Positions 1 to 64,000 of a DNA stretch of 64,000 nt are shown piece after piece. This stretch comes from an uncultured delta proteobacterium (GTDB taxonomy: Bacteria; Desulfobacterota; Binatia; Binatales; Binataceae), in the NCBI GenBank assembly GCA_963765675.1, contig CAVXXK010000001.1, forward strand, positions 1,632,001-1,696,000. Direction: 5' to 3'. The notes below the pieces were generated by a model, which saw nothing but the letters and a program-made list of their open reading frames with translations, ran no database searches and was not told the DNA's origin. Every line of letters starts with the position of its first letter. The stretch's first letter is position 1. Made by a program: the position numbers and the translations under genes.

Positions 1-18
1 GCCTAAGCTCTCTCCTCG

Positions 19-1707
19 ATGGCCGCGAACCTGCTTTTCTTTGGCGATAACCTCAAAGTTCTGCGCGAAAATATCGCTACCGAATCGGTTGATCTGGTTT
101 ACTTGGATCCGCCGTTTAACTCTGAGCGCGATTACAACGTGCTGTTTAAAGAGCATGGCACGGAATCCGAAGCGCAGATCCGCGCCTTCGAGGACTATTG
201 GCACTGGGATCTCCAGGCGGAGCGCACCTATCGCGAGTTGACCGCTGTAGATGCCGAGAACAACGGCGTCCCGGGGCGCTTAGTGTCCCTTACGGAATCG
301 CTGCGCGCATTCCTCGGCACCAGCGACATGATGGCCTACCTTGTGATGATGGCGATTCGGCTCGCCGAGCTGCGCCGCGTGCTGAAGCCGACAGGCTCCA
401 TTTACCTGCACTGCGACCCAACCGCAAGCCACTACATAAAACTGACCTTGGACGGGATTTTCGGTCCAGAGAATTTTCTTAACGAAATCGTTTGGCAGCG
501 GACAGCATCCAAAGGGCTTACGAAGCGACGCTTGGCGAGCAACCACGACACGGTTTTTGCCTATCGGCGATCTGACCAGGCCATTTGGAATGAGAGTTCA
601 ACGTTTGAACCCTATATCGAATCTCAACTCGATCCGAAAACCGCGTCCAAGTACGCGCAGCAGGATTCTGATGGCCGGCGCTATCAGCTCACAAGTCTGA
701 TCAATCCCAACCCCAATCGCCCCAACCTCACGTACGAGTTTCTTGGAGTCACACGTGTTTGGCGCTGGACAAGGGAAAGGATGAACGCGGCGTACCAAGC
801 CGGCGAGATTGTTCAGTCAAAGCCCGACTCAATTCCGCGTTTCAAGCGGTATCTCGACGAGCAACGCGGACATCCTTTAGGAGACGTATGGGGTGACATT
901 CGCCCACTGAATTCTCAAGCGGCGGAGCGGTTAGGGTATCCCACTCAGAAGCCAGTTGAACTGCTCGAGAGAATCATTTCCCTATCTTCGAATGAAGCAG
1001 ACGTAGTCCTCGATCCATTCTGCGGATGCGGCACTGCTTTGCACGCCGCCGAGCGATTGAAACGGCGCTGGATCGGTATCGACATTACGCATCTCGCGAT
1101 CGGCCTCATCCGCAATCGGCTCGATACTGCTTTCCCGGGTATCAAGTACGAAGTACACGGGGTACCAGCCGACGCGGAGGGCGCCCGATCGTTGGCCGAG
1201 TCCGATCCCTACGATTTCCAATGGTGGGCGCTCCCGCTCATTGGCGCGCGACCTGTGGCCAACAGCGACCCCGGCGCTACGCGCGGAAAGAAGGGGATGG
1301 ACCGTGGAATCGATGGCGTAATCCGGTTCATCGACGACCCTGCATCAGGCCGCAGCAATCGAATCGTCGTTTCCGTGAAGGCCGGAAGGCATCTGAATCC
1401 TGCGATGGTTCGCGATCTGCGTGGAACCATCGAACGTGAGAAAGTTCCGATCGGCGTGCTGCTCTCGATGTATGAGCCGACATCTGAGATGCGTTCGGAA
1501 GCGGCGAAGGCGGGCTTCTGGCATTCCGATTCCTGGGGACGTGACTATCCGCGTGTCCAGCTTCTGACGATCGAAGAAGTATTTGGCGGAAAGAGAGTCG
1601 AATATCCGGGGCGCGATGTGACGCTACAAGCCGCGCCCGCGGAAGCTGCCATGCGCGAGAATCTGCCACTTCCTGGCGTGAAGCCAGCATCGCGGACGAA
1701 GCGTTGA
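19..1707 (+). CDS. N6/N4 DNA methyltransferase (beta class) fused to C-terminal Mrr-like PD-(D/E)xK domain
   Basis: Motif IV DLVYLDPPF precedes motif I VLDPFCGCGT; YPTQKP motif; C-terminal DRGIDG...IVVSVKAG. Confidence 0.88.
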   Translation: MAANLLFFGDNLKVLRENIATESVDLVYLDPPFNSERDYNVLFKEHGTESEAQIRAFEDYWHWDLQAERTYRELTAVDAENNGVPGRLVSLTESLRAFLGTSDMMAYLVMMAIRLAELRRVLKPTGSIYLHCDPTASHYIKLTLDGIFGPENFLNEIVWQRTASKGLTKRRLASNHDTVFAYRRSDQAIWNESSTFEPYIESQLDPKTASKYAQQDSDGRRYQLTSLINPNPNRPNLTYEFLGVTRVWRWTRERMNAAYQAGEIVQSKPDSIPRFKRYLDEQRGHPLGDVWGDIRPLNSQAAERLGYPTQKPVELLERIISLSSNEADVVLDPFCGCGTALHAAERLKRRWIGIDITHLAIGLIRNRLDTAFPGIKYEVHGVPADAEGARSLAESDPYDFQWWALPLIGARPVANSDPGATRGKKGMDRGIDGVIRFIDDPASGRSNRIVVSVKAGRHLNPAMVRDLRGTIEREKVPIGVLLSMYEPTSEMRSEAAKAGFWHSDSWGRDYPRVQLLTIEEVFGGKRVEYPGRDVTLQAAPAEAAMRENLPLPGVKPASRTKR

Positions 1708-1787
1708 ATCGCGTTGCCGCGAATTCAGGGGCGTCGAACGCCGTCAGCTCGTGGGGTCGCGCGCCGTGCGTTCGTCCAAACCTCCGC

Positions 1788-2495
1788 CTAAGGCAACCAC
1801 CGCAGCGTGAATAGACTTACCCAGAGAATCCAAACCATCAGCCAGACTAAAATGCCGATGGAGACCGTCCGGAATAGAGAGAAACGGATCCAAGCTTTCG
1901 GTCGCCAAAGCACATTGGCCAAGTTGTCCAAGAACCGGGCTGCGTTGTCTCGATCTTTTGGTTCTAACAGCGATAGAGTAGCCGACTTTCGATCGATGAG
2001 ACCGCGCCGTTCAGTTTCGTCGAGCGCCCAACGTACGCCGTCTCGAAAATTAAGAAGGTACTGAGCCTGCCTGCCCTGCTCGTACCTCGCTTGAGCAAGT
2101 CGGACGGAGGCCATTCCGCCCCACGGATCCGACACACCACCGAGGGCTGCGGGCAGGTTAGCCTTACACTCCAGATCGAAGCGTCGGATCGAAGCGGCGA
2201 GCGCCTTTAGCCGGCGAGCGGCGTCAACATCTCTACGATATTCGCTAAACACTCCGACTGCACAAATGACCGGAAGAACAAAAAGGGCATACATCCAGAA
2301 GGAAGGCGGCCTCATTCTGTTCAAGATTGCGGCGGCATTGATCGGCGGTATTCCTGGCTGAAGCACCAGAATTATAACAACAAGAGCTGAAACGGATAGC
2401 ACCGCTCCGTAACGCGGTGCACTTGGAAGTAGCGTCAGACCTCCGACGAGAACTCCGGCTACCACGGTGATGAGCAATTCGTTGAGATTCGCCAT
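1788..2495 (-). CDS. hypothetical membrane protein
   Basis: Three N-terminal and one C-terminal hydrophobic segments; more AT-rich than neighbours; ATG start chosen (ORF extends to 2525). Confidence 0.6.
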   Translation of the reverse strand: MANLNELLITVVAGVLVGGLTLLPSAPRYGAVLSVSALVVIILVLQPGIPPINAAAILNRMRPPSFWMYALFVLPVICAVGVFSEYRRDVDAARRLKALAASIRRFDLECKANLPAALGGVSDPWGGMASVRLAQARYEQGRQAQYLLNFRDGVRWALDETERRGLIDRKSATLSLLEPKDRDNAARFLDNLANVLWRPKAWIRFSLFRTVSIGILVWLMVWILWVSLFTLRWLP

Positions 2496-2654
2496 AGCTC
2501 GACCCAGAGATAACGTATCTCGCACTGCCCTTGAAACTGCGCGGATTTGCGGATCATCTAATACCGCCGAAGGCGAATTGTGATTGCGCCGCTGCGAACG
2601 AAGAACCTTTGTCTGACCCGTGTGCGTCTGCGATTCAAAAAATGCAGAGCAGCA

Positions 2655-2737
2655 CCCTCACCCACGCATCACGATGCTTGCGAAAAGAGCGCAAGCATCG
2701 CGCCGCGTCGCCCTCTCCCGGCGGGAGAGGGTATCAG
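2655..2737. repeat. CCCTCACCC...CCCTCTCCC/GGGAGAGGG palindromic intergenic element
   Basis: Perfect 11-bp stem CGATGCTTGCG/CGCAAGCATCG (2672-2700) and CCCTCTCCC-GGC-GGGAGAGGG (2711-2731). Confidence 0.65.
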
Positions 2738-2787
2738 CGTGCGGATCCGTTTCTGAGTCGCGCGGCGCTGGCGCGCCGCGGTGAAAA

Positions 2788-2964
2788 ATGTCCCTTACCC
2801 ATTGAACACTTGGTGCCCTCGCCCGACGGCGACGATGATTTTGTCGGGATCGGCACTCCAGGTGAAGGGCTTGGGTTGTTGTTGGTTTCGGCGAGGAAGC
2901 GGTTGATGGCGGGCGAGCCTAGGGAATCTCCCTTCGGAACCTTCCGTCAGGTTCTATCGACTAG
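2788..2964. mobile_element. probable internally deleted IS630-like remnant
   Basis: Translations DGDDDFVGIG..GEGLG and ARKRLMA resemble IS630-family internal sequence (from memory); ends in GGGAATC...CCGTCAGGTTCTATCGACTAG with a CTAG junction. Confidence 0.4.
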
Positions 2965-3530
2965 TGGACTCCTTGGTCTGCCTTTTTGCATTTCGAGAGA
3001 ATATCGTCGACAACGCGGGCGATCGGCGCAGTGGCGTCAATGCTCATCGCATTCTTCGGAACATCCTCTTTCGTTGCATACAATCGCGCAATGAGTTCGC
3101 GTTCCTCTGGTTTTCCGCCGAAGTCAGTTGGGTCCAGTGCCACGCGCTCATCAATCCGCCGGTTCATGGTGTCCAGGTCGACCTCCAGGACAAACACGCC
3201 GTCAAGTAAGTCGATGAATTTTGAAAAATTCCTCGAACCGCCGCAGAAAAAGGTGACCGCCTCATCCTGATTGGCGACGTAGGCTTTTACTTTCTCCACA
3301 TCCCAAATCCAGTGCTTGGACAACCAGGTAACCGTCGGTGTACCCGTTTCCGGAGCCGTCGGTAGACCTGTTTCCGGATCGCCTCGATACACCAATTCCC
3401 GGTCACCATGAATGGCCTGGTATCCGCGCCGCTGCAATTCTGTGCAGACCGCGGTTTTGCCGGCGCCGGAAACGCCTTCGATCAAATAGTTTCTGACACC
3501 CATTTCCGCTCTGGTTGATCGCTCGCTCAT
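2961..3530 (-). CDS. P-loop nucleoside/nucleotide kinase-like AAA family protein
   Basis: Walker A LIEGVSGAGKT; alternative start at 3503. Confidence 0.8.
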   Translation of the reverse strand: MSERSTRAEMGVRNYLIEGVSGAGKTAVCTELQRRGYQAIHGDRELVYRGDPETGLPTAPETGTPTVTWLSKHWIWDVEKVKAYVANQDEAVTFFCGGSRNFSKFIDLLDGVFVLEVDLDTMNRRIDERVALDPTDFGGKPEERELIARLYATKEDVPKNAMSIDATAPIARVVDDILSKCKKADQGVH

Positions 3531-3612
3531 GAGCCGTCGGGGTGTAACGGCGCGATTACCTTAACTCGGTTGCTTCCACTCAGAAAGTGCCACGTACCCC
3601 GGGTGCCGAGGC

Positions 3613-3814
3613 GAGATTTCCTTCGGCGTTGCTCGGGACAAGCTCTCGCGATTCCTGCCGTGCAATGTGACCTGGATGGCACCAGATGCATTACCTGCGC
3701 GCGCTCGGAATGACACAAAACCTCGCGAGAGCTGTCATTTCGAGCGCGAAGCGAATGTGGGTTTCGTGTCGTGCATATGGTTACGCGCCGCGTGCGTCGC
3801 GAGAAATCTCGGCA
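3613..3814. repeat. REP-like inverted doublet (TGTCATTYCGAGC...GAGAAATC family)
   Basis: CGCGCTCGGAATGACA (to 3715) and TGTCATTTCGAGCGCG (3733-3748) are inverted; outer GAGATTT..CTCGCGA pairs with TCGCGAGAAATCTC. Confidence 0.7.
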
Positions 3815-3886
3815 GCTGCGATAGCAGCCCAGCGCAATGGGTTACGCAAAGCTCCTCTTTCAGGGCGGCGGGGGATCAGATACGCG

Positions 3887-4132
3887 CTACTCGATTACGT
3901 TTTTTTCTATGGTCTCGACGGTTACGCCGGAGGAGCGGAGCCATACGATTGCGCGCTCGATTTGGTCGCGGGTGCCCTCGAATTCGAGCGCTACCAGGCC
4001 CATCTCCTCGGATACGCTGGCGCCGCGGATGTTGAATACCAGGTCGAACTTCTTCACCAGGTGATAAAGCAGCGGCTCCTTGATCAGCGAGCGTGGGTAG
4101 CTCAAGTAGTAGCGTTCGTGGATGCGTTCCAT
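3887..4132 (-). CDS. stand-alone NIL domain protein
   Basis: 81 aa; EPLLYHLVKKFDLVFNIRGA and LEFEG pattern; start abuts the cysM stop. Confidence 0.8.
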   Translation of the reverse strand: MERIHERYYLSYPRSLIKEPLLYHLVKKFDLVFNIRGASVSEEMGLVALEFEGTRDQIERAIVWLRSSGVTVETIEKNVIE

Positions 4133-5164
4133 TTAGCGGTCACCTGCGGAGCGCTTGCGATGCCACTCCTGCCATCCGATCCATAAGTTGGTCGATAGGT
4201 ACTTGTCGCCGAAGTCGGGAAAGATCGTCACCACGCATCCTTCCTTGAGCGATTGCGCGACCTTGATCGCCGCGATCATCGCGGCGCCCGACGATTGCCC
4301 GACCAGGATGCCTTCGTCGTGGCCGAGCGCGTACACCATGTCGTAGGCTTCTTCGGTGCCGACCGCGATTTTCGAGTCGAGCTCGTTTTCGTGGTAGATG
4401 CCGGGGACGATCGACGACGCCATGTGCTTGAGCCCCTCGAGCCCGTGCATCGCATCGTCCGGCTCGACGCCGATCACCTGGATGCGCGGATTTACTGACT
4501 TGAGGTAGCGCCCGGTTCCCATCAGGGTGCCGCCGGTGCCCATCGCGGCCACGAAGTGCGTTACTTTGCCCGCGGTCTGATGCCAGATTTCGGGGCCGGT
4601 GGTTTCGAAATGGGCCAGGGGATTGGCTTCGTTATTATATTGATCGGGCTTGAAGTACTTGCCGGGGTTCTGCTCGATCAGCTTGCGGCAGAGCATGATC
4701 GCGCCGTCGGAAGATTCCATCGCGTCGGAGAAAGTGATCGTCGCGCCGTACGCCTCGATAATCTTTTTGCGCTCGCGGCTGACGTTTTCCGCCATCACCA
4801 GCTCGACCGGATAGCCGACTACCGCACCGACCATCGCGAGCGCGATTCCGGTGTTGCCGGAGGTCGAGTCGATGATGGTCTTGCCGGGACGCAGGCTGCC
4901 GTCGGCGAGACCAACTTCGATCATCTTTTTCGCGGCGCGATCTTTCACCGAGCCGCCGGGGTTGAAGCCTTCGAGCTTGGCGAAGATCCGCACTCCGGGG
5001 GCGAGCAATCCGCGCACATGCCGTACGATCTCGAGCATCGGCGTGTTGCCGATAAGCTCGAGCACGCTTTTGGCGCGCGCGGCCGGAACGACCTCATGCT
5101 CGAGGTCGTGCGGCAGCTTAGCGTCCGCCAGCGATCGCCGGGACGATTGAAATGTCGTCGCCAT
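4133..5164 (-). CDS. cysM: PLP-dependent cysteine synthase (CysM-like)
   Basis: IGNTP, AKLEGFNPGGSVKDR (PLP Lys), TSGNTG, MGTGGT; start uncertain. Confidence 0.9.
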   Translation of the reverse strand: MATTFQSSRRSLADAKLPHDLEHEVVPAARAKSVLELIGNTPMLEIVRHVRGLLAPGVRIFAKLEGFNPGGSVKDRAAKKMIEVGLADGSLRPGKTIIDSTSGNTGIALAMVGAVVGYPVELVMAENVSRERKKIIEAYGATITFSDAMESSDGAIMLCRKLIEQNPGKYFKPDQYNNEANPLAHFETTGPEIWHQTAGKVTHFVAAMGTGGTLMGTGRYLKSVNPRIQVIGVEPDDAMHGLEGLKHMASSIVPGIYHENELDSKIAVGTEEAYDMVYALGHDEGILVGQSSGAAMIAAIKVAQSLKEGCVVTIFPDFGDKYLSTNLWIGWQEWHRKRSAGDR

Positions 5165-5396
5165 CCTTGACCTTGGAATTGAGTGACTCGAGGAAGCGGA
5201 TGTCGTCGCCGTTCAGATAGATATTGACGAAGCGGCGAATCTCGCCCTTGTCGTCAAGCAGGCGCTCGCGGATTCCCGGATGGCGCCGCTCGAGATCTTC
5301 GAGCACCAGGCGGATCGAGGCGCCGTCGGCGGGGACTTCGTCGACACCGGCGGTGAAACGGCGAAGCGGGGTTGGGACTCTGACCTTTACTGGCAT
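5118..5396 (-). CDS. MoaD/ThiS/CysO-family ubiquitin-like sulfur carrier
   Basis: VRVPTPLR...RRFVNIYLNGDDIRF...IVPAIAGG-R; GGAGG ribosome-binding site. Confidence 0.9.
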   Translation of the reverse strand: MPVKVRVPTPLRRFTAGVDEVPADGASIRLVLEDLERRHPGIRERLLDDKGEIRRFVNIYLNGDDIRFLESLNSKVKDGDDISIVPAIAGGR

Positions 5397-5492
5397 TGGA
5401 TGCTCTCTACCTCCGTTCTGGATCTTGATGCTTATGCCGCGGGTGCGCGGCAGACAACCGATGCGCACTTAATCTGTCAGTAAATTGCACCT

Positions 5493-6755
5493 TCATGCGG
5501 CGCTGTTTGCGGCGCGTTTGCCGCCTGCGAGGCGCTCGAATAGCGCGTCGAATTCGCCCAGCCGCGCGTCGATCACCATCGGCTTTTCGATCGAGCCGGC
5601 CACCGCTTCGAGCGTCTTGTAGCCGTTGCCGGTGATCGAGACGACGGTGGTCTCGTCGGGTTTGATTCGGCCCTGGCGCGCGAGCTTGATCGCGACGGCG
5701 AGCGTGGTGCCGCCGGCGGGCTCGGCAAAAATGCCCTCGGTGCGCGCGAGCAGCTTGATCGCGTCGATAATTTCGGGGTCGGTGGCAGATTCGCCCCATC
5801 CTCCGGACTCGCGCACTGCGCGCAGGACGTAGAAGCCATCGGCGGGATTTCCGATCGCGATCGATTTGGCGATAGTGTCCGGCTTCACCGGCGTGATCAG
5901 GTCGGTGCCCTTGTGCAGCGCGTGGATCACCGGCGCGGAGCCGGTAGCCTGCGCGGAAAAGATCTTGAATACGTCGCTCTTGATCAGCCCGACTTCCTTC
6001 AGCTCCTTAAATGCCTTGGCGACTTTCGGCAGAATGGTGCCGCCGGCGGTCGGGACGACGATATTGTCGGGCAGCCTCCATCCGAGCTGCTCGGCGATTT
6101 CGAAGCCAAAGGTCTTTGCGCCCTCGGTGTAGTAGGGGCGCAGATTGATATTGACGAAGGCCCATCCGTACTTGTCCGCGATTTCGCTGCACAGCCGATT
6201 CACGTCGTCGTAGTTGCCGCGGATCGTGATCACCTGCGCGCCGTATATGGTCGAGCCGACGATCTTTCCGGCCTCGACGTTCTCGGGCATGAAGATGTAG
6301 CACTTGAGTCCGGCGCGCGCGGCGTGCGCGGCGACTGCGGTTGCAAGGTTGCCGGTCGAGGCGCAGGAGACGGTGGTGAAGCCGAACTCGATCGCCTTGG
6401 TGATTGCGACCGAGACCACGCGGTCTTTGTATGACAGCGTCGGATGATTGACGGTGTCATCCTTGACGTAGAGATGGTGGAGTCCGAGCTCGGCGCCAAG
6501 GCGTTTGCAGTGCACCAGCGGAGTGAAGCCGGAATGCGGTCCGATGACGGGCTCGCTATCTACGGGCAGCAGCTCGCGGTAGCGCCACAGATTATGCGGC
6601 CGCGATTCGATTTTCGCGCGCGAGATCGCCGCGCGAATTTTCGCGTAGTCGTAGGTGACCTCGAGCGGGCCGAAACAGGTCTCGCATACGTGCAGCGGCG
6701 CGATCGGATATTCCTGTCCGCACTCCTTGCATTTCAAATTGTTGATGAAGCTCAT
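5493..6755 (-). CDS. thrC: threonine synthase-like PLP enzyme (possibly carrier-dependent homocysteine synthase)
   Basis: N-terminal CxxC..CxxC, NHPTLSYKDR, CASTGN, GNYDDVNR, ITGNGYK. Confidence 0.85.
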   Translation of the reverse strand: MSFINNLKCKECGQEYPIAPLHVCETCFGPLEVTYDYAKIRAAISRAKIESRPHNLWRYRELLPVDSEPVIGPHSGFTPLVHCKRLGAELGLHHLYVKDDTVNHPTLSYKDRVVSVAITKAIEFGFTTVSCASTGNLATAVAAHAARAGLKCYIFMPENVEAGKIVGSTIYGAQVITIRGNYDDVNRLCSEIADKYGWAFVNINLRPYYTEGAKTFGFEIAEQLGWRLPDNIVVPTAGGTILPKVAKAFKELKEVGLIKSDVFKIFSAQATGSAPVIHALHKGTDLITPVKPDTIAKSIAIGNPADGFYVLRAVRESGGWGESATDPEIIDAIKLLARTEGIFAEPAGGTTLAVAIKLARQGRIKPDETTVVSITGNGYKTLEAVAGSIEKPMVIDARLGEFDALFERLAGGKRAANSAA

Positions 6756-6774
6756 GATTCCCCTCATTCTCCCG

Positions 6775-7491
6775 TCATTCTAATTGACGAGCAGTCTCGG
6801 CTGCGCCTGATTTCACGCGTAGCGCCGCTCCGCAGGCGCATCCTTCGCGCGCGGCCACGTCCGTCAGCCGGAAGCGCGCGGAAATTGTCGCGTCGTAGGT
6901 AAGAATCCGTCCGGCGAGCGACGGTGTCGCGCCGCGTATATACGCGAGCGCCTCGGCCGCCTGGATCTCTCCGATCGCGCCGGCGACTGGGCCGATAATT
7001 CCCGCGTCGCGGCACGAGGCGATTTCACCCGGCTCCGGCGGCGCTTCGAACAGGCATCGCAAACACGCCGAGCGTCCGGGCAGAATCGTCATCGCCTGGC
7101 CCGCCATCCCGAGCACGCCGCCATATACGAACGGGCGATCGACAGCGGATGCGATATCGTTAATGAGAAACTTCACGGACGGATCGTCGGTCGCGTCGAT
7201 TGTGAAATCGTGCGCGGCGGCGAGGGCAGGGCCGTTGATTGCGTCGAAGGCGATCTGGCGGGCGCTGATCTCGACGCGCGGAAACGCGAGGCTCAATCGG
7301 CGCGCGGCAGCTTCTACCTTGGGCTTGCCGAGATCCTCGATTCGATAGATCACCTGGCGCGCGAGATTCGAGAGATCGACGGGATCGGGATCAACGATCG
7401 TGATAATTGCGTTGCCCGCGCGCGCGAGCGCCCACGCGGCGGGCGCGCCCAGTCCTCCGGCTCCGATTATCAATATGCGTCGATCAGGCAA
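6775..7491 (-). CDS. ThiF/MoeB/HesA adenylyltransferase without rhodanese domain
   Basis: IIGAGGLG, DPDPVDLSNLARQ, DATD, CLRC; TTG start inferred. Confidence 0.88.
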   Translation of the reverse strand: MPDRRILIIGAGGLGAPAAWALARAGNAIITIVDPDPVDLSNLARQVIYRIEDLGKPKVEAAARRLSLAFPRVEISARQIAFDAINGPALAAAHDFTIDATDDPSVKFLINDIASAVDRPFVYGGVLGMAGQAMTILPGRSACLRCLFEAPPEPGEIASCRDAGIIGPVAGAIGEIQAAEALAYIRGATPSLAGRILTYDATISARFRLTDVAAREGCACGAALRVKSGAAETARQLE

Positions 7492-7549
7492 CGTCGTTTT
7501 CCCGTGCCACGGCTCGCGAGTGATGGCGAAAGGCCAACGATGGAGGATT

Positions 7550-7587
7550 AAAACAAAAACCCTCTTCCTGCGATAAGGACGAGGGTT
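7550..7587 (-). terminator. intrinsic terminator of the riboswitch expression platform
   Basis: AACCCTC...GAGGGTT hairpin followed by TTTGTTTT; contains CCTTATC, complementary to the P1 3' strand (antiterminator). Confidence 0.8.
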
Positions 7588-7599
7588 CGACAACTCTCG

Positions 7600-7713
7600 C
7601 CTTATCTTCCAAGAACCTTCAACCGAAGGATCTTGCAGGAGTTAGCACCAACTCCGTGAGGAGCCGGTTGCTGCGGCATCGTCGGGCCAGTCCCTCCGCC
7701 GCTCTCGATAAGG
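7600..7713 (-). promoter_or_regulatory. SAM-I (S-box) riboswitch
   Basis: Minus strand CCTTATCGAGAG-CGGCGGAGGGACTGGCCCGACGATGCCGC-AGCAACC...GGTGCTAACTCCTGCAAG...CTTGGAAGATAAGG matches the SAM-I consensus; upstream of sulfur genes. Confidence 0.95.
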
Positions 7714-7731
7714 CCGTCAATGGCTCGATCA

Positions 7732-7760
7732 GAAATATACGACGACGAGATCGCTGTCAA
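7732..7760 (-). promoter_or_regulatory. putative sigma70 promoter for riboswitch operon
   Basis: TTGACA (7760-7755) followed by TATATT/TATTTC at 15/17 nt spacing, just upstream of the aptamer. Confidence 0.55.
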
Positions 7761-7965
7761 ACCCCCGACCACGCGGTCAGGCGGGAATGGGTCCGGCAGA
7801 ACGTCGCGATGTGAGACGCGTAAATAAGCAATCAGACAATTCTTCTCATTTTTGGATTGAAATGCAGGATGTGAATCTTGTAGCCTGCGCCAGCGGTCGG
7901 CAATCAATGTCGTTCCAGTTGGTTCGTGGGGCGAACGACGCGTCGTCACTTAGGAGCAGAGCTAA

Positions 7966-9606
7966 ATGCTGTCGCGCGTTCTGGGGCTTTCGATCCGGGT
8001 AGCGTTCGTGGCCGCACTAGCGGCGTCCATTACAGCCTGCGACCCATGCGGGAGTTGCAAGTCGAAGAAAGTTACGCCAACCCCGACTCCGACCATCGTG
8101 CCGACGCCGACGGTGACACCTAGTCCGACTCCAAGTATCACGCCAACCCCGACCGTAACGCCGACGCCGACTATTAGTCCAACCTCCACGCCGACTCCTA
8201 CGATCACGCCGACACCGACTCCGACTCCCGGTGCCGGCAACGCTTCGTCTCTGATCGGTGTTGACCCGAATCTGGGTGAAGCGTTCGTGCCGATCGCACT
8301 GCCGCCTGACCCCTCGAATTTGGCGCCCGGGAGCAACGCGGTGAAGACCAAGCGCACGCTTGGGGCGACGAGCAATGCCGCGATCCTCGGCCCGAGCATC
8401 GCCGTCATGGATGTCACCGTTGATCCAGATTCCGTAGATCCGTTTATCGCTAGCGCTGAGTTGAGCCATGACGATCCGATCACCGGTATCGCGGTCGATT
8501 CGACCGATGGACTGGTCATTATCGTCAGCGGAGAGTCCGGGTTAGGCGGCTTTGTCGATCTGCTCGATGAGAGCACCAACCAGCTGACTGCGAACTCGCC
8601 GATCTCGATGCCGGCCGGAAGCGAGCCCGGAGAGTTCGGGCAGGTGATCTTTAACTCGACGACGGACCAGGCGCTGATCAGCGTGACATCCAATAGTTCC
8701 TGCGGAACGCCAAATACATGCACCGGATTTTTGCCGTTCACGCCCAGCGCAAGCTCGCCGTCATTCGGGACGCTGATTCCGGCGACCTATCCGCAGAGCT
8801 TCGGCTTCAATGTTGCGTCGCAACAATTGATCGACGTGCCAAGCTCCGAGCCGGGGACGATCAGCGTGGTCGATCTGGCCAAGGGCGAGTGCATCCTTAC
8901 CGACTCGAATCTGACCAATGGCGGTGAGCTGCCGCAGAGCGGAGCGATCGACGCGACCACGGATTTGGCGGTGATCGGCGGCGATACGGTACCCGGGCTG
9001 AACGGCACCACCACGATCGTCAACCTGTTTGGCTCGACGCTGAACGGGACCCCGCCGGCATGCACGGTGGCGGAGGGCGGCACGACGCCGAATTCGCAGC
9101 AAGTCACCGATCTGCAGCCGGGCAATCTGATCTCGGCGGTTAACAGCTTCACGCACTACGCGTTCGTTGCGACCTCCGGCACCGACGCGGTAACCCTGAT
9201 CCAGTTGCCGAACACGACCAATACCCAGTTTCCCGGAATACCGGGATCGCCGCAGCTCACCCAGCTACCCAACGATCCCAACGATTGCCCGTGGGTTACG
9301 CAGGGCTTCCCCAATGGCGTTGCGATCGACGAGACCAACGATTTCGCCTATGTCGTGAACTCAACGGATTGTACGATCAACGGTCAGCCGTCGTTCCTGG
9401 TGCAGATCGATCTCAACGCGTTCGCGGATTTTCCCGACGGAATCGCTACCTTCCTGGGAACGGGACCGTGCGCAAACACCACGACGCCGCTTAACTGCAA
9501 TAACTTCAACGGCGTGGTGTACTTCCCGCTGCCGACCGTTACCGGCGACACCAATGGCTCGGTGAATCATTTGAATGCGGCAGGGAATAGGGGCTCGAAG
9601 AAGTAG
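7966..9606 (+). CDS. putative lipoprotein with Pro/Thr linker and beta-propeller-like domain
   Basis: Signal peptide ending ASITA-C; (TP)n tract; repeated G(I/V)A(V/I)D-x-T blade-like motifs. Confidence 0.7.
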
Positions 9607-9627
9607 AAGGCGGGCGCGACAACGCAG

Positions 9628-9673
9628 AAAAAGAAGCGCCGGAGCGAGCGATCGCCCTGGCGCTTTTCATTTT
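9628..9673. terminator. probable bidirectional terminator
   Basis: AAGCGCC..GGCGCTT stem flanked by A- and T-tracts between convergent genes. Confidence 0.65.
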
Positions 9674-9680
9674 GGGAAGA

Positions 9681-10691
9681 CTAGAGCAGCAGTTCCGCGA
9701 TCTGGATTCCGTTGAGCGCGGCGCCCTTGCGCAATTGATCGCCGGTCACCCAGAAATTCAGCGCATTGGCGACGCCTAGATCCTCGCGGATGCGGCCGAC
9801 CATGCAGTCGTCCTGGCCCTCGGCGATAATCGGCATTGGGTAGCGATCGTGCGCGGGGTCATCCACGACCCGCAGTCCCGGAAAGCGCTCGAAGGCAGCG
9901 CGCGCCTGGGCCGCGGTGACCTTCACCTCGGTCTCCGCGTTGACGGCGATCGAATGCGCGGTGAAGACGGGAACGCGCACCGTGGTCGGTGAGATCGCGA
10001 GCTCCGGCAGCCCGAGAATCTTGCGGACCTCGCCGACCAGCTTCATTTCTTCGCCGGTGTAGCCGCCCTCGCCGAATTTGTCGATATGCGGGATCACGTT
10101 GAACGCGATCTGATGCTGGAAGTGGCGCGGTTCGATTTTCTCTCCGCGCGACCACGCCAGGGTTTCCTCGCGCAGCGCGGCGATGCCCTCGACGCCGGCA
10201 CCCGAGACTGCCTGGAAGCTGGTCGCAACGACGCGGCGCAGGCGTCCGGCGTCGTGCAGGGGCTTTAGCGGCATCACGGTGACGATGGTGGTGCAGTTTG
10301 GGCAGGAGAGGATTCCGCGATGCGCTTTCGCGGCGGCGGCGTTGATCTCGGGCACGACCAGCGGAACCTCCGGGTTCATCCGGAACGCGCTCGACTTATC
10401 GATCACGGTCGCGCCAGCCTTCACCGCGATCGGCGCGAACTCGCGCGACTGAGCGGCGCCGGCCGAGAACAGCGCGATATCGATATCGTTGAAGGAACTC
10501 GCTGCGAGCAGCTCGACCGGGATATCGTCGTCGCCGAAGCGGACGGTCTTGCCGACCGATCGGGCCGACGCGAACGCGCGCAGATCGCGCACGGGAAAGT
10601 TGCGCTCCTTGAGAAGCCTGAGCGTGGTCTGGCCGACCGCTCCCGTCGCGCCTACCACCGCAATTCGTTGTCCGCTGGCCATCTGCTCCAC
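9681..10691 (-). CDS. asd: aspartate-semialdehyde dehydrogenase
   Basis: VGATGAVG, PNCTT, QAVSGAG, DQLRKGAALN. Confidence 0.95.
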   Translation of the reverse strand: MEQMASGQRIAVVGATGAVGQTTLRLLKERNFPVRDLRAFASARSVGKTVRFGDDDIPVELLAASSFNDIDIALFSAGAAQSREFAPIAVKAGATVIDKSSAFRMNPEVPLVVPEINAAAAKAHRGILSCPNCTTIVTVMPLKPLHDAGRLRRVVATSFQAVSGAGVEGIAALREETLAWSRGEKIEPRHFQHQIAFNVIPHIDKFGEGGYTGEEMKLVGEVRKILGLPELAISPTTVRVPVFTAHSIAVNAETEVKVTAAQARAAFERFPGLRVVDDPAHDRYPMPIIAEGQDDCMVGRIREDLGVANALNFWVTGDQLRKGAALNGIQIAELLL

Positions 10692-10722
10692 TCTGCCGGA
10701 TGCGCGGCGCCAGGTGCGCCGG

Positions 10723-11751
10723 CTATTTTCGCGCGAGCACTGCCTGATACTGCGCTGGTCCTGGAACCGTAGTGAGTTTGACCTCGCGGAATCCGGCGGC
10801 CTCGAGCATTTTCCGGTATTCAGAAAGGGTATAGGTGTCGCCGTCGCGGGTCCAGATGAGCATCGTCAGCGCGAACGCGAGTGCGAAGCGCTCTTTTTCT
10901 CGCGCCTCGTCGGGCACCATATCGACCACCACCAGCGCTCCGCCGGGAGCAGCCGCGGCATACAGGCGGCGCGAGAGTTCGAGATTCTTCTCGAGCGAAA
11001 AGTGATGATAGATATTCGGCGCGAGAATCAAATCGTAGCCGGAGCCGAGGTCGTCGGAAAAAATGTCGCCCGCGCGGAACTCGACGCGATCGGCAACTCC
11101 GGCCTGCTGCGCATTGGCCTGCGCATGTTTGACCACTCCCGGCCAATCGACGCTGGTCAGGCGCGCGCCCGGAAACCGCTTGAGCGCACCGAACCCGTAG
11201 AAGCCCGAGCCGCACGCGATATCGAGAATTTTCTTCGGCGCGCTGCCGGGGAACATCGTGGCTGCCGTCTCGGCGACCGCGGGCCCCGCAAGCTGCGCCA
11301 TCATCCGTGAGCCGCGTGCGAAGTCCTGCCAGAAGGGATTGTCCTCGGCCTCGGCGGATTGATTTTCGAGCAAGGTATGTCCGGACTTGACGACTTCAGT
11401 CAGGTGCGCGAGCGCGTTCCAGATGAGCGGATTCGCCGTGATCGCCGTCATCCCACCGGCGTATGCTGGCGAGCCTTTTACGAACAGAGCCTGCCCGCCA
11501 GGAGTATTCGCATAGTGCCCGTCGGTCTTCGTGAGCGCGCCGAACGCGACCAGCGCGTCGCACAGAATTCGGGTCGAGCGGACCGGCAGCTTCTTGGCGG
11601 CGGCGATTTTCTCCGGCGTGTCGTCGCCGTGAGCGACATGGGTAAAGACCTCGAGATCGATTCCGGCCTTCAGTGCCGCGGTGCTGGCCGCGCCCTGCAT
11701 AATCGCGAGCAGACTTTGTGGTGAACCGGGAGCGCCGTATTCTTCAGCCAT
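10723..11751 (-). CDS. SAM-dependent O-methyltransferase with dimerization domain
   Basis: LDIACGSG, AGDIF, N-terminal winged-helix-like region. Confidence 0.85.
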   Translation of the reverse strand: MAEEYGAPGSPQSLLAIMQGAASTAALKAGIDLEVFTHVAHGDDTPEKIAAAKKLPVRSTRILCDALVAFGALTKTDGHYANTPGGQALFVKGSPAYAGGMTAITANPLIWNALAHLTEVVKSGHTLLENQSAEAEDNPFWQDFARGSRMMAQLAGPAVAETAATMFPGSAPKKILDIACGSGFYGFGALKRFPGARLTSVDWPGVVKHAQANAQQAGVADRVEFRAGDIFSDDLGSGYDLILAPNIYHHFSLEKNLELSRRLYAAAAPGGALVVVDMVPDEAREKERFALAFALTMLIWTRDGDTYTLSEYRKMLEAAGFREVKLTTVPGPAQYQAVLARK

Positions 11752-11811
11752 CTTTTTTGATCCTTTTCCGCGCTGTCGTTTGGCGAGTTATACCGCGTGC
11801 GCGCACTCAAG

Positions 11812-12459
11812 TCAGGGGTGTTCGAGGATCCAGCGCTCGACGATTTCATAAACCTTCTCGCCGTGCGCGCTGAAACTGTGGTCGGCACCCGCGATCAGTT
11901 CCAGGCGCTTGGGTTCGCCGGCGCGCTCGAACAGCGCTTCGGACGATTGCTGCGGCAGGATCGCGTCGGCGGTTCCGTGCACCAGCAAGAGCGGGCGCGG
12001 CGCAAGCTCGCCGACCATGTGCGCTCCGCCAAGCTGGCTCGAAATAGCGACGACCGTCGTAACGGCGGGGACGAGAGTGCCCGCGTTGATCGCGATCGCT
12101 CCGCCGAACGAATGCCCGACCGTCGCGACGCGCTGATACTCGACGCCGCGCAGAAACGTCAGCGCCGCCATCGCGTCCACCAGGCATTCGGCGAACTCTC
12201 CGGGCGCGCGATAATCCAGCCGCGCGACCGCAATTCCCTGCTTCGGCAGCGCGAGGCCGAGCCGCGCATATAGATGAGCCGGGCCGTCGAGCCCACCCAT
12301 CGCACCGCTTGCGCAGAGCACCGCTCGCAGCGGCTTGGGGGCGGCATGCAGGAGCATTGGGATGTCGCCGCGGGTGGTGCGGATGACGAGTCGGCGCGCG
12401 CCGGCAATTTCGTCGCCCGGCTCGACGCCCGTAATGCGCAGATTGATGTCATCGCTCAC
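11812..12459 (-). CDS. alpha/beta hydrolase
   Basis: GHSFGG nucleophile elbow, HGTAD, GADH. Confidence 0.85.
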   Translation of the reverse strand: MSDDINLRITGVEPGDEIAGARRLVIRTTRGDIPMLLHAAPKPLRAVLCASGAMGGLDGPAHLYARLGLALPKQGIAVARLDYRAPGEFAECLVDAMAALTFLRGVEYQRVATVGHSFGGAIAINAGTLVPAVTTVVAISSQLGGAHMVGELAPRPLLLVHGTADAILPQQSSEALFERAGEPKRLELIAGADHSFSAHGEKVYEIVERWILEHP

Positions 12460-12464
12460 GCGGG

Positions 12465-12743
12465 TCAGCGTCCTGAGCGGTTAGGCGTGTGGTCGAGGCC
12501 GGGGTCGCCGCTCTCGCCCAGCATGCGCATCGCATAGCGAATCATCATCGTGAGCCGCTCGATCCGTTCGAGGATCTCGCGATGCTGTTCGTGCGGCGTC
12601 TCGGGCAGCATCCCGGCGGTGTAGGCAAGGCTCTGTTCGAGCACCTCAATAGCGCGTTCGAGACTCTCGCGCTGCGGAGCGCGCGGGTTGCGATTGCGGC
12701 GCCGCTCGGCCGCAATTTCCGCAAGATTGATAATTTCCGCCAC
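12465..12743 (-). CDS. hypothetical small helical protein
   Basis: 92-aa ORF directly upstream of the hydrolase on the same strand. Confidence 0.6.
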   Translation of the reverse strand: MAEIINLAEIAAERRRNRNPRAPQRESLERAIEVLEQSLAYTAGMLPETPHEQHREILERIERLTMMIRYAMRMLGESGDPGLDHTPNRSGR

Positions 12744-12804
12744 GGCAGGATCCCTTCCACAATTATCGTCTATCGAGAATTATTCGTACAGCGGTCGGAC
12801 GAAT

Positions 12805-12988
12805 GGCACAGCATGAAACGCGGGCTCGGAGCATGGACGTCCCGGGATTTCTCCCTTCGGTCGAAATGACGGATGTGGGCTTGGCTGGGACTACGATACT
12901 CATTTGCCCAGTCCGCATTCGTCATTCCGAGCCCTGGGCGAGGAATCCCGGGACGTCCATGCTCCGAGTCCGCGTTTCATGCTGTGCC
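12805..12988. repeat. 184-bp REPIN/MITE-like hairpin
   Basis: 45-bp inverted arms with one mismatch, enclosing two GTCATTYCGA..GAGRAATCCC units. Confidence 0.85.
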
Positions 12989-13597
12989 TTCTCGGTCGGG
13001 ATTTCGCGCGCGCGGCAGGAACTCGAATCGCGCCAGAGTCTCGTAAACTGCGCCGCCAGCGCCGAGATGACTGCGGTAGAGGCGCATCTCATTGATTCTC
13101 GAGGCTCCGAAATCGCGCTCGGCGACTGCCGCGATCACGCGTGCCGCGGTCTTCGCGCCGTTGGGACCGCGTACCCGTCCGAGCGTCAGGTGCGGCGACC
13201 ATCGACGCTTCTCGGACGCAAATCCGCTCTCCGATGCGGCCTCGTCAACGCGGCGGGCAAGATGCGCGAGCGCCTCGCTTTCGAGGCCGGCCCAAATGAC
13301 GCGCGGGCGGTGCAGATTGGGAAAGACGCCGGTTCCTCGCGTGCGGATCTCAAACGCGGCGGTTGCCGATGCGACGCGGGCGAGTGCGTCACTTAGCGGC
13401 GCAAGTCTTTCGAAATCGACGGCGGCGCCGAGGAACTTCAAAGTCGCGTGCAGCTTATCGGGCGTTGTCCATCCGATTCCGTCTCCGCGGGTACGCGCGT
13501 GTGCGATGAAGCTCGCGATGGATTCTTCGACCTGCGCATTCATCCGCACCGCGACGAATGCCCGCAGGGTCGGCGGGCCTACTTGTCGAGCTCCCAT
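12977..13597 (-). CDS. thpR: RNA 2',3'-cyclic phosphodiesterase (2H family)
   Basis: LRAFVAV, two HxT motifs (LHATLKFLG, PHLTLGR), PRVIWAG; start approximate. Confidence 0.88.
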   Translation of the reverse strand: MGARQVGPPTLRAFVAVRMNAQVEESIASFIAHARTRGDGIGWTTPDKLHATLKFLGAAVDFERLAPLSDALARVASATAAFEIRTRGTGVFPNLHRPRVIWAGLESEALAHLARRVDEAASESGFASEKRRWSPHLTLGRVRGPNGAKTAARVIAAVAERDFGASRINEMRLYRSHLGAGGAVYETLARFEFLPRARNPDREGTA

Positions 13598-14178
13598 TCG
13601 ACCAGTTGCAGGCGATCGTTGCCGAAGAACATCGCGCCGTTGACGAATATGGTCGGCGAGCCGAAACCTCCGCGCGCGATCAGCTCGTCGGTATTGGCGC
13701 GCAGTTTTTCTTTGTACGCCGCCGCCGCGATCTTTTCGAAATATTCTTTTTCGTCGAGTCCGACTTCGCGCACGATTCACTTCAGCACGTCGTCCTGGCT
13801 GATGTCGTGATTGTCGCCCCAATAATCCTCAAACACGCGGCGTGAATACTGCGAGATCTTTCCATGCTCGAGCGCGACGAATGCCCCGCGCATCGCCTTT
13901 ACCGAGTTCACCGGGAACACGGTCGGGCTTCCTATTTTGATCCCATAAAAGTGCGCCCAATCCTGCAGATCCTTCGCGTAGTAGCGTGCCTTGGGTTTGA
14001 CCGGATTGGTCCGCGTCTCATAAACCGACGGATTCACCGTATTGAAAACTCCGCCGACCAGAAACGGACGCCATACCAGGTCGGCACGATGCCGCGCGGC
14101 GACGCCTTCGATCTTGGTGAACGCGAGATAGGTCCATGGGCTGGAGCAGTCATAAAAAAATTCGAGCTTTTTGGGCAT
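13579..14178 (-). pseudogene. 2-hydroxychromene-2-carboxylate isomerase/DsbA family, interrupted by in-frame TGA at 13779-13777
   Basis: FFYDCSSPWTY...DDVLK*IVREVG...GGFGSPTIFV..FFGNDR all in one frame. Confidence 0.85.
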
Positions 14179-14257
14179 CAGCGGACCTCCGGAAACTTCC
14201 TGCGATGCCGCGAGAATAGAGTAGTTCGGCGCGGAAGTTCCAGCGCGCCGCGCGCGG

Positions 14258-15193
14258 CTATTGGGCGACGGCGGTCGAGCCATCCACCTCGACCAGGTCG
14301 GCGGTGACTTGCCCGATGAATGCCGCGGCCTGCATCCTGAGCGGCAGCCGGCGATGGTCGGCGCTGACCCAGATGGTGGTCGTCGTGGCCTGATGCTTGT
14401 AGTTGCCGTTGCTCAGGTAGAGCACGCCCGGCGTGATCTTGAGCGCGGGAAATACGCCGAGAGGAGTGCGGATAAGCTCGCGATCATCGACGTGAAAGCT
14501 GAAGACATAGCGGGTGGTGCCGCTGAAGACGTCGTATTCGTAGTTCGCGCCCGGATCGAGGCTCTGCGTCAGCGCCATCATCGCACCGGAAATAGGACCC
14601 CACGGATCGGTCGAGATGAATTCGCGGGTCGTGATTCCGCGCGGATTTTTCTTCTCGGCGGTGACCAGATTTTTGGCGCGATCGAAGCCGATCGTGTATT
14701 CATCGAAGCGCTTGTTCTCGGATTGGCGCTGATAGACTCCGCTGGTGGCGAGAGAGCCGGTCGCGAAACTCTCCTTCATGTAGTCGCGCATCTTGAACAG
14801 CACATCGACGATCGGCGTGGTCTCGATCCACGCCTCGGCCTTCCACAGCGACGGATCCTTCTTGTCGCGATGGAGCTCAAAGCGCGCGCGGGCGGCAGGT
14901 ATTCCGATCCACGAGGCCTGATAAACCAGCTTCTCGCCGTCGTGGAACGGGATCGGTCCTGCACTATACGCAGGCACCTTGATATCCGCAGGCAGCACTT
15001 CCGGCGTTGGCGAGACGGAAGGCCGCCGCGGATGGCGGCGGGGATGGGCTGGGTCGGGCGACGCTGCGCTACCCGCGCCTACAAGAATCAGCGCGCAAAA
15101 TGCTATCGCAAGCAAAGCCGCGCCACGCCTGTATAATCCACGCTTGGGCGATTCAACTCGACTCACGCTTCCCGCCTTACCACTTGCTTGCAT
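14258..15193 (-). CDS. DUF3108-family exported protein
   Basis: Signal-like helix; PFHDGEKLVYQASWIGIPA; IRTPLGVFPALKI; IWVSADHRRLPLR; start approximate. Confidence 0.75.
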   Translation of the reverse strand: MQASGKAGSVSRVESPKRGLYRRGAALLAIAFCALILVGAGSAASPDPAHPRRHPRRPSVSPTPEVLPADIKVPAYSAGPIPFHDGEKLVYQASWIGIPAARARFELHRDKKDPSLWKAEAWIETTPIVDVLFKMRDYMKESFATGSLATSGVYQRQSENKRFDEYTIGFDRAKNLVTAEKKNPRGITTREFISTDPWGPISGAMMALTQSLDPGANYEYDVFSGTTRYVFSFHVDDRELIRTPLGVFPALKITPGVLYLSNGNYKHQATTTTIWVSADHRRLPLRMQAAAFIGQVTADLVEVDGSTAVAQ

Positions 15194-15242
15194 TCGCGAA
15201 CATGATACCTGATAATTTTGAACTATTCGGGAGGATCGTGAA

Positions 15243-16040
15243 ATGTCGAAGAGCCGATTTGTAGCCGCGGCAGCCATCCTCTTCGCCGCGCTCGCGCTTC
15301 CCCATATCGCCTGCGCCCAGGATGAGTACGGCGGTGAGGGATTGGGCAGTGCGACCAGCAGCAATCCGATGATGCATCAGGGCGTCACGAAGGCCGGCGT
15401 TGACGACGTCGCAAATCGTGCGCAGAAGGAATCCGCGTTCAAAATTATCAAGGACGTGAAGCTCGGCTTGAAGGATGCCGACCCCAACGTCCGCGTCAGC
15501 GAGCTCAACAAACTGCGCAACCTCGACGATCCTGAAGTCAACCGCATCCTGGTCCAAAGCATGAGCGACCCGGACATCCGGGTGAAGATGAAGGCGATCG
15601 ACCTCCTTGGCGCGCGCGAGGCCAACGATTCGGTCGAGCCGATGGCGCAATTGCTGTTCCTGCGGCAGACGGAACCCGCCGTCAAGCTGCACGCAGTCGC
15701 AGCGCTGGGCAGAATCGGTGACGCGAAGGGCGCGTTGCCGGTCATGCAGTATATGCAAGAGGAGAACGACGATCGCGCTCGCGGTACCGCGGTGTTCGCG
15801 CTCGGCGAAATCGGCAGCGACAAGGCCTCGCCGATACTGATCAAGGCAGCGGACGAGGACAAGAGCCCGATGGTGCGGCGGCTGGCGAAGGAAGCGCTCG
15901 AGAAGATCGATGGAGAGCTGCCGACCCAGCACAGCACGCAGGTCGCATCCGGCAAGAACGACAGCGAGTCCACGCCGACCGATCAGAAGCTCGCCAAGCT
16001 GCGCGACTACGATCAGAAACTGCAGGACGAGGAGCGATAA
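15243..16040 (+). CDS. exported HEAT-repeat protein
   Basis: Signal peptide; repeated DxDPxVR/AVxALGxIG units. Confidence 0.8.
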   Translation: MSKSRFVAAAAILFAALALPHIACAQDEYGGEGLGSATSSNPMMHQGVTKAGVDDVANRAQKESAFKIIKDVKLGLKDADPNVRVSELNKLRNLDDPEVNRILVQSMSDPDIRVKMKAIDLLGAREANDSVEPMAQLLFLRQTEPAVKLHAVAALGRIGDAKGALPVMQYMQEENDDRARGTAVFALGEIGSDKASPILIKAADEDKSPMVRRLAKEALEKIDGELPTQHSTQVASGKNDSESTPTDQKLAKLRDYDQKLQDEER

Positions 16041-16075
16041 TCGGCGCTGAGCGCGGAGAAACAGTTGATCAGATG

Positions 16076-16113
16076 ACGGGCCGCGCGGACTAATCCGGCG
16101 GCCCGTTTGTTTT
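16076..16113 (+). terminator. intrinsic terminator
   Basis: ACGGGCCGC/GCGGCCCGT stem followed by TTGTTTT. Confidence 0.7.
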
Positions 16114-16141
16114 CGGCCATAAACGATTCGAGAGGGACCAG

Positions 16142-16501
16142 ATGATGACGTACAAAGGCGGATGCCATTGCGGACAAGTACGATTCGAGGTCGAGGGCGA
16201 GCTTGCGAGAGTCTCAGACTGCGATTGTTCAATCTGCTCGAAGGCGGCGTTTCTGCACTGGCGGATCGAACCCGAGCAACTGAAGCTCCTCACGCCGTGG
16301 GAAAATCTGGCGAACTACAAGTGGAACACCGGCCGCGCGAGCCATTACTTCTGCAAGCATTGCGGAGTCGCGGTGCTGCGTCATCCGCGTGGCGCGCCGG
16401 AGAAGTATTCGGTCAACGCGCGATGCGTCGACGGGTTCGAGATCTCGGCGGTCAGGATCGAACATATCGACGGCAAAAATCTGTCGCTCACCGTCGAGTA
16501 A
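16142..16501 (+). CDS. GFA/CENP-V family Zn protein
   Basis: GGCHCG, CDCSIC, FCKHCG. Confidence 0.9.
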   Translation: MMTYKGGCHCGQVRFEVEGELARVSDCDCSICSKAAFLHWRIEPEQLKLLTPWENLANYKWNTGRASHYFCKHCGVAVLRHPRGAPEKYSVNARCVDGFEISAVRIEHIDGKNLSLTVE

Positions 16502-16510
16502 TCTGCATCG

Positions 16511-17974
16511 ATGCGGTTGCTGTACATTGATATCGATACGCTGCGAGCAGATCACCTCGGGTGCTACGGTTACGCGCGCCGCACCAGCCCGAATATCGAC
16601 GCACTGGCGCGCGAGGGAATCCGCTTCGACTCGGTCTATGCGTCCGACACTCCGTGCCTGCCGTCGCGCACGGCGCTTATTACCGGACGGTTCGGAATCC
16701 ATAACGGCGTGGTCTCGCATGGTGGGACGGGCGCCGATCTCTTCGTCGAGGGCGCGCGCCGCGGCTTTCAATCGCGCACCGCGTACACGAGCTGGGCGCG
16801 CCGGATGCGCAGCGTCGGGATGCATACCGCGACGATCAGCACCTTCGCCGAGCGCCATTCCGCGTACCACTGGGACGCGGGATTCAACGAAGTCATCAAC
16901 CTCGGCACGATGGGTATCGAGACCGCCAATATGGTCGCGCCGCTCGCGCTCGATTGGCTTATCCGCAACGGCGCACGCGACAACTGGTTCCTGCATGTGC
17001 ATCTGTGGGATCCGCACACTCCCTATCGGACGCCGGCTGAATACGGCGACCCGTTCAAGCACGACGCCACGCCCGGCTGGATCACCGAGGAAGTTCGCGA
17101 GCGCCACTGGCGCAGGCCGGGGCCGCATTCCGCGCAGGAGATGATCGGTTTCAAGCCCGCGGAAAATTCCACCGCCGCACGAACGCCTCGCCAGCCGCAG
17201 CTGGCGGCGTCGATGGTGGAGGTGCGCGCGATGTTCGACGGCTACGACATCGGAATCAAATTCGCGGACGACCATATCGGACGCCTGATGAATCAGCTCG
17301 CGGAGCTTCGCGTGCTCGAAGACACCGCCGTCATGATTTCCGGCGATCATGGCGAGACGCTCGGCGAACTCGGCATCTACTGCGATCATCACACCGCGGA
17401 CGAATGCGTCTCGCATCTGCCGATGGTACTGAAATGGCCAGGGCTTGCCGCCGGACGTGTCGAGTCCGGGATGCACTATCAAATCGATATCGCGGCGACA
17501 ATTCTGCAACTGCTCGGCGCTCGCGTGCCCGCGGATTCCGACGGCGTGGGCTTTGCCGCCGAGCTTCGCGCGGGAGCATCGTCGGGCCGCGACTACCTGG
17601 TGCTCTCGCACGGCGCGTGGACGGCGCAGCGCGCGGTCCGCATCGGCGATCATATCGCGATTCGCACTTATCATGACGGCTACCACGGATTTCCTCCCCT
17701 GATGATGTTCGATCTGAAGCGCGATCCGCACGAGACGCACGACCTCGCGCCGGAGCATCCCGAGCTCGCGGCGGAGGCGATGGCGAAGCTCGAACAGTGG
17801 CACACCGAACAGATGGCGCGTTCGTGGAACGGGATCGATCCGATCTGGACGGTGCTGCGCGAAGGCGGACCGTGGCACGTGCGCGGCCATCTGCGCGAAT
17901 ACCTCGAGCGGCTACGCGAGACCGGCCGCGCCGAATGGGCCGACCGCCTCGCGACGGAGCATCGCCAGGAGTAG
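16511..17974 (+). CDS. formylglycine-dependent sulfatase
   Basis: DTLRADH, CLPSR (CxPxR), WDPH, GDHGE. Confidence 0.9.
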   Translation: MRLLYIDIDTLRADHLGCYGYARRTSPNIDALAREGIRFDSVYASDTPCLPSRTALITGRFGIHNGVVSHGGTGADLFVEGARRGFQSRTAYTSWARRMRSVGMHTATISTFAERHSAYHWDAGFNEVINLGTMGIETANMVAPLALDWLIRNGARDNWFLHVHLWDPHTPYRTPAEYGDPFKHDATPGWITEEVRERHWRRPGPHSAQEMIGFKPAENSTAARTPRQPQLAASMVEVRAMFDGYDIGIKFADDHIGRLMNQLAELRVLEDTAVMISGDHGETLGELGIYCDHHTADECVSHLPMVLKWPGLAAGRVESGMHYQIDIAATILQLLGARVPADSDGVGFAAELRAGASSGRDYLVLSHGAWTAQRAVRIGDHIAIRTYHDGYHGFPPLMMFDLKRDPHETHDLAPEHPELAAEAMAKLEQWHTEQMARSWNGIDPIWTVLREGGPWHVRGHLREYLERLRETGRAEWADRLATEHRQE

Positions 17975-18000
17975 CGCGACTTGGCAAAGGGGGGGACGTG

Positions 18001-18750
18001 ATGCACTTGAGGATCGGTAGAATAATCGTGGTGGTAGCTATAGTCGCGATTCTACCCGGCATCGCCGCCGCCGGTTCGGTTCAAATCGGAATGCTCAGTT
18101 CGTCAAAGTCCGACGACTGGATCTGCGGAGAAGACATTCCCTTGTCCGCGCCAAATAGTCAGTCATCGTGTGAGAGCGCGAAATTCGGACCATGTTCAGA
18201 GTGCGATGAGCTGGCGGTTAAGAATCAGTCAGATGTGCCCGTGAAATTGAGGATCAAGATAATCGGGCCAGGATTCGCGCAGCCATGTGACGGGGGCGCG
18301 ATCGCTGGATTTATGATGTGTCCTTCGGGTGTGAGCGTAAGCGTTGGCTCTCTCGACGAATGCGGCGATTCTCTCCAGCCGGGAAAGAGTTGCACCTTGC
18401 CGATCGAGTTCTGCCCCGAACAGTCAGGCGAGAGTCACGGCGAGGTGCGTGTGACCGCCGCGTCAGGCTCCGACCAATCGCACCTCGAGGTTTTCAATCT
18501 CGCCGGTTCCGGCGATTACACGCCGGAGCTTGCCGCCGCTGACGAAGCGAGACGCAGCCAACTCGACGTGTTGATGAAGATTCTGTACGTCAAAAAGGTC
18601 GAACTCGATACCACAAGTAACGACATCGCGATCAACGTCGAAGTCACCGAAGACGACAAGATCGATCAAGTGCGCCGCCTCGTACCGCCGAAAATCGAAG
18701 GCTACCGAACTGAGGTCACGACCTATAGCCCAATCGCCTGCGCCGATTAG
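18001..18750 (+). CDS. exported Cys-rich protein with Ig-like (ASH/choice-of-anchor D-like) domain
   Basis: Signal peptide; CGDSLQPGKSCTLPIEFCP; LAGSG. Confidence 0.6.
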   Translation: MHLRIGRIIVVVAIVAILPGIAAAGSVQIGMLSSSKSDDWICGEDIPLSAPNSQSSCESAKFGPCSECDELAVKNQSDVPVKLRIKIIGPGFAQPCDGGAIAGFMMCPSGVSVSVGSLDECGDSLQPGKSCTLPIEFCPEQSGESHGEVRVTAASGSDQSHLEVFNLAGSGDYTPELAAADEARRSQLDVLMKILYVKKVELDTTSNDIAINVEVTEDDKIDQVRRLVPPKIEGYRTEVTTYSPIACAD

Positions 18751-18751
18751 G

Positions 18752-19513
18752 CTATTGTCGCTGTGCCGCACCAACCAACCGGACGAAAGCGCCGTCGCGC
18801 AGGATTGGGACGGCGATGCTCACGTCGCGCTCGGATGCCCAGGTTACGTCCTGCTCGAAGCCGCGATCGATTAGTTCGCGGCCGGAGGCGCACTCGTTCA
18901 GCGCACGTGGCAGATCGCTCTCTGCGTCGCGGAATGCAGCTAGCGCGGTGCGAGCTTCGGGCGACATCGAGATTGCTCCGAGCGCCGCGAGGATCGCGCC
19001 GGCGCCGATTAAGTCCTCGAATGCGGGACGCAGTGCGTCGGTCGAGCTCCATCGTTCTCCCGCCGCGATAACCGCGATTGGGACGCCGATTCCGAGCGCG
19101 GCCTTTGCGACCGCCGATGCGTTACGAAGGCATCCGGCGAGAACCGTTGCGCCGGATTTCGCCGCCGCGAGTGATACCTGTGCGCCGTTCGGTGATGCAA
19201 CGATGATCTTCATGCCGGGCCGGGCAAGCGCCATGGTTGACGGCGAGAGCGAGAACGGTTGGGCGGAAGTTGTAGCCCGCCGCGCGGCTGTCTCGATTCC
19301 GCCAACTCGTTTAGCCAACGCTTTCGATGCGCCCTTCGCGAATTGGCACGGATAGGCCTCGGCGCCCTGTGAGACTGCGACATCGACCGCGGTCGAGAAA
19401 CTCATCAGGTCCACGACTATCAACACGCGCGAGGTTCGGCCCAGCTCGGATGCGCCGTCGACGCCCCAATCGAAGCGCGCGTCGAAGCCGCTTTGATCGT
19501 AGATTGCGCTCAT
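18752..19513 (-). CDS. comB: 2-phosphosulfolactate phosphatase family protein
   Basis: IVVDLMSFST, SLSP, SPNG, GCLRNA, AAGE, EDLIGAG. Confidence 0.8.
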   Translation of the reverse strand: MSAIYDQSGFDARFDWGVDGASELGRTSRVLIVVDLMSFSTAVDVAVSQGAEAYPCQFAKGASKALAKRVGGIETAARRATTSAQPFSLSPSTMALARPGMKIIVASPNGAQVSLAAAKSGATVLAGCLRNASAVAKAALGIGVPIAVIAAGERWSSTDALRPAFEDLIGAGAILAALGAISMSPEARTALAAFRDAESDLPRALNECASGRELIDRGFEQDVTWASERDVSIAVPILRDGAFVRLVGAAQRQ

Positions 19514-19547
19514 CGAAAGACTGATATGCGGCGCGGACGGCGCGCGA

Positions 19548-21173
19548 TTATCCGCGCGTCAGCCAATTGCCCGCCATCACGCCGTCGCCACGCCACTTTC
19601 CGTCCTCGACCACCGCGCGCCCGTTGACGATTACGTGCTCGATTCCGACCGGGTCGCGATTGGGCGAGCGCGCGTCGGCGTCGCATCCCACGCGCTCAGG
19701 ATCGAAGATGCAGAAATCGGCGGCGGCGCCGGCGCGGACGTAGCCGCGTCCGCCAAGATGCATCCGCTCGGCCGCCATCCCGGTCATTTTGTGGATCGCG
19801 TCTTCGAGCGAAAGCAGCCCGAGCTCGCGTACGTAGTAGCCGAGGATGCGCGGATAGGTGCCGAAGCTCGCGGGATTGTTGTGTCCGCGCGAGGTCAGGA
19901 TCGTGTCCATCTCGAATGCGTTCAGACGATGGCTCATCGCTGAGCGCAGTGCCTGCTCGTCGTTGTCGTCGCCGCTGTAGAGATGAATCAGCACGCGGGC
20001 GCGGGTTCCGCTCTCGCGCGCGATCGTCAGGTAAGCCTCGACCGGATCGAGCTTCATCGCCTCGGCGATCTCACCGAAGTACATTCCTTCGAAGTGTTTC
20101 AGCTCGGGCTTCACCGCCCACATCAATTGCACGGTATCGTGGATGAAGGCCTTGAGCGGCTGAAAGCCCGCGGCAAGCCGCGCCCATCCGTCGTGGCTGT
20201 CGAGCAGCTCTTCGAGCTGATTCTGCGACCACGACGGAAAGATGATCCGGATCGTGGTGTTGCCGCAGGTGTAGGGGAAGGTATCGAACGCGACGTCGAT
20301 ACCGTCGTTCTTCGCCTGTTCAATATCGGCAAGAATCTCATTCACAGTTGGCCAGGTTCGGCGTCCGACGAAAATCAGGTGCGAGATCTGAAGCGGCACG
20401 CGCGCCTGGCGCGCGACCGCGACCATCTCACGCACTGCGAGCAGGTTGTGCGCTATGCGGCTGTCAAAGAATAGCGACCGGGTCGAGTAGGCGCGCAGAT
20501 GCGACGTCAGCACGCCGCCCGCCGCGCCGGCGACACTCGCCAGCGCGGCAAGCTCGGCGGGCTTCGCGATCATCCCGGGAAAATATCCGAGCCCGGTCGA
20601 CACTCCGACCGCGCCGTCGGCCATCGCGCTCTCCGCCATCGCCTGCATCGCGCGCAGTTCCTCGACCGACGGGTCCGCCGCGCTCGCGCCCATCACGCTG
20701 AGCCGGATACTGCCGTGACCCGCGAGATGCGCGACGTTCAGCGCAAGGCCCTGGCGCTCGAGATGCGCGCCGTATTCGGCGACGCTGGCCCATTCCCAAT
20801 CGAACTTGCGCTCCGAGAGCATCTGGCCCGAAGCGTCGAGCATCCGCGTCATCCCCGGGCGAATCGGCGCGACCGAGAATCCGCAGTTGCCGCCGACAAA
20901 CGTGGTGACGCCCTGCATCAGGAAAGGTTTGAGGATCGCGCCATGCTCGGGAATCGGAGCGATCCAGTCGGAATGCGAATGGAGATCGATAAATCCCGGC
21001 GCGACGATCATGCCGCTCGCATCGATTACTCGCGCGGCGGAGGCCTCCGCGCTCTCGGTGGGCTCCATTATTGCGGCGATGCGCCGGTCTTTTACCGCGA
21101 CATCGGCGCGCCTGCGCGGGGCGCCGGAGCCGTCGATAATCGTGCCGTTACGAATCAGCAGATCGTATTCCAT
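19548..21173 (-). CDS. N-acyl-D-amino acid deacylase (amidohydrolase)
   Basis: PGFIDLHSHSD, GNCGFS, FGTYPRILG. Confidence 0.88.
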   Translation of the reverse strand: MEYDLLIRNGTIIDGSGAPRRRADVAVKDRRIAAIMEPTESAEASAARVIDASGMIVAPGFIDLHSHSDWIAPIPEHGAILKPFLMQGVTTFVGGNCGFSVAPIRPGMTRMLDASGQMLSERKFDWEWASVAEYGAHLERQGLALNVAHLAGHGSIRLSVMGASAADPSVEELRAMQAMAESAMADGAVGVSTGLGYFPGMIAKPAELAALASVAGAAGGVLTSHLRAYSTRSLFFDSRIAHNLLAVREMVAVARQARVPLQISHLIFVGRRTWPTVNEILADIEQAKNDGIDVAFDTFPYTCGNTTIRIIFPSWSQNQLEELLDSHDGWARLAAGFQPLKAFIHDTVQLMWAVKPELKHFEGMYFGEIAEAMKLDPVEAYLTIARESGTRARVLIHLYSGDDNDEQALRSAMSHRLNAFEMDTILTSRGHNNPASFGTYPRILGYYVRELGLLSLEDAIHKMTGMAAERMHLGGRGYVRAGAAADFCIFDPERVGCDADARSPNRDPVGIEHVIVNGRAVVEDGKWRGDGVMAGNWLTRG

Positions 21174-21217
21174 ACGGCGAAATCTAGGCGCACCGCACGC
21201 TCCGCGCAAATCGCGCG

Positions 21218-21631
21218 TCAGCGACGGCGGAAAGTTGCGGCGCGAAGGTCGGTCTGTGTGAAGTCTTCGCCCTGGAACAAGATTGAAGTGTGGTTGTTTT
21301 TCGCTACCGCATAGGCAAAGCAGTCACCAAGGTTGAGTTGGGCAGGATGCCCGCGCCCTTTGCCGTAACGCGCGAACGCGTCAAGCGCCGCCTCGGACTC
21401 TTTCGCACCAATCGGAATCAGCTCGACCCGTGTCAACTCGAGAAAATCGCGAACTGCCTCTGTCGCTTCTTTGACGCTAATCTGCCGCTTGCGGCAGATG
21501 CCGAGCACTGCCTCGAATATCGCGATCGGCGATGTTATCGGCGCCCGCGCCGCGGCAAGCAGATCTGCCAGTGCGCCGGCATCATGCTCGCTTGTCAGAA
21601 TGGCGACGATCGCCGACGCATCGACGAACAT
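21218..21631 (-). CDS. vapC: VapC PIN-domain toxin
   Basis: MFVDASAIVAIL, GKGRGHPAQLNLGDCFAY, DF. Confidence 0.92.
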   Translation of the reverse strand: MFVDASAIVAILTSEHDAGALADLLAAARAPITSPIAIFEAVLGICRKRQISVKEATEAVRDFLELTRVELIPIGAKESEAALDAFARYGKGRGHPAQLNLGDCFAYAVAKNNHTSILFQGEDFTQTDLRAATFRRR

Positions 21632-21870
21632 TATTCGTCCTCGCTGAGCTCGTCGTAGAAATGTTTGTCCGCCTGCAGCCCGGTCGGCGGATGGGCCAGC
21701 ACGCGGGCCTGCAGCTCGCGGAGCTGCTCCCGCAGCGAGGGCGCCTTATTGAGGCGGCGCAACTCGTTCTCTAAGGCCAGCTTCACCGCTTCGGTTTTGT
21801 TGATGCGTTTACGCGCGGCCAATCGTCTGGCGAGTTGGTTGACGGTTTCATTTCGGATATTCAGGGGCAT
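21631..21870 (-). CDS. vapB: VapB antitoxin
   Basis: MPLNIRNE...LA...KTEAVKLAL; TAATG stop/start overlap with vapC. Confidence 0.88.
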   Translation of the reverse strand: MPLNIRNETVNQLARRLAARKRINKTEAVKLALENELRRLNKAPSLREQLRELQARVLAHPPTGLQADKHFYDELSEDE

Positions 21871-21889
21871 TTTGGATCTCCGAGGTATC

Positions 21890-21911
21890 GTAAAGACAAT
21901 AGCGTCTACAC
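21890..21911. promoter_or_regulatory. putative vapBC autoregulatory operator
   Basis: Imperfect palindrome GTAAAGAC-N6-GTCTACAC 20 nt upstream of vapB. Confidence 0.4.
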
Positions 21912-21993
21912 ACGAACGCCGCAACTTTATCTTTATCAATCGCGCGGTGCCCACTTGCGCGGGTGGCGCGGGCGTATGAAATTCGATGTTTCT

Positions 21994-22989
21994 ATGACGA
22001 CCGTGTTGATAATCGGAGGGCAGGGTGCGCTTGGATCGATCGTAGCCGAAGCGATGCGCGCGCAGGGCGATCTGACGGTGCTGATCGGCGGGCGGCGGGC
22101 GGAGCGGCGCGAGGATTTCCGCTACCTCGATCTGGCGCGGCCCGAAACGATTGCACCGGCGCTTGCGGGCGTTGACTTCGCGATCAGCACGGTCGCCGAT
22201 CCGCAGTTCGAGCTGGAACGGGTCGCGGTGGAGACTGGCGCGCGTTCGATGAACATCTCGAGCGCGGTCCTGCCGATCGGCGGACACGTCTCGCTGCGCG
22301 GGCGAGGACTCGCGATCGTGCACGCGGGGCTGGCGCCGCTTGGGCTGCAGGCGCTCATCGCCAAGGCGATGATTGCGCGCCGTCCTGAGGCGGCGCGGCT
22401 GGAAGTCGCGATGTGCTTTTCCGCGCGCGGCGCGAGCGGTCCGCAGGGCCGCGAGTTCGCATACCAGACGCTGGTGCGGCGTCCGTTCGAGCCGTCGCGC
22501 GAGATTGAATTCAGCGCGCCGATCGGGCGGCGGCGATGCTTTTCCGCGGCGATACCCGAGCGCGATATCCTGCACGCGCTGATACCCGAGGGCGACGCGG
22601 GTGTCTTTGTCGGATTCGCCGAGCGAACGATTCATCTCGCGGTCAGCGTGATGCGATCGAGCGGGATGATTCGGATGATTCCGCGCGCGATGTTTGTCGG
22701 ACGCGCCGCCGCGTCCGCGCCCGCCGTCGCGACCACCGAGCCGATGCGCCAGTGGGTGGCCATCTATGACGCGAGCGGCAGGCGGCTCGGTGCGACGGTC
22801 ACGGAAGGCGACGGCGACTATCGCACGACCGCGATGGTCACGCGCGCGTTTCTTGACGCGCTGATCGAACGCCTCAAAACGCGCAAGCCGTTCGGAGTGC
22901 ATAGCGCGGAAAAGCTCTTCGATTTGGCGGACGTGACCCCGCACCTTCCACCCGAGGTGCGCATCTGCGAGCTCGTGGCTACGCCTTGA
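21994..22989 (+). CDS. saccharopine dehydrogenase-like NAD(P)-binding protein
   Basis: VLIIGGQGALG Rossmann motif; GGR; AGLAP. Confidence 0.7.
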   Translation: MTTVLIIGGQGALGSIVAEAMRAQGDLTVLIGGRRAERREDFRYLDLARPETIAPALAGVDFAISTVADPQFELERVAVETGARSMNISSAVLPIGGHVSLRGRGLAIVHAGLAPLGLQALIAKAMIARRPEAARLEVAMCFSARGASGPQGREFAYQTLVRRPFEPSREIEFSAPIGRRRCFSAAIPERDILHALIPEGDAGVFVGFAERTIHLAVSVMRSSGMIRMIPRAMFVGRAAASAPAVATTEPMRQWVAIYDASGRRLGATVTEGDGDYRTTAMVTRAFLDALIERLKTRKPFGVHSAEKLFDLADVTPHLPPEVRICELVATP

Positions 22990-24298
22990 CTAGGCCGCTC
23001 GCGTTGCCGCTGGGACGCGGGCGTGCGGGAAACACGTGATCGATCTGCGCCTCGGTAAGTCCCATGTGCGAAGCCAGCACGATGGCGATCGGATCACGGA
23101 AGTCGGTAGTGATTGCGAGGTCGCGTTCCTGGTAGAGCTCGCCCGGCTGCAAGCCAGGCCATCGGCCATACATCTTTCCGCCGCGCACCTGACCGCCCAT
23201 CACCCACATCACGTTGCCGTGACCGTGATCGGTGCCGGCATTGCCGTTTTCATGCATCGTGCGGCCGAACTCGGAGATTACCAGGATAGTGGTGTCCTGA
23301 TAGGTCTGGCCGAGCGATTGTTTGAAACTCGCGAGTCCCTCGGCGAGCGGCCGGAGATGGCCTGCGAGCTGTCCCTCGGCGGCGCCCTGGCTGACGTGCG
23401 TATCCCATCCGCCGAGCGCGAGGAATGCGACGCGGATCGTCGGATCGTGCTGCATCAGATGCGCAAGGCGGTCGGTGTCCTGCGAGAAGCCTTGCGGCGA
23501 GGGCGCGCCGGCGTCGGCGGCGGTCATGTCTTGCTGAAGTTCGGCCATGAGTTTCGTGCGCGCCATCCGGCCGTCGCGGTAGGTGCGGCTGATTGGATCG
23601 TTGCCCGTGTAGAGGCGGTCGAAGGCCTCTTCGATAACGGGGCGATCGAGCGGCATCGGACGCGCCGCGGCTCGGCCCAGCGGCATGTTGGCGGCCGGCA
23701 TTTTTCCGCTCAGGATGCGCGGCATCGTCGGCCCCATGCTCAGCGCCTCGGTTGGGCCGTGAACTCCCGGAAGTTGCGCCAGCGTGCGATTCAGCCATCC
23801 GTCCTGTGTGCTCTTGATGCCAGGCGTGCCGCTCTCCATGTAGTCTTGCGCGTCGAAGTGCGAGCGGTTCGGATCGGGTGAGCCGGACGCGTGCACGAAC
23901 GCGAGCGTGCGCTCATTCCATAGCGGCATGATCGCGGACAGAGCGGGATGCATCCCGAAGTAGCCGTCGAGATCGAGCACGCCGCCGGGAGCACCTGCGC
24001 GGCCGACCGCGATAGTCGGGCGCGATTCGTAATAGATCGGATCGCCGTGAGGAACGACGACATTCATGCCGTCAACCGCGCCGCGCAGGAACACAACCAC
24101 GAGACGGTTCTTGTCGCCGGTGGAGGCGAGCGCTCGACCTGCCCACGCGTGCGGGCTGATGAGCACGATACCTGCGGCTGAGAGCAGTGAGGCGCGGCGC
24201 AGAAAGGCACGCCGAGACATCGTGCTGAAAGCATCCTTCGCGCACAGTGCGCATTTGGAATCGCCGGCCAGGAGTTTTTCGTCGATTGGCTCCATCAT
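22979..24298 (-). CDS. DUF1501 protein, Tat-exported
   Basis: SRRAFL twin-Arg; FLRGAVDG, RSHFDAQ, GGWDTH, SEFGRT, GTDHG. Confidence 0.9.
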   Translation of the reverse strand: MMEPIDEKLLAGDSKCALCAKDAFSTMSRRAFLRRASLLSAAGIVLISPHAWAGRALASTGDKNRLVVVFLRGAVDGMNVVVPHGDPIYYESRPTIAVGRAGAPGGVLDLDGYFGMHPALSAIMPLWNERTLAFVHASGSPDPNRSHFDAQDYMESGTPGIKSTQDGWLNRTLAQLPGVHGPTEALSMGPTMPRILSGKMPAANMPLGRAAARPMPLDRPVIEEAFDRLYTGNDPISRTYRDGRMARTKLMAELQQDMTAADAGAPSPQGFSQDTDRLAHLMQHDPTIRVAFLALGGWDTHVSQGAAEGQLAGHLRPLAEGLASFKQSLGQTYQDTTILVISEFGRTMHENGNAGTDHGHGNVMWVMGGQVRGGKMYGRWPGLQPGELYQERDLAITTDFRDPIAIVLASHMGLTEAQIDHVFPARPRPSGNASGLVKA

Positions 24299-24305
24299 CG
24301 TGTTC

Positions 24306-25969
24306 CTACCGCGTCATGAATTCGGGGCTGCCCAAAAGCAAAGCGGCGCGCAACTGCGGAGTCGCCGACTCGATCGCCTCGGTAGTGTTGGCGCTGAGCG
24401 CACCCGCTCCCAGCGTCCTGTCCAAAGCGTCGGGATTGGGCGGCGTCATCTTAGGACCCTTACGTGGCTGGGCAGGAGTGTCGAAGCTGGTCTTCATCGC
24501 GCCTGCGTGTTTTCCGAAACCGCGGTTCTCTTTGCGCTCCGCGTCCGGCGATTCGCCTGCCTCTTCCTCGAACGGCGGATGCTCCAGAGGCAGATTGCCG
24601 CTGCCGAAGGCGGACGCGAAACTCAGCCGCATCATCATCCCGTCGGGATTGAGCCATGCGTCCCTTGTGTTCGAGTAACCGTTGGGAGTCTGGCAACCGT
24701 AAAGCGGCTGCCCGAGAAGCTGCATCGTTCCGTACAGCGGACGATAGTTGCGCACCCATACGCCGGTCGCGCGCGCACACGAAATTACATATTCGTAGGG
24801 CGATTTGAATTTCGAGCGATAGTAGCGCCGGTCCCAAAACTCCGGCGACGCGAACATCGCCGCCAGCACCTCGCGGAGATCGCCGTCGGTGGCGAGGTAG
24901 CGCGCGGCCATCGTGTCGGTCAGCGAGGCGGGTGGATTATCGGTCACGAAATATTGCGCGAGCTGGAAGCTCAGATGCTTCGCGGTCGCCGGATGCCGCG
25001 CCAGCATCGCGAGCGCATCCTCGCCCTCGGACATTCCGGCGCCCTGGATCGTGTAGCCGAGAAAAGTCTTCGACGAGAAATCATGCCGATCGGGATCGAA
25101 ATGGAACAGGCTTGGCGACGGCGGCGGCATCCGGTTCGCGCCCTGCCGGCCGAAGCCACGGCCGAAGCGCGACATCGGGCCGCGCATCCCGTCGCGCGCC
25201 ATAAGATTTTCTCGCGATTTGGATTTTCGCGCGAGATGCCCCATCCGGTGAGTATATGCGCCAGCGCGATCACGTCGGCCTGCGAATATCCGCCGCCGAC
25301 GCCGAGCGTGTGCAGCTCCATTACCTCGCGCGCGTAGTTCTCGTTGATCCCTTCGAACTTGCCCTTGGCTCCGGCGCTGCCGGGATTCGTATTCTGCCAG
25401 TTGTCGAGATAGAAGAGCATCGCCGGATGCTTCGCCGTGGCCAGGAGCATCGTGCGGAACTTGCCCATCGTATGCGGCCGGATCGCGGTCTCCTCGAACG
25501 ATCCGGTCCAGATATTATCCAGCCCTTTGCCGCGAAAGACATTGAAGTGGTTGAACCAGAACGCGGTCAGCACTTCCTGGAGCTGGCGCGGACCGTCGAT
25601 CGCGCGGGCGATGCGCGCCTCGATCGCCTCTCGCATGACGATCTGCTGGCGGATGCGCGCGTCCTTGAGATCGCCTTTCAGAACGTCCTTGTCGGCACCC
25701 TTATCCTGACGCCGCACTTCCATGATCGGCCCCTGGAATTCTCGAAACAGTTCGAGCGGAGACATGTGCAGCGTGCGATAGTTTGCGATCTGATCGTGGA
25801 GGCTCGCGGGAATCGGAATTTCCGACTCGGGATAGAGCTGCTCGTGGATGTAACCCTCCGGACCGACTTGCCGAAGGTGTTCGATATCGCCCGGCCGCGG
25901 CCCGAAGGCGAGGCGGTTCAGGAGGTGAAGTGGGCGCTTTTGCGCGGGTATGTCGCTGGCATCGTCCAT
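24306..25969 (-). pseudogene. DUF1800 protein, frameshifted near 25205-25234
   Basis: HLLNRLAFG, FWFNHFN, NENYAREVMELHTLG, LTGW in one frame; FDPDRHD, KFKSPYE, TPNGY, SPEF in another. Confidence 0.85.
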
Positions 25970-26025
25970 CTGGATCGCATCCCGTAAGGATATACGCCGC
26001 CGCCGCGCGATGGATGCGCCCTTCT

Positions 26026-26799
26026 CTACTTGAGCTTACGGCCGGCGGCGCGCTTTTGCGCGATCGTGGCGGCACCGCCCTCGGCGACCCATCGCGTTTG
26101 CCGCGCGATTCCATTGACGATTTCGACTTCGCGCGGGGTCAGTCCGCTGCGGCCGAATATCGCGCGAATCGCCAGCATGATGTGCTCCGGGTTGTGAACG
26201 GGCAGGAAGCCTATCGCAACCAGCGACTCGGCCAGCCGCTCCAGGGCGGCGTCAACCGCGGCCGTTTCCGCAAATTCCGGTGCGGCACGCGCGGCAGAAG
26301 GAGCTTCGGTGTCGGCGAGCATCAGCTCGTACGCGACGATCATCACCGCCTGCGCGAGATTGAGTGATGGGTACTCGGGCGCGGTAGGAATGGTGATCAG
26401 CCGGTTGCAAAGTTTGAGCTCGCGGTTGGTCAGTCCGCGATCCTCGGGGCCAAATACGATCCCGATTCGGTTGGCCGTCGCGAGCGCCGCCAGATCGCGC
26501 ACTACTGCGCGCAGAGGCTCCGCGCCGGCGCGATAGAATCCCGGTCGACAGGTGGTGCCGAAGGTTATCGTGCGATCGGCGAGCGCACCTGCGAGGTCGG
26601 GATAAATCGAGGCTCGCGCGAGCAGATCGCGCGCATGCACCGCCATCGCGGTCGCCGCACGGCTCGGGAGCGATGCTTGCGGCGCGACAATCCGCAAATC
26701 CGCAAAGCCCATGTTCTTGAGCGCGCGTGCGACCGAGCCGATATTGCCCGCCTGCAACGGTTTGAACAGCACGAACGCGGTCTGCTCGCGAAGCGTCAT
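26026..26799 (-). CDS. trmJ: TrmJ/LasT SPOUT RNA methyltransferase
   Basis: GNIGSVARALKNMG, FGPEDRGL, SLNLAQAV. Confidence 0.88.
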   Translation of the reverse strand: MTLREQTAFVLFKPLQAGNIGSVARALKNMGFADLRIVAPQASLPSRAATAMAVHARDLLARASIYPDLAGALADRTITFGTTCRPGFYRAGAEPLRAVVRDLAALATANRIGIVFGPEDRGLTNRELKLCNRLITIPTAPEYPSLNLAQAVMIVAYELMLADTEAPSAARAAPEFAETAAVDAALERLAESLVAIGFLPVHNPEHIMLAIRAIFGRSGLTPREVEIVNGIARQTRWVAEGGAATIAQKRAAGRKLK

Positions 26800-26906
26800 C
26801 GGTCAATCGTTATAGCATCGGCGACTCGCATCGTGGATGGCGCATCACCGGGTCTGACGAGTATGGTCGCTCGAAAAGCCCAAGCTCGGTGAGAGGGGTG
26901 GTAGCG

Positions 26907-27374
26907 ATGAAATGGCCAACAGGATTCGAGCCCGAGAAGTCTTCAGTCTATGCGCGCAACGAAATCGTGATTGCCGCGCCGCCTGAGCGGATTTGGCGAT
27001 GGATAATTCGCGCGGCCGGGTGGCCCGAATGGTACAGCAACAGCTCGAACATCGAGTTCCTGAGTGGAGGCTCGCCCGATATTGCGCCCGGCACCGAGTT
27101 CAAATGGAAAACCTTCGGCGCGACGATCACCAGCCGCGTGATCGTGTTCGAGCCGCCGCGAGAACTGGCGTGGGACGCGCGCGGAGTTCTGACCGCGGTG
27201 CATGGATGGACGATCGAGCCCGCGGGCGCCGTGTGCCGCGTCGTCACTGAGGAGACGCAGAACGGAATCCTGCCCAAGCTGGCGGGGTGGTATTTGCGCC
27301 CGATGCTCGAGCGGGGCCATCAGAACTGGGTCGAAAGTCTAAAGCGCGTGGCCGAAGGCGGCGAACCGTCGTAA
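26907..27374 (+). CDS. SRPBCC family protein
   Basis: IAAPPERIW, WPEW, FEPPRELAW. Confidence 0.85.
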   Translation: MKWPTGFEPEKSSVYARNEIVIAAPPERIWRWIIRAAGWPEWYSNSSNIEFLSGGSPDIAPGTEFKWKTFGATITSRVIVFEPPRELAWDARGVLTAVHGWTIEPAGAVCRVVTEETQNGILPKLAGWYLRPMLERGHQNWVESLKRVAEGGEPS

Positions 27375-27770
27375 TCAGGAATCTTGGTCCAGAGTCAGTT
27401 CGAAGGCGCCGGGCTCGCTCATCGCGCCGAATAGCGCGAGAAGCTGGCCGAGAGCCATTACCGGCATGAACATCCAATACTTCCGCCGCACCAGACTCAT
27501 CAGACGGGTGCGTTCGCCGGAGTCGTCGATGAATCGTGCGCGGCCATGGAATTTTTCTCCGCCAATATTGATCAGAGCGGTCGGCGTTTTGCGCAGATTC
27601 TTTACCCAGTTGCGCGCTACATTCGCGGTCGGAAGGACGATCTTGTCGCCCGCGACGGCGAACCAGATCGTCACGTCGTATGATTTGCCCGACTTGCGGC
27701 CGACATGCGTCAGGACGAGCGTCTGTCGGCTCGCGACTTTCGACAACCTCGCGGAAGTTTTGTCGTCCAT
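27375..27770 (-). CDS. deazaflavin (F420)-dependent nitroreductase family protein
   Basis: LTHVGRKSG, NWVKNL..P, KY. Confidence 0.75.
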   Translation of the reverse strand: MDDKTSARLSKVASRQTLVLTHVGRKSGKSYDVTIWFAVAGDKIVLPTANVARNWVKNLRKTPTALINIGGEKFHGRARFIDDSGERTRLMSLVRRKYWMFMPVMALGQLLALFGAMSEPGAFELTLDQDS

Positions 27771-27781
27771 CGCGATACGCT

Positions 27782-29071
27782 CTACTCGGTGACGGTTTCC
27801 ATCACCCGCCCGCTGCCAGTATCGATGATCTGGACCTCGACCGGTCCGCTGACTTTGTAATCTTTTTTCGCGGTATCGATTCCGGACTTGAGGTCGGTCA
27901 TGAACTTCTGCTTGGCGAACGGCGGCATCTGGTCCATCGGAAAATTATCCATCAGGAGCTTGGCTTTGGTATTCGACGACCACTGAATCGAACCCACCTT
28001 CGGTCCCGCGACCGGAAGCCCGCGCACTATCTGCTCGAAGTCGCCCTGAAAAGTCTTGGCGGATTGCGCCGCCGCCTGCGCCGCCGACGACGCCTGCGAT
28101 CCGGCGGTATTCGCGTCGGAAGCTCCGGACGCAACCGGCCCTACGCCGCCGCCCGCGATCTTCGCCATCAGATCTTTCACCTGGCTCTTGGCGTTGTCGT
28201 CGGGCGCGAGGCTGTATGCCTTGGTCAGCGCCGCCTGCGCGTCACCCTGCTTATTCTGCTGCGCGAACGCTACGCCCATATTGTAGTAGGCCTGAAACAT
28301 GTCGGGTTTGATTTTGATCGCGCGCTGATATTGCACCAGCGCCTGGTCAGGATTGCCGGTGTAAAGGTACATTGTGCCGAGATCGGTGCGCACTTCCGGA
28401 TCGTCGGGCTTCTTCTTGAGGAAATGCTCGTATGCGGCGATCGCCTCGTCGTACTTGTTGGTGTCGTAGTCGATATCGCCGATTCCGCGCAGCGCCTGGA
28501 GATTGTCCGGGTCGAGCTTCAGCACGTGACCGTACGCGTCGACGGCCTTCGAGTAATAGGTGTCATCGAACATCGCGGCGCGCATCGAAACGTTGCCCAG
28601 CTCGATCCACGCGGCAGGGTCCTTGGGTTTAGCCTTAGCGTCCTTTTCGAGCTTGTCGATAAAGCTGCGCGCCTCGGTGGGAAGCTGCACGCGTGGATGT
28701 CCTGCCGGGAGCTGATTGGGCGCGTTGTTACCGGCGGTGCCGCCGAGCGAGTTGCTCGCGCTGCCGCTGGGAAGCTGGCCTGCACTGTCGGTTTGCGCGA
28801 TCGGAGCCGACGCGACCTGTTGCTTTACGGCCGCCGGGGTGTGCCACATGATCCACGCGGCGGCGCCGAGTCCGATCACGGTTATCGCGATAAACACCGC
28901 TACGAACGTGACCGTGAGCGGCATCGCCTCTTTCGCTACGGGCATCGCCGATGGCTTGGCGGCCTCTTCGGAGCCGGCTGGCGACGCCGCCGCGCCGAGC
29001 GCGCGGCCGCATTCGACGCAGAACTTCGCGCCCGCCATCAACGGGGCGCCGCAATGCGGACAAAATCTCAT
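27782..29071 (-). CDS. zinc-ribbon/TM/TPR protein
   Basis: FCPHCG..AKFCVECG, one TM helix, LPAGHP, several TPRs. Confidence 0.85.
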   Translation of the reverse strand: MRFCPHCGAPLMAGAKFCVECGRALGAAASPAGSEEAAKPSAMPVAKEAMPLTVTFVAVFIAITVIGLGAAAWIMWHTPAAVKQQVASAPIAQTDSAGQLPSGSASNSLGGTAGNNAPNQLPAGHPRVQLPTEARSFIDKLEKDAKAKPKDPAAWIELGNVSMRAAMFDDTYYSKAVDAYGHVLKLDPDNLQALRGIGDIDYDTNKYDEAIAAYEHFLKKKPDDPEVRTDLGTMYLYTGNPDQALVQYQRAIKIKPDMFQAYYNMGVAFAQQNKQGDAQAALTKAYSLAPDDNAKSQVKDLMAKIAGGGVGPVASGASDANTAGSQASSAAQAAAQSAKTFQGDFEQIVRGLPVAGPKVGSIQWSSNTKAKLLMDNFPMDQMPPFAKQKFMTDLKSGIDTAKKDYKVSGPVEVQIIDTGSGRVMETVTE

Positions 29072-29183
29072 CGTCAAATTCCTACCTGACGCGATCAGGT
29101 ATTAGCAATACGGCTTGGCGCGCCGGGTTTATGCTCGGCGGCGCGATCGGGTATAGTTCGCCCGAAGGCAAGGAGAAACGCGA

Positions 29184-29835
29184 ATGCATCTATATGATTC
29201 CTTCGGTCCCAATCCGCGCGCGACGCGGATGTTTCTTGCGGAAAAGGGCATCAAGCTCGACACTCAAAAATGTCGATCTGATGAAGGCGGAGAATCGCCG
29301 CCCTCCCTACACCGATCGCAACCCCGGCGGCCAACTGCCGGCGCTCGAACTCGACAACGGCCAGTGTATCGGCGAGACCGTTGCGATTTGGGAATACCTC
29401 GAAGAGAAGCATCCGACGCCGGCGCTCATCGGTACCACTGCGGAGGAACGCGCCGAGGCGCGGATGTGGCAGCGGCGCGTCGAGCTCAAGATCACCGAGC
29501 ATCTCTACAACGGGTTCCGCTATTCCGAAGGCGCCGCGTTGTTCAAGGATCGCATGCGGATCCTGCCCGAGGCCGCGCCCGGTCTGAAGCAGGTCTCGCA
29601 GGACGGACTCAAGTGGCTCGACGGTCTGCTGGCGGGACGCGAGTATATCGCGGGCAAGCGCTTCACGATCGCCGACATCATCCTGTACTGCGCGCTCGAT
29701 TTCGGCTCGGGCGTCGGCCAGAAGATCGATCCGTCGCTGGCGAATCTGAATGCATGGTTCAAGCGTGTCGACGCGCGGCCGAGCGCGAAATCGAGCTTGC
29801 ATCCCGCATCCGCGCAAACCGGCATGAAGGGATAA
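29184..29835 (+). pseudogene. glutathione S-transferase, frameshifted at A-run 29265-29269
   Basis: MHLYDSFGPNPR..FLAEKGI, then NVDLMKAE..NPGGQLPAL..ETVAI..FTIADI in a different frame. Confidence 0.85.
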
Positions 29836-29857
29836 GGCGCTCGCGATTGAGATTGGT

Positions 29858-30871
29858 ATGCCGCCAACTATCGAGGAGATCTCCGTCCAACTGACGCGCC
29901 TGGTGCGCGCGAAGACGGGCGATTCCGGCGCGGCCGTGCGCGAGATCTCGCCACTGCCGGGCCATGCCGGATTCGGCTACAGCTTCGTGCTCGATCGCAC
30001 CACCTCCGGCGCTCCGGCCGGCAAACTGGTGCTGCGCGTCGCGCCCGAGGGAGTGCGAATCTCCGGTCCTGCCGACGTGATTCGGCAGGCAAAGATAATG
30101 CAGTCGCTGGCCGACACCGACGTCCCAGTGCCGCCGATAATCTGGTACGGCGACGAGGCGGAATTTTTCGGACGGCCGTATTTCGTCGATGGATTCCTCG
30201 ACGGGTTCCGCCTCGCCGACAATCCTCCGATCTCGCGCGCCGAAGCGCTCAGCCTGGCGCACAAAGCGATCGAGAAGCTCGGCGCGCTGCATCGCGTCGA
30301 TTGGCGTCCGCGCCGCGACGCCTGGGGCGACCCGACACCGCTCAGCGACGAGATGAAGCGGCTGGACCATCTGCTCGACCGCCCGACTCTCGATCCCGCC
30401 GTCGTCGCGCGCGGGCCCGAGCTTCGCGCGAAGCTCTATGCGTCGTTGCCGAAAAATCCTCGCGTCGGATGCGTTCACGGCGACTTCCAGTGGTCGAACA
30501 TCATGTTCAACAAGGGTGAGGTCGCCGCACTGATCGATTGGGAGATCGCGCTATGCGGCCCGACCCTGCTCGACGTCGGATGGATCTCGTTCTTCGCCGA
30601 TCCTGCCAGCTTCCATGTGACGAACGACGCGAATCGCACCTCGCCGCTAAGCGCCGACGAGATCTTCACGGTGTACTCGGAGGTGGCGGGAGTTCCGGTC
30701 TCCGCGGATGAAGTCCGATGGTTCCGCGCGTTCGCGGGCTACCGGTTCGGCGTGATCACCTGCTTCAACGTCATGCTGCATCGGCGGGGAAAGCGCGACG
30801 ATCCGCATTGGGAAGAGATAGCGCTCTCTGCGCCCACGATGTTCTCGCACGGGATCGAGCTGCTCGGGTGA
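29858..30871 (+). CDS. APH-family phosphotransferase (ACAD10/11 N-terminal-like)
   Basis: LVLR, HGDFQWSN, LIDWE. Confidence 0.85.
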   Translation: MPPTIEEISVQLTRLVRAKTGDSGAAVREISPLPGHAGFGYSFVLDRTTSGAPAGKLVLRVAPEGVRISGPADVIRQAKIMQSLADTDVPVPPIIWYGDEAEFFGRPYFVDGFLDGFRLADNPPISRAEALSLAHKAIEKLGALHRVDWRPRRDAWGDPTPLSDEMKRLDHLLDRPTLDPAVVARGPELRAKLYASLPKNPRVGCVHGDFQWSNIMFNKGEVAALIDWEIALCGPTLLDVGWISFFADPASFHVTNDANRTSPLSADEIFTVYSEVAGVPVSADEVRWFRAFAGYRFGVITCFNVMLHRRGKRDDPHWEEIALSAPTMFSHGIELLG

Positions 30872-30902
30872 GAAGTGAACCATCCGAGCGCGAGGTGTGA
30901 CT

Positions 30903-32642
30903 ATGGATGCCGCAGCCAAAACCCGGGCCGAAGCAACCGCCGCGGAACCGAAAGTCGCCGAGCACAAAATCCCGGACGACGATCATCCCGCGCTCAATGC
31001 GATTCTCGGCGCCAACCCGTTCGTCGGTATCGACGCCGCACAGGTCGTCGGCACGCTTGCCCGATTCTTCGGCCATCTTGCGGCGCATCCGGCGGCGGTT
31101 GCCTCGCGCGGGATGCAGCTCGGCCTCGAGATCGCGCAGGTCGCGACCGGGACGTCGGAGATCGAACCGGAAGCCGGCGACAAGCGCTTTGGCGATCCCG
31201 CGTGGCGCGAGCATCCGATCTACCGCCGCGTGATGCAGTCCTATCTGGCGTGGCGCACCGCGATGCACGATCTCGTCGGCGACGACGACTTTGGCGACTG
31301 GAAAGACGCCGAGCAGATGCGCTTCGCCGTGACCCTTATGACCGAGGCGCTCGCGCCGACCAACACGCTGGCGGGTAATCCTGCGGCGCTCAAGCGCGTA
31401 TTCGACACTGCGGGCACGAGTCTCGCGCGCGGGCTCAAAAATTTTGTGAGCGATGTAATTTACAACGGCGCGATGCCCGAGCAGGTGGACAAGCGGCCGT
31501 TCGAGGTCGGCAGGAACCTCGCAGTGACGCCGGGGGCGGTGATATTGCGTACCCCATTGTGCGAAGTAATCCAGTACAAACCTGCTACCGAAAAAGTATT
31601 CGAGCGGCCGCTGGTGCTGATTCCTCCGCAAATCAACAAATACTACATCATGGATCTGGCGCCCGGACGGAGCTTTATCGAATACGCAGTCAAACACGGA
31701 ATCCAGGTATTCACTATCAGTTGGCGCAATCCTACGCCCGCAAATCGCGACTGGGGACTCGACGACTATGTAACCGCGTGCAAGCAGGCAATCGATGCCG
31801 CGTGCGAGATCACCGGCAGCGCCGACGCGAACGTAGTCGCAATCTGCGCCGGCGGAATCACGGCTTCGCTGATGCTGGGGCATCTAGCGGCGGCCGGGCA
31901 AAGCCGCGTGCATGCGGCGACGCTGTTGGTGACGATGCTGGATACGTCGATGCCGTCGATGACCGGGATGTTCGCGACCGAGGACGCGATCAAGTCGGCA
32001 ATCGCAAAGTCGAAGCGCAAAGGAATACTCGACGGCGCCGACATGGCGCGCGTCTTCGCGTGGCTTCGTCCCAACGACCTGGTCTGGAACTATTGGGTGA
32101 ATAACTATTTGATGGGTCAGCAACCCGCCCCGTTCGACATACTATATTGGAATAGTGATTCGACCTGCCTGCCCGCCAAACTGCATGAGGGGTTTCTCGG
32201 TCTCTTTTTGACTAATCCGCTGGCCAGCTCCAACGAAGTGACTATTCTGGGCACGCCAGTCGATTTACGCTCGGTCAAGAACGATATGTACCTGGTCGCT
32301 GGAATGACCGATCATATCTGCCCATGGCGCGCGTGCTACAGTTCAACGCGGATGTTCGGCGGCAGCATCGAGTTCGTTCTCGGCTCCAGCGGGCATATTC
32401 AGAGCCTGGTGAATCCGCCGGGAAATTTCAAAGCGCGTTATTTTATCAATCAGCGCCTTCCTGATGATCCCGACAATTGGCTAAAGGGGGCGGCCGAGAC
32501 CAAGGGGAGCTGGTGGGATCATTGGCTCAAGTGGCTGACCGCGCGCGCCGGATGGGAAAAGCCCGCGCCGCCAGTGCTCGGCAACGAGCGCTACCTGCCG
32601 TCCGATCCCGCGCCGGGAATCTACGTACACGAACGCCATTGA
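30903..32642 (+). CDS. phaC: polyhydroxyalkanoate synthase, class II-like
   Basis: PPQINKYYIMDL, SWRNP, AICAGG catalytic Cys, LRPNDLVWNYWVNNYL, DHI, SGHIQ, GSWW. Confidence 0.93.
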   Translation: MDAAAKTRAEATAAEPKVAEHKIPDDDHPALNAILGANPFVGIDAAQVVGTLARFFGHLAAHPAAVASRGMQLGLEIAQVATGTSEIEPEAGDKRFGDPAWREHPIYRRVMQSYLAWRTAMHDLVGDDDFGDWKDAEQMRFAVTLMTEALAPTNTLAGNPAALKRVFDTAGTSLARGLKNFVSDVIYNGAMPEQVDKRPFEVGRNLAVTPGAVILRTPLCEVIQYKPATEKVFERPLVLIPPQINKYYIMDLAPGRSFIEYAVKHGIQVFTISWRNPTPANRDWGLDDYVTACKQAIDAACEITGSADANVVAICAGGITASLMLGHLAAAGQSRVHAATLLVTMLDTSMPSMTGMFATEDAIKSAIAKSKRKGILDGADMARVFAWLRPNDLVWNYWVNNYLMGQQPAPFDILYWNSDSTCLPAKLHEGFLGLFLTNPLASSNEVTILGTPVDLRSVKNDMYLVAGMTDHICPWRACYSSTRMFGGSIEFVLGSSGHIQSLVNPPGNFKARYFINQRLPDDPDNWLKGAAETKGSWWDHWLKWLTARAGWEKPAPPVLGNERYLPSDPAPGIYVHERH

Positions 32643-32669
32643 CGCGCGAGCGCTCGCGGAGGAACTGCC

Positions 32670-32873
32670 ATGTCCAGCGGGGGAGCGAAGAAATCATCTG
32701 GTAACGAAGCGCGGCTGGAAGCCCGAATCGCCGAGCTTGAACACAAAGTCAGTGAACTCTCTGAGCAAGCCCGGGCGCTCGAAGCTCACGTCCGCGAGCA
32801 CGAGGTGCGGCTCGAGGAACGGGTTCAGAAAATCGCGAATCTGATCGCGACCTCGCAGGCCGGCCGCATCTAA
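32670..32873 (+). CDS. small coiled-coil protein
   Basis: 67 aa with GGAGG ribosome-binding site and heptad pattern. Confidence 0.65.
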   Translation: MSSGGAKKSSGNEARLEARIAELEHKVSELSEQARALEAHVREHEVRLEERVQKIANLIATSQAGRI

Positions 32874-32966
32874 AGCGCAATTCCTATCCAGTCCGGATTA
32901 TCCAGACCTTCCGCGCTCGAGGCGCGCGGTGCCGAGCGCCGGCTGACGCGCCTTGCGTACGCGTGC

Positions 32967-34097
32967 ATGGTCACGCAGGGCGTGAACGTCGGATGGCTCG
33001 GGCCGTTTCTGGTCGAAATCTCCGCGTCCATGCGTGTGCCCATCGATCAGGGCGGACTCATCGTCAGCGCGCTTGCGGCAGGGTACTTCGCGGCGCTGAT
33101 TGCGGGCGGCGAGATCGCGCATCGCCGGAGTGCGCAGCAAATGCTGCGCGGCGCGATGGTGCTGGTTAGTGTAGGGCTTTGCGGCGTCGCCCTCGCACCG
33201 CGGCTCGGCCTGATGCTCGCGGCGGCGGCAGTGGTCGGGTTGGGACAGGGCGCGATCGATATCGCGAGCAACGCGATCGTCGCCGATCTGAATCGCGCGC
33301 GGCTCGGCGCGGCGCTCAACTATCTGCACATGATGTTCGGGATCGGCGCGCTTCTGGGCCCGGTGATCGTCGGGTTCGCGCTGCGAGACCACGTTCCCTA
33401 TTCCACCACCTTCGTCGGCGGCGCCGCGGTGACCGCCGTGGTCGCGCTGATGCTGTGGCGCGCGCCGTCGGTCGATACTCGCGCCGCGCCCGAAGAGGTC
33501 GAGGGCGCGCTTGCAATGCTGGCGCATCCGATGATCTGGATAATCGCCATCGTCCTGTTTCTCTACGTCGGCGCGGAGACCGGGGTCGGCGCGTGGCTCT
33601 TCTCCTATCTGCGCGCCCGAACGACGGTGTCGGCAGCGGTCGCGTCGTGGGCGGTTTCGCTCTATTGGTTCGGACTGGTTGCTGGCCGGATGGCGGGCGG
33701 CGCGTTGGCGCATCGATCCGCGCCGAAAGCGATGTCGGTCGCGGCGGCGGTGCTCAGTGCCGCGGCGATTGCGGGACTGGTTGCCGGACCCTCGATACCG
33801 GCATTCGCGGCCGTGATGATTTTTCTGATTGGCGTCGGCTATGGTCCGGTTTTTCCAAACATGATTGCGATCGGCGCGGCCGCTTTTCCCGCCGAGGTCG
33901 GACGGATGACTTCAGTCGTTGCGGCCGGCGGCGCGATCGGCGCAATCCTGGTTCCGTGGATGATGGGCTATGCGCTCGCGACGAGCGGCGCGCGCGGCTC
34001 GATGCGGCTCGCGCTCGGAATTACGGTGCTGATGATCGGGTGCTTGTGCGCGGTGAGATCGGTGCGCGCTGCGCGCGAGACTCGCGTCGCCGAGTGA
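32967..34097 (+). CDS. MFS transporter (FucP/TsgA-like)
   Basis: About 12 hydrophobic segments; LNYLHMMFGIGA, LFLYVGAE; frame stays open upstream, start uncertain. Confidence 0.85.
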   Translation: MVTQGVNVGWLGPFLVEISASMRVPIDQGGLIVSALAAGYFAALIAGGEIAHRRSAQQMLRGAMVLVSVGLCGVALAPRLGLMLAAAAVVGLGQGAIDIASNAIVADLNRARLGAALNYLHMMFGIGALLGPVIVGFALRDHVPYSTTFVGGAAVTAVVALMLWRAPSVDTRAAPEEVEGALAMLAHPMIWIIAIVLFLYVGAETGVGAWLFSYLRARTTVSAAVASWAVSLYWFGLVAGRMAGGALAHRSAPKAMSVAAAVLSAAAIAGLVAGPSIPAFAAVMIFLIGVGYGPVFPNMIAIGAAAFPAEVGRMTSVVAAGGAIGAILVPWMMGYALATSGARGSMRLALGITVLMIGCLCAVRSVRAARETRVAE

Positions 34098-34100
34098 TCG

Positions 34101-34823
34101 CTAACGCGCGGCGAGAATCTCGGCCAGGTGACGCACCTCGATTCCGGCGTCCGCGCGATGCAGTCCGCCTCCGATTTGCATCAGGCATCCGCAATCGTTC
34201 GAGACCACGACCTCCGCGCCGCTTTCGCGGATTCGCGCGAGCTTGTCCTCGAGCATCGCGCCCGAGATATGCGGAAACTTGACCGAGAACAGTCCGCCGA
34301 ACCCGCAGCATTCTTCACGATCGCGCACCTCGACCAGCCGAATTCCGTTGACGGCGCTCAGCAGCGCCATCGGCTCCTCGCGCACGCGCAACTCGCGCAT
34401 CAGATGGCACGACGGGTGATACGCGACCGCGCGTTCGAACCGCGCCCCGACGTACTTGACCTTCATCACGCTGACGATGAACTGCGAGAACTCGTACACC
34501 CATGGGCGGATCGCGGCGGCCTGCTGCGCGAGCGCTTCGTCATGCGCGAGAAGATCGGAATAGAAAATTTTGAGCATGCTCGAGCACGAGCCCGACGGCA
34601 CGACTATCGGCGTGTCGGGCTTGCAGGCGCCGAGGAAACGCCGCGCGAGGTCGACCGCTTCATCGCGAAAGCCCTCGTTGAACGCGACCTGTCCGCAGCA
34701 GAAAGCCCCGCGCAGCGGACGCACCTTGAGCCGCAACCGCTCGAGCACGGTCGCCGCGGCGTCGCCGACTTCGGGAAAAAATTCTTCGGCAAGGCAGGTC
34801 GAGAAGAGCTGAACTTCAGTCAT
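34101..34823 (-). CDS. lutA: lactate utilization protein A (CCG domains)
   Basis: FSTC, CCGQ, SGSC, YHPSCH, CCGFGG, GCLMQI. Confidence 0.9.
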   Translation of the reverse strand: MTEVQLFSTCLAEEFFPEVGDAAATVLERLRLKVRPLRGAFCCGQVAFNEGFRDEAVDLARRFLGACKPDTPIVVPSGSCSSMLKIFYSDLLAHDEALAQQAAAIRPWVYEFSQFIVSVMKVKYVGARFERAVAYHPSCHLMRELRVREEPMALLSAVNGIRLVEVRDREECCGFGGLFSVKFPHISGAMLEDKLARIRESGAEVVVSNDCGCLMQIGGGLHRADAGIEVRHLAEILAAR

Positions 34824-35514
34824 CGTGCGGCCAGATTACTAGGACGTCGAGAGATTTTGGGCCGTGCACGCCGAGCACGATGCGTTTTTCGATGTCGGCG
34901 GTGCGGCTCGGTCCGGTGATGAGCGTCATGCGATTCGCAGCGAGCGTGTCGGGGCCGAACGCATCGAGAGCGGCGGCCAAGTCGGGAACGATCCGATCGA
35001 TCTGCACGAAAATCACGCTGGCAGGCGGAAGCAGCGTGAGCGAACTCGGCCGCGTCGGCATCGACAGGACCGCCAGCGTGCCGGTCGAGGCGATAGCATA
35101 GTCGGCCTCCGCGATTCCGATTTCGGCGCGTGACATCCGATCGCGAATCGCGGCGCGAGCCTCGAGGTCGGTGGTCGGCGCGGTGCGCATTACTGAGATT
35201 CCGGCGGCGTCGAGCGCGGCCGCAATCGCGCCCGCATCCGTGGCGACACCGTCGCCGATCGCGACCAGGCGTGGGTTCGTTTCCTTGGCCAACGCGACGA
35301 TTCGGGCGGTCGCTTCGGCAGGTGTAAAGACTCCCAGAAAGCGTCCGCCGACCGCTTCCAACTCGCGCGCGAAGCGTGCGACGAGTTCCGCTCGATCAGT
35401 GCCGGCGGCGAGCGGAACCGCTGCCGCCTGTGCGCCGTGATTATGTATGGAGTCAGGCGCACCCGCTTCCAGAGCGGTCTTGAGCGTCGCGACGAGTTTG
35501 TGCAGCTCGGCCAT
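34816..35514 (-). CDS. lutC: lactate utilization protein C (LUD domain)
   Basis: AIASTGT, ITGPSRTADIE..LVLGVHGP-like motif. Confidence 0.88.
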   Translation of the reverse strand: MAELHKLVATLKTALEAGAPDSIHNHGAQAAAVPLAAGTDRAELVARFARELEAVGGRFLGVFTPAEATARIVALAKETNPRLVAIGDGVATDAGAIAAALDAAGISVMRTAPTTDLEARAAIRDRMSRAEIGIAEADYAIASTGTLAVLSMPTRPSSLTLLPPASVIFVQIDRIVPDLAAALDAFGPDTLAANRMTLITGPSRTADIEKRIVLGVHGPKSLDVLVIWPHDD

Positions 35515-35516
35515 CG

Positions 35517-36947
35517 TCAGAGCTTCGCGGCAGGGCTTTCGGCGGCGCGGCGGGCTCTCGGCCGCGGCCGCGGAAAGTCGCGAATCTTCGTCCAGTTGCC
35601 AAACGGCGGCGGCATCCGCCGGATCCACCCGTCATGCGCGAGCGGCTTAATCACCATCGCGGCGATCCGCCCGAGGATCCGGATGGTGCGCGGATGCCGC
35701 GCCATCCGCGCAAATCGCCGCGCTCCAGCGCGCGCGCGACTTGCCGCGCCGGGCCAATTGGGCGGAGTCTCCGACGAAGTTTCCTTCCAGCGCAGATGCA
35801 GCAGGATGCGCGGAATATCGATTTTCACCGGGCACACATCTTTGCACGCGCCGCACAGCGTCGAGGCGAACGGCAGATGCGCGGCGGCGGAGCCAACCAG
35901 ATTCGGGCTGATGATCGAGCCGATCGGTCCTGGATAGGGCGAACGATACGCGTGGCCCCCGATATGCCGGTAGACCGGGCATACGTTCAGGCACGCGCCG
36001 CAGCGGATGCACATCAGCGCTTCGCGCAAGACCGGATCGGCAAGCATCGCGCTGCGCCCGTTGTCCAATATGACCACGTGCATCTCGCGCGGCCCGTCAA
36101 GCTCGCCGGGCGCGCGCGGTCCGCGGATGAAGTTGGTGTATGTGGTGAGCTTCTGCCCCGTCGCCGTGCGTCCCAGGATTTCAAGAAAATGCGGCAGGTC
36201 GGCGAGCTTGGGAATGACCTTCTCGATTCCCATAACTGCGACGAAAACTTCGGGCAGCGTCGAGGACATGCGGCCGTTGCCTTCGTTCTCGACCACGACC
36301 AGCGTGCCGGTCTCGGCGATCGCGAAATTGACGCCGGTGATTCCGAAATCGGCGCGCAGAAAACCCTCGCGCAGGCGGGTGCGCGCCTCAGCGGTCAGCT
36401 CGGCCGGCTCGGGCGTGTAGGGAATTCCGAACTGCTCGTGAAAAAGATTTCCGATATCTTCTTTGGAAAGATGAATCGCGGGCGTGATGATATGCGAGGG
36501 CGGTTCATGGCGAAGCTGCACGATATATTCGCCGAGGTCGGTCTCGACCACCTCCATCCCGGCGCTTTCGAGCGCGGGGTTGAGCGTGATCTCCTCGGTC
36601 GTCATCGACTTGCCCTTGACGACGCGTTTGGCTCCTGAAGCCTGCGCGAGTTTCACGATATAGTCGCGCGCCTCGCCGGCGTTCGCAGCGAAGAAGACCT
36701 TGCATCCGTGCGCTTCGAGTTTTTTCGTCAGCTCGATCAGCAATTCGTCGAGCCGCCCGATCGCGTCCTGCTTGATAGCGCGCGCCGTGGTGCGTTCGTC
36801 TTCGTAGGGAGTGAATTCGTCGCGCACTTGTGCGAAGTGCTCGAGATGGCGCGCGCTGGCGCTCTCGAGCTTGCGGCGCAGCTCGTGGTCGGCGGCGCCG
36901 GCGGCACTCGCCTCGAAGAAGTCGCGCGGTTTATGCGATTCGATCAT
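35517..36947 (-). CDS. lutB: lactate utilization protein B (Fe-S)
   Basis: KGKSM, ETDLGE, ENEGN, CIRCGACLNVCP. Confidence 0.92.
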   Translation of the reverse strand: MIESHKPRDFFEASAAGAADHELRRKLESASARHLEHFAQVRDEFTPYEDERTTARAIKQDAIGRLDELLIELTKKLEAHGCKVFFAANAGEARDYIVKLAQASGAKRVVKGKSMTTEEITLNPALESAGMEVVETDLGEYIVQLRHEPPSHIITPAIHLSKEDIGNLFHEQFGIPYTPEPAELTAEARTRLREGFLRADFGITGVNFAIAETGTLVVVENEGNGRMSSTLPEVFVAVMGIEKVIPKLADLPHFLEILGRTATGQKLTTYTNFIRGPRAPGELDGPREMHVVILDNGRSAMLADPVLREALMCIRCGACLNVCPVYRHIGGHAYRSPYPGPIGSIISPNLVGSAAAHLPFASTLCGACKDVCPVKIDIPRILLHLRWKETSSETPPNWPGAASRARAGARRFARMARHPRTIRILGRIAAMVIKPLAHDGWIRRMPPPFGNWTKIRDFPRPRPRARRAAESPAAKL

Positions 36948-36981
36948 CGAAAAGAATTTGCCATGCGCACGCGAGCGCGGC

Positions 36982-37809
36982 CTAGTTGATCAGCGCGACC
37001 TGGCGCACCAGGCGCAGCACCGACTCGCGTGCATTTTCCGCTCCGGGATGCTCCGGCGCGATCGACAGGAAGCTCTGGAAATCGTCGAGCGCGGCCTGAA
37101 AGCATTCGAGCCGCTCGAACAGGTTGCCCCGTTCAGCCAGCTCTTCGACCGAGCGCGGGTCGAGCAGCAGAATACGATCGAGCGCGGACAGCGCACGGTT
37201 CCAGTCCGACGCCGCGAGATAGATTATTTTGAGATTGCGCAAAATCCGCGCGAGAGTTGCGCGCGCGCCGATTGGCTTGAGCATCGCCGGGTGCAACTCG
37301 ACCGGTTGGCCGAAGTTTTCCGCCAGGCGCGCGCGAATATCCTCGAGCGTCAGGATCGCGCCGTCATAGAATGGATCAATCACCAGCTCTCCGCGCTCAT
37401 CGACCGCCTTGACCAGGAAATGGGTGGGAAACGAGATGCCGTATAGGTTCAGTCCGAGGCGCCGTCCGACTTCCAGGTAAATCACCGAGAGCGTGATCGG
37501 AATTCCCTTGCGGCGTTCGAGCACTTCGTTCAGAAACGAATTGCGCGGATCGCTGTATTCGTCCCGATTTCCGTGAAAGCCCTTCTGTTCGAAAAGAAAA
37601 TGCGACAGAAGCTGGATCCGCTCGACCGTGTCGCTGCCCGCGTGCACGATCGGTTCGGCCTCGCGCGCAAGCTCGGTGATCAGGTTGAGATAGTGGTCCA
37701 CATCGAGCGCAGGATATTCTTCCTTGGCGATCAGCAGCGCGCCGCGCGCCAGCGGGACCGGCTCGCGCGAAGCGATCGTGATAAATTCGCGGCGCGCGTC
37801 ATCGTTCAT
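36982..37809 (-). CDS. SirB1 family transglutaminase-like/TPR protein
   Basis: PRNSFLNEVLERRKGIPITL, FPTHF, IDPF. Confidence 0.88.
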   Translation of the reverse strand: MNDDARREFITIASREPVPLARGALLIAKEEYPALDVDHYLNLITELAREAEPIVHAGSDTVERIQLLSHFLFEQKGFHGNRDEYSDPRNSFLNEVLERRKGIPITLSVIYLEVGRRLGLNLYGISFPTHFLVKAVDERGELVIDPFYDGAILTLEDIRARLAENFGQPVELHPAMLKPIGARATLARILRNLKIIYLAASDWNRALSALDRILLLDPRSVEELAERGNLFERLECFQAALDDFQSFLSIAPEHPGAENARESVLRLVRQVALIN

Positions 37810-37821
37810 CGCAAAACTCCA

Positions 37822-38988
37822 TCACTTCCGAGTTTCTAATGGCGCGCGGGCTTTGACAAGCACCCTGTTTTCGGACTCGCTAATCCCGAGCTTGATTTCC
37901 TGCGCAACCTCGGGATCATTCTCGCGCCGCAGGGCTCGTTCGAGCGCGCTTAGCGCGGCAGCGCCGCCGAGATTTCCGAGCGCCCATGCGGCGTGTGCGC
38001 GCACGATGGGTTCGTATTCATTTTCCAGAGTGCGCGCGAGGACGGGGACCGCGTCGCGATTCCCCGTGTTGCCCAGGACGATCGCCGCGTTGCGCAACAA
38101 CCCGCGCCGCTTGGTCCTTTTGATCGCGCTGCCCGAGAATCTGCGGCTAAACGCCGCGTCGTCGAGCGCGAGGAGGTCCGGCAGAAACGGTAAGGCGAAC
38201 CGATCGCTATCTTTCTTGGGTTCGTTTTCGGGCGCGTTCCATGGGCACACGTCGTTGCAGATGTCGCAGCCGAAAATCCATTCGCCCAGTTTCGGGCGCA
38301 GCTCGCGCGCGATCGCGCCGCGATGCTCGATCGTCAGGTAGGAGATGCAGACCCGCGGTTCAATCTTATAGCCGTCTTCCAGCGCTCCCGTCGGGCACAG
38401 ATCGACGCATCGCCGGCAGGTGCCGCAATGGTCGCGATAGGCCGCGGCTGGCGCGTCGATTTCGAGGTCGGTAAAAATCTCGGCGAGAAAAAAGTACGAA
38501 CCGTGCGCGCGATTCAGCAGCATCGTGTTGCGCCCAAACCATCCAAGCCCAGCCTGCGACGCCCATTCGCGCTCGAAGACGGGGCCCGTATCGACGTAGG
38601 TGCGCGTGATCGAATCAGGATGCTCGGCCGCGATTGCCGCGGCGACCGACTTCGCTGCGGCGAGGACGTAGTCATGATAATCCGGGCCGAGCGCATACGC
38701 GGCGATTCGTCCGCGCAGCTCCGCGCGCCAATCGATCTCCGGCGGCCGCACGGCTGGGTATGGGTAAGCGAGGCTGACGACGGATTTGAAGCGCGAGTCG
38801 AGGACGCGCGGGTCGATGCGCCGCGCAGGCTCTCGCGCAAGATACTGCATCGTCCCATGGCGGCCGTCGGCGAGCCAATCAGAGAAGAATTCGTCGCGAG
38901 TCGCGAGCGGATGCAGCCGCGCAAAACCCACCATCGCGAATCCTCGAGCACGGGCGGCAGCCTCTGCGATTTTCGTCAATTTGGCCAT
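37822..38988 (-). CDS. queG: epoxyqueuosine reductase
   Basis: DYH, YVDTGP, CGTCRRCVDLCP, CISYLTIE, GCDICNDVCP. Confidence 0.93.
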   Translation of the reverse strand: MAKLTKIAEAAARARGFAMVGFARLHPLATRDEFFSDWLADGRHGTMQYLAREPARRIDPRVLDSRFKSVVSLAYPYPAVRPPEIDWRAELRGRIAAYALGPDYHDYVLAAAKSVAAAIAAEHPDSITRTYVDTGPVFEREWASQAGLGWFGRNTMLLNRAHGSYFFLAEIFTDLEIDAPAAAYRDHCGTCRRCVDLCPTGALEDGYKIEPRVCISYLTIEHRGAIARELRPKLGEWIFGCDICNDVCPWNAPENEPKKDSDRFALPFLPDLLALDDAAFSRRFSGSAIKRTKRRGLLRNAAIVLGNTGNRDAVPVLARTLENEYEPIVRAHAAWALGNLGGAAALSALERALRRENDPEVAQEIKLGISESENRVLVKARAPLETRK

Positions 38989-39038
38989 CGCGATCAAAAA
39001 CCTTAGCATCCGAGCGGCATAATCGAGTCTATAATTGT

Positions 39039-39074
39039 GGAGTCATTGACTCCAGAATTAGGAGTTATTAGGTT
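39039..39074 (+). promoter_or_regulatory. sigma70 promoter with overlapping palindromic operator
   Basis: TTGACT-17-TAGGTT; GGAGTCA-T-TGACTCC and TGACTCC-N7-GGAGTTA. Confidence 0.6.
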
Positions 39075-39126
39075 CAAAGTACCAGAGGCGAGGCGGTCTG
39101 ACCGCATTCGTATCCGGAGGAGAAAG

Positions 39127-39573
39127 ATGGCCGAGGAAATGAATCACGAAGAGCGCCGAGAACTCCATATCGAACATTCTCGCGCGGAAGATTCCGCTCC
39201 GCAAAGTTCTGCTCCGGAAACCACTCCGATTGATAAATCGACTCTCCCCGACGTGAAGCTGACGCCCAAGGCGGTCGAGATGGTCCGCAAGATGCACGCG
39301 AAAGAGGGCCTCGGCGCCGAGCAGGGCATCCGCATCAGCGTGGTCGGTGGAGGATGCTCCGGCTTTCAGTACCAAATCAATTTCGACAAGCAGAAGGACG
39401 GCGACCGGGTGGCGGAGTTCGACGGGATGCGCGTGTATATCGACGATTTCTCGCTGCCATACATCGCCGGCACCACGCTGGATTTCGTCGAGGGCTTGCA
39501 CGGCGCGGGCTTCCGCTTCGACAATCCTCGAGCCAGCCGCACCTGCGGTTGCGGTTCATCGTTCAGCGCCTGA
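39127..39573 (+). CDS. iscA: A-type Fe-S carrier (IscA/ErpA/HesB)
   Basis: GGGCSGFQY, CGCGSSF. Confidence 0.9.
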   Translation: MAEEMNHEERRELHIEHSRAEDSAPQSSAPETTPIDKSTLPDVKLTPKAVEMVRKMHAKEGLGAEQGIRISVVGGGCSGFQYQINFDKQKDGDRVAEFDGMRVYIDDFSLPYIAGTTLDFVEGLHGAGFRFDNPRASRTCGCGSSFSA

Positions 39574-39594
39574 ACGAATTCAGATCGTACATAT

Positions 39595-39632
39595 CGGCCG
39601 TTCGAGTAAGTGCTCGAGCGGCCGTTTTTTTT
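39595..39632 (+). terminator. intrinsic terminator
   Basis: CGGCCGTTCGAG/CTCGAGCGGCCG stem followed by T8. Confidence 0.85.
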
Positions 39633-40057
39633 CACCCTGCGACATATGCGATCGCGGCGCGGAACGCGATGAACCATACCGCGACCGATGCGATCAGGTA
39701 GAGATAAAAGCGCAGCATGATGAGATTGAAGGTGCAGTGAACGGCGCTGTGCATGATGCGAAACGCTACGAAGATCCAAGCGGCGTCAACGTACTCGGCA
39801 TCGACCTGCTTCACGGCGAAGAGATAGAGCACCAGCACGTAGAAGAGCACCGGAATCTCGAACAGGTTCTTAAGATTGTCCGATGGATTTGAGACCGCCG
39901 GCGGCGAGAGTTGCGCGAAAGCCGTCGGAGCCAGATCCTTCTGGCTGAACTTGTTCGCCGTGATGAAACTGATCCGTCTGACGTACATGTATACCCACAC
40001 GGCGAGCGTCAGTAGCATCATCGCGAACATCGGACCGAAGATTGCCGTCTGTTCCAT
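39632..40057 (-). CDS. MAPEG family membrane protein
   Basis: DNLKNLFEIPVLFY, FVAFRIMHS. Confidence 0.88.
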   Translation of the reverse strand: MEQTAIFGPMFAMMLLTLAVWVYMYVRRISFITANKFSQKDLAPTAFAQLSPPAVSNPSDNLKNLFEIPVLFYVLVLYLFAVKQVDAEYVDAAWIFVAFRIMHSAVHCTFNLIMLRFYLYLIASVAVWFIAFRAAIAYVAG

Positions 40058-40178
40058 GTTCACCTCCATCTATCCGAGTAATCGGCTTGGCAGCGGCGAT
40101 TGTGCGGGAACCTTTCGTTCGTCGCAACGCAGCGGCTGATTCTGCGCACGCCGCGCATTGTGCTAAACCGACGCCACG

Positions 40179-40739
40179 ATGCTCGCGGCGCTGCTCTTCT
40201 GGCTCTCGCCCGCGCGGCGGCGATTCATGCGCCGCTACGCCCGTCCCGCGATGGGCGCGATGCGCGCGCGGCTTGCCCGTTTCGGAGCGCCGCAGGCGAT
40301 TGGGTTCGTTTCCATAATCCTGGACGCGAATGCGGAGTTTCTTGCCTATGCGCTCGCGCGCGGCGGACCGCTCGAGCGCTATAGCGATCGCGCGACGCCG
40401 GCCACGGTCGAGGCGTGTCTCGCCGCGATGCTGATTTTCTCGGTCAACATGTTCGCGCGCGATGAAATAGCGAAAAACGAAAGCGAGCTGATCCGCCTGC
40501 TCGCCGCGGTCATCGGATGCGACCCGATGCAGGTGATGCTGCGGCGCGATAATCTTCGCAAGGCGCCTCGGTCGGAAGAGTGGGCGCTCTACACGCAGTT
40601 GATTTCCGCGCTCGGCGGCGAGCGGCCAGCCTACGACGCTGAACTTGAGCGCGCCTTCAGCTTCAACTACCTGTCGTATATCGGGCAATATCGCGGCAGG
40701 CTCGAGCGCGAAGCGGCGCGATTCGATTCCGACAGCTAG
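40179..40739 (+). CDS. hypothetical protein
   Basis: 186-aa ORF ending just before fabG on the same strand. Confidence 0.6.
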   Translation: MLAALLFWLSPARRRFMRRYARPAMGAMRARLARFGAPQAIGFVSIILDANAEFLAYALARGGPLERYSDRATPATVEACLAAMLIFSVNMFARDEIAKNESELIRLLAAVIGCDPMQVMLRRDNLRKAPRSEEWALYTQLISALGGERPAYDAELERAFSFNYLSYIGQYRGRLEREAARFDSDS

Positions 40740-40745
40740 ATCGCA

Positions 40746-41504
40746 ATGGAGACGGCAGTGAAAGATCTCGACGGCAAGGGAATTATCGTGACCGGCGCCA
40801 CGCGCGGAATCGGCAAGGAGATCGCGCTTGAATGCGCGCGGCGCGGCGCGAGGATCGCGTTCAACTACGTCAAGAGCGAGGCGCAGGCCGCCGAGGTCAA
40901 AGCGGAGATCGACGCGCTCGGAGCTTCCGCGCTCGCGTTCAGGTGCGACGTCGGCGATCTCAAGTCGGTGCGCGAGATGGTCAACGCGGTCAAGAAAGAG
41001 TTCGGCGCGATCGACGGTCTGGTCAACAACGCCGGTATCACGCGCGACAAGGTCCTCGTGATGATGAGTGAGGATGATTGGGCCGAGGTTATCCGCACCA
41101 ATCTGACCGGGTCATTCAACTTCGTGCGCGCGGCTGCGTTCATGATGATGAAAGCCAAGCGCGGCTCGATTCTCAACATCACTTCGGTTAGCGGCCTTAT
41201 CGGACTTCCCGGGCAGGTGAACTATTCCGCCGCCAAGGCCGGAGTTATCGGTTTGACCAAGTCGCTGGCGAAGGAAGTTGGCCGTCTCGGCGTGCGCGCC
41301 AACGCGCTCGCACTCGGATTTATCGAAACGGACATGACCGCCTCGCTGCCCGAGGAAAACAAGGCGCAGGCGCTCGCGATGATCCCGCTCGGACGCTTTG
41401 GCCGCGTCACCGACGTGGCGCCGATGGCGGCGTTCCTGCTCTCGGATGCCGCGGCGTACATCACCGGTGCGGTGATCAACGTCGATGGGGGACTCGCGAT
41501 GTAA
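40746..41504 (+). CDS. fabG: 3-oxoacyl-ACP reductase (SDR)
   Basis: TGATRGIG, NNAGITRD, GQVNYSAAK, GFIETDMT. Confidence 0.85.
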   Translation: METAVKDLDGKGIIVTGATRGIGKEIALECARRGARIAFNYVKSEAQAAEVKAEIDALGASALAFRCDVGDLKSVREMVNAVKKEFGAIDGLVNNAGITRDKVLVMMSEDDWAEVIRTNLTGSFNFVRAAAFMMMKAKRGSILNITSVSGLIGLPGQVNYSAAKAGVIGLTKSLAKEVGRLGVRANALALGFIETDMTASLPEENKAQALAMIPLGRFGRVTDVAPMAAFLLSDAAAYITGAVINVDGGLAM

Positions 41505-41530
41505 CGCGACGCGCGTCACCCGCCGCTTCT

Positions 41531-43792
41531 CTACTGCGCTGACAGATGACCCCATTCCTGCTCGCAACTTAAAATGTCGATCCGATCGCCGCGCGCAACC
41601 GCGCGCAGCTTCTTCTGGTAGGCGGCGTCTATCTCACGCGCCTGATGCTTCTCGCGTCCCGGCGTGCGCCATCGGTTGTATGCGTCAGGTCCGCCGTTGT
41701 ACGCCGCATACGCTGAGCGCGCGAGCGCCTCGGTGTCGTAGCGGACCGGATCGAGATGCGGTTTCGAGGCCACGGTTTTGAGCATCTGACCAAGAATCTC
41801 GGTGCCCGCGCCGGCGTTGTAAAGAACGTCCCAGCGCAGCTTGTCGATGTCGTAGAAGCCGCGCCATACGTGCTTGTTCACCTGCATCAGGCCGATGTCG
41901 CCGGTCGAGCTCTCGAGCCACGTGACGCGATCGTTCACTCGCACGAATTGCCGCCAGCAGCTTTCCTGCCACGCCGCGCTCTTGACCAGAAGCTGGAAAG
42001 CCGGGCGATAGCGCGGAGCGAGGCTGGAATCGGCAATCTCGCGCTCTGTGCTGAGCGTCAGCAACTGGTCCATCGTATCGCGATAGGGTCGGGCGTTGGA
42101 TGGATTGACCACCACCCTTCTGAGACGCTGCGCTACTTTGGCCAGCTCCGGAATGATCCCCGGCTCGGCGGCCGCCGCCTCGGTGGGTTCGATTAGCCAC
42201 AACGGGAAACGAAGCCATCGTCCCGCCGCGGCATGCGGTACGGAAGTCGGCGACGCAGACGGTGCGGTCGACACACCCGGCATTGGCGCCGCAGCGGTGG
42301 GTATCGGTAATGGGACATCAGGCGGCAGAGGCTTGATCGATGCGGGCGGTGGTGGCGTTGCGGTTGCGCTCGGAAGGGCGGTCGCGGCCGAAGGCCCGAG
42401 ATCGGATTCCGAGAACGTTGCGACTGCGGATGGCGCGGACACCGGGGATGGGGCCGCCGCCGGCGAGGACTCCGGCGTTGCCGCTGACAAATCGCCAGTC
42501 TCGTCGGGGTTCGCCGAGGGCGGGCTCGAGAGCGGCTCCGTCACTCCGAACATGCCTTTGAGGCTCTTGTCCTCGTCGAAATTAAACTGGAGCGGGTCGC
42601 CGGTTGCGTTGGGCGCCATGATATGCGCGAGGCGGCGAAGATCCTCCGCCGACACGCGCATCCCGAGCGCGGGCGCGGCTTCGTCGAGAGCGAACAACGC
42701 GTCGCCTGCCGAGATGAACGAGAGGAACTGCAAACCCTGCGCGCCAAGCTGTCCGCGCGCGCCGGCGTCGTGCACCGCGACGCCGAGCTCTTGCCAGGTA
42801 TCGAGGAAGAGAGTGCGCACCGGGTCGGGTCCTGCGGCCGACGGCGGTTTCGCGAGCGCGTCGACCAGCCGGAAGCGGCTCTCGATCAGGATCTGCATGA
42901 GCTGATCGCGAAACCGCTGATCGCCGACATTCGCGCCGAGCTGCTTGATCGCAAACACCAGGAACGCGTCCCATTGATTGAGCTGCTTCTGAAACGCCGC
43001 CAGCTCGGCCGGAGTCGGCTCACCCGCCGTTGCCGATACGGCAGGAGGCGGCAGATCCGGCAGCGTGATCACCAGCGTTATCCTGACCCCCTGAGCCAGG
43101 ACCTGGATCTGCGGTTCAGCGCGAACCGTGCTGATCGCGGCCTGGATCCGCGGGACCACGTCCGGCGTAGCCGCCTCCTCGGCCAGCGCGCCGAGCTGTT
43201 GGATCGCGGGATTGAGGTCATAGGTAAAGGTTTCGAGGCCGGGAATCAGGTATTGCTTGATCAGATCGAAGCCCTTTCCCGCGATCAGGGTTTTCTGATG
43301 CGCCGCGTTGTAAAGATTCACGTCAGTGATGCGTATCTTCAGGCGCAATCCCGATGCGATGTATGGCGACGATTCCGCCTCGGCGATTCCGCTCCATGCG
43401 ATCGGGCTGACGCATCGTCCGGCGACCGCGACTCCCAGTCCCAGGCTCGCCGCTGTCTCCAGGCGCAGGCGCGGACTCGCCGACGAAAACGCGGGATTCT
43501 CCGCGTATAGAAACTGGCATTGGTCGGCGCCGTTCCACAGCGCCGCTCTGCCACCCGGCGCGGTGTACATCTGGGCTTTCAGCGCGGCGGCAAGGGTCAG
43601 GTAGTCGATCGTGATCGGCACGCTCACGTCGGCGGCGCGAGCGGCCCGGAGCGGAGATATCGCCGCGAACGCGGCCATTGCGAGCAAAATAAGCGCCGCG
43701 TGCGCACCGCTTTTGAAGTGCGATGCACGTTTATCGACAGCTCCCAAACGCGATTTTCTCCGGTCTGGATTCAGTTTCCTTCCGCGCCGCAT
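41531..43792 (-). CDS. exported protein with Pro/Ala/Ser linker and C-terminal lytic transglycosylase (SLT) domain
   Basis: AWQES, GLMQVN, AYNGG; signal-like helix. Confidence 0.8.
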   Translation of the reverse strand: MRRGRKLNPDRRKSRLGAVDKRASHFKSGAHAALILLAMAAFAAISPLRAARAADVSVPITIDYLTLAAALKAQMYTAPGGRAALWNGADQCQFLYAENPAFSSASPRLRLETAASLGLGVAVAGRCVSPIAWSGIAEAESSPYIASGLRLKIRITDVNLYNAAHQKTLIAGKGFDLIKQYLIPGLETFTYDLNPAIQQLGALAEEAATPDVVPRIQAAISTVRAEPQIQVLAQGVRITLVITLPDLPPPAVSATAGEPTPAELAAFQKQLNQWDAFLVFAIKQLGANVGDQRFRDQLMQILIESRFRLVDALAKPPSAAGPDPVRTLFLDTWQELGVAVHDAGARGQLGAQGLQFLSFISAGDALFALDEAAPALGMRVSAEDLRRLAHIMAPNATGDPLQFNFDEDKSLKGMFGVTEPLSSPPSANPDETGDLSAATPESSPAAAPSPVSAPSAVATFSESDLGPSAATALPSATATPPPPASIKPLPPDVPLPIPTAAAPMPGVSTAPSASPTSVPHAAAGRWLRFPLWLIEPTEAAAAEPGIIPELAKVAQRLRRVVVNPSNARPYRDTMDQLLTLSTEREIADSSLAPRYRPAFQLLVKSAAWQESCWRQFVRVNDRVTWLESSTGDIGLMQVNKHVWRGFYDIDKLRWDVLYNAGAGTEILGQMLKTVASKPHLDPVRYDTEALARSAYAAYNGGPDAYNRWRTPGREKHQAREIDAAYQKKLRAVARGDRIDILSCEQEWGHLSAQ

Positions 43793-43822
43793 ATGTCAAC
43801 CATACGGGATCGCGGAATGTGC

Positions 43823-43851
43823 TTGAAAGGCATATGCGCGGTTACGATAAT
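43823..43851 (+). promoter_or_regulatory. putative sigma70 promoter
   Basis: TTGAAA-17-GATAAT. Confidence 0.55.
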
Positions 43852-43875
43852 TCTTTGAGAGCTGGGTGCGGCAAA

Positions 43876-44391
43876 ATGAGTGCAGAACGACAGACCGACT
43901 TTTACGAGGCCGAGGCGCCGCAAGCGTCGCGCGAGCTGAACGAGCTACGCACCTCGCGTGATTACGTGGCTCCGTTCGAGATCGTGCGGCGCAGGGTGAT
44001 CGACGATCTGTTCGACGGCAAGGCGACAATCGATGCGACCGTCGTGATCCGGATCGGCACGGTTGAAGAAACCGAAGCCGCCAGCGGCGTCGGCGTGGTT
44101 CACGCGCTCGACGTCGCGCTGCGCAAGGCGCTGCTGAAATATTTTCCATTTCTCGAAACCGTCAGGGTCATCGAGACCTACACCCACGCCAGCGGAGATT
44201 CGACCGAAGCCGAAGTCGTGTCGGTCAAGAAATTCTCCGACGGCCATCACGCCTGGACCACGCTCGCCAAGTCGGCCAACACCGTCGAGGCGGGATGGAA
44301 ATCGCTGCTCGACGGCTACGAATGGCGAATCTACACCGAGAATCTGAAGCTCTCGCGGATGGGCGGAAATCCTCGCCTGTCGCGCCGGTGA
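43876..44391 (+). CDS. stand-alone LeuA/CimA allosteric regulatory domain
   Basis: ATVVIRIG..EAASGVGVVHALDVALRKAL..FP..DG..W.T..S.N.VEAGW.SL.D..E. Confidence 0.75.
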   Translation: MSAERQTDFYEAEAPQASRELNELRTSRDYVAPFEIVRRRVIDDLFDGKATIDATVVIRIGTVEETEAASGVGVVHALDVALRKALLKYFPFLETVRVIETYTHASGDSTEAEVVSVKKFSDGHHAWTTLAKSANTVEAGWKSLLDGYEWRIYTENLKLSRMGGNPRLSRR

Positions 44392-44825
44392 GCCCGATGC
44401 CGACAGAAGAAGCCGGCGAGCGAATCGGCAAGGCTTCACCGGGTAAGCTCGCGATCCTTTACGACGGTTCGTGCGTGATGTGCCGCACCAGCGTCGAGGG
44501 GGTGCGCCATTTCGATAATTCAGGACTGATCGAGCCGCTGGATCTCCAGGATCCCGAGGCGCGCGCGCTGTTCCCGGACCTCACGATGGAAGCGCTGCTC
44601 GAAGAGCTGCACGCGGTTGACGATCGCGGGCGAGTGTATCGCGGAGCCCGCGCGATCAACGAAGTGTTGCGGATGCAAAACGGACTGCGCGGAATCCTCG
44701 CCTACTTGTGGTATGTGCCTGGCTACGCGTGGCTGGCCGACCGTCAATACAAGCGAATCGCCGCCAGCCGCTATCAGCGCGACGCCAGCGGCCGCCTGCG
44801 CGAGCCCTCCAAGCCTCAAAGCTGA
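44388..44825 (+). CDS. DCC1-like (DUF393) thiol-disulfide oxidoreductase
   Basis: LYDGSCVMC, GRVYRGA, Y..IA..RY; GTGA overlap with upstream gene. Confidence 0.85.
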   Translation: MSPMPTEEAGERIGKASPGKLAILYDGSCVMCRTSVEGVRHFDNSGLIEPLDLQDPEARALFPDLTMEALLEELHAVDDRGRVYRGARAINEVLRMQNGLRGILAYLWYVPGYAWLADRQYKRIAASRYQRDASGRLREPSKPQS

Positions 44826-44872
44826 CCCGCGTCGCGTTGTGGCACAGGCCTACATCGTTCGCGATGCTGACG

Positions 44873-45150
44873 TGTCATTCCCGCGCGTGGCTGCCGCGCG
44901 AGGAATCCCGTTCTCGCCGTCAGGCTCTCCACTACACCGCGATTAGTGCATGACCGCCTCGGGATTTCTCGCCTACGGCTCGAAATGACAGTTGAGGGCT
45001 CGGCTGAGGCTCCGATACTCATGCACCAAGCCCACATTCGTCATTTCGACCGAAGGGAGAAATCCCGAGGCGGTCATGCACTAACTTGCGAGATGCGCAA
45101 ATGCCAAGAGCCGAGAACGCGATTCCGCGCGCGGCAGCCATCCGCGGAAC
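44873..45150. repeat. four-unit alternating REP-like array (BIME-like)
   Basis: Perfect 28-bp inverted arms 44943-44970/45057-45084 nested inside an outer inverted pair 44873-44916/45112-45150. Confidence 0.85.
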
Positions 45151-45198
45151 GCGTTGTCTCCCGATCATGCTGCGCGGTAAGCTATCAGGCTCACTGCC

Positions 45199-46626
45199 GT
45201 GAAACCTTTTTTCATCTACAACACGCTGTCGCGCTCCGTCGAGGAGTTTCATCCGCAGCATCCTCCGGCCGTCAGCCTCTATTCATGCGGCCCGACCGTC
45301 TATCTGCAGCAGCATCTTGGAAACATTCGCGCTTACCTGTGCTGGGATTTCCTTCGCCGCGCACTCGAGCTCAACGGCTACATCGTCCGTCATGTGATGA
45401 ACGTCACCGATGTCGGTCACATGACCTCCGATGAGGACACGGGCGAGGACAAGATCGAAAAGACCGCGCGCGAGCAGCACAAGACCCCGCTCGAGGTCGC
45501 GAATTTCTATCTCAAGCAGTTCCAGGACGACCTTGCTGCCGTTCATGTCGAGCCACCGCAGGTATGGTGCCGCGCGACCGAGCATATCGACTCGATGATC
45601 GATCTGATCGCGCGGATTATCGCGGCCGGGATGGCCTACGTGACGGCGTCGGGCGTCTATTTCGATGTCGAAAAATATCGCGGTGAGAATCGCGTCGGAA
45701 GGCTCTCGCGCCAGAGCCTTGACGAGCAGAACGCGGGCCAGCGACTTGAGCATTCTCCGGACAAGAGAAGTCCGCACGACTTCGCGCTGTGGGTCCTCGC
45801 GCAGCCTCATCACATGATGCAGTGGGATTCGCCGTGGGGCCGCGGGTACCCCGGATGGCATATCGAGTGCTCTGCGATGTCGATGAAGTACCTGGGCGAG
45901 ACGATCGATATCCATACCGGCGGCATGGATCATATTCCGATTCATCACGAGAACGAGATCGCGCAATCCGAGAGCGCGACGCATCATCCGTTCGTCAGGT
46001 ATTTCGTCCACAACGCGTGGCTGACCGGAAAAGAGGGCGCGAAGATCTCGAAGAGCGCGGGCAAATTTCCGCTCCTCTCCGACGTGACCGCGATGGGAAT
46101 CGATCCGCTGGCGTTCCGGATTTTCTGCATGGGCGCGAAGTACCGCTCCGAGATCGCGCTTTCGGATGAGGGACTGCGCGCCGCGCAATCGAACCTCGAC
46201 TACTTCCGCGAATTCGCGCGCAGCGTTCCCGCTGATGTCGCCTCTGCGGCGGCGGATGCGGACTTCGCGCGCGACTATCAAGAGCGCTTTACCGATGCGC
46301 TCAACAACGATCTCAACACGCCGCAAGCGCTCGCGGTCGCGCTCGATCTGGTGGCCGAGGCTTATCGCCGAGGCGAGCGCACAATCTGGAAGACGCTCTG
46401 CACCTTCGATCGGGTGCTGGCGCTTGGCCTGGCCGAGACTCGCGCCGCCGCGGAGAACGCGGAAATCGCGCCCGAGATCCAGGCTCTGATTGACGATCGC
46501 GCAGCGGCGCGCAAGGCGCGTGATTTCAAGCGCGCGGACCAACTACGCGCCGAACTCGAAGCGCGCGGCTACGAAGTCAAGGATAATCGCGACGGCTCCG
46601 CGCTCTATCAGCTCCGGCACGCATGA
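45199..46626 (+). CDS. cysS: cysteine--tRNA ligase
   Basis: CGPTVY, HLGN, PGWHIECSAMS, HHENEIAQ, KISKS. Confidence 0.95.
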   Translation: MKPFFIYNTLSRSVEEFHPQHPPAVSLYSCGPTVYLQQHLGNIRAYLCWDFLRRALELNGYIVRHVMNVTDVGHMTSDEDTGEDKIEKTAREQHKTPLEVANFYLKQFQDDLAAVHVEPPQVWCRATEHIDSMIDLIARIIAAGMAYVTASGVYFDVEKYRGENRVGRLSRQSLDEQNAGQRLEHSPDKRSPHDFALWVLAQPHHMMQWDSPWGRGYPGWHIECSAMSMKYLGETIDIHTGGMDHIPIHHENEIAQSESATHHPFVRYFVHNAWLTGKEGAKISKSAGKFPLLSDVTAMGIDPLAFRIFCMGAKYRSEIALSDEGLRAAQSNLDYFREFARSVPADVASAAADADFARDYQERFTDALNNDLNTPQALAVALDLVAEAYRRGERTIWKTLCTFDRVLALGLAETRAAAENAEIAPEIQALIDDRAAARKARDFKRADQLRAELEARGYEVKDNRDGSALYQLRHA

Positions 46627-46655
46627 ATTTGCGCCGCAAGGAGGGCTTCCGCGCC

Positions 46656-46685
46656 TTGAACCTTGCGGCCCTGCTCTCTTAGAAT
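46656..46685 (+). promoter_or_regulatory. putative sigma70 promoter
   Basis: TTGAAC-18-TAGAAT. Confidence 0.45.
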
Positions 46686-46770
46686 CGCGGTTTGACCGAG
46701 GATGGCTCGGAGGCCGTCGCGTAGCAGATGCGAACAGGTCTATACAGTTGCAGGTCGTTAAAGGTGACTG

Positions 46771-47637
46771 ATGGGAATTGAGCTCAAGAAATTCGACAAC
46801 CGTTCCAAGGCCGACGGACCCGAGGTAAAGCATCTCGACCCGTCCAATGCGCCTTACTACCTGCCGATCGGCGACGAAGTACAAATCTTCACTGCCGCTT
46901 ACAGCGCCCGGCTGCCCGTCCTGCTGAAGGGACCGACCGGATGCGGCAAAACCCGCTTTGTCGAGCACATGGCGCATCAGCTCGCCGCGCTCGAGAACGG
47001 ACCCAACGAACTTATCACGGTGGCCTGCCACGAAGATCTGACCGGTTCGGACCTGGTCGGACGCTACCTGATCCAGGCTGACGAAACCGTGTGGGTCGAT
47101 GGCCCGCTGACCCAGGCCGTCCGTCGCGGAGCGATCTGCTACCTCGACGAGGTGGTTGAGGCGCGCAAGGACACCACCGTGCTAATCCATCCGCTGTCGG
47201 ACCACCGGCGAATTCTGCCGATCGAGAAGCGCGGCGAGACGATCGAGGCGCACGACGGCTTCCTGCTGGTGATCTCGTACAATCCGGGCTACCAGAGTAT
47301 TCAGAAGAATCTGAAGCATTCGACGCGCCAGCGCTTTGTGACGATCGAGTTCGATTATCCGCCTGCCGTGAAGGAAGTGGATATTATCGCGCACGAGGCG
47401 GGGCTCGACCGCGAGATGGCGATGCAGCTTGCGGTGCTCGGGGAGAAGGTGCGCAACCTGAAAGCGTCGGGACTCGAGGAAGGTGTTTCGACCCGGCTCC
47501 TGATTTATGCTGGTGAGCTGATTCGGCAGGGCATCGCGCCGCGCCGTGCCGCAACCGTCGCGGTCACCTGGTCGTTGACCGATGAAGCCGACAGCAAGCG
47601 CGCGATCGACGAAGTCGTAAAAGCAATTTTTCCGTAG
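46771..47637 (+). CDS. CbbQ/NirQ/NorQ-family AAA+ ATPase
   Basis: [53 protein letters not shown]. Confidence 0.93.
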
Positions 47638-47704
47638 CCGCGGCGGCCCGGTTTAACCCGCGCGCATGGCGCGGCTTGGCTTTGGAGCATAGGCGAGGTT
47701 CGAC

Positions 47705-48742
47705 ATGGCAAAACTTCTTCGACCGATGGAAACCCTGGTGGCCGCCGCCGCGATCGCGGCGATTTTCGGATCGGCCGCGCCTGTGTGCGCGCAGGTTCCG
47801 ACCGCAAGCCTGCAAACCGGTCCGCGGCTCGATTTTCCGGCCGGTCTGGCCACCGACAACCGCACCGTCTATGTCGCGAACTCGCGCAACAACACGGTCG
47901 TCGCGGTTGACGTGGTCTCGCACAGCATCACGAACCTCGCGGGGACCAATTTTCAGGACGGCAGCAACGACGGCGTAGGCCCGACCGCGCGCTTCAACAG
48001 CCCCGACGGGATGGCGCTGGTGAATCGCGACCTCTACGTCCTCGACACCAACAATTCCGATTTGCGCAAGATCAATCTCGATACCCACGCCGTTACCACC
48101 GCGGCCGGTACCGCGAATATCTCCGGCACCGATGACGGCCACGCCACCGCGGCGCATTTCAACCTGCCCACCCAAATCGCCACCGACGGACAGAACCTGT
48201 ACATCTCCGACAGCGGCAACAACCTTGTCCGCCGCCTGTCGCTGGCCGACGGGATGGTCAAGACGATAGGCGGACAGCCCCAAGTGGCCGGGAAAGTGGA
48301 TGGACCCGCGACCAAGTCGGAATTCAACGGACCGAGCGGAATCGCCACCGACGGCAAATTCGTCTACGTCGCCGACACAGGCAACGATGCGATCCGGAAA
48401 ATCGATCTCTCGACCATGACTACCTCAACGATCGCGGGCACCGGCGAAGAGGGCAGCAAAGACGGTCCTGGCCCGCAGGCGCAGTTCAATAATCCGGGCG
48501 CATTGTGCCTTAACGGAACCACACTGTATGTGATGGACGGCGACAATCACGCGATCCGCAAAATCGACACCGGCACCTTTAACGTGACCACGCTCACCCA
48601 GGTCAACGGACATATCGGCTCGGGATGCGCCGTCACCAGCGACGGCAAGACGCTGTATTACTCCGACACCACTGAGAACGCGGTGCAGGCGACCGATACT
48701 TCCAATGGCAACTTCGTGCCGCTGTATCCGTTAACCCAATGA
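47705..48742 (+). CDS. exported NHL-repeat beta-propeller protein
   Basis: Signal peptide; repeated FNxPxGIATDG..YVAD.GN..IRKID. Confidence 0.88.
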   Translation: MAKLLRPMETLVAAAAIAAIFGSAAPVCAQVPTASLQTGPRLDFPAGLATDNRTVYVANSRNNTVVAVDVVSHSITNLAGTNFQDGSNDGVGPTARFNSPDGMALVNRDLYVLDTNNSDLRKINLDTHAVTTAAGTANISGTDDGHATAAHFNLPTQIATDGQNLYISDSGNNLVRRLSLADGMVKTIGGQPQVAGKVDGPATKSEFNGPSGIATDGKFVYVADTGNDAIRKIDLSTMTTSTIAGTGEEGSKDGPGPQAQFNNPGALCLNGTTLYVMDGDNHAIRKIDTGTFNVTTLTQVNGHIGSGCAVTSDGKTLYYSDTTENAVQATDTSNGNFVPLYPLTQ

Positions 48743-48773
48743 GACGGGCGGCCATCACCGCGCGTAAAGTTCA

Positions 48774-49820
48774 GTGATCGATCTGCGCAGCGACACCGTT
48801 ACGCTGCCTACTCCCGCGATGCGTGAGGCGATCGCGCGCGCCGAGCTGGGTGACGACGTTTACGGCGAAGATCCCACCGTCAACCGGCTCGAGGCGATGG
48901 CCGCCGCGGTCGTCGGCAAAGAGGCGGCGTTGCTGGTGCCGAGCGGCACGATGGGCAACCTGGCAGCGATGCTGACGCATTGCGCGCGCGGCACCCGCGC
49001 GTTTGTCGGCTCCGAATCGCACACCAATCTTTATGAAGCCGGCGGCGCCTCGGCGCTGGGCGGAATCATCCTGACGCCGATTCATAACGAGGATAGCGGC
49101 GAGCTTTCGCTCGACGAGCTTCGGCGCGAGCTCTCGGCGCCGGAAGACGACCATTTCGCGCACGCGGGACTGGTGGTGATCGAAAACACGCACAACCGAT
49201 GCGGCGGCGCTCCAATCGCGCTCTCGCACATGGCCGCGGTCGCCGAGCTGGCGCATCGCAAGGCGTTGCCGGTGCATCTGGACGGCGCGCGCATCTTCAA
49301 CGCCGCGGCCGCTCTGGAAGCCAAGCCGGCGGCTATCGCCGCTTACGCCGACAGCGTCTCTTTTTGCCTGTCGAAGGGGCTCGCGTGTCCTGCCGGTTCG
49401 ATGCTGTGCGGGAGCCGCGAGTTTATCGCCCGCGCGCGCCGCACGCGCAAGCTGCTCGGCGGCGGGATGCGGCAGGCGGGAATTCTCGCGGCGGCGGGAA
49501 TCGTCGCGCTGACCACGATGGTCGATCGGCTGGCCGAGGATCACTCACACGCACGCGCGCTCGCGCAAGGCCTCGCGCTGGTCGCGGGAATCAACGTGCG
49601 CCAGGTTCCGCGCCGTACCAACATGGTGGTGTTCGACCTTGACGGCGAAGCGGCGGGCGCGCGCAAGTTCAACGAAGCGATGCGCGAGCGCGGCGTTCTG
49701 ATCTCGCCGCGCGAGCCCGGCTCATTCCGCGCCGTCACCCATTACGGAATCTCGCGCGCCGATATCGATCGCGCGGTCGCGATGGCAGCCCAAGCCGCCG
49801 GCGAAATCTTCGGCGACTAA
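48774..49820 (+). CDS. ltaE: low-specificity L-threonine aldolase
   Basis: DLRSDTVT, SGTMGN, HLDGARIFN, CLSKGL, GGGMRQAG. Confidence 0.93.
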   Translation: MIDLRSDTVTLPTPAMREAIARAELGDDVYGEDPTVNRLEAMAAAVVGKEAALLVPSGTMGNLAAMLTHCARGTRAFVGSESHTNLYEAGGASALGGIILTPIHNEDSGELSLDELRRELSAPEDDHFAHAGLVVIENTHNRCGGAPIALSHMAAVAELAHRKALPVHLDGARIFNAAAALEAKPAAIAAYADSVSFCLSKGLACPAGSMLCGSREFIARARRTRKLLGGGMRQAGILAAAGIVALTTMVDRLAEDHSHARALAQGLALVAGINVRQVPRRTNMVVFDLDGEAAGARKFNEAMRERGVLISPREPGSFRAVTHYGISRADIDRAVAMAAQAAGEIFGD

Positions 49821-49868
49821 CCGCTGGCGGGGGAACGCTCCGATTCCCGAGTACCTGCTTGACGTAGT

Positions 49869-49976
49869 ATGCGCGGCCAGTGGGCGATATCGGTAAATGG
49901 CCGATGGCGGATCTGCTTCGAGTTTCGCGCGGGAGATGTATACAACGTCGAGATCGTAGATTATCACGAGGGCTGA
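49869..49976 (+). pseudogene. higB: 5'-truncated HigB (RelE/ParE family) toxin remnant
   Basis: MRGQWAISVNGRWRICFEFRAGDVYNVEIVDYHEG*; in-frame stop at 49860; directly upstream of higA. Confidence 0.85.
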
Positions 49977-49979
49977 ATT

Positions 49980-50267
49980 GTGATGAAAAGAATTCCAACG
50001 CATCCTGGTGAGATTTTGAAGGAAGAGCTGTCGGCGCGAGGGCTCAGTGCTAACCGCCTCAGCCTCGATTTGGCGGTACCGTCGGGCCGGATCGTCGAAA
50101 TTATAAACTGCAAGCGCGCGATCACTCCCGACACGGCGCTCCGGCTCGGCCGGTACTTTGGCAACGCCCCGCAATTCTGGATGAATCTTCAGGTGCAGTA
50201 CGATCTCGCGGTCGCTGAGCGCAAGCATGGCGCGGAAATCGCCGCGCGCGTCGGGCATGCCGCCTGA
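49980..50267 (+). CDS. higA: HigA antitoxin (HTH)
   Basis: HPGEILKEE, RAITPDTALRL, FWMNLQ. Confidence 0.92.
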   Translation: MMKRIPTHPGEILKEELSARGLSANRLSLDLAVPSGRIVEIINCKRAITPDTALRLGRYFGNAPQFWMNLQVQYDLAVAERKHGAEIAARVGHAA

Positions 50268-50284
50268 TTTAGGGCGGTGAATCA

Positions 50285-51070
50285 ATGGACTCTCTGGAAT
50301 CGCTGTTCTCGCTGCGAGGGCGACGGGCGCTGGTCACAGGAGCGTCGTCGGGACTTGGCGTTGAATGCGCGATCGCGCTTGCGATCGCGGGCGCCGACGT
50401 CGCGCTGGTCGCGCGGCGGGCCGATCGCGTCGGGAAACTTGCTGCGGAGATATTGAAAACCTATCACGTCAAGGCCACCGGAATTGGCGCCGATGTCTCG
50501 CTCGACGGCGATTTGGATCGTGCGCTGGCGCAGGCCAGTGACGCGCTCGGGGGCGTGATCGATATCCTGGTGAATAACGCCGGAGTCTCGCCGACCGGCC
50601 GTGCGGAGAATTTCAAGCGCGAGGATTGGGACCATGCGCTCGCAGTCAACCTGACCGCGCCGATGATGCTCTCGCAGCGGGTCGCGCGGGCGCTAATCGC
50701 CGCAAAGACGCCGGGCCGGATCATCAACATGGCGTCGATCTATGCCAGCGTCGCGAGCTCGGTCTATCGGTTGTCGGCATACGCCGCGACCAAGGCCGCG
50801 CTCGGCAATCTCACCCGGCAACTCGCGGTCGAATGGGCGCCGCATCAAATCCTGGTCAATGCAATTGCGCCCGGATGGATTCCGACCGAGGCGACCGAAG
50901 GCGGAATCGCCAAAGCCGCCAATCGCCAGCGCATGGAGACCTTCACTCCCTTGGGCCGTCTGGGCCGCCCCGAGGAAATCCGCGGCGCGGTGGTCTTCCT
51001 TGCGGGTCCCGCTTCCAGCTACGTTACCGGCGCCATGCTCGCGGTTGACGGCGGCTACACCGCGTGGTGA
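50285..51070 (+). CDS. SDR oxidoreductase
   Basis: TGASSGLG, NNAG, YAATK, VDGG. Confidence 0.9.
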   Translation: MDSLESLFSLRGRRALVTGASSGLGVECAIALAIAGADVALVARRADRVGKLAAEILKTYHVKATGIGADVSLDGDLDRALAQASDALGGVIDILVNNAGVSPTGRAENFKREDWDHALAVNLTAPMMLSQRVARALIAAKTPGRIINMASIYASVASSVYRLSAYAATKAALGNLTRQLAVEWAPHQILVNAIAPGWIPTEATEGGIAKAANRQRMETFTPLGRLGRPEEIRGAVVFLAGPASSYVTGAMLAVDGGYTAW

Positions 51071-51119
51071 CGCGTCCGCTGACGACCCGCAGGACGCGCG
51101 AGCAGGGCGGGGTAAGTTG

Positions 51120-52559
51120 ATGAGCAATCGGGATCTCTCGCGCCAGATTTTCCGCCGCAAGCCGGCCGCGATGCTGATGGCCGAGGCGGATAGCGGAAGC
51201 ACCGGGCTCAAGCGCGTGCTGGGTGCGTTGGACCTTACGATGCTCGGGATCGGCGCGATTGTCGGCGCCGGAATTTTCGTGCTGACCGGCGTCGCGGCGG
51301 CAAAATACGCCGGACCCGCGGTCACGCTTTCATTCGTGGTGTCGGGATTCGCGTGCGCGATGGCGGCGCTGTGTTACGCCGAGTTCGCCGCGATGATCCC
51401 GATTGCGGGGAGCGCGTACTCGTACTCCTACGCCACGATGGGCGAGCTGGTCGCATGGATCATCGGATGGGATCTCGTGCTCGAGTACGCGGTCGGCGCC
51501 GCCGCCGTGGCAGTCGGATGGTCCGGCTACCTGCAGGTGATTCTGAAAGGCTTCGGGCTCAGCCTGCCGAGCGCGATCGCGCACGCACACGGAGCCGGTC
51601 CCGGCGGCGTGATCGACCTGCCGGCGTTGCTCATCGTGCTGGTGATTAGCGCGGTGTTGTACGTCGGAATCTCCGAGAGCGCGCGGCTCAACTCGTTGAT
51701 CGTCGCGATCAAGCTGGCCGCGATCGCGCTTGTGATTGTCGTCGGCGCATTTTATATCCGCCCCGCCAACTGGTCGCCGTTCGCGCCGATGGGATGGACC
51801 GGCGTGATGAAGGGCGCCGCGGTTATTTTCTTCGCCTATATCGGATTCGACGCGGTCTCGACCGCGGCCGAGGAGGTGATCGATCCGAATCGCGACCTGC
51901 CGATCGGAATCCTTGCGTCGCTGTTCGTCTGCACCGCGCTCTATATCCTGGTGGCCGGCGTGCTGACCGGGATGGTCCCGGCGCACACGATCGACTTGAA
52001 CGCGCCGCTCGCGTCCGCTTTCGTGCATCGCGGGCTGAACGCGGCTTCGGGAGTCATTTCGCTCGGCGCGGTAGCGGGTCTGACTTCCGTGCTGCTGGTG
52101 CTGCTGCTCGGCCAGTCGCGGGTGTTCTTCGCGGTCTCGCGCGACGGATTGCTCCCACCGGCCTTCAGCCGGATTCATCCGCGCTTCCGGACTCCGTATA
52201 TCCCGACAACGCTGACCGGAATCGCGGTTGGAATCACGGCCGCGCTGCTGCCAATTCAGGAAATCGCGGAGCTGACCAATATCGGCACGCTGTTCGCCTT
52301 CGTGCTGGTATGCCTGGGGCTGATGATTCTGCGCTGGATCGCGCCGCAGATGCACCGGCCATTTCGCACTCCGTTGGTGCCGGTCGTGCCGAGCCTCGGC
52401 GTGATCTTCTGCCTGTACCTGATGCTCAGTCTTCCGGTGGTGACCTGGATCCGGTTCTTTGTCTGGATGGCGATCGGGTTCGGAATTTATTTTGGCTACG
52501 GACGTTTCCATAGCCGCGTCGCCGCGGCCGCCGACAGGGCCTCGGCCGCCGCCGACTGA
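51120..52559 (+). CDS. amino acid permease (APC/CAT family)
   Basis: GIGAIVGAGIF, AGSAYSY, FFAYIGFDAV. Confidence 0.92.
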   Translation: MSNRDLSRQIFRRKPAAMLMAEADSGSTGLKRVLGALDLTMLGIGAIVGAGIFVLTGVAAAKYAGPAVTLSFVVSGFACAMAALCYAEFAAMIPIAGSAYSYSYATMGELVAWIIGWDLVLEYAVGAAAVAVGWSGYLQVILKGFGLSLPSAIAHAHGAGPGGVIDLPALLIVLVISAVLYVGISESARLNSLIVAIKLAAIALVIVVGAFYIRPANWSPFAPMGWTGVMKGAAVIFFAYIGFDAVSTAAEEVIDPNRDLPIGILASLFVCTALYILVAGVLTGMVPAHTIDLNAPLASAFVHRGLNAASGVISLGAVAGLTSVLLVLLLGQSRVFFAVSRDGLLPPAFSRIHPRFRTPYIPTTLTGIAVGITAALLPIQEIAELTNIGTLFAFVLVCLGLMILRWIAPQMHRPFRTPLVPVVPSLGVIFCLYLMLSLPVVTWIRFFVWMAIGFGIYFGYGRFHSRVAAAADRASAAAD

Positions 52560-52583
52560 CGCCGTCTCTCGCGCTAACTTCCG

Positions 52584-53162
52584 CTACTGGTTGGCGGCCT
52601 TTTGTGCGGCCGCGGCGGCTGCTGCCGCTGCGGCGTGAGCTGCCGCGGCTTTCTGCTGCGCCTGGGCGCGCGCGTCGCCGCGCGCGATATTGCCCGTCAT
52701 CTTTCTGCCGGCGGCCGCGCCGAGCGCCTGCTGCTCCCATTTGGGCTTGGCCATCTCGACCCATCTGCCGTTCACCAGAGCATAGGAAAAGACCAGGTAC
52801 TTGAGCGTTCCGGTCGCCGCGCCCTTCGAGCTGCCGGGCTTGGTCGGATCGTATTCGACGCCGCCGAGCTTGACGCTGCACGTGAGCTGATGATGGGGAC
52901 CATAGGAGGGCAGGTACTCGAACTTCGGCTGAAGATCGATGTAGGTCTTCTTCTCGTTCCTGCGCTGGTCCTGCTCGTCGAGGTACGGACCCGCTTCGTC
53001 CGAGACCTTGTCGGTCAGCGTACGCTGCAAGGCCGGTGTCAGATCCTGTTGGACGCGATGATGCGGCAGCGCTTGCGCATGCAGGGGCTGAAGATTGGCG
53101 GGTGAAAACAGCAGCGCGGCCGCTATCAGAGCGGCCGCGCTGGTTATGTATCGCATTTTCAT
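52584..53162 (-). CDS. hypothetical exported protein with Ala-rich tail
   Basis: Signal peptide; last gene of the exbBD-vWA run. Confidence 0.7.
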   Translation of the reverse strand: MKMRYITSAAALIAAALLFSPANLQPLHAQALPHHRVQQDLTPALQRTLTDKVSDEAGPYLDEQDQRRNEKKTYIDLQPKFEYLPSYGPHHQLTCSVKLGGVEYDPTKPGSSKGAATGTLKYLVFSYALVNGRWVEMAKPKWEQQALGAAAGRKMTGNIARGDARAQAQQKAAAAHAAAAAAAAAAQKAANQ

Positions 53163-53212
53163 AGCGGTCTAATCCTTACCAGATTAGACGGCCGCGAGCA
53201 CGTCCGGATTTG

Positions 53213-54442
53213 CTATTCCGAACCGCTGCCGCCTCCGGAATTAATTCCCCTCCCGAAAGCGGAGACCTGGTTCTGCCATTGCTCGCCAAAGGCCAGGATC
53301 AATACCTGCTGGTTGATATGCGAGTCGTGCGTCAGCGAACGCATCGCACCGCCTCCCGCGTTGGCCAGCACCTTGAAGGCCGCCTGGGTCTGCTTGGCGA
53401 ACTGCGGCAGCGCCGAGATCTTCGGCGGCTCCTCGCGATGCACCTTCAGCCAGAACTCGCGCTCGAAGCGCTCGTGCTCTTCGGCGGTAACGTCCACCGT
53501 GTTGAAGGTGCCGTTCTCACTCTTGAACTGCCGGATCAGCGAGAGCAGCGGTGCGAAGTCGTCTTTTGCCGGCGGCGAATCGCCGACCAGCACGATCACC
53601 TTCTTCGCGTATGGCTTCCAGTCCATCTTGCCGATCGCCGTCTGGCAGGCGCCGAGGGTGTCTTCTTCCCATTCGCCGCCACCCTTGGCGGTGATGTTGT
53701 TCAGAAAATCGGTCAGCTTCTGCGGTGATAGCGTCAGCGGCTGGATCTCCATCTTCTCACCCTTGCCGCCGAACACGATGATGCCGACGCGCGCGATCGG
53801 GACCAGCCGATGGATCGCCTGGATAAGCTGCGCCATCTTGGCTTTCACGTCGTTGATGATCAGACCCATCGATCCGGTGCCGTCGATCACCAGCACCACG
53901 TCCAGACCCTTGCGGCGCAACTCTCCGATGAATCCGCCGAAGCCCGATCCGATACCGTGACCGTAGCCCGAACCCATACCGCCGCCACGGCCGATTCCGA
54001 TTCCGCCGCCGCCTGCGGCGCGGACGTAATCGTTGGCGAGTCCGACAGCCTGCGAAGTATCGACAGCCTGCGGAGTGTCCATCTGCTGCGGTGCGGTGTC
54101 AGGCATCGGCACTTCAGGCATGTCGAGATCCTGCATCTCGTTGCCGCCTCCACCGCCGCCGCCTGCTTCGAGATTAACCATGATCAGTTCGCGTCCGCGC
54201 TGTTCGTGAACGGTTATGATCAGAAACAGCAATACCAGGACGTGAATCGCGACCGAGAGCGGGAATGGGCCGATCAACAGCCGCAACCCGTCGCGAATTT
54301 TTTGCAGCCGGCTAACGTCGGCGGTGTCTTCGTCGCCCCGTACTTCGGCTGCGGCCTCTCTCTTCGAGGTCAGCCGATACAGCACGAATGCCGTAACGAA
54401 CATCGAAATCAACAGAAGTATAATTAGTATTGGCCAGAACAT
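53213..54442 (-). CDS. membrane-anchored vWA protein with TonB/TolA-like SxxxH helix
   Basis: Two TM helices, second contains LSVAIH; Pro- and Gly-rich linker; MIDAS-like VLVIDGTGSM, GGGEWEE, VLVGDSPP. Confidence 0.85.
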   Translation of the reverse strand: MFWPILIILLLISMFVTAFVLYRLTSKREAAAEVRGDEDTADVSRLQKIRDGLRLLIGPFPLSVAIHVLVLLFLIITVHEQRGRELIMVNLEAGGGGGGGNEMQDLDMPEVPMPDTAPQQMDTPQAVDTSQAVGLANDYVRAAGGGGIGIGRGGGMGSGYGHGIGSGFGGFIGELRRKGLDVVLVIDGTGSMGLIINDVKAKMAQLIQAIHRLVPIARVGIIVFGGKGEKMEIQPLTLSPQKLTDFLNNITAKGGGEWEEDTLGACQTAIGKMDWKPYAKKVIVLVGDSPPAKDDFAPLLSLIRQFKSENGTFNTVDVTAEEHERFEREFWLKVHREEPPKISALPQFAKQTQAAFKVLANAGGGAMRSLTHDSHINQQVLILAFGEQWQNQVSAFGRGINSGGGSGSE

Positions 54443-54462
54443 TTGATGAAGTGCTCCCGCTG

Positions 54463-54936
54463 CTACGCTCCGCCACCCGGCGCTGCGCCCGAACCGCCGC
54501 CCGGTGGCAGCGATGAGACGGCGATCGCGATTGCCTCGGCGCCCGCGGTCTTGGCGATGTCCAGAATCCGGACCATGTCGCCCAAAATGACCTTGGGGTC
54601 GCCTTGGAAAATCACGATTTTGTCCGAGGATTGCAGCGGTGCGAGCTGCTGCTGCAGCGTCGTCATCAGCTGCGCCTCCGTTACCTGCTGCGAGCCGACC
54701 ATGATCTGGTGGTCCGCGGTGTAGGTGACGATGACTCCCTTGGGCTTGTCGGTGGGTGCCGCTGCTTCCGCCTTGGGCAGGTCCACGTGCGCGGCAGATT
54801 CAATTGTGACTGCGGTGGTCACCATGAAGATGATCAGCAGTACCAGAAAGATGTCAGTCAACGGCGTGATGTTGATATCCGAGAATACGCCGCCGCTGCC
54901 ATGTCCAGCTTTCTTTTTCTTCTGCTTCCTTGTCAT
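54463..54936 (-). CDS. exbD: ExbD/TolR family protein
   Basis: DINITPLTDIFLVLLIIFMV, GD..V..G..V.ILD..K.AG. Confidence 0.92.
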   Translation of the reverse strand: MTRKQKKKKAGHGSGGVFSDINITPLTDIFLVLLIIFMVTTAVTIESAAHVDLPKAEAAAPTDKPKGVIVTYTADHQIMVGSQQVTEAQLMTTLQQQLAPLQSSDKIVIFQGDPKVILGDMVRILDIAKTAGAEAIAIAVSSLPPGGGSGAAPGGGA

Positions 54937-54989
54937 TGGCGAATCCTCTCGAGAACGGATGCGTCCGCGTGTGCGTTACGCTCCGCCGC

Positions 54990-55436
54990 TCAGCCTCCCG
55001 ATGCTCCCTGGTTGGCGAGCTGTGCGCCGGTGACGCGCTTGGCCGCTATTGCGATCTGGCCAGCGCCGGCGGCTTTGGCGATATTCAGGATTCGCACCAT
55101 GTCGCCCAGGAGCACTTTGCGGTCGCCCTGGAAGACAACGACTTTTGCATCAACCTTGCTCAGCGCTTCGCGCAAGCTGGGCAGCAGTTCCCGTTCCGGA
55201 ACGTCCTTCGAGTTCACGAACAACTCATGCTGCGCCGTATAGGTGACTATCACGCCCTTGTTTTCAGGGCTGGTGTTGGTCGCGTTGGGCAAATCCACAT
55301 GCGCGGCCGACTCGATAGTGACCGACGTGGTCACCATAAAGATGATCAGCAGCACCAAAAAGATATCGGTGAGCGGGGTGATGTTAATGTCGGCGAAGAC
55401 CCCGCCGCCTTCACCCTTTGGACCACTAACGGCCAC
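54990..55436 (-). CDS. exbD: ExbD/TolR family protein
   Basis: DINITPLTDIFLVLLIIFMV; GTG start overlapping exbB. Confidence 0.92.
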   Translation of the reverse strand: MAVSGPKGEGGGVFADINITPLTDIFLVLLIIFMVTTSVTIESAAHVDLPNATNTSPENKGVIVTYTAQHELFVNSKDVPERELLPSLREALSKVDAKVVVFQGDRKVLLGDMVRILNIAKAAGAGQIAIAAKRVTGAQLANQGASGG

Positions 55437-56067
55437 CAGCTTGCCTCCCCTGCAGCGCCGCGTCCATCAGGCGGTCGGCGTTGATGTGCAGGATCGCATT
55501 GATGTTTTCGATCTTCACCGAGAAGTAGTTGTAGAAAATAACCGCGATGATCGCGACGGCGAGTCCGAGTGCGGTCGAAATCAACGCTTCGGAAATACCG
55601 GCCGCGACGACCGAGAATCCGCCGGTGCCCATAATTGCCATCGACTGGAAGGCGACCAGGATGCCGACGACGGTCCCGAACAGTCCGATAAACGGTGCCG
55701 ATGCGCCTGCGGTCGCGAGCACCCAGACATAGCGCTTGAGCTCAAGGCCCTCTTGATAGCGCCGCTCGTCGTCGAGGTCTTCAAGATGTTCGCGATCCAT
55801 GGTTTGCGCCGCCGAGATGAGCGTATGGAAGACGCGGTCCGAAGCGGTGGCGCGAGCCTGAGTCGCCTGCAGTGCCTGGTTGAAGTTACCCTGGCGGAGC
55901 TGAGGGATCAGCGCGTCGGCCGATTTAGCGGTCTTCGACATGATTCCGCGCAGCGCCCACAGGCGCTCGAAAATGATCGCCAGGCAGACCACCGATATGA
56001 ACAGCAGGGGATACGTTGCGTAGTAGCCCTGTTGAATCATCCCCAAAATGCTGAACTGATTAGACAT
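55426..56067 (-). CDS. exbB: MotA/TolQ/ExbB proton channel
   Basis: APFIGLFGTVVGI, GISEALISTALGL. Confidence 0.92.
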   Translation of the reverse strand: MSNQFSILGMIQQGYYATYPLLFISVVCLAIIFERLWALRGIMSKTAKSADALIPQLRQGNFNQALQATQARATASDRVFHTLISAAQTMDREHLEDLDDERRYQEGLELKRYVWVLATAGASAPFIGLFGTVVGILVAFQSMAIMGTGGFSVVAAGISEALISTALGLAVAIIAVIFYNYFSVKIENINAILHINADRLMDAALQGRQAGGR

Positions 56068-56220
56068 CGCCTATCCTCACTAATGTGGTTTAGATTTTGA
56101 GCGGCGCAATTCTCAGGTCCCGCTCGAACCGTTCTCTAGCCCCAAACTTATCCTCGCGGTTCTCCCCTGAACCGGCCGCACTATACCTGCGCCATCCCGG
56201 GATTTCATATCCCGGCAGAC

Positions 56221-56241
56221 AAAAAAATCCGGCGTGCCGGA
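56221..56241 (-). terminator. terminator-like hairpin upstream of exbB
   Basis: Minus strand TCCGG-CACG-CCGGA followed by T7. Confidence 0.55.
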
Positions 56242-56537
56242 GACGACGCGGAAGCCTTTAATGGAACAAAGGGCTGTTTTTGTCAAGAGGGACTAACGCT
56301 GCGGAGACAAAACATCCACTTGGCGGGCGCTTCGCGCCGCACTCCTGGGCCGCTTCGATTGCAAACGGCCTGACTCTCAAAGCATAGAGCGCGCCCATGC
56401 TTAGCGCAATCCAGAGAATTTCGCTTTCGCAAGATACGCCGACAGGCGTCCGGTCGGGACCTGAGCAGGCGCTGTCGGCGCCGAGCCGGTGATGCCTTCG
56501 TCTTGACTTCTTGGTCTCTCAAGTCTATCCAAGTTTT

Positions 56538-56559
56538 GACCGCCGAGCGGTCTTTTTTT
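56538..56559 (+). terminator. terminator-like hairpin upstream of lipoprotein gene
   Basis: GACCGC-CGA-GCGGTC followed by T7. Confidence 0.55.
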
Positions 56560-56629
56560 CTGATCGCGTCTCCTCTTGGGTATCCTTTTGGGAGTTTTCT
56601 GGAGATTTCTTTTAAAGACTACTATCCTG

Positions 56630-57253
56630 ATGTCTAATTCGACGAAGTTGGTGCGTTACTTGTTCAATCGATACTCGGCAGTCCGCCCGATTCAGTCCGG
56701 GCCACGCGCGATCTCAATCGCGGTGCTGTCCGCGATTTTTCTGCTCGCCGCCGCCGGATGCAACAAGCCCGCGCCGCAGGCGCCCGTCGCCGTCAAGAAA
56801 GTCGCCCTCGGGCCCGACGAGCCCTACAAGACGCTGCCGCCTGATATGTTCACCGGGATGCCGATTTATCCGAACTCCACGATTGAGCATGTCCGCCGCC
56901 CAAAGGGATCAATGCGCGAGGTGGTGTTTTCCACCGACGCTGCGATGCCGGCGCTGGTTGCTTACTTCAAGGAAGGGCTCAAGCAGGGCAATTTCCACAT
57001 CACTTCGTCGCTCATTATGCCGGCGCGGCGCACCTGGTCGTGCGACTTCCACAAAGAGGGCCGCCCGGGCAGCATCATGCTCTACCCGAGCGACGCCGAT
57101 AAGTCGAAAATGACGATCGATTTGATCTATGAGCTGCCCTCGAAAGTTGACGAGGCGATGCTCGAGCCGGTCGAGAAGTTTGATGTGGTAGGGCCCGGAG
57201 AGGTTGCCCAACAGGCGGTCCCTAATCCTAGAGAGAACACGAAGCAGAACTAG
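56630..57253 (+). CDS. putative lipoprotein
   Basis: Lipobox-like LAAAG-C; GMPIYPNS; start uncertain. Confidence 0.7.
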   Translation: MSNSTKLVRYLFNRYSAVRPIQSGPRAISIAVLSAIFLLAAAGCNKPAPQAPVAVKKVALGPDEPYKTLPPDMFTGMPIYPNSTIEHVRRPKGSMREVVFSTDAAMPALVAYFKEGLKQGNFHITSSLIMPARRTWSCDFHKEGRPGSIMLYPSDADKSKMTIDLIYELPSKVDEAMLEPVEKFDVVGPGEVAQQAVPNPRENTKQN

Positions 57254-57273
57254 CACGAAGAGGAAGTAGAACG

Positions 57274-58209
57274 ATGGCACTATTGGATGGAAAAGTTGCA
57301 GTAATCACCGGAGCCGGACGCGGCATCGGCCGCGAAGAAGCGCTCCTGCTCGCAAAGCAAGGCGCCAAGATCGTAGTTAACGATCTCGGCGGCCATTTCG
57401 ACGGCACCGGCCAGTCACGCTCACCTGCCGAAGACGTGGTCAAGGAAATCCGCGCGGCGGGCGGAGAGGCGGTCGCGAATTACGAAAGCGTCACCGACTT
57501 CAAGGCCGCCAAGCGGATCGTCGAATGCGCGATCGACAATTTCGGCAAGCTCAGTATCGTGGTCAACAACGCCGGCATCCTGCGCGACCGCATGATCTTC
57601 AACATGAGCGAGGAAGATTGGGACGCGGTCGTCGCGGTGCATTTGAAGGGCAGCTTCAACGTTGCTCGTCACGCGACCGCCTATTGGCGCGAACAGCACA
57701 AGGCCGGAAACGTCCTCAACGGCCGCCTGATCAACACCAGCTCCGACTCCGGCATCCTGGGCAACGCCGGCCAGGGCAACTACGGCGCGGCCAAGGCCGC
57801 GGTGGCCGCGATGGCGATAATCGTCGATCGCGAGATGACCCGTTATGGCGTCACCGCCAACGCGATCGCGCCGGTCGCGCGCACCCGCCTGACCGTCGAT
57901 GCGACCCCGCAGACCGCCGCCGGGATGGGCACCGCGAAGGCGGGCGAATGGGACGCGTTCACGCCCGCGCACGTCGCGCCTCTGGTGGCGTGGCTCGGCA
58001 GCGACGACGCCAAAGACGTCCACGGCGAAGTCTTCCGCGTCGGCATGGGCACGGTCTGGCTGATGCAGGGATGGCATTCGGTAGGCAAGGTCGCCAAGAA
58101 GGGTTCGATGTGGGATCCCGCCGAGCTCGGCACCAAACTGAAGGAGGAGCTCGCCAAGGGCGCCACCAAGAAAGAGAACATGGGCTCCGTGATGGCGGGC
58201 AACGTCTAA
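57274..58209 (+). CDS. SDR oxidoreductase (3-hydroxyacyl-CoA dehydrogenase/MFE-2-like)
   Basis: TGAGRGIG, VVNDLG, NNAGILRD, GQGNYGAAK. Confidence 0.9.
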   Translation: MALLDGKVAVITGAGRGIGREEALLLAKQGAKIVVNDLGGHFDGTGQSRSPAEDVVKEIRAAGGEAVANYESVTDFKAAKRIVECAIDNFGKLSIVVNNAGILRDRMIFNMSEEDWDAVVAVHLKGSFNVARHATAYWREQHKAGNVLNGRLINTSSDSGILGNAGQGNYGAAKAAVAAMAIIVDREMTRYGVTANAIAPVARTRLTVDATPQTAAGMGTAKAGEWDAFTPAHVAPLVAWLGSDDAKDVHGEVFRVGMGTVWLMQGWHSVGKVAKKGSMWDPAELGTKLKEELAKGATKKENMGSVMAGNV

Positions 58210-58210
58210 G

Positions 58211-58747
58211 TTGCCTGATCGGATTCATCGCAGTCACAAGCCTGATGGAAGCGCGGCTCATCGCGAGCCGCGCTTCCGTTCTATCCTGTTCATCTGCGCG
58301 GCGAACACGGCGCGCAGCGTGATGGCGGAGCATATGCTGCGCCGCGAGCTCACCGCGCGCGGAATCGATCGCCACGTGAGTGTCACGTCCGCCGGAATCG
58401 CGCCCTACGCGCGTGACGGCGCGCTGGTCTCGCTCGACACGCGCCTGGCCCTGCGTGAGGTCGGAATCGATATCGGTGAAGAGGCGACCTCGACCGATCT
58501 GAAACGGCATCCGGAGATTCTCGACGGCGCTGACCTGGTGATTGCGATGACCGAGCAGCAGTCGCGCGAGTTGATCGAGAAATTCCCCGGCGCGCGCGGC
58601 CGGACCGTGTATACGCTGCGCTCATTCACCGGAACCGCGGGCGATATCGACGACCCTTACGAGAAGGGCGACGTGGTATTCGCCGAGTGCCGCGAAGAAA
58701 TAGGCCGGCTCCTTCCCTCGCTGATCGAGCGCCTGTTCGACGAATAA
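58211..58747 (+). CDS. low-molecular-weight protein tyrosine phosphatase family protein
   Basis: ILFICAANTARS (Cx5R), SAG, DIDDPY. Confidence 0.88.
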   Translation: MPDRIHRSHKPDGSAAHREPRFRSILFICAANTARSVMAEHMLRRELTARGIDRHVSVTSAGIAPYARDGALVSLDTRLALREVGIDIGEEATSTDLKRHPEILDGADLVIAMTEQQSRELIEKFPGARGRTVYTLRSFTGTAGDIDDPYEKGDVVFAECREEIGRLLPSLIERLFDE

Positions 58748-58766
58748 CTCACGGGGAGGAGCGCCG

Positions 58767-59195
58767 ATGCGTTTCGAAAATCCCGACGACGCAACAATCA
58801 AAGCGATTCTGTCACGTCCCTGCACGGTCGCGGTGGTCGGATGCTCGGACAATCCCGCGCGCGACAGCCTGCGGATCGCGCAGCTATGGAAGTCGCACGG
58901 CTACCGCGTGATCCCGGTGAATCCGCAACTCGAGCCCGACGCGCTTCGGCCTGCGCTGGGTGAACGATGCTACGCCGACCTCGCGTCGATTCCCGAGTCG
59001 GTCGAAATCGTGGACGTATTCCGCCGCTCCGAGCACGTCGCCGCCGCGGCCGCCGAGTCCATCAGGAAAGGCGCAAAAGTTCTCTGGTGCCAGCTGGGCG
59101 TAATCGACGAAGACGCCGCCGAGCGCGCGCAAAGAGCGGGGCTGACGGTGATAATGGATCGCTGCCCCGCAATCGAATATCGCCGCCTGTTTTGA
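58767..59195 (+). CDS. CoA-binding protein (YccU-like)
   Basis: AVVGCSDNPAR, VIPVNP, VDVFR, WCQLG, MDRC. Confidence 0.9.
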   Translation: MRFENPDDATIKAILSRPCTVAVVGCSDNPARDSLRIAQLWKSHGYRVIPVNPQLEPDALRPALGERCYADLASIPESVEIVDVFRRSEHVAAAAAESIRKGAKVLWCQLGVIDEDAAERAQRAGLTVIMDRCPAIEYRRLF

Positions 59196-59207
59196 TCACT
59201 CCCCGCC

Positions 59208-59328
59208 TGTCATTTCGAGCCGCATGGCGAGAAATCCCGAGGCGTCGATGCTCCGGAGCCTCGGCCGCATGCGGCGTCCCTTCGTCCGGGATTCCTCGCA
59301 CGCGGCAGCCACGCGCGCGGGAATGACA
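59208..59328. repeat. REP-like doublet (same family)
   Basis: TGTCATTTCGAGC..GCGAGAAATCCCG, plus an inverted unit nearly identical to 44873-44910. Confidence 0.8.
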
Positions 59329-59446
59329 CATCAGCTTCGAGATGTGGCCAGCATGCTCCAGCGCGACTGATGCTGATACCCTATCTTCCGGGAGAGGGTA
59401 CGAATTACGGCAATCTGAAAAGGATCAACCTGCTCCAGGCACACAC

Positions 59447-60004
59447 ATGAAACACCACAAATGGAAAGTCCTTCAAAGCGAGACCGCGTATCATACGCCG
59501 ATTTTCGATCTCGAGCGCCGCCATTCGATTCATCCGCGCCGCGGCGAGCGTGACTTCTATGTCCTCACCGCGACCGACTGGATCAATATCATCCCGCTCA
59601 CCCGCGACCGCCACGTGGTGATGGTCCGGCAGTATCGCCACGGAATTTCGGAGTTCACCCTCGAGGTCCCCGGCGGGATGGTCGATTTGACTGACGAATC
59701 GCCGATGCACGCCGCGCGACGCGAGATGATCGAGGAGACCGGCTACGACTCCGACGCGATCGTCGCACTGGGCAAGGTGCATCCGAACCCAGCGATCGAA
59801 TCGAACATCTGCCACTCGTTCCTGGCGCGCAACGTGACTCTCGGCCGCAAGCCCAGAGAACTTGGCGCCGAGGAAACTCACGTCGAGCTGGTTCCGCTCG
59901 CGAGCATCAAGTCGATGATCGGCAGCGGCGAGATCATGCACGCGCTGACGATCGCGGCGTTCTCATTTTTTCACGTCTATAACCCGCCCACCCACCGCCG
60001 CTGA
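59447..60004 (+). CDS. NUDIX hydrolase (ADP-ribose pyrophosphatase-like)
   Basis: VRQYRH, LEVPGG..AARREMIEETG. Confidence 0.9.
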   Translation: MKHHKWKVLQSETAYHTPIFDLERRHSIHPRRGERDFYVLTATDWINIIPLTRDRHVVMVRQYRHGISEFTLEVPGGMVDLTDESPMHAARREMIEETGYDSDAIVALGKVHPNPAIESNICHSFLARNVTLGRKPRELGAEETHVELVPLASIKSMIGSGEIMHALTIAAFSFFHVYNPPTHRR

Positions 60005-60882
60005 GCGCGCGGAGCTAGCGGGAGGCCGGATTTCCGGTACTCGCGCGGGGAGCATCCGACTTCGCGGCGGAAGGCGTTGATGAAGTTCGACAGGTCGCCG
60101 AAGCCGACGTCGAAGGCGATGTCGGTTATCGGCTGGGATGTGTCGCGGAGAAATTCGATCGCGTTGCGGATTCGCGTCTGAACCAGAAAGCGGTAGGGCG
60201 TGACGCCGGTTTCGCGTTTGAAGATCCGCAGGAAGTGAAACGGGCTCAGATTCACCGATTGTGCGAGGCCTGCAAGGTCGAGCTCTTCATGTGCGTGTTG
60301 CTCGATCCGCGCGATCGCGGCGAGCACCTGTTCACGCGCGTGGGGATTCTCCGGCGCCGGGGAGGCCGCCGTCCGCGCGGTTCCCGCGCCTGCTTCCGCG
60401 AGCGCATACTCGGCGATCGCAAGCCCCAACTCCTCGAGTCCTATCAGAGACGCGCCGGAGCGAAGCCTTTCCTCCGCAAGCAGCATTATCGCGTCGGCGC
60501 GCGGACGGGGCGCGAGCACATTGCGGGCGAATGGACCGCGCTCGGCGTCGCACCTCAGCGATCCGGCAAGTTCTTCGATAATCGGCGGCTTAAAATTGAA
60601 CACCAGGCATGAGTCTCCGCCGGCGTGCTCGTGGGAGACTTCGTAATGCTGACCGGCGTTGCCGAGCAGAAGGAACCCCGTCGTCAGCAACTGGGATTGC
60701 TTGCCGCTTCGGACAGCGAAGACGCCCGAACGGACGATCGCGATCGAGTCGAGACTGAATTGGTCGTCCTGCGGCGGATCTCCTGCGCTCGCGACGCAGT
60801 GGTACTCGCGCACCTGCACCAGTCCCTGGCGAACTATGTCGCGCCACGGTTCGGAGGCGGGCGGCGCGGGAGGCGGTTCCAT
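59977..60882 (-). CDS. AraC-family transcriptional regulator
   Basis: LSPFHFLRIFK, ITDIAFDVGFGDLSNF..F. Confidence 0.92.
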   Translation of the reverse strand: MEPPPAPPASEPWRDIVRQGLVQVREYHCVASAGDPPQDDQFSLDSIAIVRSGVFAVRSGKQSQLLTTGFLLLGNAGQHYEVSHEHAGGDSCLVFNFKPPIIEELAGSLRCDAERGPFARNVLAPRPRADAIMLLAEERLRSGASLIGLEELGLAIAEYALAEAGAGTARTAASPAPENPHAREQVLAAIARIEQHAHEELDLAGLAQSVNLSPFHFLRIFKRETGVTPYRFLVQTRIRNAIEFLRDTSQPITDIAFDVGFGDLSNFINAFRREVGCSPREYRKSGLPLAPRAQRRWVGGL

Positions 60883-60981
60883 GGAGCAATTTTTACCAAG
60901 TTTCCCAAACGCACGACAGGCTAGATTCTTCGTCACGAGCAGCCGCGATCGGCCTCGAACCAGACAAAGGAGACTTAGACA

Positions 60982-61350
60982 ATGATCGACCATATCGGAC
61001 TTAAAGTGACCAGCTTCGAAAAGAGCCGCGCGTTTTACGCCAAGGCTCTCGAACCGATCGGGTATCGCGCGGAATACGACGACGCGAAAAACAAAGCCGC
61101 CGGTTTCGGCGCGAAGGGAGCGATCGATCTGTGGATCGGCGAAGGCGCGCCCGCCACGCGCGTGCATATCGCGCTTAAGAGCGCGACCCGCGCCGCCGTC
61201 AAGGAGTTCCACGCGGCAGCGCTCAAGGCCGGAGGCAAGGACAACGGCGCGCCCGGCCCGCGAACCGACTACAGCCCGACCTATTACGCGGCCTTCGTGC
61301 TCGATCCGGACGGCAACAACCTCGAGGTGGTGTGCCATGAACCTGCCTGA
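60982..61350 (+). CDS. VOC/glyoxalase family protein
   Basis: IDHIGL, HIAL, DNGAPG, DPDGNNLE. Confidence 0.92.
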   Translation: MIDHIGLKVTSFEKSRAFYAKALEPIGYRAEYDDAKNKAAGFGAKGAIDLWIGEGAPATRVHIALKSATRAAVKEFHAAALKAGGKDNGAPGPRTDYSPTYYAAFVLDPDGNNLEVVCHEPA

Positions 61351-61384
61351 TCCGAAAGAATCCGGAGCGAAAGGAGTGGGGAAT

Positions 61385-61837
61385 ATGGTTCTGAAAGGTG
61401 GATGCGCCTGCGGAGCGGTGCGCTACAAGCTCACCGAAGATCCGCTGATCGTTCACGCCTGCCACTGCCGCAATTGCCAGCGCATCACGGGCAGCGCGTT
61501 TGTGATCAACCTCTGGATCGAGAAACGGTTCGTCGAAGCCGATCTCGCACTGCTCAAGTCCTGCCGGCTCAAGGGCGGGAGCGGGCAGGCTCACGACGTT
61601 TATTTCTGCGCCACCTGCGGCACTTACCTGTGGAGCGACTACGGCGCTCCCGGCAAGAGCTATTTCGTTCGCGCCGGAACGCTCGACAAGCCCGAGGCGG
61701 TGACTCCCGACGTGCATATCTACACGCGGAGCAAGTTGCCGTGGGTGGTTCTGCCGAAGGACGCGCGCGCATTCCCGGCGTTCTACGACATCAAGAAGGT
61801 CTGGCCGCAGGCGAGCCGCGAGCGGATCGGATACTGA
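61385..61837 (+). CDS. GFA family protein
   Basis: GGCACG, CHCRNCQ, FCATCG. Confidence 0.9.
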   Translation: MVLKGGCACGAVRYKLTEDPLIVHACHCRNCQRITGSAFVINLWIEKRFVEADLALLKSCRLKGGSGQAHDVYFCATCGTYLWSDYGAPGKSYFVRAGTLDKPEAVTPDVHIYTRSKLPWVVLPKDARAFPAFYDIKKVWPQASRERIGY

Positions 61838-61879
61838 AAATGGCCACGCAGATTTTACCAAGGCTCGGGAGCGGGCGGA

Positions 61880-63475
61880 TTATTGCCCGCTCTCGGGCCC
61901 ATGCTTCCAGCGCTGCGGGCCGATCACCCACACGGTGAAATGTTCGGTGCGCAGGAGTGGGCGATATCCGCTCGAGGCGAGAAAATCGGGCGGCACGTTT
62001 ACCAACGGAAGCAACTGCAAGGGCGAATCCGAAATCACGACCGGCACGCGATGCGCCGCGATCGCGTCGTGAATCTCCGCCGTCCAGTAGTGCGAAGTGG
62101 ATGCGATAAGTCCGAAGAAATCCGCGTTGCCAAGCTTGCGCCGCGCCGCAACGAACCCATCCTTGGCGATCTCGGCACGTGCTTCGCGATACACGCCGTA
62201 TGTTTCGGGAAAGCGAATCAACTCGACCCGGTTGGCTTCGAAACACAAAAATGACGGCGCGACAATCTGGTCGCCGGGCGCGCTCGCATGGTCGATTGCC
62301 GCCGCGAGTTCGGCAACCTCCGCGCGCGGAACATAGCCGAAGCCGTACACGCTGCCGCGCAGCCAGTTTTCGTTGACGAGCGGCGTCAGCCACGCAAGGC
62401 AAATGATGACCAATGCGCCGCCGCCGAGAAGCCATTGCCATTCCGCACGGCCGGGCAGCTCAGCGGTGACGAGACTGCGAATCGCGCGTGCCAGCCGCGT
62501 AGCGCCCAGTCCGGCGATGATCGCGATAAACGGTGTCGCCTCCAGGTAGTTGTGTCCCCATGCGGTCGGGCTGAGCACGCTGAAAAAAAGGTATTCAGCG
62601 CCCGCCAGGCAGAGCACGAGCGCGGTCGCGCGATTGATCTCGCGCGCGGCCGCGAGCCGAATCGCGCCCAAGATCGCGAGCGGAGCGAGAATATCGAGGA
62701 TCAGCGCAGGGTAGAGAGGCGCCGCTGTTCCCGCGATCTCGCGCCCCTTCATGAAATGGAAGATGAAGGTCTGAAAGACGAAATCGTAACCGTAGCGCCA
62801 GTAGCAGAACCCGCACAGAATCGCGATCGCCGCGGTCAACGCCACGCCAATTTCGATCGCGCGCGATATCCTCCGCTCGGCAATAGCGACGAACACGAGT
62901 ATCACCGCCGCGGGGATGGCCGCCGTGAGCTTGATCGAGCACGCCAGTGCGAGCAACCCCGCAACCGCCATCGCGCGCAAAAACGTCGCGCTGGCGGCGC
63001 CGTCAAGAATCATGATTGCGGTGCCCGCCACGATCGGCGCGACAAAACATTCGCGCTCGTATAGGTGATAGCGAAAGACCAGCGAACTGAAAGCGTATAG
63101 AATCGCCGACGCAACTCCGGCGCGCCGCCCGGCGGCACGCGCGCCGAGCGCAAAAACCATCACACTCGTGATATAAGTCGCGGCTTCGTTCAGGAGTTCA
63201 ATTCGAAAATGGCTCGCGCCAAATATCTTGAGATAGCCGCCCGCGATCCACTCGAGCATCGGCAGATGCGGATGCACGAAATCCAGGTACGGGCGCATCC
63301 CGATCGCTATCAGATAGGCGCTCTCGAGATAGAAATCGTCCTCGACCCAAAGCGCCGGGTACAGCAGCCGGACGACGCGGGGCACGACGAGGACCAGCGC
63401 CAGCGCGGCACCGATTTGCGCGTGACGCGTCGGCTGCGCTCTGGAGTGCGCGTTGCGCGATGACTTCTGCGTCAT
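61880..63475 (-). CDS. polytopic membrane glycosyltransferase-like protein (GT-C/ArnT-like)
   Basis: VEDDFY acidic loop, PYLDF..H.P, many TM segments. Confidence 0.7.
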   Translation of the reverse strand: MTQKSSRNAHSRAQPTRHAQIGAALALVLVVPRVVRLLYPALWVEDDFYLESAYLIAIGMRPYLDFVHPHLPMLEWIAGGYLKIFGASHFRIELLNEAATYITSVMVFALGARAAGRRAGVASAILYAFSSLVFRYHLYERECFVAPIVAGTAIMILDGAASATFLRAMAVAGLLALACSIKLTAAIPAAVILVFVAIAERRISRAIEIGVALTAAIAILCGFCYWRYGYDFVFQTFIFHFMKGREIAGTAAPLYPALILDILAPLAILGAIRLAAAREINRATALVLCLAGAEYLFFSVLSPTAWGHNYLEATPFIAIIAGLGATRLARAIRSLVTAELPGRAEWQWLLGGGALVIICLAWLTPLVNENWLRGSVYGFGYVPRAEVAELAAAIDHASAPGDQIVAPSFLCFEANRVELIRFPETYGVYREARAEIAKDGFVAARRKLGNADFFGLIASTSHYWTAEIHDAIAAHRVPVVISDSPLQLLPLVNVPPDFLASSGYRPLLRTEHFTVWVIGPQRWKHGPESGQ

Positions 63476-63516
63476 CCCAGATCCCTCGCCGTCGCCCTCA
63501 GGAGGCTTCTGCTTCG

Positions 63517-64000
63517 GTGGCGCGCTTCAGCGTGCGCGACGCGGTCGTGCTGGCGGCGATCCTGGTTTTCGCGATTCTGCTGATGCTGCACGCAGGCTCG
63601 CGCCGCGGCGCGGAGTTCATGCCGTGGCCGGACGGACTCGAATATGCCGCGATGGCGGTAAACCTCGCGCATGGGATGGGTCCGGTGCTCCATTTCGGAG
63701 GTTATACTTACCCGTCGCGGTACACCGCTGGCTACCCGCTGATCCTGGCGGCCGTGGTGCCGCTCATCGTCGCTGTCTCGCACGCGTATCTCGTGACGAT
63801 CGCTCTGGGACTGCTCGCGATCACGGCGATCTTCGCGCTGGCGCGGCGGATATTCGATCTCCAAACGGCGACAATCGCGGCGCTGGTGCTTGCGACCTCG
63901 CCGGTCTTCATCACGTACTCGACGCTGGTCTTAAGCGACGTGCCCGCGATGCTCATCACGATCGTCGCGGCGTGGCTGCTGTTTGCGATCACGATCGACG
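63517..64000 (+). CDS. GT-C/GT39-like membrane glycosyltransferase, partial (runs off window)
   Basis: Open frame to the window end: PWPDGLEYAAMA..YTAGYPL..SP.F..YS..VLSDVP; GGAGG before GTG 63517 (in-frame ATG at 63460). Confidence 0.75.
   Translation, partial: MARFSVRDAVVLAAILVFAILLMLHAGSRRGAEFMPWPDGLEYAAMAVNLAHGMGPVLHFGGYTYPSRYTAGYPLILAAVVPLIVAVSHAYLVTIALGLLAITAIFALARRIFDLQTATIAALVLATSPVFITYSTLVLSDVPAMLITIVAAWLLFAITID

Follow-up and report, generated by a model that had tools for sequence, protein, structure and literature searches.

Organization of the locus

The window, by which we mean the whole 64,000-nucleotide stretch of DNA analysed here, derives from an uncultured soil bacterium of the Binataceae. 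Its open reading frame (ORF) list contains a five-gene run at 52584-56067 on the minus strand, encoding, in order, an ExbB/TolQ-like protein, an ExbD, a further ExbD, a 409-aa membrane protein with a vWA domain and a 192-aa exported protein. The original prediction had named this exbB-exbD-exbD-vWA-exported run; all five ORFs are found at the positions it gave, and Pfam matches were obtained for the first four. The first two genes, exbB and exbD1, share 11 nt, and the subsequent intergenic gaps measure 53, 20 and 50 nt, a tight spacing that fits a single operon. A weakly supported sigma-70 type promoter-like site (9 of 12 consensus matches) lies 5' of exbB at 56180..56208 on the minus strand, to which the operon coordinates below also refer; the region holds three sites with at least 9 of 12 matches, against 1.0 ± 1.0 in shuffles. 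The upstream neighbour of the motor is a divergently oriented lipoprotein gene.

Pfam scans of 68 window ORFs (8 at E ≤ 0.01, then 60 further at E ≤ 1e-5) detected no TonB_C, TonB-dependent receptor, TolB, Pal or OmpA family, in agreement with the original prediction, which had reported no TonB_C, receptor or tolB/pal nearby. The same scans found no candidate outer-membrane partner within the window, no MoxR or DUF58 neighbours and no sigma factor inside the operon. There is likewise no TPR gene in the operon, the nearest TPR proteins being encoded at 27782-29077 and 36982-37809. Using tblastn with the operon proteins we obtained neither a second motor nor a second vWA gene in the window.

Motor subunits

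The first gene (55426..56067) encodes an ExbB/TolQ-like proton-channel subunit of 213 aa with three hydrophobic helices (PF01618 MotA_ExbB, E 7.4e-29). Against NCBIfam it scores 113 bits for TolQ (TIGR02796, cut-off 221) and 84 bits for ExbB (TIGR02797, cut-off 206); since both scores fall under the cut-offs, it is an equivalog of neither. The closest solved chains are ExbB 5sv0 (3.6e-16) and TolQ 9avi (1.8e-15), and the subunit is presumed to form a pentamer.

Two ExbD/TolR-like subunits follow. Subunit 1 (54990..55436, 148 aa; PF02472 ExbD, E 6.6e-23) carries the conserved Asp in its single helix (TPLTDIFLVLLIIF), and subunit 2 (54463..54936) has 157 aa (PF02472, E 1.2e-23). Both score under the TolR and ExbD equivalog cut-offs, with 78 and 77 bits against 127 for TolR. 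The two are paralogues with 66% identity (BLASTP), and their trans-membrane segments are almost identical as protein. In this shared helix region many synonymous sites in the DNA of the two genes are different, so that the near-identity is better attributed to selection than to recent gene conversion. The two plug subunits probably form a heterodimer.

The vWA protein

Pfam, AF2, Foldseek and alignment evidence together describe the 409-aa product of the fourth gene (53213..54442) as a TonB/TolA-like transducer with a vWA head. Residues 181-319 match VWA_2 (E 4.5e-10), VWA_4 and VWA. The original prediction of a trans-membrane helix with the string SVAIH was correct for the string, which occupies residues 63-67; hydropathy reveals two hydrophobic helices instead of one (3-21 and 60-78), with SVAIH in the second. 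The extra N-terminal helix (residues 3-21, 54380..54436) is specific to the Binataceae clade and may run with its N-terminus out and its C-terminus in. In alignment A1 it occurs only in the closest relatives, distant rows being single-helix, and a helix upstream of the Ser/His helix is absent from 64 of 70 representatives and present in 6.

The TonB-like helix spans residues 55-78 (54209..54280), with S63 at 54254-54256 and H67 at 54242-54244. By analogy with TonB and TolA it is presumed to be the motor docking helix. Both residues are invariant in A1, an alignment of 39 rows picked for having the S-x3-H motif and thus biased for Ser/His conservation. Unbiased counts bear out the conservation on which the original prediction depended: all 120 close relatives carry the S-x3-H helix, as do 70 of 84 distant full-length ones (50%-identity library representatives with a length of 330 aa or more). 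The remaining 14 lack the full pair, 4 having His only and 10 neither residue. The pair is kept down to 25-30% identity, and among representatives the median position of the Ser is 7 residues inside the uncharged span. Judged from sequence conservation, chance does not explain the Ser-x3-His helix. A sequence comparison of residues 51-100 with PDB chains gave no TonB or TolA match.

For the vWA domain a periplasmic location is predicted, as the original prediction requires. The loop N-terminal to the Ser/His helix holds 8 K/R, and among 70 relatives K/R are more numerous on the N-flank of this helix than on its C-flank in 41, equally numerous in 14 and less numerous in 15. Cytoplasm-type modules precede the same helix in relatives: of the 26 long ones scanned, 18 have an FHA domain, and 20/20 paralogues of the type described below as type B have a zinc-finger anti-sigma motif (H-x3-C-x2-C). 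Charge bias and N-terminal modules both support the predicted topology.

Directly after the helix lies the alternating hydrophobic segment ELIMVNLE (residues 85-92, 54167..54190), which is near-identical in 20/20 type-B paralogues and is a candidate for the 'motor box' that would engage the periplasmic domain of ExbD. A1 shows segments with a similar alternation in columns 101-170, and a 'motor box'/'stator box' has been placed at about residues 55-60 of reference proteins (PMC12204202). The disordered linker that follows (residues 93-167, 53942..54166; about 90 residues overall) is acidic and Pro-rich, then Gly-rich. The AF2 model gives it a pLDDT of less than 50 over residues 86-107 and 144-164, with 54-59 between these stretches.

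The vWA domain itself (residues 168-405, 53228..53941) is modeled with pLDDT mostly above 90. Foldseek matches of this model, at E of about 1e-8 and target TM of about 0.7, are BatB (3ibs), integrin I domains, TFIIH p44/Ssl1 and the Rpn10 vWA; they also include 4jdu, a Bacteroides aerotolerance vWA protein. The domain carries the MIDAS-like motif D187-G-T189-G-S191 (53870-53884), and both strings quoted in the original prediction, GGGGIGIGRGGG in the linker and DGTGS at residues 187-191, are confirmed in the translation. A canonical MIDAS consists of D-x-S-x-S plus downstream Thr and Asp ligands. The putative site here reads DxTxS as opposed to DxSxS. In A1, D187 and E260 (after GGG) do not vary, T189 and S191 reach 90% conservation or more, and the Asp in LVGD is variable.

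Exported protein, synteny and paralogues

The 192-aa exported protein (52584..53162) is probably encoded by the last operon gene. It has an N-terminal hydrophobic signal-like segment that is conserved in its alignment, and it matches no Pfam or NCBIfam family. Of 42 motor loci with sufficient flank, 40 have its gene downstream, and every named one of its 344 homologues is Binataceae or Binatus. The model (pLDDT 82.7) consists of a helix at 43-69, four strands at 81-146 and a helix at 149-191 with a conserved poly-Ala tail; no PDB match was better than E 0.07. The original prediction had proposed this protein as a possible ligand of the vWA head, for which our analysis provides no support.

Linkage of the vWA gene to exbBD is complete among orthologues, as exbB and two exbD genes lie upstream in 46/46 orthologous loci (N-terminally complete matches with at least 2100 nt of upstream flank). 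It does not extend to all paralogues, because in 17 of 63 Binataceae loci the vWA paralogue has this helix but no motor genes beside it. The divergent lipoprotein gene upstream is conserved in 42/44 loci. All 76 fetched loci are Binataceae-like, so the kept synteny may reflect simple descent; for distant relatives outside the Binataceae, exbBD-type linkage is taken solely from the published description (PMC12204202).

Among the paralogues, the helix and post-helix segment is 74-79% identical compared with 19-20% for the N-termini. The type-B paralogue combines a zinc-finger anti-sigma N-terminus with a linker 96% and a vWA head 90% identical to those of the window protein. It sits directly after an ECF sigma gene (TIGR02937, 46.8 bits, cut-off 42.9), which tblastn found in 20 of 76 loci, and six contigs carry both locus types. 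In distant relatives the N-terminal FHA domain is followed by the S-x3-H helix and then the vWA domain. ECF289 provides a known case of a vWA domain on an anti-sigma factor (PMC7826278).

Comparison with known systems

The architecture is not new in kind, because it has already been published as 'vWA force transducers', a class that Williams-Jones et al. put forward (2025, Mol Biol Evol; PMC12204202) with a reference locus in Tichowtungia aerotolerans. These authors list such transducers in Proteobacteria, Planctomycetes, Verrucomicrobia, Bacteroidetes and Rhodothermaeota; the string 'Binat' does not occur in the supplement as available to us. The Binataceae operon is a further example, here in Binatota. 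Both share the SHLS-type Ser/His helix, the disordered linker, the C-terminal vWA fold and a position directly 3' of one tolQ-like and two different tolR-like genes, and AF3 models of relatives dock through the conserved His (PMC12204202). The Binataceae operon differs in having one transducer gene, not two, in the extra N-terminal helix and in the clade-specific exported protein downstream. It also lacks the PVC-type TPR gene upstream of the motor, which is described as present 'often' in that group and is not given as obligatory (PMC12204202). The new details are thus the extra helix, the missing TPR gene, the clade-restricted exported protein, the anti-sigma paralogue and the FHA-bearing distant relatives.

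Like TonB-ExbB-ExbD, the system pairs an ExbB/ExbD-family motor with a protein whose anchor helix has Ser-x3-His near its cytoplasmic end, followed by a long non-globular periplasmic linker and a globular C-terminal head. Unlike it, the window has two ExbD paralogues rather than one and no receptor nearby, the linker is Gly-rich as well as Pro-rich, and a vWA domain of some 240 residues, bearing a MIDAS-like site, forms the head. Neither TonB nor TolA has anything equivalent to the extra N-terminal helix. Identity with TonB itself was rejected, as the protein gives no TonB_C match (PF03544) and its C-terminus is a vWA fold. Identity with Tol-Pal was rejected on the TolQ and TolR scores given above and on the lack of TolB and Pal in the window.

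CglB, the vWA protein of the Agl-Glt system, is a separate surface adhesin. The Myxococcus gliding motor AglR-AglQ-AglS resembles the operon in its one TolQ-like and two TolR-like subunits, and GltG and GltJ are similar single-helix transducers with a long disordered periplasmic segment, although their C-terminal domains are TonB-C-like, not vWA. The published layouts are AglR5QS for the motor and FHA-helix-linker-TonB-like domain for GltG (PMC11761067); the N-terminal FHA domain of the latter is shared by distant relatives of the vWA protein. Identity with the Agl-Glt machinery was rejected even though the motor layout fits, since the transducer is vWA and not TonB-C-like and the Pfam sweep found no Glt-like genes. 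A second family in PMC12204202 comprises tolQ-only loci whose vWA protein has a trans-pore helix that bears Asp, lacks Ser/His and replaces TolR/ExbD. Like our locus, it places a membrane-tethered vWA protein beside a TolQ-like gene, but it was rejected because the window has two ExbD genes and vWA-protein helices with Ser/His and without Asp. The vWA fold is near BatB; unlike BatA/BatB, the protein has no DUF3520 and the window no MoxR or DUF58 neighbours. ECF289-type proteins also carry a vWA domain on an anti-sigma factor, but the anti-sigma paralogue of the Binataceae has retained the TonB-like helix with Ser/His.

Proposed mechanism and alternative explanations

Our preferred reading, to which we assign a probability of roughly 0.6, is that the operon encodes a 5:2-type proton-driven stator together with its own dedicated vWA-headed force transducer. 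The ExbB/TolQ-like channel and the two paralogous ExbD/TolR-like plug subunits would form the motor, powered by proton flow via the Asp-bearing ExbD helices. In the TonB/TolA-like protein the vWA domain would take the place of the usual TonB C-terminal domain. Its second helix, bearing S63 and H67, may dock outside the ExbB ring as TonB and TolA do. The disordered linker, some 90 residues long, would then carry force to the vWA head in the periplasm, presumably as pulling, and the head may bind an envelope partner through its putative MIDAS-like site, conceivably in a metal-dependent manner. The proton-motor, TonB-like reading of the original prediction is retained in its topology, Ser/His conservation and exbBD linkage, with adhesion, envelope remodelling or protein handling as candidate outputs; the exported protein as ligand finds no support here. 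The same motor/vWA inference has been printed for relatives in other phyla (PMC12204202).

Information on the ligand state of the head probably reaches transcription as well, because a paralogue in the same genomes has a near-identical linker and head on an anti-sigma factor beside an ECF sigma. If a single ExbB-ExbD1-ExbD2 motor served several clients with a common Ser/His helix and post-helix box, including this anti-sigma factor, pulling could release or expose the ECF sigma when the head is bound to a ligand in the envelope, and the operon-encoded copy would do mechanical work or compete for the same ligand. Such a force-gated transcription switch strikes us as rather unlikely. It is unlikely, too, that the system is mainly a signalling device that does no mechanical work, in which the vWA head senses a ligand in the envelope or outside the cell and the motor, or simply the anchor in the membrane, serves a pathway of the cell-surface-signalling kind ending at the ECF sigma. 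The type-B paralogues with their H-x3-C-x2-C N-terminus, their place directly after the ECF sigma gene, their shared linker and head, the six contigs with both types and the ECF289 precedent (PMC7826278) all speak for it. Yet the window's vWA protein has a short extra helix instead of an anti-sigma module, and it is this type and not the paralogue that sits in the motor operon, where there is no sigma factor; signalling and force transduction can, moreover, coexist.

We regard it as rather unlikely that the adjacency is due to chance, with the motor serving a TonB or TolA encoded elsewhere and the vWA protein being an ordinary BatA/BatB-type membrane anchor. TonB genes are indeed often unlinked from exbBD, the best structural matches include BatB (3ibs) and 4jdu, and the 17 of 63 loci without an adjacent motor fit this explanation. 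A passive anchor, however, has no need of the Ser-x3-His pair that is kept even at 25-30% identity, and the helix with its post-helix segment is the best-kept part between paralogues whose N-termini are unrelated. The 20-nt gap to exbD2 and the 46/46 orthologue linkage favour a shared operon, MoxR and DUF58 neighbours are missing, and neither the ExbB protein nor the ExbDs reach the NCBIfam cut-offs that define true ExbB/TolQ and ExbD/TolR. An Agl-Glt type machine for gliding or adhesion, in which the motor would drive an adhesin-like vWA head, or the partner of that head, to move over surfaces or attach to them, would account for the AglR5QS-like layout (PMC11761067) and the GltG-like FHA domain of long relatives; gliding is also suggested by Williams-Jones et al. 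(PMC12204202) themselves. Such a machine is nonetheless very doubtful here, as there are no Glt-like genes or outer-membrane barrels in the window and no TPR scaffold adjoins the operon, the window's vWA protein has no FHA domain, and its head is tethered to the inner membrane whereas CglB is surface-exposed. Least probable of all is a Tol-Pal-like tether that would stabilise or constrict the outer membrane by having its vWA head bind a lipoprotein located there or in the periplasm. The best scores of the ExbB-like protein against TolQ and of the ExbDs against TolR and the conserved divergent lipoprotein gene are consistent with it, but every one of these scores is under its cut-off, the window contains no TolB, Pal, CpoB or YbgC, and the lipoprotein conservation may be due to descent only.

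Biological significance

To our knowledge, TonB and TolA were long the only known carriers of inner-membrane proton energy across the periplasm, and vWA-headed transducers would be a third output class beside them. The conserved Ser/His helix occurs with no cytoplasmic module, with an extra helix, with an anti-sigma domain or with FHA, and its recombination with such different modules suggests a general plug-in for 5:2 motors. The regulon of the ECF sigma beside the paralogue with the near-identical head could reveal what the system responds to. Our analysis extends this kind of transducer to Binatota, an abundant uncultured soil lineage.

A motor operon with a vWA protein in Binataceae

Translation of the window shows five closely spaced open reading frames (ORFs) on the minus strand between positions 52584 and 56067. 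Pfam assigns the first to the ExbB/TolQ-like family (55426-56067; PF01618, E 7.4e-29) and the next two to the ExbD family (ExbD1, 54990-55436; PF02472, E 6.6e-23; ExbD2, 54463-54936; PF02472, E 1.2e-23). They are followed by genes for a 409-aa vWA protein (53213-54442; VWA_2 at E 4.5e-10, VWA_4 and VWA) and a 192-aa protein without a family in Pfam or NCBIfam (52584-53162). The exbB and exbD1 genes overlap by 11 nt and the later intergenic gaps measure 53, 20 and 50 nt. The original prediction, a run of exbB, two exbD genes, a vWA gene and a gene for an exported hypothetical protein, is thus borne out, as is the reported absence of TonB_C, a TonB-dependent receptor and tolB/pal nearby. A Pfam sweep of 68 ORFs over the 64 kb detected none of these, nor an OmpA-like domain, and a further motor or vWA gene was not detected in the window by tblastn. 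Rfam gave no match within 52000-57000 and a tblastn search of plasmid sequences was likewise empty.

Among NCBIfam models TolQ/TolR score highest and ExbB/ExbD second, and because all scores fall far below the equivalog cut-offs the motor proteins belong to neither canonical system. ExbD1 and ExbD2 are 66% identical overall and their Asp-bearing helices are almost identical, as expected if both occupy one ExbB pore. The shared segment (54778-54936 and 55290-55436, minus strand) comprises an almost equal N-terminal and trans-membrane sequence, …INITPLTDIFLVLLIIFMVTT…. A recent gene conversion between the two genes could account for this likeness, but it is ruled out by the many synonymous differences in the DNA of the helix region, which instead point to purifying selection on both helices. 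A reading of the operon as a defence system was rejected as well, with PADLOC returning only a marginal ZorA match to ExbB (E 0.0026) and none for the other five proteins.

A CbbQ/NorQ-type AAA+ ATPase gene (46771-47637, plus strand), followed by a gene for an exported NHL-repeat protein (47705-48742, plus strand), is separated from the vWA gene by 5.6 kb and occurs nearby in 31 loci. Such ATPases are usually paired with a vWA partner; here none adjoins. A tie to the operon was set aside, as the ATPase is a cytoplasmic protein whose gene does not adjoin the operon and descent explains why it is conserved in the 31 loci, and the gene is probably unrelated. Elsewhere in the window, a PIN-domain protein (21218-21631) directly follows an ORF that matches the Rv0623-like antitoxin family over its last 77 residues; judged by these matches, the two (21218-22944, minus strand) are likely a VapBC-type pair, the upstream ORF probably being over-extended as listed. 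At the window edge (19-1707, plus strand) one protein combines an N6/N4 DNA methylase with a NACHT-associated inactive restriction-endonuclease domain.

The vWA protein carries a conserved TonB-like helix

Hydropathy analysis of the vWA protein reveals two hydrophobic helices. The original prediction had placed SVAIH in a trans-membrane helix, which is correct, but there are two helices and the motif lies in the second. The first helix (residues 3-21) has no charge before it and is followed by a loop with 8 K/R (23-54), the second helix with S63 and H67 (55-78), a short segment of alternating hydrophobic residues (85-92, ELIMVNLE), a linker that is acidic/Pro-rich and then Gly-rich (93-167) and the vWA domain (168-405) with D187-G-T-G-S191. 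An AlphaFold2 model built from an alignment of 39 sequences has a mean pLDDT of 80, mostly above 90 in the vWA domain and below 50 in segments 86-107 and 144-164. Foldseek searches of the PDB with the protein retrieved integrin I domains and the vWA domains of BatB (3ibs), Rpn10 and TFIIH p44/Ssl1 (E around 1e-8, TM around 0.7 on the target). Using phmmer, the whole protein gave only low-complexity Gly matches in the PDB and residues 51-100 gave no match at E≤10, so these sequence searches did not demonstrate the TonB-likeness of the helix.

An exhaustive search of 1.84 billion representatives yielded 2,684 relatives of the vWA protein at E≤1e-3, of which 629 reach E≤1e-10 and 81 reach E≤1e-30. 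The best matches are named Candidatus Binataceae and, among those kept, the closest locus (L001) has protein identities of 97-100%; the few source names from the profile search are Deltaproteobacteria, Binatia, Kryptonia, Margulisiibacteriota and Terriglobales MAGs. The predicted conservation of S-x3-H holds: the motif lies within the hydrophobic helix in 70 of the 84 representatives listed that are 330 aa or longer, and is present in 120 of 120 close relatives. Four of the other 14 representatives retain the His alone (A-x3-H) and ten have neither residue, several of the latter being truncated or of other architecture. In a 39-row alignment of relatives at 25-57% identity, every row keeps S63, H67, D187, E260 and a small number of Gly/Pro residues; since its rows were picked for carrying S-x3-H, the 70 of 84 above is the count free of this bias. 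In the 70 relatives the median depth of the Ser within the uncharged span is 7 residues, and this residue is predicted to be near the cytoplasmic end of the helix. In E. coli TonB, Ser16 and His20 are near the cytoplasmic end of the helix too. S-x3-H helices of a similar kind also occur in the TonB and TolA sequences given in the part of the supplement of PMC12204202 available to us.

The operon is conserved among close relatives

We scanned genome contigs with a 12-row alignment, and the best 80 matches defined 76 loci, all Binataceae-like, 63 of them extending 2100 nt or more upstream of the vWA match. Here exbB and two exbD genes precede the vWA gene in 46 of 63 loci, in agreement with the expected linkage of homologues to exbBD, and the remaining 17 have no motor gene whatever upstream. 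Where the match reaches the N-terminus (48 loci), 46 are motor loci and two (L016 and L039, both among the 17) have no motor. The 192-aa gene lies downstream in 40 of 42 motor loci with enough flank, and 42 of 44 have a divergent lipoprotein gene on the upstream side. As every locus comes from a close relative, the conserved synteny could reflect descent; for linkage in other phyla we rely on what is available to us of PMC12204202. In the window, the divergent gene (56576-57253, plus strand) encodes a putative lipoprotein with a lipobox-like LAAAGC and no Pfam family; the Atlas gives as a lead the START-like domain AF_1845 (score 0.91), and the gene may or may not be linked to the operon.

The same vWA head occurs on an anti-sigma-like protein

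In 20 loci a paralogue of the vWA protein, termed type B, is encoded immediately after an ECF sigma factor gene. One lies on the contig of L001, about 265 kb away (L034:6769-10325), and encodes the sigma factor (TIGR02937, 46.8 bits against a cut-off of 42.9, and a Sigma70_r4 match) and the anti-sigma-like vWA protein, which in these loci is often followed by a third vWA paralogue (paralogue C). The layout of sigma factor and anti-sigma-like vWA protein recurs in 19 more loci (e.g. L037, L040, L073 and L076), and no motor genes adjoin any of them. The type-B N-terminus carries H-x3-C-x2-C (20/20), which we take to be the zinc-binding anti-sigma motif, followed by the same GPFPLSVAIH helix and HEQRGRELIMVNLE segment. 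Compared with the window's vWA protein, type B and paralogue C are 19% and 20% identical in the N-terminus, 74% and 79% in the helix and box, 96% and 70% in the linker and 90% and 59% in the vWA domain. Six contigs contain both a motor and a type-B locus (L001/L034, L022/L042, L027/L051, L060/L047, L024/L074 and L064/L076). Together with the type-B identities, this indicates that one copy of the same vWA head serves in the motor operon and another on an anti-sigma-like protein. An anti-sigma factor with a vWA domain is described for ECF289 in the part of the ECF classification available to us (PMC7826278).

Domain architecture predicts a vWA head outside the cytoplasm

The loop ahead of helix 2 is rich in K/R. 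Counted in 15-residue flanks of the helix, 41 of 70 relatives have more K/R before it than after it, 14 have as many on either side and 15 have fewer before it; the means are 2.9 before and 1.9 after. Domain architecture is, in our comparison, the stronger evidence for topology. An FHA or YscD-type domain is N-terminal to the helix in 18 of the 26 long relatives that were scanned (484-732 aa, and two others), among them P0199, P0214, P0221, P0231, P0235, P0246, P0249, P0250 and P0254, and H-x3-C-x2-C is N-terminal to it in all 20 type-B paralogues. Both are cytoplasmic modules and precede the helix, so the vWA head is predicted to lie outside the cytoplasm, as the original prediction requires. 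The FHA-bearing relatives share the layout of the Myxococcus gliding transducer GltG, with a vWA domain replacing the TonB-like domain. The AglR5QS-GltG analogy, GltG having an FHA domain, is drawn from the part of the Agl-Glt model paper available to us (PMC11761067). No helix precedes the Ser/His helix in 64 of 70 representatives, and the extra first helix is confined to the Binataceae clade.

The 192-aa exported protein

The 192-aa protein has 344 homologues, and every named one is from Binataceae or Binatus. In their alignment the N-terminus is signal-like, and both the core and a poly-Ala helix at the C-terminus are conserved; the structure model is confident (pLDDT 82.7). Fold matches in the PDB reach E 0.07 at best, with only a weak resemblance to NTF2-like folds, and Atlas matches (≤0.81) gave no useful lead. 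This protein had been put forward as a possible ligand of the vWA domain; complex prediction of vWA residues 165-409 with the mature protein (36-192), using alignments for both, scored 0.00 (mark 0.32), which speaks neither for nor against binding. A run of about 10 Ala in the long predicted C-terminal helix (52584-52680), unusual in an exported protein, is kept in 22 of 23 aligned homologues. The signal-peptide codons contain a perfect 13-bp GC-rich inverted repeat with a 5-nt loop (53112-53142), 20 nt past the start codon, which could form a structure affecting translation or be the mere result of Ala-rich codons.

A Binataceae member of the vWA force transducers

The literature searches led to one paper on a system of this kind: Williams-Jones et al. 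2025 (PMC12204202), in the part available to us, describe a family with an SHLS-motif helix, a disordered linker with a motor box and a C-terminal vWA domain; in their AF3 models the conserved His docks the helix on the motor, and the function of these vWA force transducers is given as unknown. The core of the original prediction, a motor with a Ser/His-helix transducer bearing a vWA head, matches this published proposal, and by its sequence features the operon belongs to a kind already described there and so far defined computationally only. For the vWA system we infer docking, pulling, metal dependence and a ligand. Binatota are absent from the taxa named in the part of that paper available to us, as is 'Binat' from its supplement, and literature searches on Binatota and TonB, as far as texts were accessible, found no paper treating a Binataceae motor-vWA system. 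What the present analysis adds to the accessible part of PMC12204202 is the occurrence in Binataceae, the extra helix, the lack of a TPR gene, an exported protein specific to the clade, an anti-sigma paralogue whose head is nearly identical, and the FHA-bearing branch.
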